Assembly: GCA_965153355.1 (NCBI GenBank)
Contig: OZ231126.1
Location: 24,738,001 to 24,802,000, forward strand
Source: Flaccisagitta enflata
Lineage: Eukaryota
Direction: 5' to 3'
Length of the DNA: 64,000 nt
Part shown: positions 1-64,000 of the stretch, one piece after another
How positions within the stretch are numbered: the stretch's first letter is position 1
How the letters are laid out: each line of letters opens with the position of its first letter
Made by a program: the position numbers and the translations under genes
The notes under the pieces: model-generated
Seen by the model: only the letters and a program-made list of their open reading frames with translations
Told to the model about the DNA's origin: nothing
Databases searched by the model: none

Positions 1-478
1 GATTTTCTAAGCATTTTAACACAATTCTTTTGCATGAAAGCACGATAACTTATCCTGCTGAAATTGGATTTCCATAAATACCTAAGTAAATGTTATGTTC
101 TCCTTTTTGCTTTAGTTGTAATCCCAATGACTCAGAGACTATGAAATCAACCAAGAAAATGTAACCAAGGCGTTTGGTGTTTGTATTAAGAACCAAAAAT
201 AAGATGAAAAAACCTCCCAATGTATCTGAATAGAGACTTTATTACTTAAAGCAAAAACTTTTAAGAAACAAGATCCATTTTTTCATCATTTTTCAATTGG
301 AGTATCAATTTTATTTTGCTTGTCATTTCTAAACGCCTTGAGCTAAAAGGATGCGGTTTGCAGCACCTGGTCAGAAATTCAAAGTAGTTTTAGAATCTCA
401 CTGATTTTTATATAAATTTCTTATTTTAAACAGAGTTCTTGCCCAAAATGCCTGTCGATATACTTATGTTCTAGATAG
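1..478. mobile_element. Right-hand part of a MITE truncated by the window start
   Basis: Ends CTAGATAG|TA, the same terminus as the MITE at 5085-5677. AT-rich interior. Confidence 0.45.
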
Positions 479-551
479 TACATATCTGGTATGTCTGTCC
501 ATATTTCTGTCTTTGGGTTTCAATTCTTGTCTTCCTTCTTACATACATAAC

Positions 552-674
552 TATCAATCGCTAACTATCTATCTATGTATCTATCCTTCTATCAATCCAT
601 CCATCAATCCATCCATCCATCCATCCATCCATCCATCCATCCATCCACCCGTCCATCTATCTATCTATCTATCA

Positions 675-745
<71 letters not shown>

Positions 746-765
746 GCTCTATCTACCTATCAAAA

Positions 766-828
<63 letters not shown>

Positions 829-842
829 AAAAATCTATCTAT

Positions 843-883
<41 letters not shown>

Positions 884-940
884 AATCTATCTATCTATCT
901 ATCTTTCGCTCTATCTACCTATCAAAATCTATCTACCCAT
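552..940. repeat. (ATCC)n/(ATCT)n microsatellite
   Basis: Direct reading. Confidence 0.95.
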
Positions 941-987
941 CTGTCCTTGATTCATTTTGCTTGATTTTTCTAGCAATTTATTTTCGT

Positions 988-1032
<45 letters not shown>

Positions 1033-1620
1033 ATTCATGCGATAATCAAATAGTTTTTTCACGGTTTGAGTGGAAGGGAGCGGCGATTTGAAATTGGATT
1101 AGCCAACCCACAATCATATCGTGTTCAGTTTCAGTGGACAAGCCACTTTTCAAATGCGAGGAGGAGTTACGTGGGTCGTTTTATGCTTCTATGGAGGAGG
1201 TATCTAAAGTCCGAAGTATCTAAAGTATCTAAAGTATCTAAAGTATCTAAAGTACAGTGCTCTTTGGGATTGTAAGAAATTTCGTTCTACGTATCGGCCA
1301 GTCTGTCTGTCTGTCAGTTTGCCTGTCTGTCTGTCTCTCTGTCTGGCTGTCTATCTGTCTGTATGTCTGCCTTTCCATTTGATTGTTTGCCTTATGGTCT
1401 CTCTCTCTTTCGCTCTCTCTCTCTTTCTCTCTCTCTCACTGTTTCACTCTCTTTGCTTGCTTTATTTCTCTCCCTACATCCTCGGCTTTCCTTCCTCAAC
1501 CAACTCTGTAACGCAGATGGGAGACTTTGCATCATTATCATTTTGTTTTCCTCAAATGAGAAAAAGTCGTGAGCAGAGAAAATGACAAAAGGACAAAAGG
1601 GTGTCTCTACGGGTGTGGAG

Positions 1621-1724
<104 letters not shown>

Positions 1725-1791
1725 AAATTAGAATGAGAATTAGAATGAGAATTTGAAATACAATAAATCTAGGTTTAGGAAACCTTAACTA

Positions 1792-2385
1792 CAGGGTCAT
1801 CAGCCTAAGATGCCGGATTCTGTTAAGCTTTTACTCATATACCCTTGATTTCATACTGATTGTCTCTTAAAGAGCATAATTTGACGTTTTTTGTATCAAA
1901 ATTTCATCCAAATCGGTTAAGTAGTTTAGATTTTACAAGTATTTGAAGTAGAAACTAATTTTCCCTCAATGGCAGAATTTTCAATAAAAATTGAGAGAGA
2001 GAGCATTTTTAAATTTCTCTCTTTTTTCAACTTTTTGAGCTGGAATGGTCTAGTATGAAAAAAAAAATTGATGTAGTTTCAAAAATTTGTCAAATCATCT
2101 TTTATTTAGGACTAATCTCATGATTCTGGCTCAAAATATTGCAAAATGAGAAAATGGGAAAAAAGACTGTTCCTCCATTTTCCAAAGAAAAAACAGAAGC
2201 GGCGAAAAAGAAGTTTTTTACTTAATTAGATGTAAAATCTAAATTACTTGACCGATTTTGATGAAATTTTGAAACAAAAAACGTCAACCTATACTCTATA
2301 AGAGACAATCAGTTTGAAATCCGTGACATTTGGCATCTCAGAGTAAAAGCTTAACATTATCCGGCATCTCAGGCTGATGACCCGG
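1792..2385. mobile_element. TA-flanked foldback MITE (Tc1/mariner-type termini)
   Basis: TA|CAGGGTCATCAGCCT... and ...AGGCTGATGACCCGG|TA with long imperfect inverted arms. Confidence 0.85.
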
Positions 2386-3196
2386 TAAAGGGTTTATAAA
2401 AAGAAAAAAAGAGAATTGGAGAGCTACATGCAGACAGAATAAAAGAGAGGAGTCAATGACAGAAAAGAGACCGGCAGAGAGAAAGTACTAACAGAGACAA
2501 AGCCAAATCAGACAAGTAAGGAGGAGGAGGAGGTGAGGAGGAGACAGCTAGAAAGACAGACTGACGGACAGACAGACAGGCAGACAACCATCCAGATAGA
2601 CAAAGCTCGAGAGAAAAGTGAGCCAAAAGAAAACAAATACGTGCACAAACGGATCTAAACAATAACACCACATTCTGCATTTTCCCTCTCTTTCTTTCTA
2701 TTTCTCACTCTCTCTCTCTCTGTTTTTCTTCTCTTTCAAAAGAAAAATTGTTCTTTCTTTGCCTGGATGTGAATAAATCATTTTCTTCTTATTTTTCATT
2801 CCTTCGCCTTCCTCGATTATTTCTTTCTGCCATTTTCGATTCTCTGGGGTTTCTTTTTCGTTTGTCTTGTTATTTTTTTCAACAATTCACATCTTTATTC
2901 TCGCTGTTTTTGTTGGGACTTAACTTTTCTTGGCTTTTTCAAATTTTTCATTCGTATTGTTGATGCATGAGAGAATTTGTTGACCTACGGTTTTATTTGA
3001 ATGTAATCGACAATCAATGGATAAATCATTAAAAAGATGAATGTTTAAATAAAAAAAAATATTGGTATACTTTTTGCTTGTTTTCTTGCTCCACCGCTTC
3101 TTAAATCAGGTGCCTCCTTCTTTCATTACCCATCACCTCCTTTCTGATTTTTCCCTTTTCAGACTTCTTAATGAAAATCATGTTCTCTGAAATTAC

Positions 3197-3815
3197 GACG
3201 TCAAATCTGCCAGGGAAAATTAAGTGCTTCATCCCACTTTTGCATCAATAATGGACTAATTATCCATCCACAAATGTTTTTATTTCTGAAGTTGTCACTG
3301 GATTTACTTAATATGTTGATCTGTTTCATATTTCACGCTTTAAATCGCCTTTTGATAAGCAATTCTCGCGGTAAATGGCAAGAAAATGAACATATATACA
3401 TTTTTAGTGAAATTTTGTTGACATTTTTTTTTTATTTCTGAGGTCGAAAATATAAGAAGGCTACACCCAGAAAAAAATTTGCATTTTCAAAAACATGGTT
3501 CTCTCTATAAACGATTTGGGAAGAGAACTATGTTCTTTGTTTTTTCCTTTTTTGATTTTCTATGCAAACTCATTATTTCGACCAACCCCTTGTCAGTGAC
3601 AAAAAAGAAATTTGTAGAAATTTTCAGTAAATTCTTTTCAGTAATTTAAGCTAAAGCTGAGTCTTTTTCTAAATGGACGCATATTTTGCTTTCAAATATC
3701 ATGTATGTCATATCTTAGTCATTTTTATTCACTTGTTTTTCTATTTTCACTCATGTATGTTTTCTATTTTGACCCATTTTGATACCCTAAATGTTGGCTT
3801 CGTGGGCACGCTGTC
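3197..3815. mobile_element. ~620-bp interspersed element, with homologous copies at 24605-25838 in the opposite orientation
   Basis: Shares AATCTGCCAGGG...TTGGCTTCGTGGGCACGCTGTC with the 24.6-25.8 kb copies. GAC...GTC ends. Confidence 0.8.
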
Positions 3816-3904
3816 TTACATTCCATCTCCAAACTCTTTACCTTTTCCTCTTTCTCCCTCACTTTTCCTTACCGCTCCCTCCATCCACTTGGTCCTTTCC
3901 TCCT

Positions 3905-4835
3905 CTCTTTTCGAATTGTTGGTAAGGTCGTATTTCCATCGTCGACTCATTGCTTATTTGTATTGTAGGAATGATGGTATTCACTAATCCCTCCTTTCCC
4001 CCCTCTTTGTCTTCCTCCTTTCTTTCCTTTCTATCCCTTTTTTCGGCTTTTTGGTAAGGTCGTCGACTCATTACTTGTAGGAATGATGGTATTCATCACT
4101 CCTTCCTTCCTCCCTTGCTCTCTCTTCCTTTCCTACCCTCTTTCTACTCCTCCTTTCTTCCCTTTCCTCCCCTCTTTTTCGGCTTGTTGGTAAGGTCGTA
4201 TTTTCATCGGCGTCGACTCATCACTTACTTGTAGGAATGAAGGCATTCACCAGTCCATCCTTTCCCCCTTGTTCTCCCTTCCGTTCCTAACCTCTTTCTC
4301 CTCCTCCTTTCTTCCCTTTTCCTTCCCTCTTTTTGTTGGTAAGGTCGTATTTCCATTGTCGACTCATTACTTACTTGTAGGAATGATGGCATTCAACGGT
4401 CCTTTCTTTTCCCCTTATTCTACTTTCTGTTCCTACCCTCTTTCCCTTCCTCGTTTCTTTCCCTTCCTCCCCTTTTTTCGGCTTGTTGATAAGGTCATAT
4501 TTCCATTGTCGACTCATTACTTACTTGTAGGAATGATGGCATTCAACGGTCCTTTCTTTTCCCCTTATTCTACTTTCTGTTCCTACCCTCTTTCTCCTCC
4601 TCTTTTCTTCCCTTTCCTCCCCTCTTTTTCGGCTTGTTGGTAAGGTCGTATTTCCATCGTCGACTCATTACTTACTTGTAGGAATGTCGGCATTCAACGG
4701 TCCTTCCTTTTCCCCTTATTCTACTTTCTGTTCCCACTCTCTTTCTCCTCCTCCTTTCTTCCCTTTCCTCCCCTCTTTTTCGGCTTGTTGGTAAGGTCGT
4801 ATTTCTATCGTCGACTCATTACTTACTTGTAGGAA
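3905..4835. repeat. ~150-bp minisatellite, about 6-7 units
   Basis: Core TTGTTGGTAAGGTCGTATTTCCATCGTCGACTCATTACTTACTTGTAGGAATG recurs at ~135-150 bp spacing with pyrimidine-rich spacers. Confidence 0.9.
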
Positions 4836-5084
4836 GGGCGACATTTAGACGAATGGAGTCTCGCGGCCAACTCCGTAATTCTTTCTCTTCCGCACCCAAA
4901 AGCCACACAATGAATGAGACAAACTATTTCTGTTTTTCATTTTCTCTTATTTCTTTTCTTTTGGTGTAATCTTTCTTTAAATATCTTTTTCTCGCTTAAA
5001 CACTTTTCTCACTTGTTACATGTTACTTCAATACCACATTCGGCTACTCATCTTTTTGCGTTTTAACTAGGTCTATGCATATCA

Positions 5085-5677
5085 CTATCTTGGAAATATG
5101 TTTGGAAGTACCTTTAAAGAGGAATATCTCTACTTCCCGTTGAGATAATTAAGAAAAATTTATAAGCATTTTAATCTAGGTCAAAAAATCTACAATCTGA
5201 GTGCAATCTCGTCCCTGTGCATCAAACTACTTAGAAATGCCATCAGTTTGAAGTTGATCATGCACTTTCAAAAATGGCATAAAAAGGAGGATTTCTTTTT
5301 TCTCCTACCCTTCAATCTTTGAATTGCTCTCAAATTTTACCAAAAAATGGTGAAAACATGCGGATTGCAGCACTGGTTAGCTCTTGAGCTCTTGTTTCAT
5401 AACCTCATGGATTTCAAGTCAGATTTTGAAAGGGAAGTAGCCCAAATTTGCAGCCAAAATGACCAAAATATACCATTTTTTCCACAACCTCCTCTTAGTT
5501 GTGATAAACAAACCAAACATGCGGTTCCTTAATTGGATTGAAAATTGTTTTTCTCTTTTGTTCTAATTAGTATGAATACAAAAATAGCCAAAACCAATCA
5601 GGTGTATAAGTTTGGAGTGCATAGGAGGGAAAACATACTACAAACCCAAAGTGCTTCCAAACTTTTTTCCTAGATAG
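5085..5677. mobile_element. MITE with ~30-bp terminal inverted repeats
   Basis: CTATCTTGGAAATATGTTTGGAAGTACCTT ... AAGTGCTTCCAAACTTTTTTCCTAGATAG|TA. Confidence 0.75.
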
Positions 5678-6456
5678 TACAACTTGCAAGAGCATCTTTT
5701 TCATACTGGAATTCAAATATCGCCGCGACTCTCATCTTTGATTTTCTCTTCATAACAATTTCATTTCCTCAATTTTAAGGAAACTATATGCTTAAACATT
5801 GAAGACTGGTGAAAAATCGAAGAAGGGAGTTGTTAAGTTAATGTCCCTCTAAAAAAACTATCGTTTTTGCCTTTCCGTTTAAGCTTTAGAAAATAAAAAC
5901 CTAAAGATTAACATATTTCAAAATCATTGAAAAAAGCAAGGTAACACCCCTTTTCTTGGCTATCTCAGGGGTACTCATTTTTATACATGCAAGGTTACTG
6001 CTTCCATTAATAAGAATGCAGAATTTTTGACCCTAAAAAAACAAAACATTAGACTGTTTTCAGTATGAAATGTATTTTAATTGATAAACAACCCCAAAAT
6101 ACATAAAGATCTACAACGAATGCGTGATCAGTGAAAAATGACCTCCCAAAGATTTCATGAGGGTATTACCAATCAGCATTATCTTTGAATCCAAGTTTTG
6201 TTGAAGCTTAGGGCGATAGAGATAACATCGGGAGCAAGTGGCATGGAGCCCTTCAGTTTCGAAAAAAAATTCAAAAGAAAAATGATTTATGCCCGAAGGA
6301 ACAAAAAAAGAGAGAGAAAAAAAAAAGAATTTGTACTTATAGTCTTGAGAAAGAGTGGTAGAAAAAGTTAAGAGACGATTCAGAATGAGAAAAAGTGCGC
6401 AGTGTTCAAGAGAGAGAGAGAGAGAGACAGATGAAGGCGGGAAATAAAAAAGGTAC

Positions 6457-6727
<271 letters not shown>

Positions 6728-7130
6728 AGCAGATAGCAAGAAAGAATAAAGACACAGAAAGATAGAAATGAAAGAAAGGAGGGAGAAAGAGATGAATAAT
6801 CGTTTCCAGACAGAGGCTGAAAAAACGGGTTTAATTTCCTCTCAGGTCTCAGATCCATGTATCACTGTCCGGTGGCTTCTATACGCGTAACACAAGAAGG
6901 AAAAGTATAAACAAGAATCAACTACTGAGCTGCCCATTTGGAATCTAGTGATCCAATATTATTTACTTGTGGAAGAAATATAAGGCCATATTTGCACGGT
7001 AGATTCAGTCAACCGCGGTTGAGCAGGGTCAGTGAGGCTTTATGATGCAGTGAAAGCTACAAAGTATAGGGAATGTTAACGCAATAAGGTGAGTACACGA
7101 ATCTACTCTTGTTGGTGTATAGCGGCAACA

Positions 7131-7325
7131 TTTTTAGTCGCGTGCACGCGACTCTACAACCCGCTCTGTCCATCTGTCGGTCCGTCGGTCCGTCGGTAAC
7201 ACTTTGCTTTTTTGGCGCTTATGGGCGGTTTTGGAGTTACTGCTCTTGCCCAAAAGCTCGGTTTGTTTTTTTCTTCACCGCCCCTACCCAACCGCACACG
7301 ACTTGTGTCACGGTATGGCCTTGTT
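7131..7325 (+). mobile_element. DINE-1/HINE-like element, family A
   Basis: TTTTTAGTCGCGTGCACGCGACT palindromic subterminal repeat, GTCY/GTCG tract, partial repeat CACACGACT, and a GGCC-TTGTT end. Confidence 0.8.
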
Positions 7326-7465
7326 TTTCTATTGGAGAAGTGTTGATGCCAACGTGCCATGGAAGCTGGGAGATGATGTGAGAAATAAGGGGAAAAATAT
7401 TTCAAGAATCCGAGCTGTAAATAAAGCTTAGGGGAAAAGAAAGATAGAGAAAATAATGACAAGAA

Positions 7466-7591
7466 AACAAGGCCAAGTAGGCCAATAGGTGCGACGTGTG
7501 GATCGTCGAACGAATGCGTTACAGACCGACCAACCAACCAACCAACCGACGGACACAGCCAGTTATAGAGGTGCTTTGTCGCACCTAAAAA
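7466..7591 (-). mobile_element. HINE-like short element (same subfamily as 13474-13595)
   Basis: AACAAGGCCAAGTAGGCC 3' stem-loop, AGGTGC..GCACCT subterminal palindrome, GACC/CAAC tract. Confidence 0.75.
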
Positions 7592-7640
7592 AGAAAGGGA
7601 GAAACATGGCGCAACAAAAGAAGAACTGCAGAGCAGAAAA

Positions 7641-7806
7641 AACAAGGCCGGATACGCGTGCGGGTGGGCAGGGGCTATATTTGAGGTCACCAGACAATTT
7701 GGACAGGAGCAGTGAGGTCAAAGAAATAAAATCATAAAAAAAGTAAAGTGTGACCAACCAACCGACCGACCGACCAACCGACCGACGGACAAAGCGGGTT
7801 GTAGTC
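7641..7806 (-). mobile_element. 5'-truncated HINE family A copy
   Basis: AACAAGGCCGGATACG... with a GACC tract and AAAGCGGGTTGTAG. Confidence 0.65.
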
Positions 7807-8810
7807 ATTGCAGAGTCTACGGAAAAGAAGCCACATGAATGAAAAAAGATAATAAATAGAAACGGAGAGGAGAAAGATGGCAAGGGGGGGGGGGGGGGTG
7901 TAAATCTAACAACAATGTGAGAGACAACCAGTTGCTACGAAGATGTCAATGAGGAAGGACAAAAATGCACAAGGAAGAACAGACTTAACAGCAAACAGAA
8001 GGAACAAATGAAAAAGCAATTTCTGAAGAAGACAAATTATCATAAGACTTAATAACAACTGAGTAAATCTGGGCTATAAAGTATTTACCGCGTTATACCA
8101 AGTCAGCTGGAAAAAGACGCAAGGTCAGATTTAAAATGAAAAAAGAAATAAGGGTAAAAAGAAAAGGAACGGTTAGAATCAGGAACTATGACCAAGTTTT
8201 CGCCGCATTCAAATTAATTCGTGGCGCGTTTTTTCGGAGAAGCAATGACTTGAAAAAGGTTGTTAACTAATTTGCCACGCGTAAGACTGTCGTCGGGTTG
8301 TCAGCAAGCGTCATGTAACAATAGACACTGTATCAAGGCATGATTATCTGCAGACAGATGGAATCTATTTATTGGGCCTAATGTTTACGACCATAAGTCA
8401 TCCGTTTTCCTCAAATCAATGATTTTCGGGGCATTTAACCTTGCCGGACAAAATGTATTTCTATTCATTTTTTCTAGCCCATTGCCTCTTCCCTAGGCCA
8501 GAAACAGTGCAAAAATTCCACCAGTAAAAAACCGGTAATGATTAACCGAGATGTTAAAGAGAAAAAAAGTCGACGACGATGCAGTAAATAAACAACAAAT
8601 GTGTTGAAAGAGATATCGTGGGTTAAAAAAAAAAGAAAGTAAGAGTATAGGAAACGGAAAGAAGCAGCAAAAAAACGGTTCTCATTATTTTCTCGATCGC
8701 GCCTCTCATTTTTCTTTCCTTCGTCTCTCCGTTTCCATTGATAATGAATATCCAGTCAGAAGCAAAAAGATCCATTACTCACTTTCCTCCTTTCTCTGTC
8801 TGTCTTTGTC

Positions 8811-8863
<53 letters not shown>

Positions 8864-9040
8864 TTTTTGCTTGTTCGCCTACCATCATGGTGTTGGCATT
8901 TCTTTTTTTAACTATTCGGGATTGGGCATACAGTGGCTCAAAATATTAAAACATTCAGAATATTTCACTTCAGCATCCAACGCAAAACACCTCTCACATA
9001 CCCCTCATTCAAAACCCATTGACCGTTCATACTGTTTTTT

Positions 9041-9128
<88 letters not shown>

Positions 9129-9130
<2 letters not shown>

Positions 9131-9338
9131 TTTTAGTCGCGTGCACGCGACTCTACAACCCGCTATGTCCGTCGGTCGGTCGGTCGGTCCGTCCGTCTGT
9201 CCGTCCGTCCGCGTTAGCTTTTTCGGCGTTACGGGCGGTTTTGGCGTTACTGCTCCTGCCCAAATGCTTGGGTAAGCCTTTATCATCACTGCCCCTGCCC
9301 ACCCGCACGCGACTTCGGCTCGTGTATACGGCCTTGTT
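9129..9338 (+). mobile_element. HINE family A copy
   Basis: TTTTAGTCGCGTGCACGCGACT...(GTCG/GTCC)n...GCACGCGACT...GGCCTTGTT. Confidence 0.85.
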
Positions 9339-10013
9339 ATCCTTTTCCTCCGTGTGTTTTACTCGCTATCGACGTCGTTACGCGTTACATCATTTCCTTC
9401 GTTTCTATTGGCTGTTTTGTCTTCTTCGTTCTTTTTTCTGATTGGAACGTTTTTAGTCACGTGATGTTCAGCTGACGTGAAGGCTCGCAACGTTCATCCT
9501 TGGGCTTGCTCCATCGAACCATGGCTGATCGAATTGGGATGTTGGACCAAAGCTAAGGCAAAGGTGGGGATGTTGGACAAAGGTGCAAGGGCTTAGGTGA
9601 GGAAGATTCTTTGGGTAGGCGAGAACGTATGAAAGAGGCACAGGAAAAAGTGGTCTATTGGTAGTGAGGCAGCGGCTAGGCCACACTGCCTATTTGACGG
9701 TACCCCCATGGTAGTTTGGAAGGAATCGATCAAAGAGCACATCTTCCAGAAAGATATTGATAGCTTCCAAAGAAATTGAATTACATCTGTTGTATCAATC
9801 AACAAATTGTTGTGATGAATATATTCCAGCTGTTAGTCTGTCCGTTTCCACTGGGAATATCAGATGATTTTCTTGGCCTTGTTTTGTTTGAACTTGAATT
9901 AAACTCAAAAGCATTTTACTGATTTTCTATCGCATCCACCTGACTCAATACGTTGCTGTGTTGGACCTTCGTTCCATATTTCATCTTATGGTAACGCGGC
10001 GCGTACGACTATA

Positions 10014-10575
10014 TATGATAACGGGAAAAGAGGGGGTCAGTGGAGAATGCCCAAAAGGGAACAGAAAGAGAAAGTCGCCTGCCAGTAAGACCCTGCCCTG
10101 CCTAAAGAAGGAAGACCTGAGAAGGGCCCGCGGGTAAAAGTGTCCTGCCAAACCTCAGTCTAGGCAAAGGGGGTATATATCAAGACCCAGAATCCTCATG
10201 AAATGAGCTGACTTAAGCAGAGCAAAGGCAGCTCGCTGTCATGACTGCTAAAGGGGAGGGGGAAAGACTCAAGGGATGCCCTAAATGCTCAAAGGACATG
10301 ACCACTGGGCCACAGGTCCCGATAAATGAGCAGAAGAAGTGAGAGGTGTGTCCTAGAAAATGGGTGGGGAAACCTCTGCCAGATGCTAGACCAGAGATGC
10401 AGAAGTCAGGAAAGAAGAGCAGAGCAAATGGGGAAGATGAAGCAAGCAGCAGAGGAGGGAAAGAGCAACAGCCAATCAGGAGGAAAGAGAAGCTGAGGAG
10501 GCAAGGTAGTGAGAGCCAGAGAGCAGAAGGACCTGTAGCAGTGAGCTAGCTAGAGGCAGAGGTCCCCGTACTACA
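10014..10575 (-). repeat. 3' LTR
   Basis: Direct repeat of 16864-17425, preceded on the - strand by the PPT. Contains a CCAAT (~10472) and a TATATA (~10175). Confidence 0.93.
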
Positions 10576-10590
10576 GTTACTCCCCCTCTC
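10576..10590 (-). other. Polypurine tract
   Basis: The - strand reads GAGAGGGGGAGTAAC immediately before the 3' LTR TG. Confidence 0.8.
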
Positions 10591-12560
10591 ACGAAGACGA
10601 CGTCCTCGGCGTCTAAACCTAAGCCCAAATCTAAACCGGAACCCCTCAGTGACATGGCGAGATATGCAGAGCAAACGCACCAAGCTGACTGAGATCCAAA
10701 CCCCCAGCTAACAGTATGTATGTAAGCAGTGTTCGCTATGAGTCCTTGCCCGTGTGGTTTGGCACTGGGCCAGGCAAATACAGGCTGGACTCTAGTCGTC
10801 AGTTTAGTCAGCATGTGTAGTCAGCACAAACAGGCAAATACACATCCAAAACCGAATATATCACAAACCCAATAAAAGCAAGGTCCCATGGTGCGTGCAC
10901 CACACGGGAATAGGTACACAAAAAAAAAGTGAGCACTCCGTCACTTGGGAAAAGTAAGTCGGAGCACAAAAAGACAAAACCGCATAAAATGCCGCCGGGG
11001 TAGGGAGGGGGGGGGGGGGCATAAATACCACAAGCCAACGCGAAGGCGAACAATCCCAAACACCAATAGCACAACTACGAGCGCGAACAAGAAACCACGG
11101 GGGGGGGGGGCGGGGGCAAAAAAAAAAAAACTACCCATGCTAGGGCATGAACGCGGGTCAATGCAGAGAACCTGATAGTGAACGATGACAGCGGCACGAC
11201 ATGAACATCAAAACTATTTAGCCACCCAGCCAACTCACCGCCGTACAAAAGTAACGCAATAATCAACGAAGGGCGAAAAATGTGAAAAAGCAATATCACA
11301 AACAGTTAACAATGTGACAAGCTTGTATGCAAACAAGCAACGAGAAGGCAATCAAAACCCACGTATTCACTCCAGTCAGAAACGGTAGAAAAGATGAGCT
11401 CGGAGCCCAACGAATCCAATCACGTCGCATAGTGCCGCCGGAGGGCTGGCTGTAAAAACGTAAACCTAATGACTAGGTTCGTGATGCCGCCACCATCGCC
11501 GTTGAGTTCCGCATGTCCATATTAGCATGCCCAAGGTGAATAACGGAATGAGCGCCCATGATAGCACGCCTAATGTAAATGGAAAATAACACCATGCTAA
11601 AAGTTATATAAACATAAATAAGCAAAAAAAATCAGTCAAAGCAAGGGCATTGACAGAGCCAAGCCCAAACGCTGGACTACAATTAGAATAATTCATGTAC
11701 ATACTTGTATGTATCAATAACCGGCAAAACAAAAGAGAAAGCAACGGCAAAAACAATAACAAAAACGAACGAGTCAACAATAATAAAAACAAAAAAGCGA
11801 AGGGCAGAGAGAGCGGGAAAAAACAAAGCAAAGCAAAGAAAAGAGAATAAACGAGAAAAAAAAAACAAAGGCAAAAGAAAAGAAATTAAGATAAGGAAAG
11901 AACGAAAAGGAAGAGAAAAGAAAGAGCAGAGGATAGCGAGCGGAAGAAATAAGAGGGGAGAATAGAGGAACAAACAAAAGAGGGAAAAGAGGGAGAGAAA
12001 GGGAGAGAAGATAAGAAAGAAAAGAAAAGAAAGAGGAGAACAGAAAGAGAAGGAAAGAGAGAAGGGCAAGAAATGAGGAAAGAGGAAGAAAGGGAGAGAA
12101 AAAGAGTGAGAGAAAGAAATAAAAGAAACAAGCGATACAAACGTAAGTGGCGGCGGCGTCGTAGTCGAGCCCGAAATTGTGTCATAAAGTTGAGGCGCGC
12201 ATCGTTCCCATTGTGGTCGAGGTCGAAGTCGAACACAAATCCCAAAGTTGAATGTTCGGGGCCCATCGCGTAGCCGACATAAGGGATTCGAACATCTGCG
12301 TACACCTGTGTAGTTAAACCTTGCCAACAAGACGAAAATCAGTGTATGACAGACAAAACATTCAAATCACAGAAATAGAGGGACGGACTAGCCGACATTG
12401 CAACACCGGCAACCGCATTACAGACTGACAAGTGTCTCCTGACTTACGCCACTGGAGATAGGTAAACAAACAGACAAACAAAATACCTCAGACAGAACAG
12501 AGCGCAACAGGCGAACAAGCAACGAGACACCGCGACATTGCGGCGATGTATCAACACCAC

Positions 12561-12644
12561 ATAATAATAATAATGATAATAATAATAATAGAAACAATAA
12601 TAATAATAATGATAATAATGATAATAATAATGATAATAATAGTA

Positions 12645-12711
<67 letters not shown>

Positions 12712-12775
12712 TAATATATATAATAACAATGATAACGACAACAATAGTAATAATGATAACAATGAAAACAATAAC
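12561..12775. repeat. (ATA)n microsatellite inside the LTR element
   Basis: Direct reading. Confidence 0.9.
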
Positions 12776-13473
12776 AAGAACAAAACAAAAACAAAACAAA
12801 AACAAACGCAACAAAAATAAACAAAGAAAAAATAAACGCACGGCCGACGATTGTACAGACTATCAGCAGTAAAAATCACCCGACAAACAGACACTACCAT
12901 TACAGAAAGAAATGAACAAGCAACGAACGCATAAAACAGTCACACACGCACCCAAAACAGATCCGAGAGACAAACGAACGACCAAGACAAATAAACGAAA
13001 GAGACAGATAGACAAGGAGGAGTCGGCTGTTCATTACCGATTGACTGGATGTATTATCAACTTAATCACCCAGACGCTGGGATTTAATGAACACCTCCAA
13101 ACAGATGGACGGACAAACCAAATTTAGGAGAGAAGTAAAACCAGACAGAAGACAAAGAGGACAGACAAACCGCCAAAATGGAACAGGCAAAAAGAAAGAC
13201 AATCACGGACAAAGGAACAGACGCCGACCTGAGAGGGGACAGACGAATTAAAGGGGACAAGGATCATGTACGCAAAATAGTGTAGACTACATTATTCTCT
13301 ATTTTCTTCAGCTAACCAACGGGGCCGAAGAAGCTGGAGAGATGCGCGGAAATTGTATGTAATACATTAAACATGAACCGACGATTTTGTTTTTACAAAG
13401 GTTACGTCTTTTTATGCAACACTTTGTACATGACAAGAAAGGACCAAACGAAACCCATTTGTTTCCTTTTTCG

Positions 13474-13595
13474 TTTTTAGGTTCGGCAAAGCACCTCCAT
13501 AACTGGCTGTGTCCGTCGGTCCGTCGGTTGGTCGGTTGGTAACGCATTTGTTCGACGATCAACACGCCGCACCTATTGGCCTACTTGGCCTTGTT
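13474..13595 (+). mobile_element. HINE-like element nested in the LTR element interior
   Basis: Reverse-complement homologue of 7466-7591, inserted in a T run. Confidence 0.75.
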
Positions 13596-16500
13596 TCTTC
13601 ACTGTCCGATCTATGATTCCGACCGAAGCCGCTGAATCGAGAAAAGTGAGCCGTGGGACGGACAGGAAAAAAAAAATAAACGAAGGCGCACTGACGAGTA
13701 AAAAAAAATAAAAAAAACAAAACCGACAAGACAGATACAAAAGCCGACAAATGCGTGGAATTAGTCCAAATCGGATATTCCACGCGCTGGTCATCTGACG
13801 AATCATCGGGGGGGGGGGGGGGGGAAAGAAACAGACAACAGCAGACAGAAGAGCAGGGCCAGGAGAGAGACACAGACACAGATATACACCAACAGACACA
13901 GAGCCACCGGAACTTGACATACAGACAGAATAAAAAAAAAAACAGAGGACAAACGAACGAACGTCAAATAAAAAAAAAAAAAAACATCCGCCGATGGATA
14001 AAGACAGGAAAGTGCATAAAGAGGGAAAGAGGAAAGAAAAGGAAAAAGAGAAAAGATGAAACCGGGTATAAAATCAGACAGAGTCAGACAACAAAACAAG
14101 AATCGACAGACCGTCAAAGAGGCCCGCATCCGTACGGATAAAAAAACAACCACGCGGTGAGGCCAAACATCCGTCAACACCAACGCCGCGCCTTCCCATT
14201 TTATCCGTCCAATTTGCAGCCGTCAAGAACGACCCCCACAGGCCACGGGTTTGTGATGGCGGGGGGGGGGGTGTGTGATCGAAGCATCTCTCCGAGTCGG
14301 CCCCCATTCCCTATGCTTGAATTCCGAGCCTTCGCTCAGAGATTCCAGCTAATAGGATTCCCCTCATGCAGCACCTCGAACCCTAAACCTTGGCCTTGAG
14401 TTTGGTGTGCTACTCAGGGTATGGGCCTTTTTTCGATTCTGAAAAAAAGTAGAGAGGGCCAATATCGAGCCCCAATCTCCCGGACATCGCTTCATTCTTC
14501 ATCCGTGAACAGGAAAGGCGCGGAAGTTTTAGCATACTGGCCACCGCCGAAATAAGCCCCGCCAAGGCCCAAGATGAAATGGGCCAAATTCGGGAGGAAA
14601 TTGATCGACAAGGCAATTGGACAGACAGATCAATACAGACAAATCAGAGCGCCACCCCCGGCAGAGCCGCCAAGGTGTAAAACAGACCGACAAAGACGAC
14701 CGACGTAGAAGAGATAGACCAGAGAGAAAAGAGAAAGAAAAGAGAAAAGAAAGAGAAGAGGGACCAGAAAAAGAAAAGAGATAAAGGAAGGAGAGAAGAG
14801 AAGAAAGAAAGAAAAAGAGGAAAAAAAAAGATGTTCAACCAAGGCCGAACCATAGCACCGACGGCAAAAAAAAAACAGACCAAGACACAAACAGACCAAC
14901 AGACAAAAGGGGCCGAAAGAAGAAGGGCAGACATTTGACAGCAGAAGGGACAGATGCAGATGACGGGTGCGGGGGGGAAGAGAAATAGACAGAAAAAATG
15001 CACAAGAACAGACAGAGGCAGAGCGAAAGACGGACAGGCAGCGTCCATTGTCAAATGACTGGATGTGTCATTAAACCATCCAGTCGCTGTGATTTAATGA
15101 ACAGGCGTGAACAGACGCGATGCCGCAGACTATTCCTTCAATTAAGCACGAAAAAGGAGAAAAAAATGCGCGAAAATTGGCGTGGATCCGTCCATTTTAT
15201 TTCTCGCATAGTGTGAGAGACGCCGTTTCCTTTTTCTAAATTCCCCCTCCTCTATTTCTTTTCATATCGCCGAGAAAAAAAAAACACCATCCCCTTATCT
15301 TAGGAGACCGCGCAGTCGAGAGTCCGAGTATGAGGATTCCCCCTTATTTTTCCCTTCTTCAGGCAGGGCCGACATAATTCAGACTCGTAATTGTTGAAAT
15401 CGTTTCTAACGATGCAACAAGCTGACATCGCCGTCTTTACTTGATAATGAAGGGGTAATGCACGAATGAAAGATGGCCCGTCCAGTAGTAGAACAGAACC
15501 AGTGGCCGCCGCCAAACCCGTGAACCGCAGGTGCAGTGTAATATGTCCATCCACCACAATGAATAACAAAAAATAGTCAAAACAGTTACCAGCCCCGACC
15601 CAAATAAATAAAAACCGCGTACATATGCAAAAAAAAAATCACCGAACACAAAAAACCACTAAACACAAAGTGCCAAAAATCCCAGAAAAACCGAAAAAAA
15701 ACCAAAATAACAAAAAAAAAAAAAAAAAAACAACTCAAAACCACCAAAAAACAAAAACACCAAAAATCAGACAAGCAAAAAAAAATTCCAAAAAAAAAAA
15801 CACCCCGGCCAGACCACCCAACCAACAAACCTAAACCCACAATGGCACGCACACATAAAAAAAAACACAAGAAGCAAAGACCCCCCTAAAAAAAATCAAA
15901 CACAAACAATAAAAAAAACAAAAAAAAAACAACAAAAAAAACCAAAAAAATAAAAACAAAAGATTACCAAAAACAGTAAAAAAAAAACAAAAATAACAAA
16001 ATATTAAAACAAAAAATGAAGGAAGAAAAAAAATGCAGAGTACAAGTGAATTGCTCAATGCAATTCACAATAAGCCGAGAACAAGACAAAAGGACTCTAG
16101 ATCAGGAACACCAAAAAAAATAATATAAACATGACAGAGATAGTGTTGACGAGTCCAGACGAGAGAGAAGAGGCCCCCAAGAGCGGGGCAAACAAAAACA
16201 CAAGAGTAAACAAAATATCCTTTGACTTACGCCACTAAGGATTAGTTGACAAAACAGATGAGTCCAGACAGTGATGATGAGGAGTCGAAGTCGTACATCT
16301 TGATTTCTTCAGCTTAAGTCGTGAGTGAGCAATGAGGTGGGCTCGCAACGTAGCCCAACAAGACAAGTTCAAGAGGAGCACCGCTTCCTCCATTGGGCCC
16401 AAGCCCACGCAGAGCTTGTGGAGGGGGGTGTGAGGTAGGAGCTCAGATAGCTGTAAGTCCTACTCGCAATCCAAGGGGAATCTATTACCGGGTCGGCCTA

Positions 16501-16844
16501 GCGCCTGGCCTAGTGCATGGCCGGCTGCTCTAGGCTCCAGTTTCCGGCTTACGTCTACAGGCCTATGCTTACTCGGTCCTTACCCTAGTGCATGGGTGGG
16601 ATTACCTTTCTGCTTCCGACTTAACGGATCAGCCGCCTAGGGAGGGTGTCTTCCTCAAAACAGGTGCCGGGCTAGCATAGAGCCCAGAGAGAGAGAAAAC
16701 TAAAGTAAGAACAAGAGGCCCGGAAGTAAAATGACACCTCAGAGCTGGACCCCAAAACCTAAACAGTAAACAAAAATCTTCCTAGAGAGGTTGGCAGGCG
16801 GATGGGGTAAAAGCTTAAGGCAACAAAGGGGGGAAGCTAATTGC

Positions 16845-16862
16845 TTCCCGGCCGATGCACCA
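16845..16862 (-). other. Primer binding site complementary to the 3' end of tRNA-Gly(GCC)
   Basis: The - strand reads TGGTGCATCGGCCGGGAA. The + strand TTCCCGGCCGATGCACCA equals the 3' 18 nt (with CCA) of the invertebrate-type tRNA-Gly-GCC as I recall it. It lies 1 nt from the LTR end. Confidence 0.85.
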
Positions 16863-16863
16863 A

Positions 16864-17425
16864 TATGATAACGGGAAAAGAGGGGGTCAGTGGAGAATGC
16901 CCAAAAGGGAACAGAAAGAGAAAGTCGCCTGCCAGTAAGACCCTGCCCTGCCTAAAGAAGGAAGACCTGAGAAGGGCCCGCGGGTAAAAGTGTCCTGCCA
17001 AACCTCAGTCTAGGCAAAGGGGGTATATATCAAGACCCAGAATCCTCATGAAATGAGCTGACTTAAGCAGAGCAAAGGCAGCTCGCTGTCATGACTGCTA
17101 AAGGGGAGGGGGAAAGACTCAAGGGATGCCCTAAATGCTCAAAGGACATGACCACTGGGCCACAGGTCCCGATAAATGAGCAGAAGAAGTGAGAGGTGTG
17201 TCCTAGAAAATGGGTGGGGAAACCTCTGCCAGATGCTAGACCAGAGATGCAGAAGTCAGGAAAGAAGAGCAGAGCAAATGGGGAAGATGAAGCAAGCAGC
17301 AGAGGAGGGAAAGAGCAACAGCCAATCAGGAGGAAAGAGAAGCTGAGGAGGCAAGGTAGTGAGAGCCAGAGAGCAGAAGGACCTGTAGCAGTGAGCTAGC
17401 TAGAGGCAGAGGTCCCCGTACTACA
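16864..17425 (-). repeat. 5' LTR
   Basis: Direct repeat of 10014-10575. Begins TGTAGT on the - strand and is followed by the PBS. Confidence 0.93.
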
Positions 17426-19550
17426 CTATACGTCAGAGGCAGGGAAAAGGGGGAAACGGGGAATGAATGATTCAATGATTTGACCTTTTCTCTTTCCTCC
17501 TCTCCCTCCATTTCAATCCGAATCCTTCTTTGTTCTCTCCCCCCACCCCCACCCCCTTCCTCTTTTTTAAGCTGTGTTGGAAGAGGCAATCGTCTAGGGA
17601 AGGGTCGGGGGCGCGGTCTCGGTCTTTCGCTTTCGCTTTCAAAATGGTGCCAGAGTCATCAGTATGCATTAGAGAGCGGCTAGAGGGAGGTTTCCATGGA
17701 AGAAAGGAAAACAGACAAGGCTCCAAATTAGCGTTTACATAAGAGCCCCTCTTCTTCTGCTTCTTCTTCTCTATTCGTCTCTCCCACGAAAGCGAACCTC
17801 GCCAGACCTCTTTTTTTTCTTTTCTCCTTTTAAAATGCGGCCTTCTCTTCTCTTTTTGGCTTTTTCCTTTTTTAGGCATTTTTTGCGTTTAGCCACGACC
17901 ATTAAGGAGGAGTGAGGAGGAGTATAAGGTGAAGGGCAAGAGGGTTTGAAGAGGGGTGGACGGGGGGGGGGGGGGGTTAGCCAAAGAGAAGAAAGGAGTT
18001 AGAGACATTTCATATACATACTGTACAGGTTAAGAGAGTGTGGTGAGAATCAAAGCTGTCGGTAATTTGCCGAACATTTCTTAAATCGATATACTCTAAG
18101 CAAACAAAGATGAAACACTGTCAGCAACAATATAGGCTATTAGAATGACAAGTGGAATAATAACCCTCACTTTAACTAAACCGAAACATAGAGGAGGGCC
18201 TTTTGAGCCCTCACTGACTAGTTACTACGCGTATTAACACCCCTCTCAAAGTTAGGCGAACTGGGATCAGAACAAGTCTGAAAATGCTTTGTAAATCACT
18301 TATTAAGAGTCTGAGTGTTAAGGTTACTTTGAAATATGTAATTTCCGGCAGGGTTACAAAAAAAACTGTCCAAAGAATGTCAACCAAAGGCTCCGAATCT
18401 CTTCTTTTGATTGATATCATACTGCTGTATTTTTTATGAAAGTTCTGAATTGACCAGTGAAACCAACTTATTTGTCAATGGATTTAGGTGCTTTGCGGGG
18501 CTGTTCCATAATCCCAATACGTCATCGTTGCTTGGTAGTTATCTAACAACTCGGGAATGGCAGTTTTTGCCCTACTTATATGGGAAAAAATGAGTAGGTT
18601 TGTGCAGTCTCCTCTTTAGACGATTTCTTGTCAAAATCGGTCAAAATCTTTTACCACATTTTTGACATTGCACACAACTAGGGCCACACACCAGCGCGAA
18701 TGGCCTATTTGGCCTCGGTTTGTGAAAATACTATGTTTTAGCTATCTATGCGTCAAATTTCAGCCCTCTCAATGCATTTTTACTCTCGATTTTGATCTTT
18801 TTCCCAGTTCGTTTAATTTTGAGAGGTGTGTTACTCCGAGTTTTCCATTTAGCAAAACTAACTTAGCAAACAACCACTCTGAGTCTAGACCAAACCATTA
18901 ATGCTTACTAAATAGATAATGCATCAATTATCTTTAATTTGATCCAAATCGACGGCCATCCTGGTAAGACCGGCAGAGTGATTGGAGTGGAGATTTTTTT
19001 GACTCAAGTCACAGATTTAGGCAGCTCTTGACGGAAAAGTGACACATGATTGTAAAATACTGTTGGACGGAAAAGTGAATGATAAACAGACAGCGTCCAT
19101 TTTACGGGCAACAGATGAGCGAGATGATCGACTATCGGCACGGCACGGACCGGACTAAATCACAAACCATCATGCATATTTTTTCTATGTTTACAATTAA
19201 CAGTCAAGAGTAGAAAATGAGCCCCAACGATCCTCTCCACGATAAACTATCTCAATAGCCATGTAGACTTCCGAATTACTTAGCATGGATTCCAGGGAAC
19301 GCTATCACACTAACCCATGGAGCAGTATGTCATTGAGGGAAAAAAGACAGGCAATGTCCGTCGGCCGGCCAGCGTATGACGGTGGGGCAATGTATGACGG
19401 AGAAGCGGCGTTCGTCGGAAGGGAACGCCCTCCCATCTTTTAAGCTTTTTTCCATCTTTTTTCCTTCGCCGGAGATGTCGGGAAAATCCATTAAGCTTCG
19501 ACATTAATGCCGTCTTTTTCTCTTTGTTTTTCTCCGGGGATTCCCAGCTT

Positions 19551-19685
<135 letters not shown>

Positions 19686-19986
19686 TCTGCTCTGTTTGGG
19701 TCCTGATAATGGTATTGCAGACTGTCTCTGGAACCATGAAAAAGTCATCATGATGCTCGGGATCATCGAAAAATGTTTGACCCAAGATGTGACCTTTGTA
19801 AACACGCCGTTTGTCACTCGATGATTTGATATTCTCATAAATCTATGAGATTTTCTTCGCTCGCGGATCATCCTTATCTTACCATGATGTTGTTCATCCC
19901 ACCCAGATGGGCTATAACATACCACGATGCTTTTTTCACAGGAATTCTGAACGCGAAATGACATTCCGCGAATGATGTGAATGTGA

Positions 19987-21572
19987 CAATGGCCAAAATA
20001 AAAACCGGACGCTCAGTTTTACTTGATTAGCTGAAAACTGTTCATACTTTTATCTTAAAAATCTATGAGCATCTTAAAGCGCTTTGAAAACTCTACAAAT
20101 CTAGACCAAGTAGAAATTTCTAGCTTAAGTCGTTTTCAAATGGCATAAAATTGAAGTTAAACGCCTATTCTTTTAATTGCCAAAGAATGCGAATTCTGGT
20201 GTCCGACAACACGACACTTTTTGTTTTGCATATTCTGTAGAAGGACCTCCTACAAAAACAATAACAACCATACTGAATGATAAGCGCTATGGAGAATCAA
20301 GCTATCTCAACCAGCAAAACTTTACCACTAACGAATGGACAAACCAGCTCATGGTCTGTTAACTTTATTCATGGCAATGTTTAGAACGCTATACTTTAAA
20401 GAAAAAAAAAGAAAAGAAAAAAAATAGAAGGGCCTTACATACCGCAATTCATAAGCCGCTGCTTTTTTTTTTTTAGTTTTTGTCATGTAAACAATAAGTT
20501 ATGCTCAATTGTAAGAAAACTACATGCTTAAACATTGAAGACTTATGAAAAATCAATGAGGGAAGTCGTTGTCTCATTCTTCCCGCTATTTAAAATGATT
20601 TCTGGCTTTCCACTTAAGTGTTATAGAAAAAAATTCAAAAGATTAACTTTTTCTGAAATCAGTGAATTATGCAGGGTAAGATCTGTTTTTAGGCTGCCTC
20701 AGCGGCCTTCATTTTTACACATGTAACTGGACTAAACTGACAATTGATACAGACATTTAAGTGCTGGGCCTGATTACTGGGACTCATGACTGCTGGAAAA
20801 GAAGATTCTCGCACAACAATGCCAGGAGGCATTTTCTGGGACGCTGGGGATTCGCCCAGGGGGGCCTTTGGGGCATGCCAAGACGCCCGAGGAAGATGGA
20901 ATGGCCACGTTTACATACGCTGGTGTCATTGGCTCTGAACAGAGTCTGGAAGTTTGGGACATTTATGCTCATTTTGCCGGTATTCTTACCGGTAGCTCAT
21001 CGCTCTTTTTGAATTTATGATTATTTTCTTTGTTTGTACAAAATTGCTTGTACCGGGATTTTAATCTTATGGGGATTGCCCAGGACAAGCTGTCCGTAAC
21101 AAGAACGCCGTATCTTACTCCTGTATCATTATCGGAAGCCCCGGCTTAAGTGTGATCCCCCCTCCCCTACTATACCATTGCGCTGCTGTGTAACCATTTT
21201 GCCCCATGGAGGGAATAAATCTTGTTTTCATTTTTTTCAAATAAATGGTATGAAATTCAAGGTAAAAATGAACTATTTCGAATTCTCTACAGGATGGAAC
21301 CAAGCAGAAATCATGATTCCTATTTGTTTAAAAGCTATGTCAATTAAAAATTGGTTACTCAAAAAAGATAGAAACCAGATTTGAGATTTTTGAGAGGTCA
21401 TCTATAGAGCATCATAACTACGAATGTTTTGAAACTACAGTGTTCTGTGAGAGCTCAAATGAAAGATTTTTTGAAGCTCTTTAAAACCGTCATGGATTTT
21501 AAGGGCTTATCTTTTCAGTTACTGAACAATCCTTGATCAAAAAATGGCGTCCGGTTTTTATTTTGGCCATTG
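19987..21572. mobile_element. 1.6-kb non-autonomous TIR element with composite interior
   Basis: Perfect 26-bp TIR CAATGGCCAAAATAAAAACCGGACGC at both ends. No clear TSD. Confidence 0.75.
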
Positions 21573-21984
21573 CTAGATTGCGGGGGGGGGGGGGGCAAAT
21601 CTAGATTGCAAATGTAGATTACATAGACATTGGCTGTTATTTCATCGTAATTGTTATGTTGGCCAAACCAAAGATGTAACAAGCCCAATCGGGCAACGAT
21701 GCGTCCTCTACTCTATGTGGAAAGAATTCCACGATTTTTGCATATTGCAGTTTTTATCATCAACAGCGCTTTTCATAGTTAGAAATACATCATTCTATAG
21801 ATATACAAGTCAATGAAAAATGCAGTTCTTGATCCTTCATGCTGTAATAAGTGACATAAAACAAATAAACCATTACTGTTTACATATGCGAGACCAGATT
21901 TATATGGGTGTTAACAAAGAATTTCAAAGGAATTAATATGAAGAAAAAACTGAATTCCGGAGGTCGGAGCCTGGAGGGATCGAG

Positions 21985-22186
21985 ACAAAATCCAAGCAGC
22001 TAGAATTATAGAAAGGGTGGAGGGGAGTTGCTAAGTGCTAACTCAAGCGATGCGAGGACGCATCCAAAAATGATTGGGGGTGGTGGGGGAGGGACGGAAT
22101 CAGTCATTGATGGATTTTAGAAAAAGGGGAACGGACCGACGGACGGACAGACCCTCTTATAGAGATGCGAGGACGCATCTAAAAAG
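21985..22186 (-). mobile_element. HINE-like element (GATGCGAGGACGCATC subfamily)
   Basis: Duplicated palindromic GATGCGAGGACGCATC, GACG/GACC tract, ends TAAAAA. Left boundary approximate. Confidence 0.6.
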
Positions 22187-22524
22187 TGGAAGAAATTCTA
22201 ACCCGCAAGTCATTTAGTTCATGATTATTTTGTTCCAACGAAAAAGCGACTGCACCGCAGGTGTGCGATTTGTGCCCCACCAAGTGAGAGTGGTTACAAA
22301 AATATGTACGGAGGGGAGAGGAAACACTCAAGAGGAAGCACCTTACTTATCCTCACTAGAGATTCCGTGTCCACGCTTGCTTGTCCTTACATGTCCTTGT
22401 TCTTACTTGAAAGGGAACTCCTTCCCAGGAAGAGATAGTTTTAGTTTGCAGCTTCTTGTCCTTTACTTGAGCGTCCTTGATGATTTGCCCTTCCTCTACA
22501 AGTTCAAGCCTTCTATTCTAAGAT

Positions 22525-24410
<1,886 letters not shown>

Positions 24411-24604
24411 CTCTCTTTCTCTCTTCCCCCTTTAAAGTTCTTTTTATTTTTTACAACAATTCCTTGAACTTAGCAGATTAAGTCATCATTGAGAGCTTCA
24501 CAGTATCTCCTCATTCTTTTCTCTTCTTTTCCTTTTTTACCGTACTCATAAATATCCACTTTACTTTTCACCCCGTTTACTTCCCAACGTTTCTTCCTTA
24601 CAAG

Positions 24605-25838
24605 ACAGCGTGCCCACGAAGCCAACATCTAGGGTATCAAAACGGGTCAAAATAGAACATATGACAGCGTGCCCACGAAGCCAACATTTAGGGTATCAAA
24701 ATGGGTCAAAATAGAATATATACATGAGTGAAAACAGAAAAACAAGTGAATAAAAGTGATTAAGATAAGACTTGCATGATATTTGAAAGCAAAATTTGCA
24801 TCCATTTAGCAAGAGACTCAGATTTAGCTTAAATTACTGAAGAATATTTACTGAAAATTTCTACAAATTTCTTTTTTGTCACTGACAAGGGGTTGGTCGA
24901 AATTATAAGTTTGCATAGAAAATGAAAAAATGAAAAAACAAAGAACATAGTTCTCTTCCCAAATCGTTTTTAGAGAGAACTATGTTTTTGAAAATGCAAA
25001 ATTCTTCTGGGTGTGGCTTTCTTATAATTTCGACCTGAGAAAATAGAAGAAAGTGTCAACAGAATTTCACTAAAAATCTTCATTTTCTTGCCATTTTCCG
25101 TGAGAATTGTTTATCAAAAGGCGATTTAAAGCGTAAAATATGGAACAGACATACATATCAAGTGTATCTAGTGACAATTTGAGCAATGATGACATTTGTG
25201 GATGGATAGTTAGTCCATTATTGATGCAAAATTGGGGTGAAGCGCTTCGTTTTCCCCTGGCAGATTTCACGTCATATACATGAGTGAAAATAGAAAAACA
25301 AGTAAATAAAAAAGATTAAGATAAGACTTGCATGATATTTGAAAAGCAAAATTTGCATCCATTTGGCAAGAGACTCAGATTTAGCTAAATTCACTGAAGA
25401 AGATTTACTGAAAACTTCTACAAATTTCTTTTTTGTCACTGACAACTGACAAGGGGATGGTCGAAATTTTAAGTTTGCATAGAAAATGAAAAAATGAAAA
25501 AAACAAAGAACATAGTTCTCTTCCCAAATCGTTTATAGAGAGAACTATGTTTTTGAAAATGCAAAATTCTTCTGGGTGTGGCTTTCTTATAATTTCGACC
25601 TGAGAAGATAGAAAAAAATGTCAACAGAATTTCATTAAAAATCTTCATTTTCTTGCCATTTTCCGTGAGAATTGTTTATCAAAAGGCGATCTAAAGCGTA
25701 AGATATGGAACAGACGTACGTATCAAGTGTATTAAGTGACAACTTTTGCAATGATGACATTTGTGGATGGATGATTAGTCCATTATTGATGCAAAAATGG
25801 GGTGAAGCGCTTCATTTTTCCCTGGCAGATTTCACGTC
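24605..25838. mobile_element. Copy of the 3197-3815 element with internal tandem duplications
   Basis: 24605-24661 is repeated at 24663-24719, and ~24716-25273 is repeated at ~25274-25838. Confidence 0.85.
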
Positions 25839-26585
25839 TTACATTCATCCGACAAATCTTTGCGGCAAAACGCATTAATACCTACGGACAGTCGGGGATA
25901 TGTGTGACGAAATTTTCTTCCATGTCCTCATATAAAGGATGTTTTAAAATGTCTCTCCTGCGGGCTCTAACTAGTTAAGTTAGACATGATCGGAGCCAGC
26001 TGATAGACAACTTGATCCGAAAGAGAGCTAACTGAAGCAATTGCAAGATTGCAGAGGATTAAACTGGTTGCACAATATGTGTAGGTTTTCAAATTCTTTA
26101 AATTTGTCGTTACTGTATTGACCGAATGGATGTTTTTCGTTCTTACAGGAATGACGGTAACCCGGTCTCTGTTGGCTCTGTCAGTCTCCATCCATTTGCC
26201 CTACAGTAGATTTCATCTAGACTTGAGATAATGGCGGCAAGCATTGTAGATTGTAGAGTGTAGAGCTAGGAGAGTGATATTTGAAATATAGACTATTAAG
26301 AGGATGCTTTATTGCCCATGATAAGTGGTTGCCATGGAAATGGATTTCTATGTATTTTTGCTAAACTATCAATTTTTTTAAGAAATTTTTTGAGGGAACA
26401 TTTTTTATGATTAAATTTGCTACAACTTTCCCACAGTATGTTCTGTAAGAATGTCACTCGTTTAGCGGTTGCTAAGGGTTGTCACACATGGATACCCTCC
26501 CTAGCAATGGCTAATTGAGCGACATTCTTACAGAACATACTGTGGGAAATTTGTAGCTAATTTGATTTTAAGCAATGTTCCCTGA

Positions 26586-29146
26586 AACAAGGCTAACTCC
26601 TATAAGTCGCGTGCGAGACATAAAAAACTGAATTGTCCTGACTCCTTATTGTATCTTTTTAATCAACATGACTGAATAGAGAGAAATATAAGAAATGAAT
26701 AAAATGATTTTGTTGACTAGATTGACTTGAATGAATTGATGAATAAATCCGCTTTATGAGGTATTGGAGGCCATGGAAACCCACCTAATTACAGGCTGGG
26801 ACCACTGGAAAAAGTGGTGACTTTTGTAATTGAGTCAAATTAATCAACTCTATCAACCCAATCAATGAAAAATGACTAAACCAGACTTAAACCAGACTTT
26901 AACCAGCAGACCTTAACCAGCAAACTTAAACCAGCAGACTTAAACCAGCAGACTTAAACCAGCAGACTTAAACCAGCAGACTTAAACAAGCAGACTTCAA
27001 CCAGGGCAACCAGCAGACTTAAACAAGCAGACTTGAAATGACATAAATGACCAAAACATACCAAAAAACATAAATGACCAAAACGTACCAAAAAACATAA
27101 ATAACCAAAAAAACAAACAAAAAACAAAAGAACAAAAAAAACAAAAAAAAACAAAAAAAAAAAAACAAAAGCCAAAAGACAAAAAAAAAAACAAAAAAAT
27201 CAAAAAATCAAAAAAACAAAAAACCAAAAACCCAAAACCCAAAACCCAAAGCCAAAAAAACAAAAAACAAAAAACAAAAAACAAAAAACAAAAAAACAAA
27301 AAAACAAAAAAACAAAAAAAAATCCAAGAAAAATAAATGACCAATAAACCAAAAACAAAAACTCAAAAAACAAACAAAAAAACAAACAAAAAACAAATAA
27401 CAAAAAAACAAAAAACAAAAAACAAAAAAACGTTAAAAAACAAAAAAAAAAAATAAAAAACCAAAAAAAACCAAAAAAACAAAAAAAACATCAAAAAAAC
27501 CAAAAACCAATGAACCAAAAAAAAAAACAAAAACCAAAAACACAAAAAAAAAACGACCAAAAACCAATAAACCAAAAACAAAAAACAAAAAACAAAAAGC
27601 AAAAAACAAAAAACAAAAAACAAAAAACAAAAAACAAAAAACAAAAAACAAAAAACAAAAAACAAAAAACAAAAAAAAACAAAAAAAATCAAAGACCAAA
27701 AATCAAAAACCAAAAACCAAAAAACCAAAAGCATAAATGACCAAAACATGCCAAAAAACCATGTTAAATGACCAAAAAACCAAAAACCAAGAACCAAACA
27801 CCAAAAACCAAAAACAAAAAAACAGAAAAGGACCACAACATACCAAACAGGTCGCCCAAGGGCAATATGTGGTCAGCGATACCCATTGCCCTGCTTTGAG
27901 TGATTGTGAATTGGAGTGAGGGGAAGCAGGGCAGCGGCCCCGAAGGGGACGAAGTCCTGTAGAACACAGGGGGACTTTCGTTCATCCTGCCTGAAGAAGT
28001 GGATAAAATGCTATGGAGGGCTTACTGAAGGTCTCCAGGAGCCTAAACTGAGGCCTAAGAGGCTGATATAAGGCCTCAGAATGCTAATCAGAAGCTTTAG
28101 AGGGCTGACTTGAGGCTTGAGAGAGCTGGATTAAGGCTTGAAAGGTTAGAGGACTGATTTGAAGCCTGAGAGCCGTAAATTGAGGCTTAGATAGCTGATT
28201 TGGGGCCAGGTTTGAGGCAGGAGAAGCCTACTTTGAGGCCTGAGAGGCCAGGTTTGAGGCCTGAGAGGTTGGATTTGAGGCCTGAGAGGCTGTATTTGGG
28301 GTCTTAGAGGCTTGATTTGAGGCCTGAGAGGCCAAATTCGAGTCTCAGAGGCCAGATTTGAGGCCTGAGGGGCATGATGAGGGGGGGGACGAAAGAACGA
28401 ACGGACGAACGAACGGACGAACGAAAGTCCCCCTGTGTTCTACAGGACTTCGTCCCCTTCGGGGCCACTGCCCAAAAACCATATTGAATGACCAAAAATG
28501 ACCTGAAATGTCCCCAAAAACCAAAAAACCCAAAAGACCAAGAAACCAAAATACCACAAAAACCAAAAATTAAAAAAAACAAACAAAAAAAAACAAAAAC
28601 CAAAAGCCAAAAAAACAAAAACATAAATGACTAAAACGTACCAAAAAACCATGTTAATTGTCCAAAAACCAAAAACCAAAAAATCAAACCAAAAAATCAA
28701 AAACCAAAAACCAAAAAATCAAAATCAAAAAAACAAAAAACCAAAAAACCAGGAAACCAAAAACCAAAAACCAAAAAAATAAAAACCAAAAACCAAATAA
28801 AAAAAAAAAAGACCAAAACATACCAAAAACCATGATAAATGACCAAAAATGTCCTGAAATGTCCCAAAATGACATAAAATGACTTAAAACTACTTTAAAT
28901 GACACAAATGACTTAAATAAACAAAGTGATGTAAAAGATCAAAAATGACCAAAAATGATCAAAAATGACTTAAACTAACCAAAAATGACCAAAAACAACA
29001 AAAAAATGACTCTAAATAACTCCAGACGACCCAAAATGACCAAAACCCAAAACGACGCAAAAAAGCTAAGTGTTACGGACCGACCGACTGACCGATCGAA
29101 GGACCGACAGAGCGGAATGTAGAGTCGCGTGCACACGACAAAAAAA
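26586..29146 (-). mobile_element. Long HINE family A element filled with A-rich tandem arrays
   Basis: AACAAGGC..AGTCGCGTGC at the left and GACC tract plus AGAGTCGCGTGCACACGACAAAAA at the right. Interior has AACCAGCAGACTTA, AAATGACCAAAA and CAAAAAA arrays. Confidence 0.75.
27846..28477 (-). mobile_element. HINE-like family B element nested in the element above
   Basis: Long subterminal inverted repeat GGGCAGCGGCCCCGAAGGGGACGAAGTCCTGTAGAACACAGGGGGACTTTCGTTC enclosing 21-bp GAGGCCTGAGAGG repeats. Confidence 0.8.
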
Positions 29147-29481
29147 TCTCTCAAAATATTGACATTTTAGCGAGAATACATGGAAAAGTGTTTTTTTATG
29201 GCAACTAGCTATCATGGGGAATTAAGCATCCTTTAATTGGTCTACGATCCAAATATCGCTTCCCTGCCTTCATTTGTTTTTCCACAATGCTCGCCCCCGT
29301 TATCCCAAGTCTAGACGAGATCTACTGTACGTATCCATCGACAAATTTCCCCTGATCAGTCTTTTTGTGTTTGCCTTTATGTGTGTCTTTGGGTCTGTCT
29401 TCGAGTCTCTCTCCCTCTTTCTCTTTCTTTATCTCTTTGTTTGTTTCTGTTTGTGTTTCTGTCTCTGTCTCTGTCTCTGTT

Positions 29482-29597
<116 letters not shown>

Positions 29598-30060
29598 GGC
29601 TATGTTGTGTCTCTTTGAAGTTCTCTCTCCGATCATTTTTCTCTCGCGATTTCTGGCCCAAATTTTCGTGTGTGTGTGGATTGACATTTGAGGATCGACG
29701 GCCTGGCTAACGTTTTTCCCTTCCAAAGATCATTTTTTATCATTTTTGAATACGGTGTGTATAGGTCCCTCGTTTGCCTTGTTTTCAGAATCTATTCTCT
29801 GTGTTCATATGCTTTGTTCTTTTTCTTTTCTCTCTCTCTCTCTCTGTTTTTTTTCTTTCTGACTATGTGTCCTTTTTCTTATGGGTATCAGTCTGTCTAT
29901 AAGACTGTCTCTCTTTTTCTTTCTCTTGTTGTTTGTCCTCTTTCTTTCGGCAAATTTGTCAGTTCTATTTCTTAACATTTTTTATGTCATTGATTATTTT
30001 GTTCCACTTGTTCACTGTCAAGGAAACTTTTTGAAATTGTAACTGTGAGTGAAAAAAAAA

Positions 30061-30571
<511 letters not shown>

Positions 30572-31115
30572 AACATTTATTCAAAAGCCGCCTCTTACCT
30601 TCGTAATAGCTTTGAGGAGTACGAACGAAATAATAGGTTGACCGCCCGACTGACCATTGTGATAAGCGTAAAGAGTCCCTCTATGCGCATGGTTAAACGA
30701 TTAGCTTTGGAAAAGCAGAAGACGCGCTTAAGGTATGTATCATTGGGAGAATTCAGAGTTCTTACAACAAATGGAGTTTTTGACAAGCAGGCAAAAAACG
30801 CTCTTCAGGTTACTTGAAAATAAAGGTATATTTTTTAAAGACAAGTGAACTTGACAATTTGAAGAAAAATTATAGATGCACATGACAAAGTAAACTTCAC
30901 TTTTACTTCATTTTTTTAAATTAGAAGTAGTCGTGAGAATGAATTATGAATTATGTGATGGGTAAACGTGAGGAAGCCGTTGATGTTTTTTGTTTGTTTC
31001 AGGGAATTACTCGTTTAATGTGAGAGTGTGAAAATCGAGAACGTAGATGTACATAATTACATAATCATACAGTTACAAAATCAAATGATTACATAGTTAC
31101 ATTGTTACATTGATA

Positions 31116-31692
31116 ACAGGGTGTGCACAAAATTTCGTACTAGCCATCAAATCTATAGAAAAGAAACCTTGATTTGACAAAATTCTTTCATGTTAATGTT
31201 CAAAACTACGAAAAAAGTTATTTTCCATACTTTAGATAAGGAAAAATGATGAATGGTAGACAGTAGAATACGTTTTTAGAACAACAGGGATGTAAGTAGA
31301 AAGTCGCAAAAGATTTCTTTTTTTGGTGAAAAAAACATTTATCTGGTCTAATTTTGATTGACATATCACGTTTGTTGGCTAAAACCCCTCCTAGATGACC
31401 TAACTCCCCTGATACATTTATTCTCAAACAATCCATCGAGGGGTCAACAAAGTTGCAAAAATCTTCATTTTTAATAAACACAGCTCTACAAAAAATTCAT
31501 GTCAAAATCTGATTTCCTGTTTTTTCTTTAGTACATGTCAAGGCCATGTATGGAAATTACATCAGATATTCTTAGTTTCTAACTTTAGTATGACTAACTG
31601 AGATACTCTGGTTCAAATTTTAGCTCATTACTTCCATAACAAGTATGGTTTTCAACCTATAGAGCAAGTACGAATTTTTTTGCTCACCCTGT
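31116..31692. mobile_element. TA-flanked MITE inserted in a TTACAT-rich tract
   Basis: TA|ACAGGGTGTGCACAAAATTTCGTACT ... AGTACGAATTTTTTGCTCACCCTGT|TA. Confidence 0.8.
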
Positions 31693-32624
31693 TACATAAT
31701 TACATGATAACATGATTACATTATTACAATTACAAAAGACCTAAAATTGAGGCTATAATTCAATATTGTTACGGACGGACGGATGAATAGATTGACCGAT
31801 GGATGAACGGATGGGAGAACGGAAGGATGGACGGATGGAGAGGAGAACAGATGGAAGGACGGACGGTTGGATGCACGCAAGGACGCATACACAATTTGGC
31901 CGACAAATGGAAACGCGAATGTTCATTCTCATTTAACTGTATGAAAGTTGGACAACATTACTACCCAACTCTTACCAAGCCAAGGGTGAGAGTACTACTC
32001 AAGATGCAGATTTCCGATTTACGATCGGACTTTTGGTCTTTACCAACACCGGGTATTGACGGGAGTCTTCATGCAATGTCCAATTGTGGTCATTACGTTG
32101 ATCATAAAATGCCAAATCTAGGAATCTAGCGTCACACCTCCAGAAACTTTTTTGCTTAGCAGTGCGCGCGTGTTGGATCGTGGGTATCATTGAGTTGGTT
32201 CTACATTGCCTTTTTTTTTGGCCAAGCCCTCGGTCGTCAATATTGCGCGAGTTCGATTTACTGTTGTACTGCGACCGTGGTCTTTGTGGTCGTAGCGTCG
32301 GTCTTGGACCGTGATTGTGGTCGCGGATAGTGATTGTGGTCGCTGTGGTCGTGGCGGTGGTCGGGGAAGGATTGGATGAAGTTGGCGGCAGAGAGGCGCT
32401 CTCGAGGCGCTTCGGAGGCGGTCTGGCGAACAGGTCTTTGGCATGACAAATTGATTCTTTCACAGTGGATGAATCCAACTTTGAGCCCCAGCCTCCCAGA
32501 TAGAAAAAGAGGAGAAATGCAAGGACGATGGAGGAGGAGCCGCGAGAGCCAGCCTAAGCGAGAGAAAAATGTGGGAGAGAATACTCAGTAAAGTTATGTG
32601 GAAGGGGAAAAAAAGAGAAAGTGT

Positions 32625-32677
32625 AAAGAAGAAGAAGAAGAGGAAGGAGAAGAAGAAGAAGGAGAAGAAGAAGAAAT

Positions 32678-32708
<31 letters not shown>

Positions 32709-33160
32709 AGGAAGAGGAAGAAGAAGAAGAAGAAGAAGAAGAAGAAGAAGAAGAAGAAGAAGAAGAAGAAGAAATGAAGAAATGAAGAAAAGGAAGAAGA
32801 AATGAAGAAATGAAGAAAAGGAAGAAGAAGGAGAAGGAGAAGGAGAAGGAGAAGAAGAAGAAGAAGAAGGAGAAGGAGAAGGAGAAGGAGAAGAACAAGA
32901 GGAAGGAGAAGAAAAGGAAGTAGTAGCAGAAGAAGAAGAAAAGAAAAAATTGAAAAAAGAGGCGAATATGAAGGAGAAAGAAAGGGTAAAGGAAGGAGAT
33001 GTAAATAGAAAGACCGAAATGAATAATAAGAACAAGAGCAAGAAGAACATGAGGAACAAAAACTAGGAGGTAAATAGAAAGCCTGGAGGCGCCAAGTGGG
33101 AGGAAAAAGGAGGTAGAGGAGAGGGGGAGGAGGAGGAGGAGGAGAAGGAGAAGGAGCGGA
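32625..33160. repeat. (GAA)/(GGA) purine-rich low-complexity tract
   Basis: Direct reading. Confidence 0.9.
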
Positions 33161-33709
33161 TTGAAGACAGAATACCAATGCGAGGGTGGTAGAAAAGCCC
33201 TCGATGAGTGGAAAGCTAGCAAGGAGCGTAAATTGTGTGTTTGTCATTGTGGATTATATTGCTAGCTCAAGTGGAACCTTTATACTAATTGTCATGACGG
33301 GTCTTAGATAAAAAGGAAAAGAAAAGAATACAGAGGCCAAATAAAAAGCTGTACCGGCTACCTGCTTGTCAGCTTAGGAAGTCTTACTGATACTGATGTC
33401 TGTGTCAGATATTGAGGAATCATAACCGCATAACAAAAAGCTAGTGAGGAATGAGTAATAGGGGACCGACATGATTAGCAAATCTATGCAACGGCCAATG
33501 GGCCTACGGTACCAATGCTAGTTCCATTGTTCGATTTCGTTTACTTATGATTATTGGATTCCCATTCATGCAGTATATGGACATGGTTCATGGACTATAG
33601 GTATTTCAGTCACCTAAAGTTGGGCAGGAATAGAAGAAACCTAATTGAATCGATTCATTTTTATCCTCTCTCTCTCTCTCTCTCTCTTTGTCCTTACTTT
33701 CTTATGCAG

Positions 33710-33812
33710 ACACTGTGAACGGCGTGGAGACAAAGCGTGCCAGGACATCTTACACTCGTTATCAGACGCTGGAATTGGAGAAAGAGTTTCACTTTAATCG
33801 TTATTTGACGAG
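33710..33812 (+). CDS. Scr: Scr/Hox5-class homeobox gene, internal exon: linker plus homeodomain residues 1-28 ([35 protein letters not shown])
   Basis: Manual translation. The exon follows a pyrimidine tract ending ttatgcag (acceptor AG 33708-33709) and ends at a canonical AG|gtaaga donor (33812|33813). The [31 protein letters not shown] peptide matches the Scr linker, N-terminal arm and helix 1. Confidence 0.93.
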
Positions 33813-34354
33813 GTAAGAGATTTTCCTTGGCGATAAAGGACTCCCTTGTGTAGTCTCCCATCGCGTCCCGCTAATGGATACATTTTCCCGGCCGTTCAGA
33901 GGAGGCCTCTGGGATACTTGTACTCCGTCCCACATATGCCGTGGCTCTCAAAGGATCTGATCCTGACGCCCTTCATGTACCACGCGGTTAAAAAAATGAA
34001 TCACTTTTAAATAAATAATTTTGCCCTTTAAGCCCTATAACATTTCTTTCATATGGCGTTAATCTGGTATTGCTATCCTATTTCGTATAGAAACGGCATT
34101 AGTTTAAATGATAACATTTTCCTTTGTAGTATGGCAATCCCTTCATAAAAGATGCAATTTAGAAAAACAGACGTTTTCTTTGGAGGGCTCCAGCTTCTAT
34201 AATTAATAGATGTTTGTATCAATTGATAAATAGATACACCTTTTTTTTTATTGTGTGTTACATGAAATTGATCTTACATCAGTCGCTTCACGTTTCAATA
34301 ACAAAATTAAAACATTTTTTTTCAACCTGTCTCATGGGCTTACCTCCTTTCATA

Positions 34355-34510
34355 AACAAGGCCGGATACACAAGACAGTGCGTAGGGGCAGTGATACAAA
34401 AACCGCTCAGAATTCAAAATGTTACAGACAGACGGAGGGACAGACCGACCGACCGACCGACCGAACGACCAACACAGGAAGGTGTCGAGACGCGTGTCCA
34501 CGACTAAAAA
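34355..34510 (-). mobile_element. HINE family A copy inside the homeobox intron
   Basis: AACAAGGCCGGATACAC...GACC tract...CGCGTGTCCACGACTAAAAA. Confidence 0.7.
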
Positions 34511-34617
34511 TGTCTCCATCCCATCTCTTTTTTGATCGGATTATCATCTTTGTTCTCTGTTCTATCCATCCTGTTGGAAAGGCACTCAAGTTTCTTTATG
34601 TTCCCACTCCCCACATC

Positions 34618-34880
34618 CCACTTAAAACTTATCACTTACCACTTACCACTCATCACTTACCACTTACCACTTACCACTCACTACTCCCCACCTATCACTT
34701 AGACAATTGCCACTTGCCACTTACCACTTACCACTTACCACTCACTACTCCCCACTTATCACTTACCACTTACCATTCATCACTTACCACTTACCACTTA
34801 CCACTCACTACTCCCCACTTATCACTTACCACTTACCACTTACCACTCCCCACTTCCTACCATGATAAACCACTTCCCAC
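34618..34880. repeat. CTTACCA-type minisatellite in the homeobox intron
   Basis: Degenerate 7-bp repeats. Confidence 0.85.
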
Positions 34881-35468
34881 CATGGTTAACCGTATTCCGC
34901 CTTTAAGGAAGCAGAAAACTCTGGTTCATATTTCTTGGCAATGACCTTTTTTGAGTTACCTGAATCTTGAATTCAACTACGATTAATGCATTTTTGTCCT
35001 TCTCGGTCAAGTCAAGAGGGCAAAACTTCCTCTTCTTACTTCTTCCGACATAATTTTTTTCTTCTTGAGCGTACACGCGACTCTATTGAAGATAGTAGAT
35101 TCTTCGCAATTTCATTTGGTCACATACAAACCGGGTGTTACAGAAAGTTCCATTAACGCAAAATGAATATGAAGAAAATTCCAATTTTGTTATCCTTTCA
35201 TCTTTCACGTCATCCTACGCTTTTTGAGAAAAAAAATCATTTGACATCGTTTGCTCTGTTTAAGTGCGAAAAGGTTATCAAATAGATACACCCAATGCCC
35301 TGGCGTGATAGGTAATACATACTAAGATTAGTTCCTGCTCTCATCTTACCGCATTTTCACTAGGTTCACTCCACCTCTTTCAGCCGAAAAGTGAAACAAC
35401 CATCTCCTAACCTTCCTCATCCCCCTCAAAACCCCCACCCATTCTTTTTTTCTCCGATTTTACACAAG

Positions 35469-35646
35469 ACGTCGCCGTATCGAGATTGCACACGCTTTGG
35501 GCCTGACCGAGCGGCAAATTAAGATATGGTTCCAAAATCGGCGAATGAAGTGGAAGAAGGAGCACAAGATGGCGGCGGTCCACATGGGATTCCAACACGG
35601 CATGGACTGTGACCCGCTCGCAGCCGCACACTCGCAACTCATGTGA
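35469..35646 (+). CDS. Scr: Scr/Hox5-class homeobox gene, 3' exon: (R)[58 protein letters not shown]
   Basis: Acceptor ...tttacacaag| follows a pyrimidine tract. Splicing AG+A restores Arg28 in frame and gives a complete 60-aa Antp-class homeodomain. KKEHKMA after WFQNRRMKW is the Scr signature. TGA at 35644-35646 (possible extra donor noted in findings). Confidence 0.93.
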
Positions 35647-35694
35647 GTAATCAAACTGGAGATGGATGGAGGGCTCGAGGGAGGAATTTGGGGA

Positions 35695-36175
35695 AGGATG
35701 GATGGATGGATGGATGGATGGATGGATGGATGGATGGATGGATGGATGGATGGATGGATGGATGGATGGATGGATGGATGGATGGATGGATGGATGGATG
35801 GATGGATGGATGGATGGATGGATGGATGGATGGAAAGATGAGTGAATGGATGGATGAATGAATGGAGGGATGGATGGCAGGATTGATTGATGAATGGGTG
35901 AACGGATGGAAGGATGAATGGATGGATGGATGGATAAGAGGATGGATGGATGGATGGATGGATGGATGGGTGATGGATGGAAGGAAGGATGAATGAATTG
36001 GTGTCTGGATGGATGGATTGATGGATTAATGGATTGATGAATTGATGGATGGATGGAAAGATGAGTGAATGGAAATATGGATAAATGGATGGAAAGATGG
36101 ATGGAAAGATGAGTGAATGGAGGGATGAATAACTGGAGGGATGGATGAATGGATGGATGGATGAATGAATTGATG
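35695..36175. repeat. (GGAT)n microsatellite
   Basis: Direct reading. Confidence 0.95.
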
Positions 36176-39093
36176 GGAGTATGATTAAAAACACGCGCCA
36201 ATTATACGGTAACCGAGTATATATAGCACCAACAACTCTGTAGGTGTAAATAACTCAATCATGCTATTGCAGAAGTTCTTATAATGTGATACTTGAAGAG
36301 GAAACATTACTTTTCAAGCAGAATTTCTTTTACGTTCATCTCTCCTATCTTACTTGTAGAGAGAGCTAAACGATAGCCATTTCGCTTTCTTACACAAAAA
36401 GAGTAAAGAAAAAAATCTCGTTGCATTGAAAGGAGAGTTATTGCTCGTTTTATCCGGATGTTTTATTGCATGTAACGATTTCCCAGTGCAGCGTTCATCT
36501 TCTTTTCACTTGGCTCACGCCTGGTTTCTTGGCTTCCCAATTCTTGAGCTATGTCACGGTGCGCTGATTTCTACGATTTTGACCACACATCTTCTTTCTG
36601 TTGAAGAATGTAAACGGTGCACCGATATCTGCGATTGTGACCATACCCCTACTCAATCTTGACGCTTCTTCTTTGTCTCAAGAAATGTCATTGTCTTCTT
36701 CCTCACACAAAAAATGTTAAACTGCTACGTTGTTTCAGGAATGCCAACATTTCTTCACGTATGCTTCTGATTGTGAACAACCGCAGTCAATGTCAGAGCA
36801 TCTTGATGTTGACAATGAACATTTTTAGAGGTTCAAGGGAGGTGAATACAACTGTAACGATTCGTGTAACATGACATCACATTCTTTCTTTCTATATTCC
36901 CTCTCTGTCTTTTTTCCCCTTTCTTTTTTGCCTCTTTCACTCTGTTTTTCTTTTTTTTTTTTCTTTTCTTTCTCCGATTTCCATTTTTTTTCCATTCTTC
37001 CTTTTCCTTCTTCGCCATCTCTAAATCCATCGACAGTTAGCATCTTGTCTTTGGCTTCCAGCTTCGGCCTCAGCCTCTCCTTTCTTGGCTCGCAGCTTTT
37101 CTCCCGGCCATCGGTCCTCCGCCGCCGCCGTTGCTGCCGCTTTATCTGCCACTGCCTCTGCCCCCATCGCTGCAGCCACCCCCACCACCACCACCACCAC
37201 CATCGCCACCACCGGAATGGCCGGATAACAAATGATGTTGGAATTGTTTTAAGCCTAATGATGATGATTCCAAGATGCACTGGATTTCCTCCGGCTTTTC
37301 TTTTTCTTCTTTTTTTTTTTGGATCGCTTCCTTTTATCCCTCTTTTCTTTTGGACAGCGACCTCAATTTTTTTTTCTTACTGTGTTATTCTTTATGTAAG
37401 CTTTCTCTGTGTCTAAATTCTGAGAATCGTAATGAAAGAGGCACACCCTTAGGCTACACAAGCATTCATGATTTGGGTATTTTTCCTCGACTGAATTCTG
37501 AGGAATGCATGGGCAGACTTCGTATAACACCATTCACCAGTTGAAAACATGTGACCATCCTTTCGCAGCATCCTTGTTTGTCAGACCTAACCTCCCCTGA
37601 TCTTGTCAATGTCTGCTCGCACAAGGGAACTGCTGACAATTATCAGCTTTTCCAGGCTGCTTTTCAGAATGATTTTGGAAAGCCCGGGGTACTTAATGCG
37701 TAATGATTTTACAATTCTGAAGTAAAGCCATTCGTAACATTCATACAATTTCATACAATCTTTTTCTTCTTCCACTCTTTTCTCTCTGTCATATCTCATC
37801 TCTCTGTCCCTTGTGAAACGCCAAGCATACCATACCACATTTCAACGGACCACTCCAATTTGAAAACGGATCTCCTTTTTGTTGTCTTATCATTTGGTTA
37901 TTTAGTGATTGATGATTTTTGATTTTGAGATTCATTAAGATTAAAAACCCCATTTTAAAATCTTTTTACTTTATTGTCTTCCTCCTCACGCTTTTATTCA
38001 TGCTTTCTAAATGGAATGAAAATTAGGTGGACCATGCAATCCGGCTGGTAAGAAAGATAATTGTGATATTGTAGTAGTAATGGCGATTAAAAACTTTACA
38101 TGAGATGATAAAAATGATGCTCTCCAGTATTTTTAATTGCATAGAAAAAATAAATGAATAAATCAATAATTGCGGATGCCACTCATCCTTGGACCTTTGG
38201 CAACTTTCCTTGGATGAATTGCAAAGCCTTTTCTATAGTTACGTACCAATTGACAGTTTTTCTTTTTACTTTTATAATCTAGTTCGTGATGATAATTCTT
38301 CTCATCTTAAGATCCATGAATGATCTGTGAATTGTTTTTTTTTCCTCATTCAACAGCTCTTACTACTGATGAAGCAATTCTTCGGAGAAATGCACGATTT
38401 ACGATTTCATATCAACTTCAAAAACAAACCAAAAATGGCGAAGAAATAAAGTACAACGTGCGCAGACAAGTGTGCGCTTCATGCGTGCGCGAATATGCGT
38501 GCTCAAGTGCGGCTCAAGTGCTTGCTCGTGTGTAAGTTTTCGAAAAATCGAAAATCGAGAATTTTTTTTCTTTTTTACCAAATAACTTTCCTTTCGACTA
38601 TTATCACGCATTGTAACAGTCACTGGGCATCAGTAATAGCGTTTTATTTTTCAAAAATGAAAGAGGGAAAGAAAATGTGTCGATGATTTCAGAAATATAG
38701 GATATCCTTGGTAAGATCATCTACTTTTCAAACAACAATTATGAATTCTGTAACCGGTGCCATTATTTTTGTCAAGTGTATGGAGCATATTCACTCATCG
38801 TTAACAATTATGGTAATTCTTATTTTAGTTTAACGCGACATCTTTGAGGTTGAAAATGTCTTGTATCGATGCGTGATAATTCGAAGTGGGCGTTGATGTC
38901 TTCTCCATCATCGTCATGTGTGAATTTGACTTTGACGCCGCAAAAGTCTTTAAAAAGGCCCGCCATCATGATTGCATTCATGGGCCGCATCTTGCCATTC
39001 CTTCTCTCCACTCGGAAGCCGATCTCAATGCATCATTTTAGTCCCTTATTTGAATAATGTCACGAATCAGCTTGTAAGTTGAATGAGAATGAA

Positions 39094-39930
<837 letters not shown>

Positions 39931-40492
39931 TCTGTATGTTTCTTCCTTCCTTCCCAAGAGCAGACTCGCTGTCTCCATCAAGCCTACTTCTCTCCCTTAC
40001 TCCCTCCATTCAACCCCCACATCATCCACCCCTCGTTTTTCTTTTTTCTTGTATCTGAGGGTCTTTTATCTCTCACATCGTTTATTGCTTTTCCTTATGC
40101 GCCTCTGGCATTACACGGTATAGAAATGAAATCAAACTGATATACATACACGAGAATCGTTAGGAATTATTCTTCTTTTTCTGCTGTTTTCTTTCAAAGG
40201 CATATCTGAGATGTTGACATGTCATATGGGGTTTAAATTCGAAAACAAGCAAAGACAAGCACAAACAAAAAATGTTGATTAGACTTAGGCATGAGTTAAA
40301 GTTATGTGTCGAATCATTCAAATTAATGTGCGAATGTTGTAATTTTGTACAAATCATGGGTGGCGGATTTTGAGGGTGACGCAATTGATCCATCCGTTCA
40401 TCCGTCCTTCCGTCCATGGGCGTTAATGAACAGCTTTTACAGCAACATTCTCATCTAACCTTTCGGAGAAACCAATGATCCCTGCCCGACTA

Positions 40493-41101
40493 ACCATAGC
40501 CAAGTGAAAAACGAGACAAAATGTTTTTCATCCTATGAAAAAACATAGCAAAATCCATAACCATCTTAAAGCTCTTCAAAAGATCTTCGAAATGGGACCA
40601 TGCTGTTTTTCATTGCGTTATTTGCTTAGAAATGACATAAGGATAAAGAGTAGATGGTCAAGACTGTAAAAGCCATTTTGAAAAAGCTGTTCCTTTTTGT
40701 TATTACATAAAAAAACAGAGTAAAAAAATGTATCTCAGCTTTTTTTTAAAGTATTTTCAAAATTTTTTGAATTTTCTTTCATTGAAGACCAGTCCCAGAT
40801 CTATAACTCAAACCGTTTAAAAGTTAGAGCTCATCAAAGTGAACTACCTCTTTTCAGAACCTTTTGAATTCAGTATGATTGCAAGATTGAACATGGTAAT
40901 GTTTTTATTTATTCTTATGCCATTTCTAAACGAATAAAGCTAGAATTACCAGCAACGTCGCATTTGAAAGTTCTTTTGCAGATCTTTCAAACGACCATAG
41001 ATTCTTTGTACTTTTTATCCCCAGTTCAGCAAAAAAAAAAGCTTGATAAGTTGTCTCGTTTTTTTTTTTTTTGTTTTTGTTTTTTTTTTTTTTGCTATGG
41101 T
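40493..41101. mobile_element. TA-flanked MITE
   Basis: TA|ACCATAGC...AAACGAGACAA ... TTGTCTCGTTT...GCTATGGT|TA, with inverted interior segments. Confidence 0.65.
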
Positions 41102-44100
41102 TACTTTGTTGCTGTTATGTGTCTGTTTCCCTTGTAAGGCAAGTTTTGGGCCAATATAATTTTAGTCCAAGTGTAGCTTTACAAAAACTAGTGAGCACAA
41201 AACCCCCGAGAAATAGTTTATATTTTGAGCCTTATTAGTTATGACTACATTCTTTAGCCAGCCATCGGTTACGCAGATGGTCAGTTGTTGAAGCAAAAGC
41301 TTAAAAGCAATTGCACAAATGAGAATTGGATTATTTTCTTTCTGGCGCCAACAGGATTCCCGTTGATGGAAACAAGGAAGAACGGGAAAAACATTCAGCA
41401 CAAAGAATGGAATGAGCTTTGTTGTGATTGGGGGAAGGGAGAGGGGGGGGGAGTAGAATTGGATAGGGGGAAAGTGGGATAGAAATAGATGAGGTGTGGT
41501 AGATGGGAGACAAAGGATATCTGAAAGTTAAGAAGAGCGTGGTAATGAGCAAAGAGTATGCGCGCATATCTGCTATAAAAGTATGATGGAGCTGTTTTAC
41601 ACTGCACTGACCAATAACAACAGCGTCGTTGCCTTTTTTACACTTTGCAATACTCTATCAAATATATCTATTTTACGGTGATGTAGAACCGATGATTCTA
41701 GTTCAAGCACTCCATAAGCTCGGCAACATCTCAAAAATGTCTTTGAAACCAGATCAACAATTCAATTTTGAAGGATGAATCAAGTTCGTTTTCATTAATC
41801 GAAAGAAAAGAAAATGTTTTCCATCGATTTCTTCACAGCAACAATATTTGTGCACCTATGATATTTCATTTTAAAATGTGTGATATTGATTCAACATAAC
41901 ATGGTATAAAATTACTCCCTATGTCGCTGAAACAAAACAAACAACCCTTATTGCTTCATTGAAAATTTCAAATGCCGGATTTTGTTTTTCAAAAAGGTGT
42001 ACATAGATTCATCTATTCTCACACAAACCGTTACAACCCATGTTTTTCTGTGTCCACAACTCATCAGGTTTGTTATTAAAAAGTGGTTGGGAAGGGGGGG
42101 GGGATCTCAGCGAAGATGAAGACTGTTGGAAGTGTTATTGCTTTATGGCAAGTTACAAGGTAGTTTTGAGGGTAATTCTTTTTTTCTATGTCCACGTTCC
42201 TAGTCGTTTTTAAAATCGATTCGCTCGTTCTTTTGACAACATTTTGTTTATGTTGACAAAACTATTCCCCGTTTCGCCCAAAGTATCGTAAGACTTGAAA
42301 TATTTGTTAACAGCATTATGTCTCTTTAACGGTAACAATGTAAACAATATCGATCATGCTTGTATTCTGCTCTTTCAGGGTTATGTCCTTTTTTCGCTTT
42401 ATAGTCAATGAAATGATGCTATCATCAACCCATATGTCAACTACAAATCCGCCAGGATTTTCTTTTTCATCGTTTTTAGACGTAAAAAATTTTTCTTTGT
42501 GCTCGCGTGGCGTCAACACGGTTCGCCATTTTATGCCTTATCTTGCTCTTTAACAAAAGGGTAAAATGATTTTAAGGTGATCACATGCTCCAAACAAGGT
42601 ACATTACAATACATACATACACGATATGTGATTTAGAGTACAGTTGTTAATTCTGGCTTTCTTCTTAATCTTTACAAGTATATCTTCTCGCTATGAAATT
42701 AAAAAATAGTCATGATTGAATTCAAAACGTGTCTATTCCCATCTAATGTTTGCATATCAAATCAATCCGCAGAACGACCAATTTAAGCTGCCGACGAGTT
42801 GAAAAGAAAACATTGTAAACATTTATGTTATCAATCAAACGAACGTTTCTCGTAATTCACATGAAAAAAAAATCACGTTTCCATGGGTTTAAAACTAGTC
42901 ACGTCGTTTTACGTAGATAGTTGAAAATGAAGAAAAAAACATTGTGGATAAAATGAAAAAAGAGAGAAATTCCATCCAAGTGTATCGACGGTTGTAGTGA
43001 TTCCTTCCATTACTATTCTCTTTATCACCCTGTACCATTTACCATCCCTCCCCCTTAAAGATCCTTTTCTTCCCCTTTTTTTCAGAGAGGAGAATTTCTT
43101 TTGCCATATTATTAATTGTACATCAAAAAAACATTGTCTGTACATCATGATTGTCTTCATTTCCAGTCATATTCTTTTGTTTGTTTCCGTTTATTCTCAT
43201 AATGTGATGTTACACTTTTATAGTGATTGCAATAACCTAGTATTAAAAAAAGAAATTTTACCCGCGTCTACATGATATGAAGGATGTTAGCTGAAATAAA
43301 CGACAATAAAATTTACGTGATTTAATTTGTTAAACCTGTTAATATCATTTTTTCAATAAAATCCTTCATTCATGTTTCACGCGAGTGACCAATGATCATG
43401 TCAAGTGTAGTATTTCTTGTTTCTGTTTGAAATTACTTTTCTTTTACAACGAAATTTTATTTAATTGAATAATCGATCCTTAGGACCAAAAATCCTAAAT
43501 TCGTAATGAAAGCGAACAACAGAAAAAACATCAGTACAATCATGATGCTTGGCTCTGTCACATCAGTACAATCATGATGCTTGGCTCTGTCACAGGGTAA
43601 TGAAAGACCATATATGTTGTTCCTTTTTTGAAAATAAATAGTACATGAATAACGAAGACGAGACTATTTCTTAGAATGGCTCAAAGAGAAAGTCAGCAGT
43701 AAACACAAAGATACAGCAAAAATGCATATGCTATCTAGAGCAAGAGATAAATATTTTGCCCTCATATAAAAACAAGCGCAAGAGAGCAACAGTTGCGTAC
43801 CTCGTCCAAAAACGAAATTAACCGAAAATAACCGAAAATAACCGAAATTACCTTAAGTACCTAAAGTAACTCAAGTACCATAACGTACCCTAAAGTACCC
43901 TAAAGTGAGCAAAAGTATGTGAATAAGTAAGTGAATATGTTTTACTTGTTTTGTTCTGAAGGTTCCAAAAGTAAGTTCCGGAGGCCAAACTTTGAACAGC
44001 ATTACTGAATTAACGAGGTTGGATGTAGGCTATGAATGTGGGCTGTGGTTTTAGCATCAAGGCAGAGTCTTGTGCCACTTGTGTAGATATTTGGCTCCGG

Positions 44101-44303
44101 CTATCAAATGAATATGCCGCGAATCGTTCACCTCGGAATCCAGCGCCTCCGAATAATTCGCCCCTATAGTGATCATTTTGGATTTTTGGAGGAATTTTGC
44201 AAAGATGAGGTTTAAGGATTAGCTTCAAGGCACAAGGGCTTGGAATCAAGATATCGAGGCTTTGGTTGGGCTTTGGTCTGGGGATTTAATGTTCACGACT
44301 TTT

Positions 44304-44912
44304 GTATGATAGGTGGAACAACATCCCTCACGATACCCAAACTGAAATAAATGGAAGAGGGCCTTGTGAGCCCTCACTGACTAGTTACTACGCGCATCAC
44401 TCCTAGTTTTCCAATAAACAGAATCTAAATGACATTCTTTCTCAATCTAACCCCAAAAAAAACCGCTTATGAAAAGTAGTTAAGGGTTAATGATTGTTAC
44501 CTTTATTACCAAAATTCAACAAATCACCCGAGGGTAGCATTGTTAAGAAACCATACCCTTAGAGGATAGAATCGAGGTCAAGCTTAATGCGACCGCCGGA
44601 CATTCCAATCCAAGGTACTGAGTAGTATGATAGGTGGAACAACATCCCTCACTACACCCAAACTGAAATAACTGGAAGAGGGCCTTGTGAGCCCTCACTG
44701 ACTAGTTACTACGCGCATCACTCCTGCTTTTCCAATAAACAGAATCTAAATGACATTCTTTCTCAATCTAACCCCCCAAAAAACCGCTTATGAAAAGTAG
44801 TTAAGGGGTAATGATTGCTACCTTTATTACCAAAATTCAACAAATCACCCGAGGGTAGCATTGTTAAGAAACCATACCCTTAGAGGATAGAATCGAGGCC
44901 AAGCTTAATGCG
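44304..44912 (+). repeat. ~320-bp tandem duplication with a Helitron-like hairpin+CTAG
   Basis: 44304-44592 is repeated at 44625-44912. Each unit contains GAGGGCCTTGTGAGCCCTC-ACTGA-CTAG. A homologue lies at ~18145-18235. Confidence 0.75.
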
Positions 44913-45169
44913 TATGTATGACATTCGAATCTTAAGCCCTGGATTTAATCTATGTGTCCGAAGTTTTGGCTTAAAAGGTATGCAATTGAACTGATGGAAA
45001 AGAACTGGAATGAATGTAGAAGTAAAATTATTGATTAGTAAGTGATTCATCATGGCCGCTGTCCAGAAGCAGCAATGTAGGAGAGTCCATTAAGTGCGAA
45101 AAAAGCTAGAGGCTGGGATTCTGGTGCCAATCGAACTGAGAGAAAGCGAAGCAGATTTTTGCTTTAAGC

Positions 45170-45510
45170 CTCCGGTCTTTACCGACGACGTTGTCGGTCT
45201 TTGCCGCAGACACTGCCGGTCTTCGCCGCCGACGTTGCCGGTCTTCGCCGCCGACGTTGCCGGTCTTTGCCTGCGACACCGTCGGTCTTTGCCGCAGACA
45301 CTGCCGGTCTTCGCCGCCGACGTTGCCGGTCTTTGCCTGCGACACCGTCGGTCTTTGCCGCTGACGCCGCCGGTCTTCGCCGCCGACATTGCCGGTCTTT
45401 GCCGCCGACACTGCCGGTCTTAGCCGCCGACGTTGCCGGTCTTTGCCGCCGACGCCGTCGGTCTTTGCCGCCGACACCGCCGGACTTTGCCACCGGCGTC
45501 TTTGCCGCCA
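45170..45510. repeat. GC-rich 21-bp minisatellite (GCCGGTCTTTGCCGCCGACGT-type)
   Basis: About 15 degenerate units. Confidence 0.9.
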
Positions 45511-46264
45511 AAGCCAGCGCGTTGCTTCCTTGCTTCATCAATCAACTTCTCAACTGTTTGATTCCATTTTCTTGCGAGGATATGTTTGTAAGAACATTTG
45601 TTAACGAGCAAGAGAAGGAAATACAAATTCTGCTTTTTCGGTCAAATGCACGCGATTCGTCGGTCGGTGCTTGTAAATGAGCATACGTTTCGAAGGGCTA
45701 GTCAATTTACAAAGTTGCTTTTACAATTCACAAAGAACATGTTTTAAGAATGAATCCAAAGGCATGTCTGGATCGACATCAGCATTAGCCATCATGCTAA
45801 TGAGAACAAATAGGGCATGGATTGATTTGCTAATTAAGTAACTATTTATAGATTTGTTTCAGCAGCACGCCAACACGTATAGGTATAGGTTAAGTTCAAT
45901 TTTATGGGCATTGATTGGCTAGGATCTCAGGCTCTCAGCCAGCGAAGAGAATATGATCGGAAAAAAAGTCGAAGTCAGTCTTCGACTTTTTGACATATTC
46001 GAGAGAAACAGAGTTTTTATTTTCTAATGAGAAAGTTGTGGCTCTCCACCGACCGAATGAGCCCTCCAATGAAATTGATAGGGTAAGTAAATTAAATAAT
46101 TCTCTTTCATTTGGCGCCAAGCAGAATGCTCTACGACAAATATTTTTCGCTTTATGATTTTCTAAAGATTCATTTATGAAAATTGCGAATTGAATTTTTT
46201 TCGATTTTTTATAATTTTGAGTAGGATCAAAAAAGGAGTGTATGTATGTTTGTTTGAGCATGCA

Positions 46265-46645
46265 AATACAAGGAAACATGTTTAAGAGCATAGCTGCTCA
46301 TCTGTGAGGGTGTTTTTGAGGATTTTAGCTCATTTAGCTCATTTAGCTTCATTTCTTTTTTTTAATTTTAAATGTGATAAATGAATAGATATTTTGATAT
46401 ATGTTTAAGAAAGCAGATTCAAAAAAGCATATTAGTGAGCATAACTGCTCATCTGTGAGGGTGTTTTTAAGCATTTTAGCTCACTTAGCTCATTTAGCTC
46501 ATTCTTTTTTTCCGATATTTAATGGGATAAACAAATGTTTTGATGGGAGCATGTAAATACAGGAAAGCATGTCAGCAAGCATAGCTGATTGTTTGGTTGA
46601 GTGATTTTGAGCATTTTAGCTCATCTAGCTCATTTGGCTCATTCC
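46265..46645. repeat. Three ~150-bp degenerate tandem units (AGCATAGCTGCTCATCTG...TTTAGCTCATTTAGCTC)
   Basis: Core at ~46288, ~46438 and ~46578. Confidence 0.7.
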
Positions 46646-46802
46646 TATTTTTCTCTGATTTTCAGTGCAATCAATACATACAATTGCTCTTGATCTGATT
46701 CAATAGAAAAAAAGATTTGCAGTGACTAAAGACAAAAGCTTGGTGAAAAGTGACCAAAGCTTACAACTTTTTTCCTCACGGCGACAGCCGCCATTACTGG
46801 TA

Positions 46803-47551
46803 CCCTGTCTTCGGGAGCAACTGCAACCAGCGAAAGATGTATTGTGTGAAAACTATTCACATTTCATAATCCAGATTTGTTCTATCTAATAGCATATTAC
46901 CTGCAGTTATTTCATGCAAAATTTCAGCACCTTAAGTCAAATAGCTTAGCTTTCATGTGAAAAACCACATCACGCTAAGGAGCTTTTGATTTCAGATCTG
47001 AATGGAGGTCTTCCACTTTAAACTTATGTAGTATCTCAACGCTTTGAGCTAAGATTCTGGGGTTGGACTCAAATTAAAGCTCTTTTGCAGGAGATCATAC
47101 TAAGTTCAAGAAAATAGCAAAAAGAGCAAAATTCATGAGTTTTTCATTGTTTTTCCAGGATTTTTCATGTTCCACCAACTCTTAATATTAAAAATTTGCC
47201 ATTTATGACAAGAATATCTTGAAACGGTACAACATTTGAAAAAAAATCAAATTTGTAAGTAAAAGAACATTCATTTAGATCAGTTTCAGCACTTCGTATC
47301 AATGCTTGTCCTTAACCAAGATCAAAGTTGCAAAACGCCTTTATTCTCTATCGAAATCACAATATTTAGAGGAAATTATGGTATTTTTTAAATTGAGGTC
47401 AAGGCTAAACTACTAGACTTCAGATGCTGGAATTCTGCATGAAATAACCGCAGGTAATATGCTTACAGATGGGACAAATCCGAATTTTTGAATATGAACA
47501 GGTTTCACATAATATAACTTTTGCTGGTTGCAGTTGATTCTTAAGACAGGG
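46803..47551. mobile_element. TA-flanked foldback MITE
   Basis: TA|CCCTGTCTT...CAACTGCAACCAGC ... GCTGGTTGCAGTTG...AAGACAGGG|TA. Confidence 0.85.
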
Positions 47552-47690
47552 TATTCAACATGTTTCTCATTTTCTCAGTCTTTCTTTTCTTGCGTCTACT
47601 TATTTCTTATTCTTCCTCTTTTTCTTTTTCTTTTTCTTTTTCTTTTTCTTTTTCTTTTTCTTTTTCTTTTTCTTTTTGTTTCTCCTTTCC

Positions 47691-48416
47691 TTTTTGGGCA
47701 GCAGCCCCGAAGGGGCCGATGACCTATGCTTATTTTTTTTTTTTTTTTCGTTTTCTCTTTCTTTTTCCTTTCCTTTTTGAGCAGCGGCTCTGCAGGGGCC
47801 AATGACCTATGCTTTCACATCACTCATTCTCCTTCTTCTCCTTCTTCTTCTTCTTCGTCCCCCCCCTCGTGACCCAAATACTAGCTTTGAGGCTCAAATC
47901 CCAGCCTCGAGGCTCAAATCCCAACCTTGAGGCTCAAATAACAGCCTCTAGGCCCAAATCCCAGCCTCAAGGCCCAAATTCCAGCCTCAAGGCTCAACTC
48001 CCAGTTTCAAAGCTCAAATCTTAGTCTCGGGGCTCAAATCACAGTCTCGAGGCTCAAATCCCAGCCTCAAGGCCCAAATCCCAGCCTCACGGCTCAAATC
48101 CCAGCCTCAAGGCTCAAATCCCAGCTTGAGGCTCAAATCCCAGCCTCGAGACCCAAATTCTAGCCTCAAGGCTCAAATCCCAGCCTCAAAGCTCAAATCC
48201 CAGCCTCAAAGCTCAAATCCCAGTCTCGAGGCTTAAATCCCAGTCTCAAGGCCTCAATTCCAGCCTCCAGGCCCTAATCCCAGCCTTGAGGCTCAAATAA
48301 AAACAGCATAAGTCATCGGCCCCTTTAGGGCCGCTGCCCCTCTAACCACCTCACAGCCACATACACTCACATAGGGGCAACGGGTACCGCTGACCATCTA
48401 ATGCTTTTGCGACTTT
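47691..48416 (+). mobile_element. HINE-like family B copy with 21-bp GGCTCAAATCCCAGCCTC array
   Basis: TTTTGGGCAGCAGCCCCGAAGGGGCCGATGACCTATGC...GCATAAGTCATCGGCCCCTTTAGGGCCGCTGCCC...CGGGTACCGCTGACCAT. The 5' end is duplicated. Confidence 0.8.
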
Positions 48417-48556
48417 TCTTTTTCTTCTTCTTCTCCTTCTTCTTCTTCTTCTTCTTCTTCTTCTTCTTCTTCTTCTTCTTCTTCTTCTTCTTCTTCTTCT
48501 TCTTCTTCTTCTCCTTCCTCTTCTTCTTCTTCTTCTTCTTCTCCTTCTTCTTTGTC

Positions 48557-48716
48557 TTTTTAGTTGCGGACACGCAACTCTATAAGAGGCTTTGTCCGTC
48601 CGTCGGTTGGTCGGTCGGTTGGTCGGTCCGTCACGCTCGAGTTGAAAAGTGGGAAAAGGCGCATTATCGCCCCTGCCCACCTGTCCGCAACTGGTGGCCG
48701 TGTATCTGGCCTTGTT
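48557..48716 (+). mobile_element. HINE family A-type copy
   Basis: TTTTTAGTTGCGGACACGCAACT...GTCG tract...GTCCGCAACTGGTGGCCGTGTATCTGGCCTTGTT. Confidence 0.8.
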
Positions 48717-48772
48717 CTTCTTCTTCTTCTTCTCCTCCTTCGCTCTGTTTCTCTTTCATTCATTTCTTTTCC

Positions 48773-49327
48773 TTTTTGGGCAGCAGCCCCAAAGGGCCGA
48801 TGTCCTGTAGGACACAGGGGTGAATTTCCTTATGTCCATCCGTACGTCCATACGTACATCCCCCCAAGCTTCTCAATTCTCAAATTGCCATTGAATAATA
48901 TGGGAAAATGACAAAATGCAAACTCCCTAATGAATAACATGGGAAAATGACAACTTGCAAACTTCCCATTAAATAACATGGAAAATTTACGAAAAATAGA
49001 AGAATGCATATTTCCTATCGAATAACATGGAAAATTACAAAAAAATGAAATAGGATAACATGGAAAATTGACAAAAAATGAAATTCTCATTGAATAACAT
49101 GGAAAATTGACAAGAAATTGTAGAAAATATACAACTCCCATTGAATATCATGGAAATTGCTCCAAAGGCCTGAAATATGCCTACTCAGGATAAGGAAATT
49201 CACCCATGTCCTACAGGACATTGGCCCTTTAGGGCCGCTGCCCTGCTCTCACTCTTCTTCTTTAGCTGATCACTCCAAGCAGGGCATCGGGTACCGCTGA
49301 CCATGTGCAATCCTTGGATGACTTGTT
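48773..49327 (+). mobile_element. HINE-like family B copy with a GAATAACATGGAAAATT array
   Basis: Same shell as the other family B copies but a different internal repeat. Confidence 0.8.
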
Positions 49328-49522
49328 CTTTTCGCTTTATTCCGCTTATATCTTCTTCTTCCTCATTTTCTTCTTCTTTGTTTTCTTCTTCTCAGTCGCT
49401 TAAATCACATACATTTGTAGATTTTTGCGCCACTGTTAATGTGTGAATGTGGCCTCATACATTACTGCCCCTGCCTAGTTTCCACCCAGTGGCAGCTAAG
49501 GTTTCCATGTATCCGGCCGGTT

Positions 49523-49620
<98 letters not shown>

Positions 49621-49775
49621 TCTCTCTCTCTCTCTCACACACACACTCATCATTTTCCTTGGAATTGGCGTTGGAGAGAAGGCAGGGGTTAATGTTTTCC
49701 CTGATGAAGATTTCGTCTAAGGAAAGATTTTCCTCTTAACGACTTCGTTTCACAATTTCGCATTCAATTTTTTTT

Positions 49776-49876
<101 letters not shown>

Positions 49877-50194
49877 AAAAAACAGACGTGAAGGGAGATA
49901 AACGAAAAGAGATTGAATGCTTTTACGGTGAGCCGTTAATGATTTTCGAAATGAAATTAGAAAATCTTCCTTCTGAAAAAAGCAAGAGGAAAATTTTGCT
50001 GAACTCAATTTCACGGCTTTTGGTAAATTCGATCGGGAAATAAAGAGAGACTGACATCTTTCCTTATATTCTTGGAAATACACCTAAAATGTATATACAA
50101 GACATATACGGTAAAGGAATAAAGATTTTGCAAACGGATCCACAGAAGATGTCTTCTAAACTTGTTACTCGTTGTTGTTATGAAAAGAATTTAC

Positions 50195-50762
50195 TATGCG
50201 TCCAAGGATCGCACATGGTCAGCGGTACCCGATGCCCTGCTTGAAGTGATGAGCCAAAAGGGTGGAGTGAGAGCAGGGCAGCGCCCCTAAGGGGCCGATG
50301 TCCTGTAGGACACAGGGGTGAATTATCCTGATGTCCTGTGGGGGCACGTTTGAGGGCATTTGATTGCTTGGAGTAGGGGTTCCATGGGCTTATATGAGAT
50401 CAGGGATGAAGGCATCTTTCAAACCTGAATTGGAAAATTTGAGGGCTGATTTTGGGCCTGAGAGGGTGATTTTGGACCTGAGTGGGTTGATTTTGAGCCT
50501 GAGAGCTAATTTTGGATCTCAGAGGGTTGATTTTAGGCCTGGAAAGGCTAATTCTTTATCTGAGAGGGCTGATTTGAGGCCTGAGAGGGCTGTTTAGAGA
50601 ACCAAGAGGGACCTGAGTAGCGGGGGGACGGATGGATGGACGGATGGATGCACGAATAAACGGACGGATGCACAGATGGATGGACTGACGGATAGACAAA
50701 TGGATGGAAATTCACCCCTGTGTCTTAAAGGACATCGGCCCTTTGGGCCCGCTGCCCAAAAA
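50195..50762 (-). mobile_element. HINE-like family B copy
   Basis: ATGGTCAGCGGTACCCGATGCCCTGC...GGGGCCGATGTCCTGTAGGACACAGGGGTGAATT...CCCGCTGCCCAAAA. Confidence 0.8.
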
Positions 50763-52017
50763 CTAATGTGTATAATGCTTATGTATCCAAGAGTTGACAG
50801 AGAAATTGCCATTTGCATACCATGGCGAATTCGTCATGCCGCAACCTCACCTGGGCTGTGGCAAGTAAGTGAATAGAAAACTCTCTTGAATAAATTTCCC
50901 CCCATACCAGCAAGCATAAAGCAGTTGTCAAATGATATCTAATGTATAAGTCACTTGAATTAAAATTCCATGGGTAAGGTTTATCCAAGGTCACAGGTTT
51001 GAATTTCCGACTGGTTTTGCAATTTGAGTCAATGGATTGATTGAAAAAAAAGAGAAGCATAGAGTGAATATTTGAATTTTTTTTCCATTTTCGTTCTTGG
51101 AGATTTAAGGAGGTTTACGATGATTTTTTTCTTAAGTTGAGTTTTATTGAATTTGTCTTAGCGTTTTATAAATTAGATCTTTTTGTTTTAGAACAAAAAG
51201 ACGAGTTAGTTGAAATTCATTTGACTTCAAAACTAATCTGGATACTACTTAGCATGCAAGCAACAGGGTAAGCACACTGGAAGTTTAAAGGACTGACGAA
51301 GGAAGGACTGGCGAAGGATGGACAGTTAAACCGTCTCCCTTGGTGATAAATACGGAAATAATCGATCTCCTTTGGCGATAAATCATCCCTCATGGGAAGA
51401 TACTTTCATCGTGTCTCATCGTGTCTCATCGCGCCTAAAGCCTCACAGCGTCATTGCGTTCGATTGTGTTAGATAATCATTGTTGTTATTTCGTTACTGT
51501 GATAATTAACTTTTAACCCACAGCCGTACACAGGCACCTTTCTTTGATTGTTGATTAAAAACATGATCGTTTGCATATATTTTTGGTAGAGGAAATTTGG
51601 TATTTGATCGGTAGGACGAGTTTAGCAATTTCTCGAGTCTATAACCCTATGAATTTGACCTCTTTCTGTTTCCACCATCAAGTCTCAAAATACTACCCTA
51701 AAGACTGACCGAGGCCTCCTAAACTGATCGTTGGACCCGGCCGTCATGCTATGGCGGCAGCAAATATATATAAAATGTCCGCTTTGTTTACAAACATTAC
51801 CCGACGTACCGATGCCAACCGCGTGCAAACAATCTTATAGAGATTCTCCAGGTGAAGAGACTTACCACTCAGAGACCTCTTAAACTGGTTTGAGTCACAA
51901 GTTTGCGTTGCAGTTATTGAAAGAGAAAAGATAAGGTAACAGGCCGCTTAAGCGTCATTATGGACAGCGGTTTCTGTTACCCAATGGATTCCATTTATCA
52001 TTACGGTGTTGAGGTTA

Positions 52018-52247
52018 TGGGGCAGCGGCCCCGGAGTAGTATGACTCCACACAGAGCAATTTTATATTGGAGTTTTTGGAGTTAAGGGGCTTATGACTAT
52101 GGTTTTGGTTTTAAGGCCTGAATTGCCTGAAATGGGATAAGAAGCCTTGAACTTAACGTAGGAGTCCAAACTTGAGGCCTACAAGGATAGATTAAAAGAC
52201 TAAAAGCCAACGAGTACCGCCTACCATCTATCACTTTTGCAACTGTT
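52018..52247 (+). mobile_element. Degraded family B copy
   Basis: TGGGGCAGCGGCCCC start and AACGAGTACCGCCTACCATC...TTTTGCAACTGTT end. Confidence 0.5.
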
Positions 52248-52320
52248 CATATCATACAGGTATGGTTACTACGTGTGTGTCTCAGACGCACCGTGAAATC
52301 GTTGTCAACACTCAAAACGA

Positions 52321-52564
<244 letters not shown>

Positions 52565-53266
52565 TAACTTCAACGAGTTATGAGTCATAAATTCTTTTAA
52601 CTGGTGCCCGCGAAATGTTAATGTGACTTTTATGTCGTTTTTACCGCTTAAACTTCTATTGAGAGTCGCGCGCCCAACTTCTTAAAAGTGACGTTAACGA
52701 CTTTGAAGCGCTCTCAAAGCGCCCGAAAGCATTTGCTCAGAGCCATGGGTGTATGGAATGCCATTTTAAAAATGGATATTCATGTAGGTACGGGGCCTTG
52801 TATTCGTGATCTTCATCAATGTAAGGGACGCCGCTTTCAAAATGTGTAAAAATGTATGAGAACCCATACGGTATACACTTTAATCGACATCTCCATGGGG
52901 GGGGGGGATTACACATGATACAAGGATGGCATATTTATATCAATTTAATTGTGAAAAAAAGAACGTTTGAATGACCCATCTTTTTCTGTTATCAAAGAAT
53001 CATTAATGATCTGACGGATGAATATGACGGATCTTGGAGTTTCCTTACATTCCTAGTGAACACCCCCTTTGCAGTTTTACGGCGTCATCATGCCCATGTA
53101 GGCCCAATGACGCTGTGTTCCACATTCAATGAGCCCCACCCACTGTTACCCACAGCGACACAACACTCAAAAATGATCTTGTCAACATTTCCAATGACAT
53201 TTGATTTTTCATTGCTCGTGGTAATTGGAACTTGTTGGTGCCCCATCTGCATCGTACTTTCTTTCC

Positions 53267-53278
53267 ATCTATCTATTA

Positions 53279-53359
<81 letters not shown>

Positions 53360-53360
53360 A

Positions 53361-53430
<70 letters not shown>

Positions 53431-53641
53431 ACTATTCAGCCTGTCACTCTCTTTCTATCCATCTATCTATTTTTCTATCTCTCTATCTATCTAATTATCT
53501 ATCTACCTATCTATCTATCTATCTATCTATATCTATCTATCTATCTATCTATCCAACTATTTATTTGTCTATCTATATGTCTATCTATCTACATATCTAT
53601 CTAGATATTTATCTTTCTATCCATCTATCCATCTATCTATC
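53267..53641. repeat. (ATCT)n microsatellite
   Basis: Direct reading. Confidence 0.95.
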
Positions 53642-54065
53642 TTTCTAAAAATCTACTTTTCCACGGTAGAAGATTGCTGACATGACATATCGAAAAGGTA
53701 GAGTGTGAAAAACTTAACGTGGGAAACTTACAACTGATAATGATTTATCAAAAAGACACCCGAGATAAAGGATCCTTTTAATATATACTCATACATTTGT
53801 CATCAATTCAAGGACAACTCACCTCTATTTCATTTTCAACAAGCAAAAAAATGACATGGCCGCTATGACATCACACGTCGGGCATGTTTAATTGTAAGGG
53901 CACAGTTACACGCAAATAATCAAATATTACGTCATAGGTTAACACATTCATAAATCCATAGTTCCTTGCAATAAAATCCTAGTTCCTTCTTTCGCGTTTG
54001 CTCTTGAGTGGGTTCTTACAACTGATACTGGAAGAAAATATGGGGAAAAGAAAAAAAACAAGCAA

Positions 54066-54545
<480 letters not shown>

Positions 54546-54930
54546 AGAGATGGATGGGGAAAGCAAACAAGGATATTTAGACCCAAGGTAGACGGATCGA
54601 CGTACAGATTGACGGACCGCGCGTTGGCGCATCTTATAAAGAAAACAAAAAAGAAAGAAGATGCAAACGAAACAGACCAGGTAAAGAAAAAAGTAAAAAA
54701 TTGCAAAAAGGTAAAAAGGTAAAAAGTGCAAAAAGGAAAAAAAAGAACAAAAAGAAAAAAACTGTTAGGGTCTGATTAATGATCTTCGGTTTTCATCAAT
54801 GGAAGGTTGAGCGACGACCAATCGATACTCAAACATTGTCGATTCGTCTTCTAAACATCGCCAATCAAAAACTAACGCTACCTTCTTTTTCTGTATTCAC
54901 TATCTTTCCTTTCGTTCCTTTCTCTCTCTT

Positions 54931-55559
54931 TTTTTGGGCAACGGTCCCGAAGTGCCCAATAACCTATGCTTTCACACACAGGAAATTTCTTGTTCTTGTT
55001 CTTCTTCTTGTCTGCACATCCTCCCCTCTTCAGGCTCAGGTTCCAGTCTTAAGGCTAAAATTCCAACTTCTAGGCACAGATTTCAGCCTCAACGCTTAAA
55101 TTCCAGCCTTTAGACTCAAATTCCAGCCTCGAGGCTTGAACTCCGGCCTCAAAGCTCAAATTCCAGCTTCTTGGCACAAATTTCAGCCCAAGGTCCAAAG
55201 TTAGGGGCAAAATTTCTAATCTCGAGGCCCAAATCCCAGCCTTGAGGCCCAAATCCCAGCCTCAAGGTTCAAATCCTAGCTTCCAGGCCTAAATATTTGC
55301 CTGAAGGCTTTAATTTCAGCCCTGTGGCTCATATCTGAGCCTCAAAACTGAAGTCTCAGCCTCATGGCTCAAATCCCAGTCTTGAAGTCCAACTAAGCCC
55401 TTGGACCAGAAAATGCTGCATGATTCCCCATGGGCCATGATGCTAAGCAAAGGTCATCGGTACTATTCAGGGATGCTGCCTCTCTCACCTTCTCACCCAC
55501 ACAGACACCAATATGGGGGCATCGGGTACTGCTGCCCATGTAATGATTATGCGACTATT
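54931..55559 (+). mobile_element. Older family B copy with a degenerate 21-bp array
   Basis: TTTTGGGCAACGG...ACCTATGCTTTCACAC...CAAATCCCAGCC repeats...GGGGCATCGGGTACTGCTGCCCAT. Confidence 0.7.
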
Positions 55560-55732
55560 CTATCTTTCTTTCCTGTTTTTCTGATTTTCTTTCCTCTTTG
55601 CTCGCTGTTTCTCTTTGTATATCATTATATTCTAATCTTATCTTATAATAATCTACAAGATGCTTTATCTGTCCGTCGGTCCGCCGGTAGTTGAAAAGTA
55701 AAAAATGCTGTGGTTGAAGGTGTGTGTGTACG

Positions 55733-55821
<89 letters not shown>

Positions 55822-57155
55822 ATGTGAGGGGGGGGGGGTTGTATGCCCTGCCCAGCCGTCCGTACCAAAAATAACGTTATTGCAACTCTGGGTTACTTAT
55901 TGATTCCTCTCCTATCTTCATCGTTTATATCAAAATTTAATGATTTATTCCTTATTTCATTTCATTTCATATGTTCATACCTCCCTATTCTATCTTTCTT
56001 TTCATTTTCATCCTCTTCTATCATTACATCTTTCTATCTTATTTTTTTTACTCTTGCCCCTCTCCTCTTCCTCCCCCCCCCCTTTCATTTTTTCTTTCTC
56101 TTTATCTCTGCCTCTTTCAGTTCTTTCTCAACGAATTTTCGTTTTTTGATTTTCGAAGCCAATTGAGAGAATGACTAATGATCATTCGCAGAATGAAAAC
56201 AAAGTTATGAAAAATGGTGCTGGGTCTCCCGCGGTTTGTTTGAACGTCAAAAATGAGCTTCAAACCACGAAATTCGACATTGAATTTCTGTTAAAAGAAT
56301 TTGTCTCCTTACAGAAAAAAAAGGAAAGCAAACAGAGAAAAAAAGAAAAAAAAAGGTATGATGAAATGAGATATTTACAAGAAAAGATACCAGTTATCAC
56401 GAGCAAGATTTTGAGGAAAAAAAGATTTAAAAATTGAATTAAAAACTGGGGCGTAACACGAAAGATCAGTCATTATGATGCAAGGAAAAGTAAAGAAATA
56501 GGAAAAGCAAAGAAAGATCACACACTAACCGCGCGACGGACTTACCATGACCATGTAGTATAAAAGAAATTAGAAACCCTCAAAAGCTGGACTGTCCATA
56601 TTGTCATGAACGGCATATTCAGCAAAACAGATCAGAGATTGTGGGTGCTCACAATTGGAAAACTTGGTTATGTTATGATGAAAAAGATAAATATTGCTCA
56701 ATTGTAATATCAATAAACGATTGTGTAAATACATTTGTACACCATTATTTCTTTCTCTGCTTTTTTCTATCGCTGGAAAAAGCGCAAGATTCAAATTTTT
56801 GCCTCGCGCGCATCTTTAAGTCATTTTTCTCCTGTTCTGAAACTGCTTAAAGAGTGAGGCTGTGCTCTCATTCTTTATTCGTTTTTTGTTTGTTTGTTTG
56901 ATTGTTTTTGTTTTGTTTTGTTTTTTGCTTTTTGCTTTTTTCTTTTTTGTTTGTTTGTTTGTTTGTTTGTTTGTTTGTCTGTTTGTTTGTTTCTTTTATT
57001 TTTTTTTTCTTCCTTCGTATTTCTTTCTTTCTTTTTTCTTTCTTTTTTCTTCCTCTCTTTCTCGTTCTTTCTTTCTCCCTTTTATACTTTCTTCCTTCTT
57101 TTTCATTCTGTCTTTCTTTTGTTCTGTCTTTCTTTCGTTGTCTGTCTTTTTTTTT

Positions 57156-57238
<83 letters not shown>

Positions 57239-57241
57239 CTC

Positions 57242-57404
57242 TTTTTAGTCGCGGACACGCGACTCTACACCTTGCCGTGTCGGTCGGTCCGTCCGTCCGT
57301 CCGTCGGTCCGTCCGTCGGTCACATTTCTGAATTGCGAGCGGTTTTCGCATTACTGCTCCTGCCCAACCGTCCGCGACTGGATTGCCGTGTATCCGGCCT
57401 TGTT
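57242..57404 (+). mobile_element. HINE family A copy
   Basis: TTTTTAGTCGCGGACACGCGACT...GTCCGCGACTGGATTGCCGTGTATCCGGCCTTGTT. Confidence 0.85.
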
Positions 57405-57780
57405 TTGGGCAATAGCCCCGGAGGAAACGAAGTCCTGTAGAACACAGGGGGTATCTGTCCGTCCGTCTGTCCATCTGTACGTACATACGTACGTCCGTCC
57501 CCCCCTCCCGCCTCATCTTGAGGGCTTCGTCTCCTGTGGGGCCTATCCAGACCCAAATTCTGCCCAATAACCCAAATCCAAGAATTATGGCCCAAATCTA
57601 AGCAAAATGGCCCAAATCCTAGCATAACTGCCCAAATTCAAGCAAAATGACCCAAATCTAGCCAGAAAAGCCCAATTCTGGCCTGAGGTCCATCATTTTG
57701 GCCCCTTAGACCTAAATTGTGGCCTCCAAAACCTAGATTCTGACCATATTTGAGCCATTTTGCTCAACTTTAGGCAATTA
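57403..57780 (+). mobile_element. 3'-truncated family B copy abutting the family A copy
   Basis: TTTTGGGCAATAGCCCCG...GAAGTCCTGTAGAACACAGGGG followed by GCCCAAATC repeats. Confidence 0.7.
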
Positions 57781-57801
57781 TGCCATATTTCTTTCTTTCT
57801 T

Positions 57802-57934
<133 letters not shown>

Positions 57935-58358
57935 GCTCTGGCCGGTTTTGGATTCGCTGTACATAATTAATGGTTTTGCGGGCGTTTGATCTATTGGTCC
58001 CTCTGCTTGGTCTATGTGAGCCGGAAAGGAGGTCACAGTCAATATAGGGGAGTAAAAAGATAGAGTAAGAAAAGGGGAGGAGCAGAATTACTGGGATGGT
58101 GAATGGAGGGTGAGATTGGGGAGGGATGAGTGGGGAGAGCCCAAAATGAGCCGAGTGGGGCTTCTAGTTAAACTATGATATGAAGTTTCTGATAATAGAC
58201 CGCGACTCAACAATGATTTTTGGGGGGAAAGTTGAGGCTTCATTATATTTTTGCGAATGTGACTAAATATATGATGAGTATTTTCTTTTTCAAACAGGGC
58301 ACCTTGTATTGACTACTATTGACTGTTGAAATAGGCCTTGATGGGAGACCGCTTTATA

Positions 58359-59138
58359 CAGTATGATTGTTTTCGTTTGTAACATTTCATGACGACATAA
58401 CTTTTAAAGTTGTAGAGATAATCATATTCTGAAAAAAGATAGTGAAAGATATTGAAAATACATTTTATAGTATTAAAATCCCAAAACTTTTTAACAAAAT
58501 TTGGATCCAGATTTCTTACTATTTGTTGTAAGTCATATTTGGCTAAAATGAACTGTTTTTCATGTCTTGAGATAAACTGTTTTTCTTTGTATCGCTCTTA
58601 TTTCTAAACAATTTGACCTACAAATACCAGGTTGGTCTCAAATGAAAGATAATTTGAAGTAGTTTTAGAAAATAAAAAGAAAGAAACCTGTTTGGAAACA
58701 CAAATCATACAAAACTTGAAAGAAATGAGATCATTTTTAGAAATTTAACAAAAGTATGTGCCTATAGTTAATGAATTGTATTCAAAACATCAAATCAGTG
58801 CTTACTCATCAGAAAACCTTAAAACTAGATCAAATTATCTTTCATTTGAGACCAATCTGGCATCTGTAGCTCAAACCGTTTAGAAATGAGAACAATATAA
58901 AGGTAAACAGTCCATCTTTTTAATTTTCTCAAATTTTTCAATTTTACAACTTGTCAAGTTGGTCCTGTAGTTCATTTTTTTCACAAGAGAATCAGATTTT
59001 TCTAAATAGATCCTTTGATCGATGTGTTATAAAATGTATTTTCATAGTCTTTTAGGAACTTTTTTCAGAATTCAATTATTTCAACTACTTTAAGAATTAT
59101 GTCGTCATGAAATGTTACAAACGAAAACAATCATACTG
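58359..59138. mobile_element. Tc1-type foldback MITE
   Basis: TA|CAGTATGATTGTTTTCGTTTGTAACATTTCATGACGACATAA has a perfect inverse at the right end, followed by TA. Confidence 0.9.
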
Positions 59139-60205
59139 TAGAGCGGAGGAAAAAATTCACGGTATTCGAGGAATAAAAAGACATAGCGACTGATTGCTAA
59201 TCAATGAATATGAGATAGCTAAAAGTTAAACATATTCCATGTCTTGAAGAATCTTCATTGTCGTTGCAACAATTGTCAAGAATGGTGATTTAGGAACAGT
59301 GCTAAAAATGATATCACAAATTTCAGCGTGTGACTCACTTTACAAAACTCGATTCAACAGTGGAATTTGGTAGAAGAACGGGAATGAAGTATGAACTTAG
59401 AGACACATTCGAGGGGAAGGACCAAGAAGAAGAATGGACCGAGAGAAGGAGAAATAGGGATACGAAACTGGGGAAATGATGGAATATCATGTAAATCAAT
59501 CATGTAAAATATCATATGAATGGGGAAATATCAATTTAATGTCATTTATAGGAACGAGTTACTGACGCTGGTTAGCCTTCAGCCGTGATTAAGGAATGTT
59601 AATGACGCTGATTAGCCTTTAACAAATTCTTACAAAAGTAATTATTATTAACAATTAATAGGCAGAACGGCAGGAGTACTGAAAAATAAGTCTTCATCAC
59701 CCAATTGGCCTATTGATAAAGATGATTGAATCAACAAGCCTTATGACTAATCTTTGGAATAACAAGAAATATGAATTAAAGCAAAATAACAAAACACTTC
59801 AAGATTGAACAAAAAAAAAACAACAAATAAGTAGATAAACGAAAATTCCCATTTTCTTTAATCAAGATTTTCACATGAAACGATCCCTTATTTTGAAATT
59901 ACTTTTTTCCACTTTCCAACTTTGAAACATGGAGGAAGGGAGAGTCATGAAAGAGGCGAAAGTTTGTCACTGACAACCGGTTAACTTGGTTGGGTTACAC
60001 GTGAGAGAATGAAACATAAGGAAGGGAGGTCAAGTCAGTAGTCAGGCGAAAAATCGTCAACTGTCTAGTGCACAGTGTCTCACGTATGAGTCTTAAAGAT
60101 ACACTGCACTGAGACGTGAGAATCAAAAAGATGGGGATGTCAGTTTACTATCAGGCGAAAAAAAAAAAACGGTTAAATTAGTCATGTTAAAGAGCACAAA
60201 AGCTT

Positions 60206-60681
60206 AATAGTCGCAAAAGCGTTAGATGCCTGAGTAGGTTGAGCTTGATGTTGAAGGGGAGCAGGGCAGTGGCCCCAAAGGGGTCGATGACCGATGCTTG
60301 GACACAGGGGAATTTTCTCCTTCTTCTCCTCCTCCTCCTCCTCCTCCTCCGTCCCCCCTCCCCCAATCTCCAGGCCCATATCTCAGCTTCGAGACCCATA
60401 TCCCAGCCTTGAAGCCCAAATCCCAGTCTTGAGGCCCAAATCCCTCGAGGCTGGGATTTGGGTCTCGAAGATGGGATTTTCGCCTTATGATAGGTTTTGG
60501 GCCTTGAGGTTAGGGCTTGGGCCTCAAGACTGGGATTTGGGCCTCAAGGCTGGGATATGGGCCTCGAGGCTGAAATATGGGCCTGGAGTTGGGGGGGGAG
60601 GGATAGAAGGAGAAGGAGAAGGAGGAGGAGAAGAAGGAGCATAGCATAGATCATCGACTCCATCGGAGCCGCTGCCCCAAA
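60206..60681 (-). mobile_element. Family B copy with internally inverted array
   Basis: GCAGGGCAGTGGCCCCAAAGGGGTCGATGA...CATCGACTCCATCGGAGCCGCTGCCCCAAA. The array flips orientation near 60445. Confidence 0.7.
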
Positions 60682-60913
60682 GGAGAACACGAAACCTGGA
60701 GTGGGAAGGTAGAGTCAGCGGGCGAGCGACGACCGCCACGTCGAATCTGGGGTGAGAATTTGAGGCGAATGACTTATGCATGAAGCATCGCCTCTTCTGG
60801 GCTTCGACTTTCGAAAAAGGGCTTTCTTTCAGCCTCTTGTTCTCCGTGATGTTCAATGGGACTCGCGAGGTTGGATGAGAAAAGGCTTACACTACAGTGA
60901 GGAAGTAAATACT

Positions 60914-61496
60914 AACAGGTCGCCCAAGGGCAATATGTGGTCAGCGATACCCGTTGCCCTGCTTTGCATGATTTTGAATTGGAGTAAGAGGAAGCAGGGC
61001 AGCGGCCCCAAAGGGGACGAAGTCCTGTAGAACACAGGGGGACTTTCGTTCGTCCGTCCGTCCATCCGTCCCCCCAAGGCTCTTTCAGGCCTGAAATCTG
61101 CCCTCTCAGGCCTGAAATCTACCCTCTCAAGTTTGAAATCTGCCCTCTCAGGCTCTGAATCTGAGAGGGCAGATTTCAGGCCTGAGAGGGCAGATTTCAG
61201 GCCTGAAAGGGCAGATTTCAGGTCTGAAAGGGCAGATTTCAGGCCTAGAAGGGCAGATTTCAGACCTGAGAGGGCAGATTTCAGGCCTGAGAGGGCAGAT
61301 TTCAGGCCTGAGAGGGTAGATTTCAGGGCTGAGAGGGCAGATTTCAGGTCTGAGAGGGCAGATTTAAGGCCTGAGAGGGTAGATTTTAGGCCTGAGAGGG
61401 CCTGGGGGGGACGAACGGACGGAAGGACAGAAGGACGAACGAAAGTCCCCCTGTGTTCTACAGGACTTCGTCCCCTTCAGGGCCGCTGCCCAAAAA
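60914..61496 (-). mobile_element. Young family B copy
   Basis: Termini nearly identical to 27846-28477. Homogeneous 21-bp TTCAGGCCTGAGAGGGCAGAT array. Confidence 0.85.
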
Positions 61497-61553
61497 CGCA
61501 GATATGTGTGAATATGTGCATGTGTGAAAAATGATAACTACCGAGAACATATA

Positions 61554-62118
61554 CAGGGTGTTTCATGCCAGATTAGATATAAGAAAACAATGCTATTCTG
61601 GTTCTAAAAATGCAAAAATAATTCTGAAAAAAAAGATTCAAAAATCATTTGAGCTCCAATTTTTGTGTGTAAAAATTTCATTGGTCTGAGTCAAATATCT
61701 TGGCCATAACATCAATTTGAAGTAAAATGATCATTTACAGGAGAAGCTCTTTTAACATAATTTTGATTTTGAAAGTTCTTCTTTAAATTGCTCTCATTTC
61801 TAAATGGCTTGAGTTACAGATGCCAGATTGGTCTCAAATTAAAGCTTATAAAATCTTCTGTGATTTGAGACCAGTCTGGCATCTGAAGCTCATGCCATTT
61901 AGAAATTAGACCAATTAAAAAAAAAAGCTAATGGAAATTCAGCTGTGAATATTCATTTTACTTCATCCTAATGTTATGGCCGAGATATTTGACCCAGAAA
62001 TTTTTACACAAAAAATTGGAGCTCAAGTGTTTTTTGAATCTTTTTAGGAATGGTTTTTACATTTTTAGAAGCAGAATGGCATTATTTTCTTATATCTAAT
62101 TTGCCATGAAACACCCTG
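61554..62118. mobile_element. Mariner/Tc1-type foldback MITE
   Basis: TA|CAGGGTGTTTCATG ... CATGAAACACCCTG|TA with near end-to-end inverted arms. Confidence 0.9.
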
Positions 62119-64000
62119 TATATGAGGATGAAAAACGTAACCGTACATGTGCATAAGTGTATGGCGGGGAATGTCAAAGGGCCATTGGCAACCAGTTTCA
62201 AGTCCGACAGAGCTTCAAGCCCGACAGGCTTTCTCACTTGTTCTTTCTTTTAAAATCTTAGATAACATTCTTATCTAAGAAATAACGGCCTAATTTGCAA
62301 GAAAAACACACATATTCTCTTATTCATCCCCTGAATATGCCCTTTCTTCTCCTGTTTTCTTGTCCTTTATTTTTTTCCCATTTTTTTCCCTTTTTTTCTA
62401 CATAGGCTTGAGTCCGACAGGGGTGTAAGTCCGACATACAGGGACGTCGGCCGACGTCCCTGACGTCCCTCTCCGTACATCCATGTACATGTGTGAGGAA
62501 GTAAATCTGAAATTGCAAGTGTAAGTATGAGAGAGGCAAAAGTGCATATGTTATGATAAGAAATGTAAATATACTTGGATAAAAAAATGATATGCAAAAG
62601 GGAATGTGTCAGGTTGAGACTTGAGAAAGATAGACCTGCAAAAGTGAGAGAGTAAAAGGCAAAACTGCAACTGTGTGAATGAGAAAGGTAGGTTTGTATG
62701 GGTGGGAAAGTGAAAGAGAAAAAGTGCATGTGTGAGGATGAGAATGTGAAGGGCCGGGGGAAAGAGACAGAAGCCTAACCCCAGGACCAGGGGGGGTGTA
62801 GAGAAAGTATCCATATACAATATATCTGCCTAAAAGCCCCCAAAAGAAGAAGGCAGAATCATAAATAAATGCCCTGTAATATAAATATATATAATAAAAT
62901 GACACCAAGTGACCCATGACGGCATGACAGAATGCATGACATGGCAAGAGCCCAGAACAAGGTAAGAGACATGGTTATAAAGGCGAAAAATGGCAGGAGA
63001 GAATCATGACAACCAATGACAAGGCAGGGATCTATCACGAGCGTGTATCAGCAGCAACGGTGCCTCTCATTGGCTCTATCATCAGTCTGTGCTTCTCAGA
63101 GGGTCGAGGAAGGGAAAGCCGCGTAGAGAAGGGCAAGGGCAACCAGGAGCTGGGAAGCTGGCACAACAAATGAAAATGTAATTGCGAGGATGAGAAAGGT
63201 AGACCTGCGCGCAAAAAAGAAGACTTTCAAGAGAGAGAAAGTGAAAGATGGAATGCGATTGTGAGGAATAGGAAGGTAGACCTAGATGGGCCAATGTGGA
63301 TGTGTCAAGATGAGAAATGTGGACATACATGGGTAAGGAAGAGAAAGGCAAAAGTACATGTGCTAGGATCAGAGAGGTACTAACTTGGGAAAAAAATCGC
63401 TTTAAATCTCCTGAAAAACTAAAAAAATCCTAGAAAAATTGGAGAGATAAAGGAAGCCCTTCAAATTTGCAAGCCATTTACGCAAATCGCATCTTGCTAT
63501 CTCAATGGGTTTAGAAGTTATCTTACTTTGAATGAAATTCTTTCTTTTGAATGTTTCATAATGTTCAAACTGCCATAACATGTTTGTTTCTTGATGAATT
63601 AACCAAAAATTGATGACCAAAATGTAGAATTTTTCAAGATGTATCTTTTCATTTTTTTGAAGAAACGAAATTGGTCCAGCCATTAAAAAGTTATGGTCAG
63701 TTGAAGATAAACAAGGCCGGATAACAGGGTTTGCAAAAAGTTTTGCACAAACATATGAATACAGAAACAGCACTTTCAGGTGTCTTGAGAAAGTGAAATT
63801 TAGATCATAACCCCACAACTAGTTCTATCGCACAGTAGTATGGGCCGTTATTCACTTTTCCAATTGCTGTTCCCATTAGAAGGTATAAAAGTTGAAGCGG
63901 ACTGTCAGATTTTGCAAGAATTTTACCGGCTTAATTTGAAGAGATGGAATCTCCACTTAGTCATGTATTTTTTTCATGTGTTGTGTCTTCTGCTAATCAT

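Follow-up and report, generated by a model that had tools for sequence, protein, structure and literature searches.

The window analysed here, a 64,000-nt stretch of DNA from Flaccisagitta enflata, contains a 7.4-kb LTR retrotransposon that carries two small hairpins, H1 and H2, both on its sense (-) strand. The 5' LTR (16864..17425, - strand) is part of a 563-nt sequence that is 100% identical to 10575-10013, the last base being ambiguous between LTR and TSD, and the 3' LTR accordingly occupies 10014..10575 (- strand). The TSD TATAG is present upstream (17426..17430, - strand) and downstream (10009..10013, - strand), an 18-mer PBS starting with TGG, TGGTGCATCGGCCGGGAA, follows directly 3' of the 5' LTR (16845..16862, - strand), and a polypurine tract, GAGAGGGGGAG, lies 4 nt ahead of the 3' LTR (10580..10590, - strand), all of these being read from the sequence. 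The PBS putatively matches the 3' end of a tRNA-Gly(GCC); the 64-kb window itself contains no tRNA gene. By eye, the 5' LTR also contains an ATATATA resembling a TATA box (17030-17024, - strand) and an ATTGG resembling an inverted CCAAT box (17326-17322, - strand), and a canonical poly(A) hexamer is absent from the LTR.

The internal region of 6288 nt (10576..16863, - strand) is non-coding: ten long frames (nine sense, one antisense) gave no credible domain, the best match (E 0.18) staying under the cut-off. Its sense strand consists of 40% T and 16% A and is interspersed with SSRs and low-complexity tracts. With no coding domain found, the element is apparently non-autonomous and looks LARD-like. 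It shares with LARDs the possession of LTRs, TSD, PBS, polypurine tract and an extended internal region that lacks gag-pol, and differs from them in that the internal region is T-rich and laden with SSRs, in that the host is a marine eukaryote, and in that its autonomous partner was not seen. The retrotransposon is young. Because the LTRs are fully identical, TSD, PBS and polypurine tract are present and the tested frames are devoid of coding domains, the element must depend on signals acting in cis. Two DNA runs of the organism (X1 and X3) show the element's family to be very abundant, and it also occurs in a marine metagenome (X2). Likewise, the leader containing H1 is multi-copy in both runs of the organism and is found in the marine metagenome; among the variant places listed (40 of 164) none falls within 16217-16242, the expectation for these 26 nt being about 0.5.

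H1 (16217..16242, - strand; AUCCUU-AG-UGGC-GUAA-GUCA-AAGGAU) comprises a 6-bp basal stem, an AG bulge, a 4-bp upper stem with one G.U pair and a GUAA loop, with the apex at 16236-16223 and the loop at 16230-16227. H2 (12435..12458, - strand; UCUCC-AG-UGGC-GUAA-GUCA-GGAGA) has a 5-bp basal stem below a 14-nt apex (12453-12440, loop 12447-12444) identical to that of H1. In both, the upper stem reads U-A/G-C/G.U/C-G and the GNRA-type GUAA loop is closed by C-G. H1 is situated in the leader, beyond the PBS and about 620 nt past the 5' LTR, while H2 lies outside the leader, about 4.4 kb from the 5' LTR and 3.8 kb from H1. Re-reading confirmed the sequences and coordinates that a preliminary description had given for the two hairpins, as well as its central observation of an apex occurring twice without a single difference, which is real.

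The recurrence of the apex exceeds what chance provides. The 14-mer AGTGGCGTAAGTCA occurs in the window only at 16236-16223 and 12453-12440 (- strand), and these two sites remain the only matches when up to two mismatches are allowed (expected 0.16; two or more matches in 0 of 100 shuffles). No complex exact repeat within the internal region is longer, a shared 14-mer being expected there about 0.07 times by hand estimate. Whether the 14-mer brings complementary flanks with it, as the preliminary description implied, was assessed against its matches in IMG/VR viral contigs: those listed comprise 112 loci, from which three with flanks shorter than 10 nt were dropped, leaving 109 chance occurrences. 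Not one of these 109 has four or more consecutive flank pairs, as against six in H1 and five in H2, all of them Watson-Crick, and complementarity beyond chance is therefore upheld. A generic descriptor (at least 5 bp of basal stem, a 2-nt 5' bulge, 4 bp and a GNRA loop) matched three sites when both strands of the window were scanned, H1 and H2 among them, compared with a mean of 0.34 in block shuffles. Taken together, the shuffles, the status of the 14-mer as longest repeat, the flank comparison and the descriptor scan show that the motif is not a product of chance.

Searches for further members, in the window and in public metagenomes and viral contigs, added none to these two copies. A covariance model built from H1 and H2 did not yield a third member within the window; the hit ranking next scored 12.9 bits (E 1.6). 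When the apex was combined with pyrimidine/purine flanks, the pattern was absent from viral contigs and matched four metagenome loci (GC 0.53-0.64), each of which is mismatched within the first three pairs, i.e. at chance level. A 36-nt stretch of the LTR and a 34-nt stretch of the leader had no matches in viral contigs, so that neither the flanked pattern (metagenomes and viral contigs) nor the LTR and leader stretches (viral contigs) yielded relatives outside the organism. Rfam gave no match at the gathering score over the whole window, and at E up to 5 over 9900-17600 only four weak matches, none of which overlaps H1, H2 or the modules S1 and S2 described below.

Thermodynamic folding favours the sense strand. 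H1 is predicted to fold with -8.3 kcal/mol (z -4.3) and H2 with -9.2 kcal/mol (z -3.6), while their + strand versions reach just -3.6 and -4.9 kcal/mol and lose the upper stem, which bears out the earlier claim that the G.U pair and the GUAA loop are workable on the - strand alone. The two copies differ in their behaviour in longer sequence contexts: H1 retains pair probabilities of 0.46-0.70 in 4 of 4 contexts, whereas those of H2 drop to 0.01-0.22 in 3 of 4, and enforcing H2 costs 1.9 kcal/mol relative to a competing alternative pairing. H2, by these predictions, lacks robustness when folded together with more of its surroundings.

Comparison of the two copies reveals where they diverge. The apex differs at 0 of 14 positions and the basal stem at 7 of 12, the chance of all seven changes landing in the basal 12 being about 0.001 (hand calculation), and outside the hairpins the surroundings of H1 and H2 share only about 53% identity. 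Counted downwards from the bulge, pairs 1-3 read U-A/U-A/C-G in H1 but C-G/C-G/U-A in H2 and so amount to three adjacent double transitions; pairs 4-5 (C-G, U-A) are the same in both, and pair 6 is A-U in H1 and A.C in H2. The full exchange of the basal stem that had been proposed is hence overstated, since two pairs are unchanged and the sixth exists in H1 only, and it is the replacement of the three contiguous pairs that holds. All six changes in these compensatory pairs are transitions, so that for each pair a U.G intermediate is feasible on the - strand only, and both basal stems are perfectly Watson-Crick without wobble. Pairing is retained in 95% of cells, compared with 25-45% when the partners are slid by 1-3 columns; a shuffle control on pairing gave 58 of 500, a test in which two copies cannot reach significance.

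A second duplicated module occurs between the hairpins. S1 (15042..15103, - strand; -26.5 kcal/mol, z -3.4), a rod-like hairpin with AUUAAA, has a paralogue with 71% identity, S2 (13028..13093, - strand; -24.8 kcal/mol, z -3.1), and all 20 of 20 pairs are kept in both by means of four wobble changes and one double change. This conservation of pairs suggests that the internal region contains further structured RNA. The order H-S-S-H does not fit a single tandem unit composed of H1+S1 and S2+H2.

These comparisons bear on the possibility that the hairpins have no function at all. They could be relics of an old internal duplication, whose arms were made complementary again by a mutational process instead of selection, for instance template switching in DNA replication or in reverse transcription, the identity of the apex reflecting a short conversion patch or luck. 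Such an origin would explain why the three compensatory pairs adjoin one another and why the basal stems are free of wobble, as if one arm had been copied from the other, and it would sit well with a sample of two copies of which H2 is weak in longer contexts. Template switching has indeed been reported to give rise to hairpins and to maintain them, with changes that look compensatory (PMC8794818 / 10.1101/2021.04.15.439925). However, the scenario requires a 14-nt island with no change next to a stem changed at 7 of 12 positions, with pairing restored in both copies; the copying of an arm would not be expected to keep the G.U pair in the upper stem, comparable flanks are found in 0 of the 109 listed random matches of the 14-mer, and S1/S2, too, keep their pairs in a strand-consistent manner. 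We regard an origin without function as unlikely.

The twin hairpins, two copies having been compared, are probably a recognition signal on the RNA of the element. Our preferred explanation, which we hold tentatively at a probability of roughly 0.4, is that H1 and H2 act in cis as an RNA stem-loop recognised through the sequence of its apex, the likeliest reader being a Gag or host protein supplied in trans. H1 and H2 would then be paralogues: a short stem-loop present twice in the genomic (sense) RNA of an LTR retrotransposon devoid of coding capacity, with an apex (AG bulge, upper stem and GUAA) preserved letter for letter and a basal helix preserved as a helix only. An apex fixed in its letters above a basal stem fixed merely as a helix is what marks a site whose apex is read, by its sequence, by a trans-acting factor. 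Since a non-coding element must recruit the Gag of a partner for packaging and copying, the Gag/nucleocapsid of the autonomous partner would be the likeliest ligand; alternatively, a host RNA-binding protein involved in export or stability may be bound. The location of H1 within the leader and its stability in all four contexts speak for a stem-loop read by its sequence. Against it counts that the compensatory pairs, all three side by side, may go back to one mutational event. Similarly, a role in packaging is weakened by the location of H2, packaging signals being unusual as far as 4.4 kb past the 5' LTR, and the Gag reading by the fact that GNRA loops are compact and atypical as nucleocapsid ligands. 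The earlier proposal of a selected RNA motif thus stands in part: the contrast between apex and basal changes, the pairing in both copies, the G.U pair and the strand asymmetry support it, whereas the number of two copies, the single contiguous block and the outcompeted H2 detract from it. That selection keeps the motif, which ligand it has and at which step of the life cycle it acts are points that we infer. The twin hairpins are, in sum, a well-founded lead and not a demonstrated function.

Several known systems resemble a stem-loop of this kind. At the TAR-type sites and the MS2 and PP7 operators, the apex is read by sequence and the lower stem is needed merely as a helix. These sites likewise possess a purine bulge on the 5' side, separated from the small loop above it by about 4 bp, yet they have no sequence relationship to H1/H2, and the analogy is one of design only. 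Retroviral and phage packaging hairpins are read by capsid or nucleocapsid protein, and the gammaretroviral packaging double hairpin, for example, has conserved GACG loops. They resemble H1/H2 as repeated small stem-loops with a common apex on variable stems, at least one of which is in the leader; unlike them, H1 and H2 have a loop of GNRA type, are 3.8 kb apart instead of adjacent, and their binding partner is unseen. Dispersed packaging-signal hairpins are described from ssRNA phages (PMC4751978). Non-autonomous LTR retrotransposons can occupy large parts of genomes, and an exact apex on exchangeable stems in an abundant family would offer a compact, mutable handle on the recognition of such 'parasites of parasites'. 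To our knowledge, RNA signals for borrowing the proteins of another element are almost unknown beyond a few cases in plants and yeast.

A different reading, absent from the preliminary description, starts from the observation that the loop, read on into the 3' stem for two bases, gives GUAAGU, the consensus hexamer of 5' splice sites, with would-be cuts at C16231|G16230 and C12448|G12447. H1 and H2 would accordingly be masked U1 snRNP sites resembling 5' splice sites, held partly closed by the hairpin in the manner of the splice donor in retroviral leaders. They would act either as attenuated donors or by recruiting U1, which would keep the long non-coding transcript from being cleaved and polyadenylated prematurely. 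On the sense strand of the internal region, for which composition predicts 1.18 GTAAGT, the hexamer (GURAGU, +1 to +6) is confined to H1 and H2, once in each, and a random 14-mer would contain it about 0.2% of the time (hand estimate). Moreover, H1 lies in the leader past the PBS, where the major donors of retroviruses are located, and the sense strand is A-poor, with one AATAAA and two ATTAAA. In HIV-1, the SD hairpin masks the major 5' splice site and its structure is backed by base-pair co-variation (PMC4974535). Foamy viruses suppress polyadenylation in the LTR through U1 at the major donor (PMC3694450), and U1 is presented as a general suppressor of polyadenylation (PMC3826338). The likeness to the HIV-1 SD hairpin consists in a short leader hairpin past the PBS with a 5' splice-site sequence complementary to U1; the differences are that here a coding region and a known acceptor are lacking, that the exon side is off consensus and that a second copy occurs 3.8 kb downstream; a role as splice donor is putative.

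Several points weigh against the U1 site. The hexamer was spotted post hoc, many motifs having been checked, and the exon side reads GGC in H1 and H2 alike, whereas the consensus at this side ends in AG. In addition, there is no ORF in the element for splicing to serve, the stability of the hairpins (-8 to -9 kcal/mol) would impede the binding of U1, neither a loose end nor a GT..AG joint at the site is among the rows listed, and the LTR, inspected by eye, has no canonical poly(A) hexamer needing suppression. We thus consider a U1 site improbable as the explanation of the two hairpins, which would also serve to test whether a site of the U1 type aids the survival of a long non-coding retroelement RNA.

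The GUAA loops could finally dock in receptors of the same RNA, for example in the S modules, and thereby compact the 6-kb RNA, a proposal built on loop-receptor rules. Closure of GUAA by C-G and the presence of two H and two S modules on one RNA are in its favour, but no receptor motif was identified and a role confined to the loop gives no reason for a letter-exact bulge and upper stem, which renders a tertiary contact very improbable. Somewhat less remote, and still quite doubtful, is a combination of these ideas, in which the retrotransposon would ride on its autonomous partner by means of dispersed tags (the bulged GUAA hairpins together with the S modules) that recruit Gag at multiple sites, with GUAAGU doubling as a U1 site that preserves the long A-poor transcript.

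Some familiar motifs were rejected by eye on the usual rules. An iron-responsive element is contradicted by CAGUG being present in H2 only and by the wrong loop size, and a kink-turn by the absence of tandem G.A pairs; a sarcin-ricin/loop E motif was rejected as well. The match to a Pol III box A is limited to AGTGG and that to U1 snRNA, considered as a fragment of it, to just 6 nt, and a recursive splice site is contradicted by the 4 nt that separate the AG from GUAAGU. The 10-nt direct repeat GTCTGGACTC on either side of H1 (16269 and 16160) is attributable to chance, about 19 shared 10-mers being expected per 6.3 kb by hand estimate.

The - strand carries two copies of a GUAA-loop hairpin, H1 (16242-16217, AUCCUU-AG-UGGC-GUAA-GUCA-AAGGAU) and H2 (12458-12435, UCUCC-AG-UGGC-GUAA-GUCA-GGAGA), which have in common a 14-nt apex made up of an AG bulge, a 4-bp upper stem and the GUAA loop. 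Across the 64-kb window this apex is found twice and no more, even with up to two mismatches permitted (0.16 expected), and two or more matches occurred in 0 of 100 shuffles of the window. No longer exact repeat outside low-complexity sequence exists within the internal region of the retrotransposon that hosts both copies, for which a hand calculation gives about 0.07 shared 14-mers expected in 6.3 kb. A generic descriptor (at least 5 bp, a 2-nt 5' bulge, 4 bp and a GNRA loop) returned three sites when both strands of the window were scanned, H1 and H2 among them (block-shuffle mean 0.34). The null for pairing of the flanks came from viral contigs in which the 14-mer occurs by chance (at least 112 loci, of which 109 with 10-nt flanks were kept and three dropped); none of these 109 among the matches listed had four or more consecutive flank pairs, versus six in H1 and five in H2.

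The motif is genuine, specific to one strand and not a product of chance. Indeed, the claim of the preliminary description that the fold works on the - strand was upheld: there H1 folds at -8.3 kcal/mol (z -4.3) and H2 at -9.2 kcal/mol (z -3.6), whereas the + strand versions reach only -3.6 and -4.9 kcal/mol and lose the upper stem. Pair probabilities of H1 are 0.46-0.70 in all four wider contexts (+/-50, 100, 150 and 250 nt), while those of H2 are 0.01-0.22 in three of four longer contexts and 0.34-0.48 at +/-250 nt. The competitor of H2, in which an upstream segment pairs with the apex and the 3' arm, beats the H2-enforced fold by only 1.9 kcal/mol, inside the error of such predictions.

The basal stem below the bulge had been described as fully exchanged between the copies, which holds for three pairs that differ and still pair, but not for two that are identical, nor for a sixth that is formed in H1 only. 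At the three pairs adjoining the bulge both bases differ by transitions (U-A, U-A, C-G in H1 versus C-G, C-G, U-A in H2), the next two are C-G and U-A in both copies, and the sixth is A-U in H1 versus A.C in H2. Aligned in register, six of the ten pairs are thus invariant, three changed on both sides and one broken in one copy, and 95% of cells pair, compared with 25-45% when the partners are slid by 1-3 columns; the shuffle control for this pairing gave 58/500 and cannot reach significance with n=2 sequences. By hand calculation, the distribution of changes (0/14 in the apex versus 7/12 in the basal stem) would arise at random with a probability of about 0.001, and six transitions in ten positions would complete three pairs in about 5% of cases. 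A non-selected origin, ranked third among the explanations and considered improbable, would combine an old duplication with a template switch that re-made one contiguous block complementary; template switching is reported to generate hairpins with seemingly compensatory changes (PMC8794818).

Both hairpins are placed in a biologically sensible manner, within the internal region (10576-16863) of a 7.4-kb LTR retrotransposon, H1 being situated in the leader that follows the 5' LTR. The LTRs (5', 17425-16864; 3', 10575-10014; both -) are 100% identical over 563 nt, and the element is flanked on either side by a TATAG duplication. A primer-binding site of 18 nt starting with TGG (-) directly follows the 5' LTR and presumably matches the 3' end of tRNA-Gly(GCC), and a polypurine tract (-) lies 4 nt before the 3' LTR; because of this layout the - strand is the sense strand, as had been assumed at the outset. 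No tRNA genes were found in the window. The internal region (6288 nt; sense strand T 40%, A 16%) is rich in short tandem repeats throughout, and since none of ten long reading frames examined (nine sense, one antisense) has a credible Pfam match, the element appears to be non-autonomous and LARD-like; its sequence also points to a recent insertion. A 7-bp palindromic hairpin, GGGAAGC ... GCTTCCC (16850-16826, -), overlaps the primer-binding site in its 3' part. An 18-codon ORF on the - strand (16298-16242, ATG at 16298) ends in a TAA stop (16244-16242) that overlaps the first base of H1, and no frame continues downstream of it.

The family is very abundant, as follows from summed word depths in two DNA runs of Flaccisagitta enflata, X1 and X3, which are about 20,000-140,000 and 13,000-60,000 for the LTR and about 1,400-9,900 and 400-8,500 for the leader, the LTR being about ten times commoner than the adjoining leader. 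The leader was likewise found in a marine metagenome (X2) at a depth of about 10-83. Contigs from all three were aligned to 16020-17480, the H1 side, at 80% likeness or more, the stretch between the two hairpins being interrupted by long SSRs. Many of them exit the LTR about 10 nt short of its end with heterogeneous continuations, which together with the LTR depth points to numerous solo LTRs, or to LTRs of this kind enclosing other internal sequences. Raw reads of one poly(A) RNA run (X9) yielded no alignments there, a zero that carries no weight as a test. Among the best-supported 40 of 164 variant places, none falls in 16217-16242 (about 0.5 expected in 26 nt), the closest being 16204, 16248 and a 16250 insertion; these 40 occur about once per 47 nt in the leader, so that their absence from H1 is neutral as to its conservation. 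At several places, e.g. 16418 and 16839, the copy in the window is unlike all aligned contigs.

The same internal region harbours a further duplicated module, S1 (15103-15042, -) and S2 (13093-13028, -), with 71% identity over about 100 nt and rod-like hairpins of about 62-66 nt (-26.5 kcal/mol, z -3.4, and -24.8 kcal/mol, z -3.1). All 20 predicted pairs are kept in both copies, with four one-sided wobble changes and one double change, and slid controls are 30-46% paired. The predicted strand preference is weak, because the + strand folds too (-24.7 and -21.9 kcal/mol). The internal region has just two ATTAAA hexamers (AUUAAA in the RNA), one in S1 and one in S2, and the order on the RNA is H1, S1, S2, H2. 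This module raises the prior for kept structured RNA modules in this non-coding body and is no test of H1/H2 themselves.

A covariance model of the H1/H2 pair recovered both members (43.7 and 42.8 bits) and yielded no third in the window, the next-best match having 12.9 bits (E 1.6). At gathering score the whole window had no Rfam match, and 9900-17600 gave four weak ones (E up to 5), none overlapping H1 or H2. Viral contigs contained neither the apex with pyrimidine/purine flanks nor matches to the LTR and leader stretches. Four metagenome loci with such an apex and flanks are all GC-rich and mispaired within the first three basal pairs, and were dismissed as chance level. A literature search on packaging hairpins of non-autonomous LTR retrotransposons and on GNRA tetraloops in LTR retrotransposons returned nothing pertinent.

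Cis-acting stem-loops of retroelement RNA are a known sort of thing, and H1/H2 are a new example; a function is plausible, on the basis of two copies. The first-ranked candidate, to which we assign a probability of roughly 0.4, is a binding site for Gag/NC or a host protein. Between the copies the apex is fixed in sequence, including bulge, G.U pair and loop, and the basal helix as a helix alone, a pattern shown by sites where a protein reads the apex; this reading is placed first because a coding-free element would have to rely on borrowed proteins for recognition. That the GNRA loop serves as a tertiary contact ranks last and seems very remote.

In both hairpins GUAA and the next two bases form GUAAGU, a short motif which we take to be the consensus 5' splice-site/U1 hexamer, and within the internal region its only two sense-strand occurrences (1.18 expected from composition) are those in H1 and H2. 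The major donor of retroviral leaders is reported to lie inside a masking hairpin (PMC4974535), and U1 at such donors to repress LTR polyadenylation (PMC3694450, PMC3826338), and a masked U1 site is accordingly a concrete alternative. We rank it second and regard it as doubtful, however: the hexamer was noticed post hoc after many motifs had been checked, its exon side, GGC, departs from consensus, there is no ORF to benefit from splicing, and among the joints listed for the aligned contigs none is a GT..AG joint at the site.

The window as a whole is eukaryotic and dense in microsatellites, extremely so, with repeat units of two, three, four or more nucleotides recurring every few kb, besides long homopolymer C/G runs and blocks with strong strand skew. 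It has no long ORFs beyond low-complexity translation, and the ORFs of at least 150 aa included no recognisable protein-coding gene. A dispersed repeat with plentiful GTCCGTCG-like units occurs at 13599-13460 (-), inside the internal region of the retrotransposon, and in opposite orientation at 7461-7606 (+), with 86% identity over 146 nt; translations near e.g. 34.3, 48.6 and 57.3 kb hint at additional ones. Finally, two long inverted repeats with arms about 21 kb apart, 3472-3826 / 24652-25006 (355 nt, 92% complementarity) and 3213-3398 / 25071-25256 / 25636-25821 (186 nt, 83-85%), are probably oppositely oriented copies of another dispersed element.
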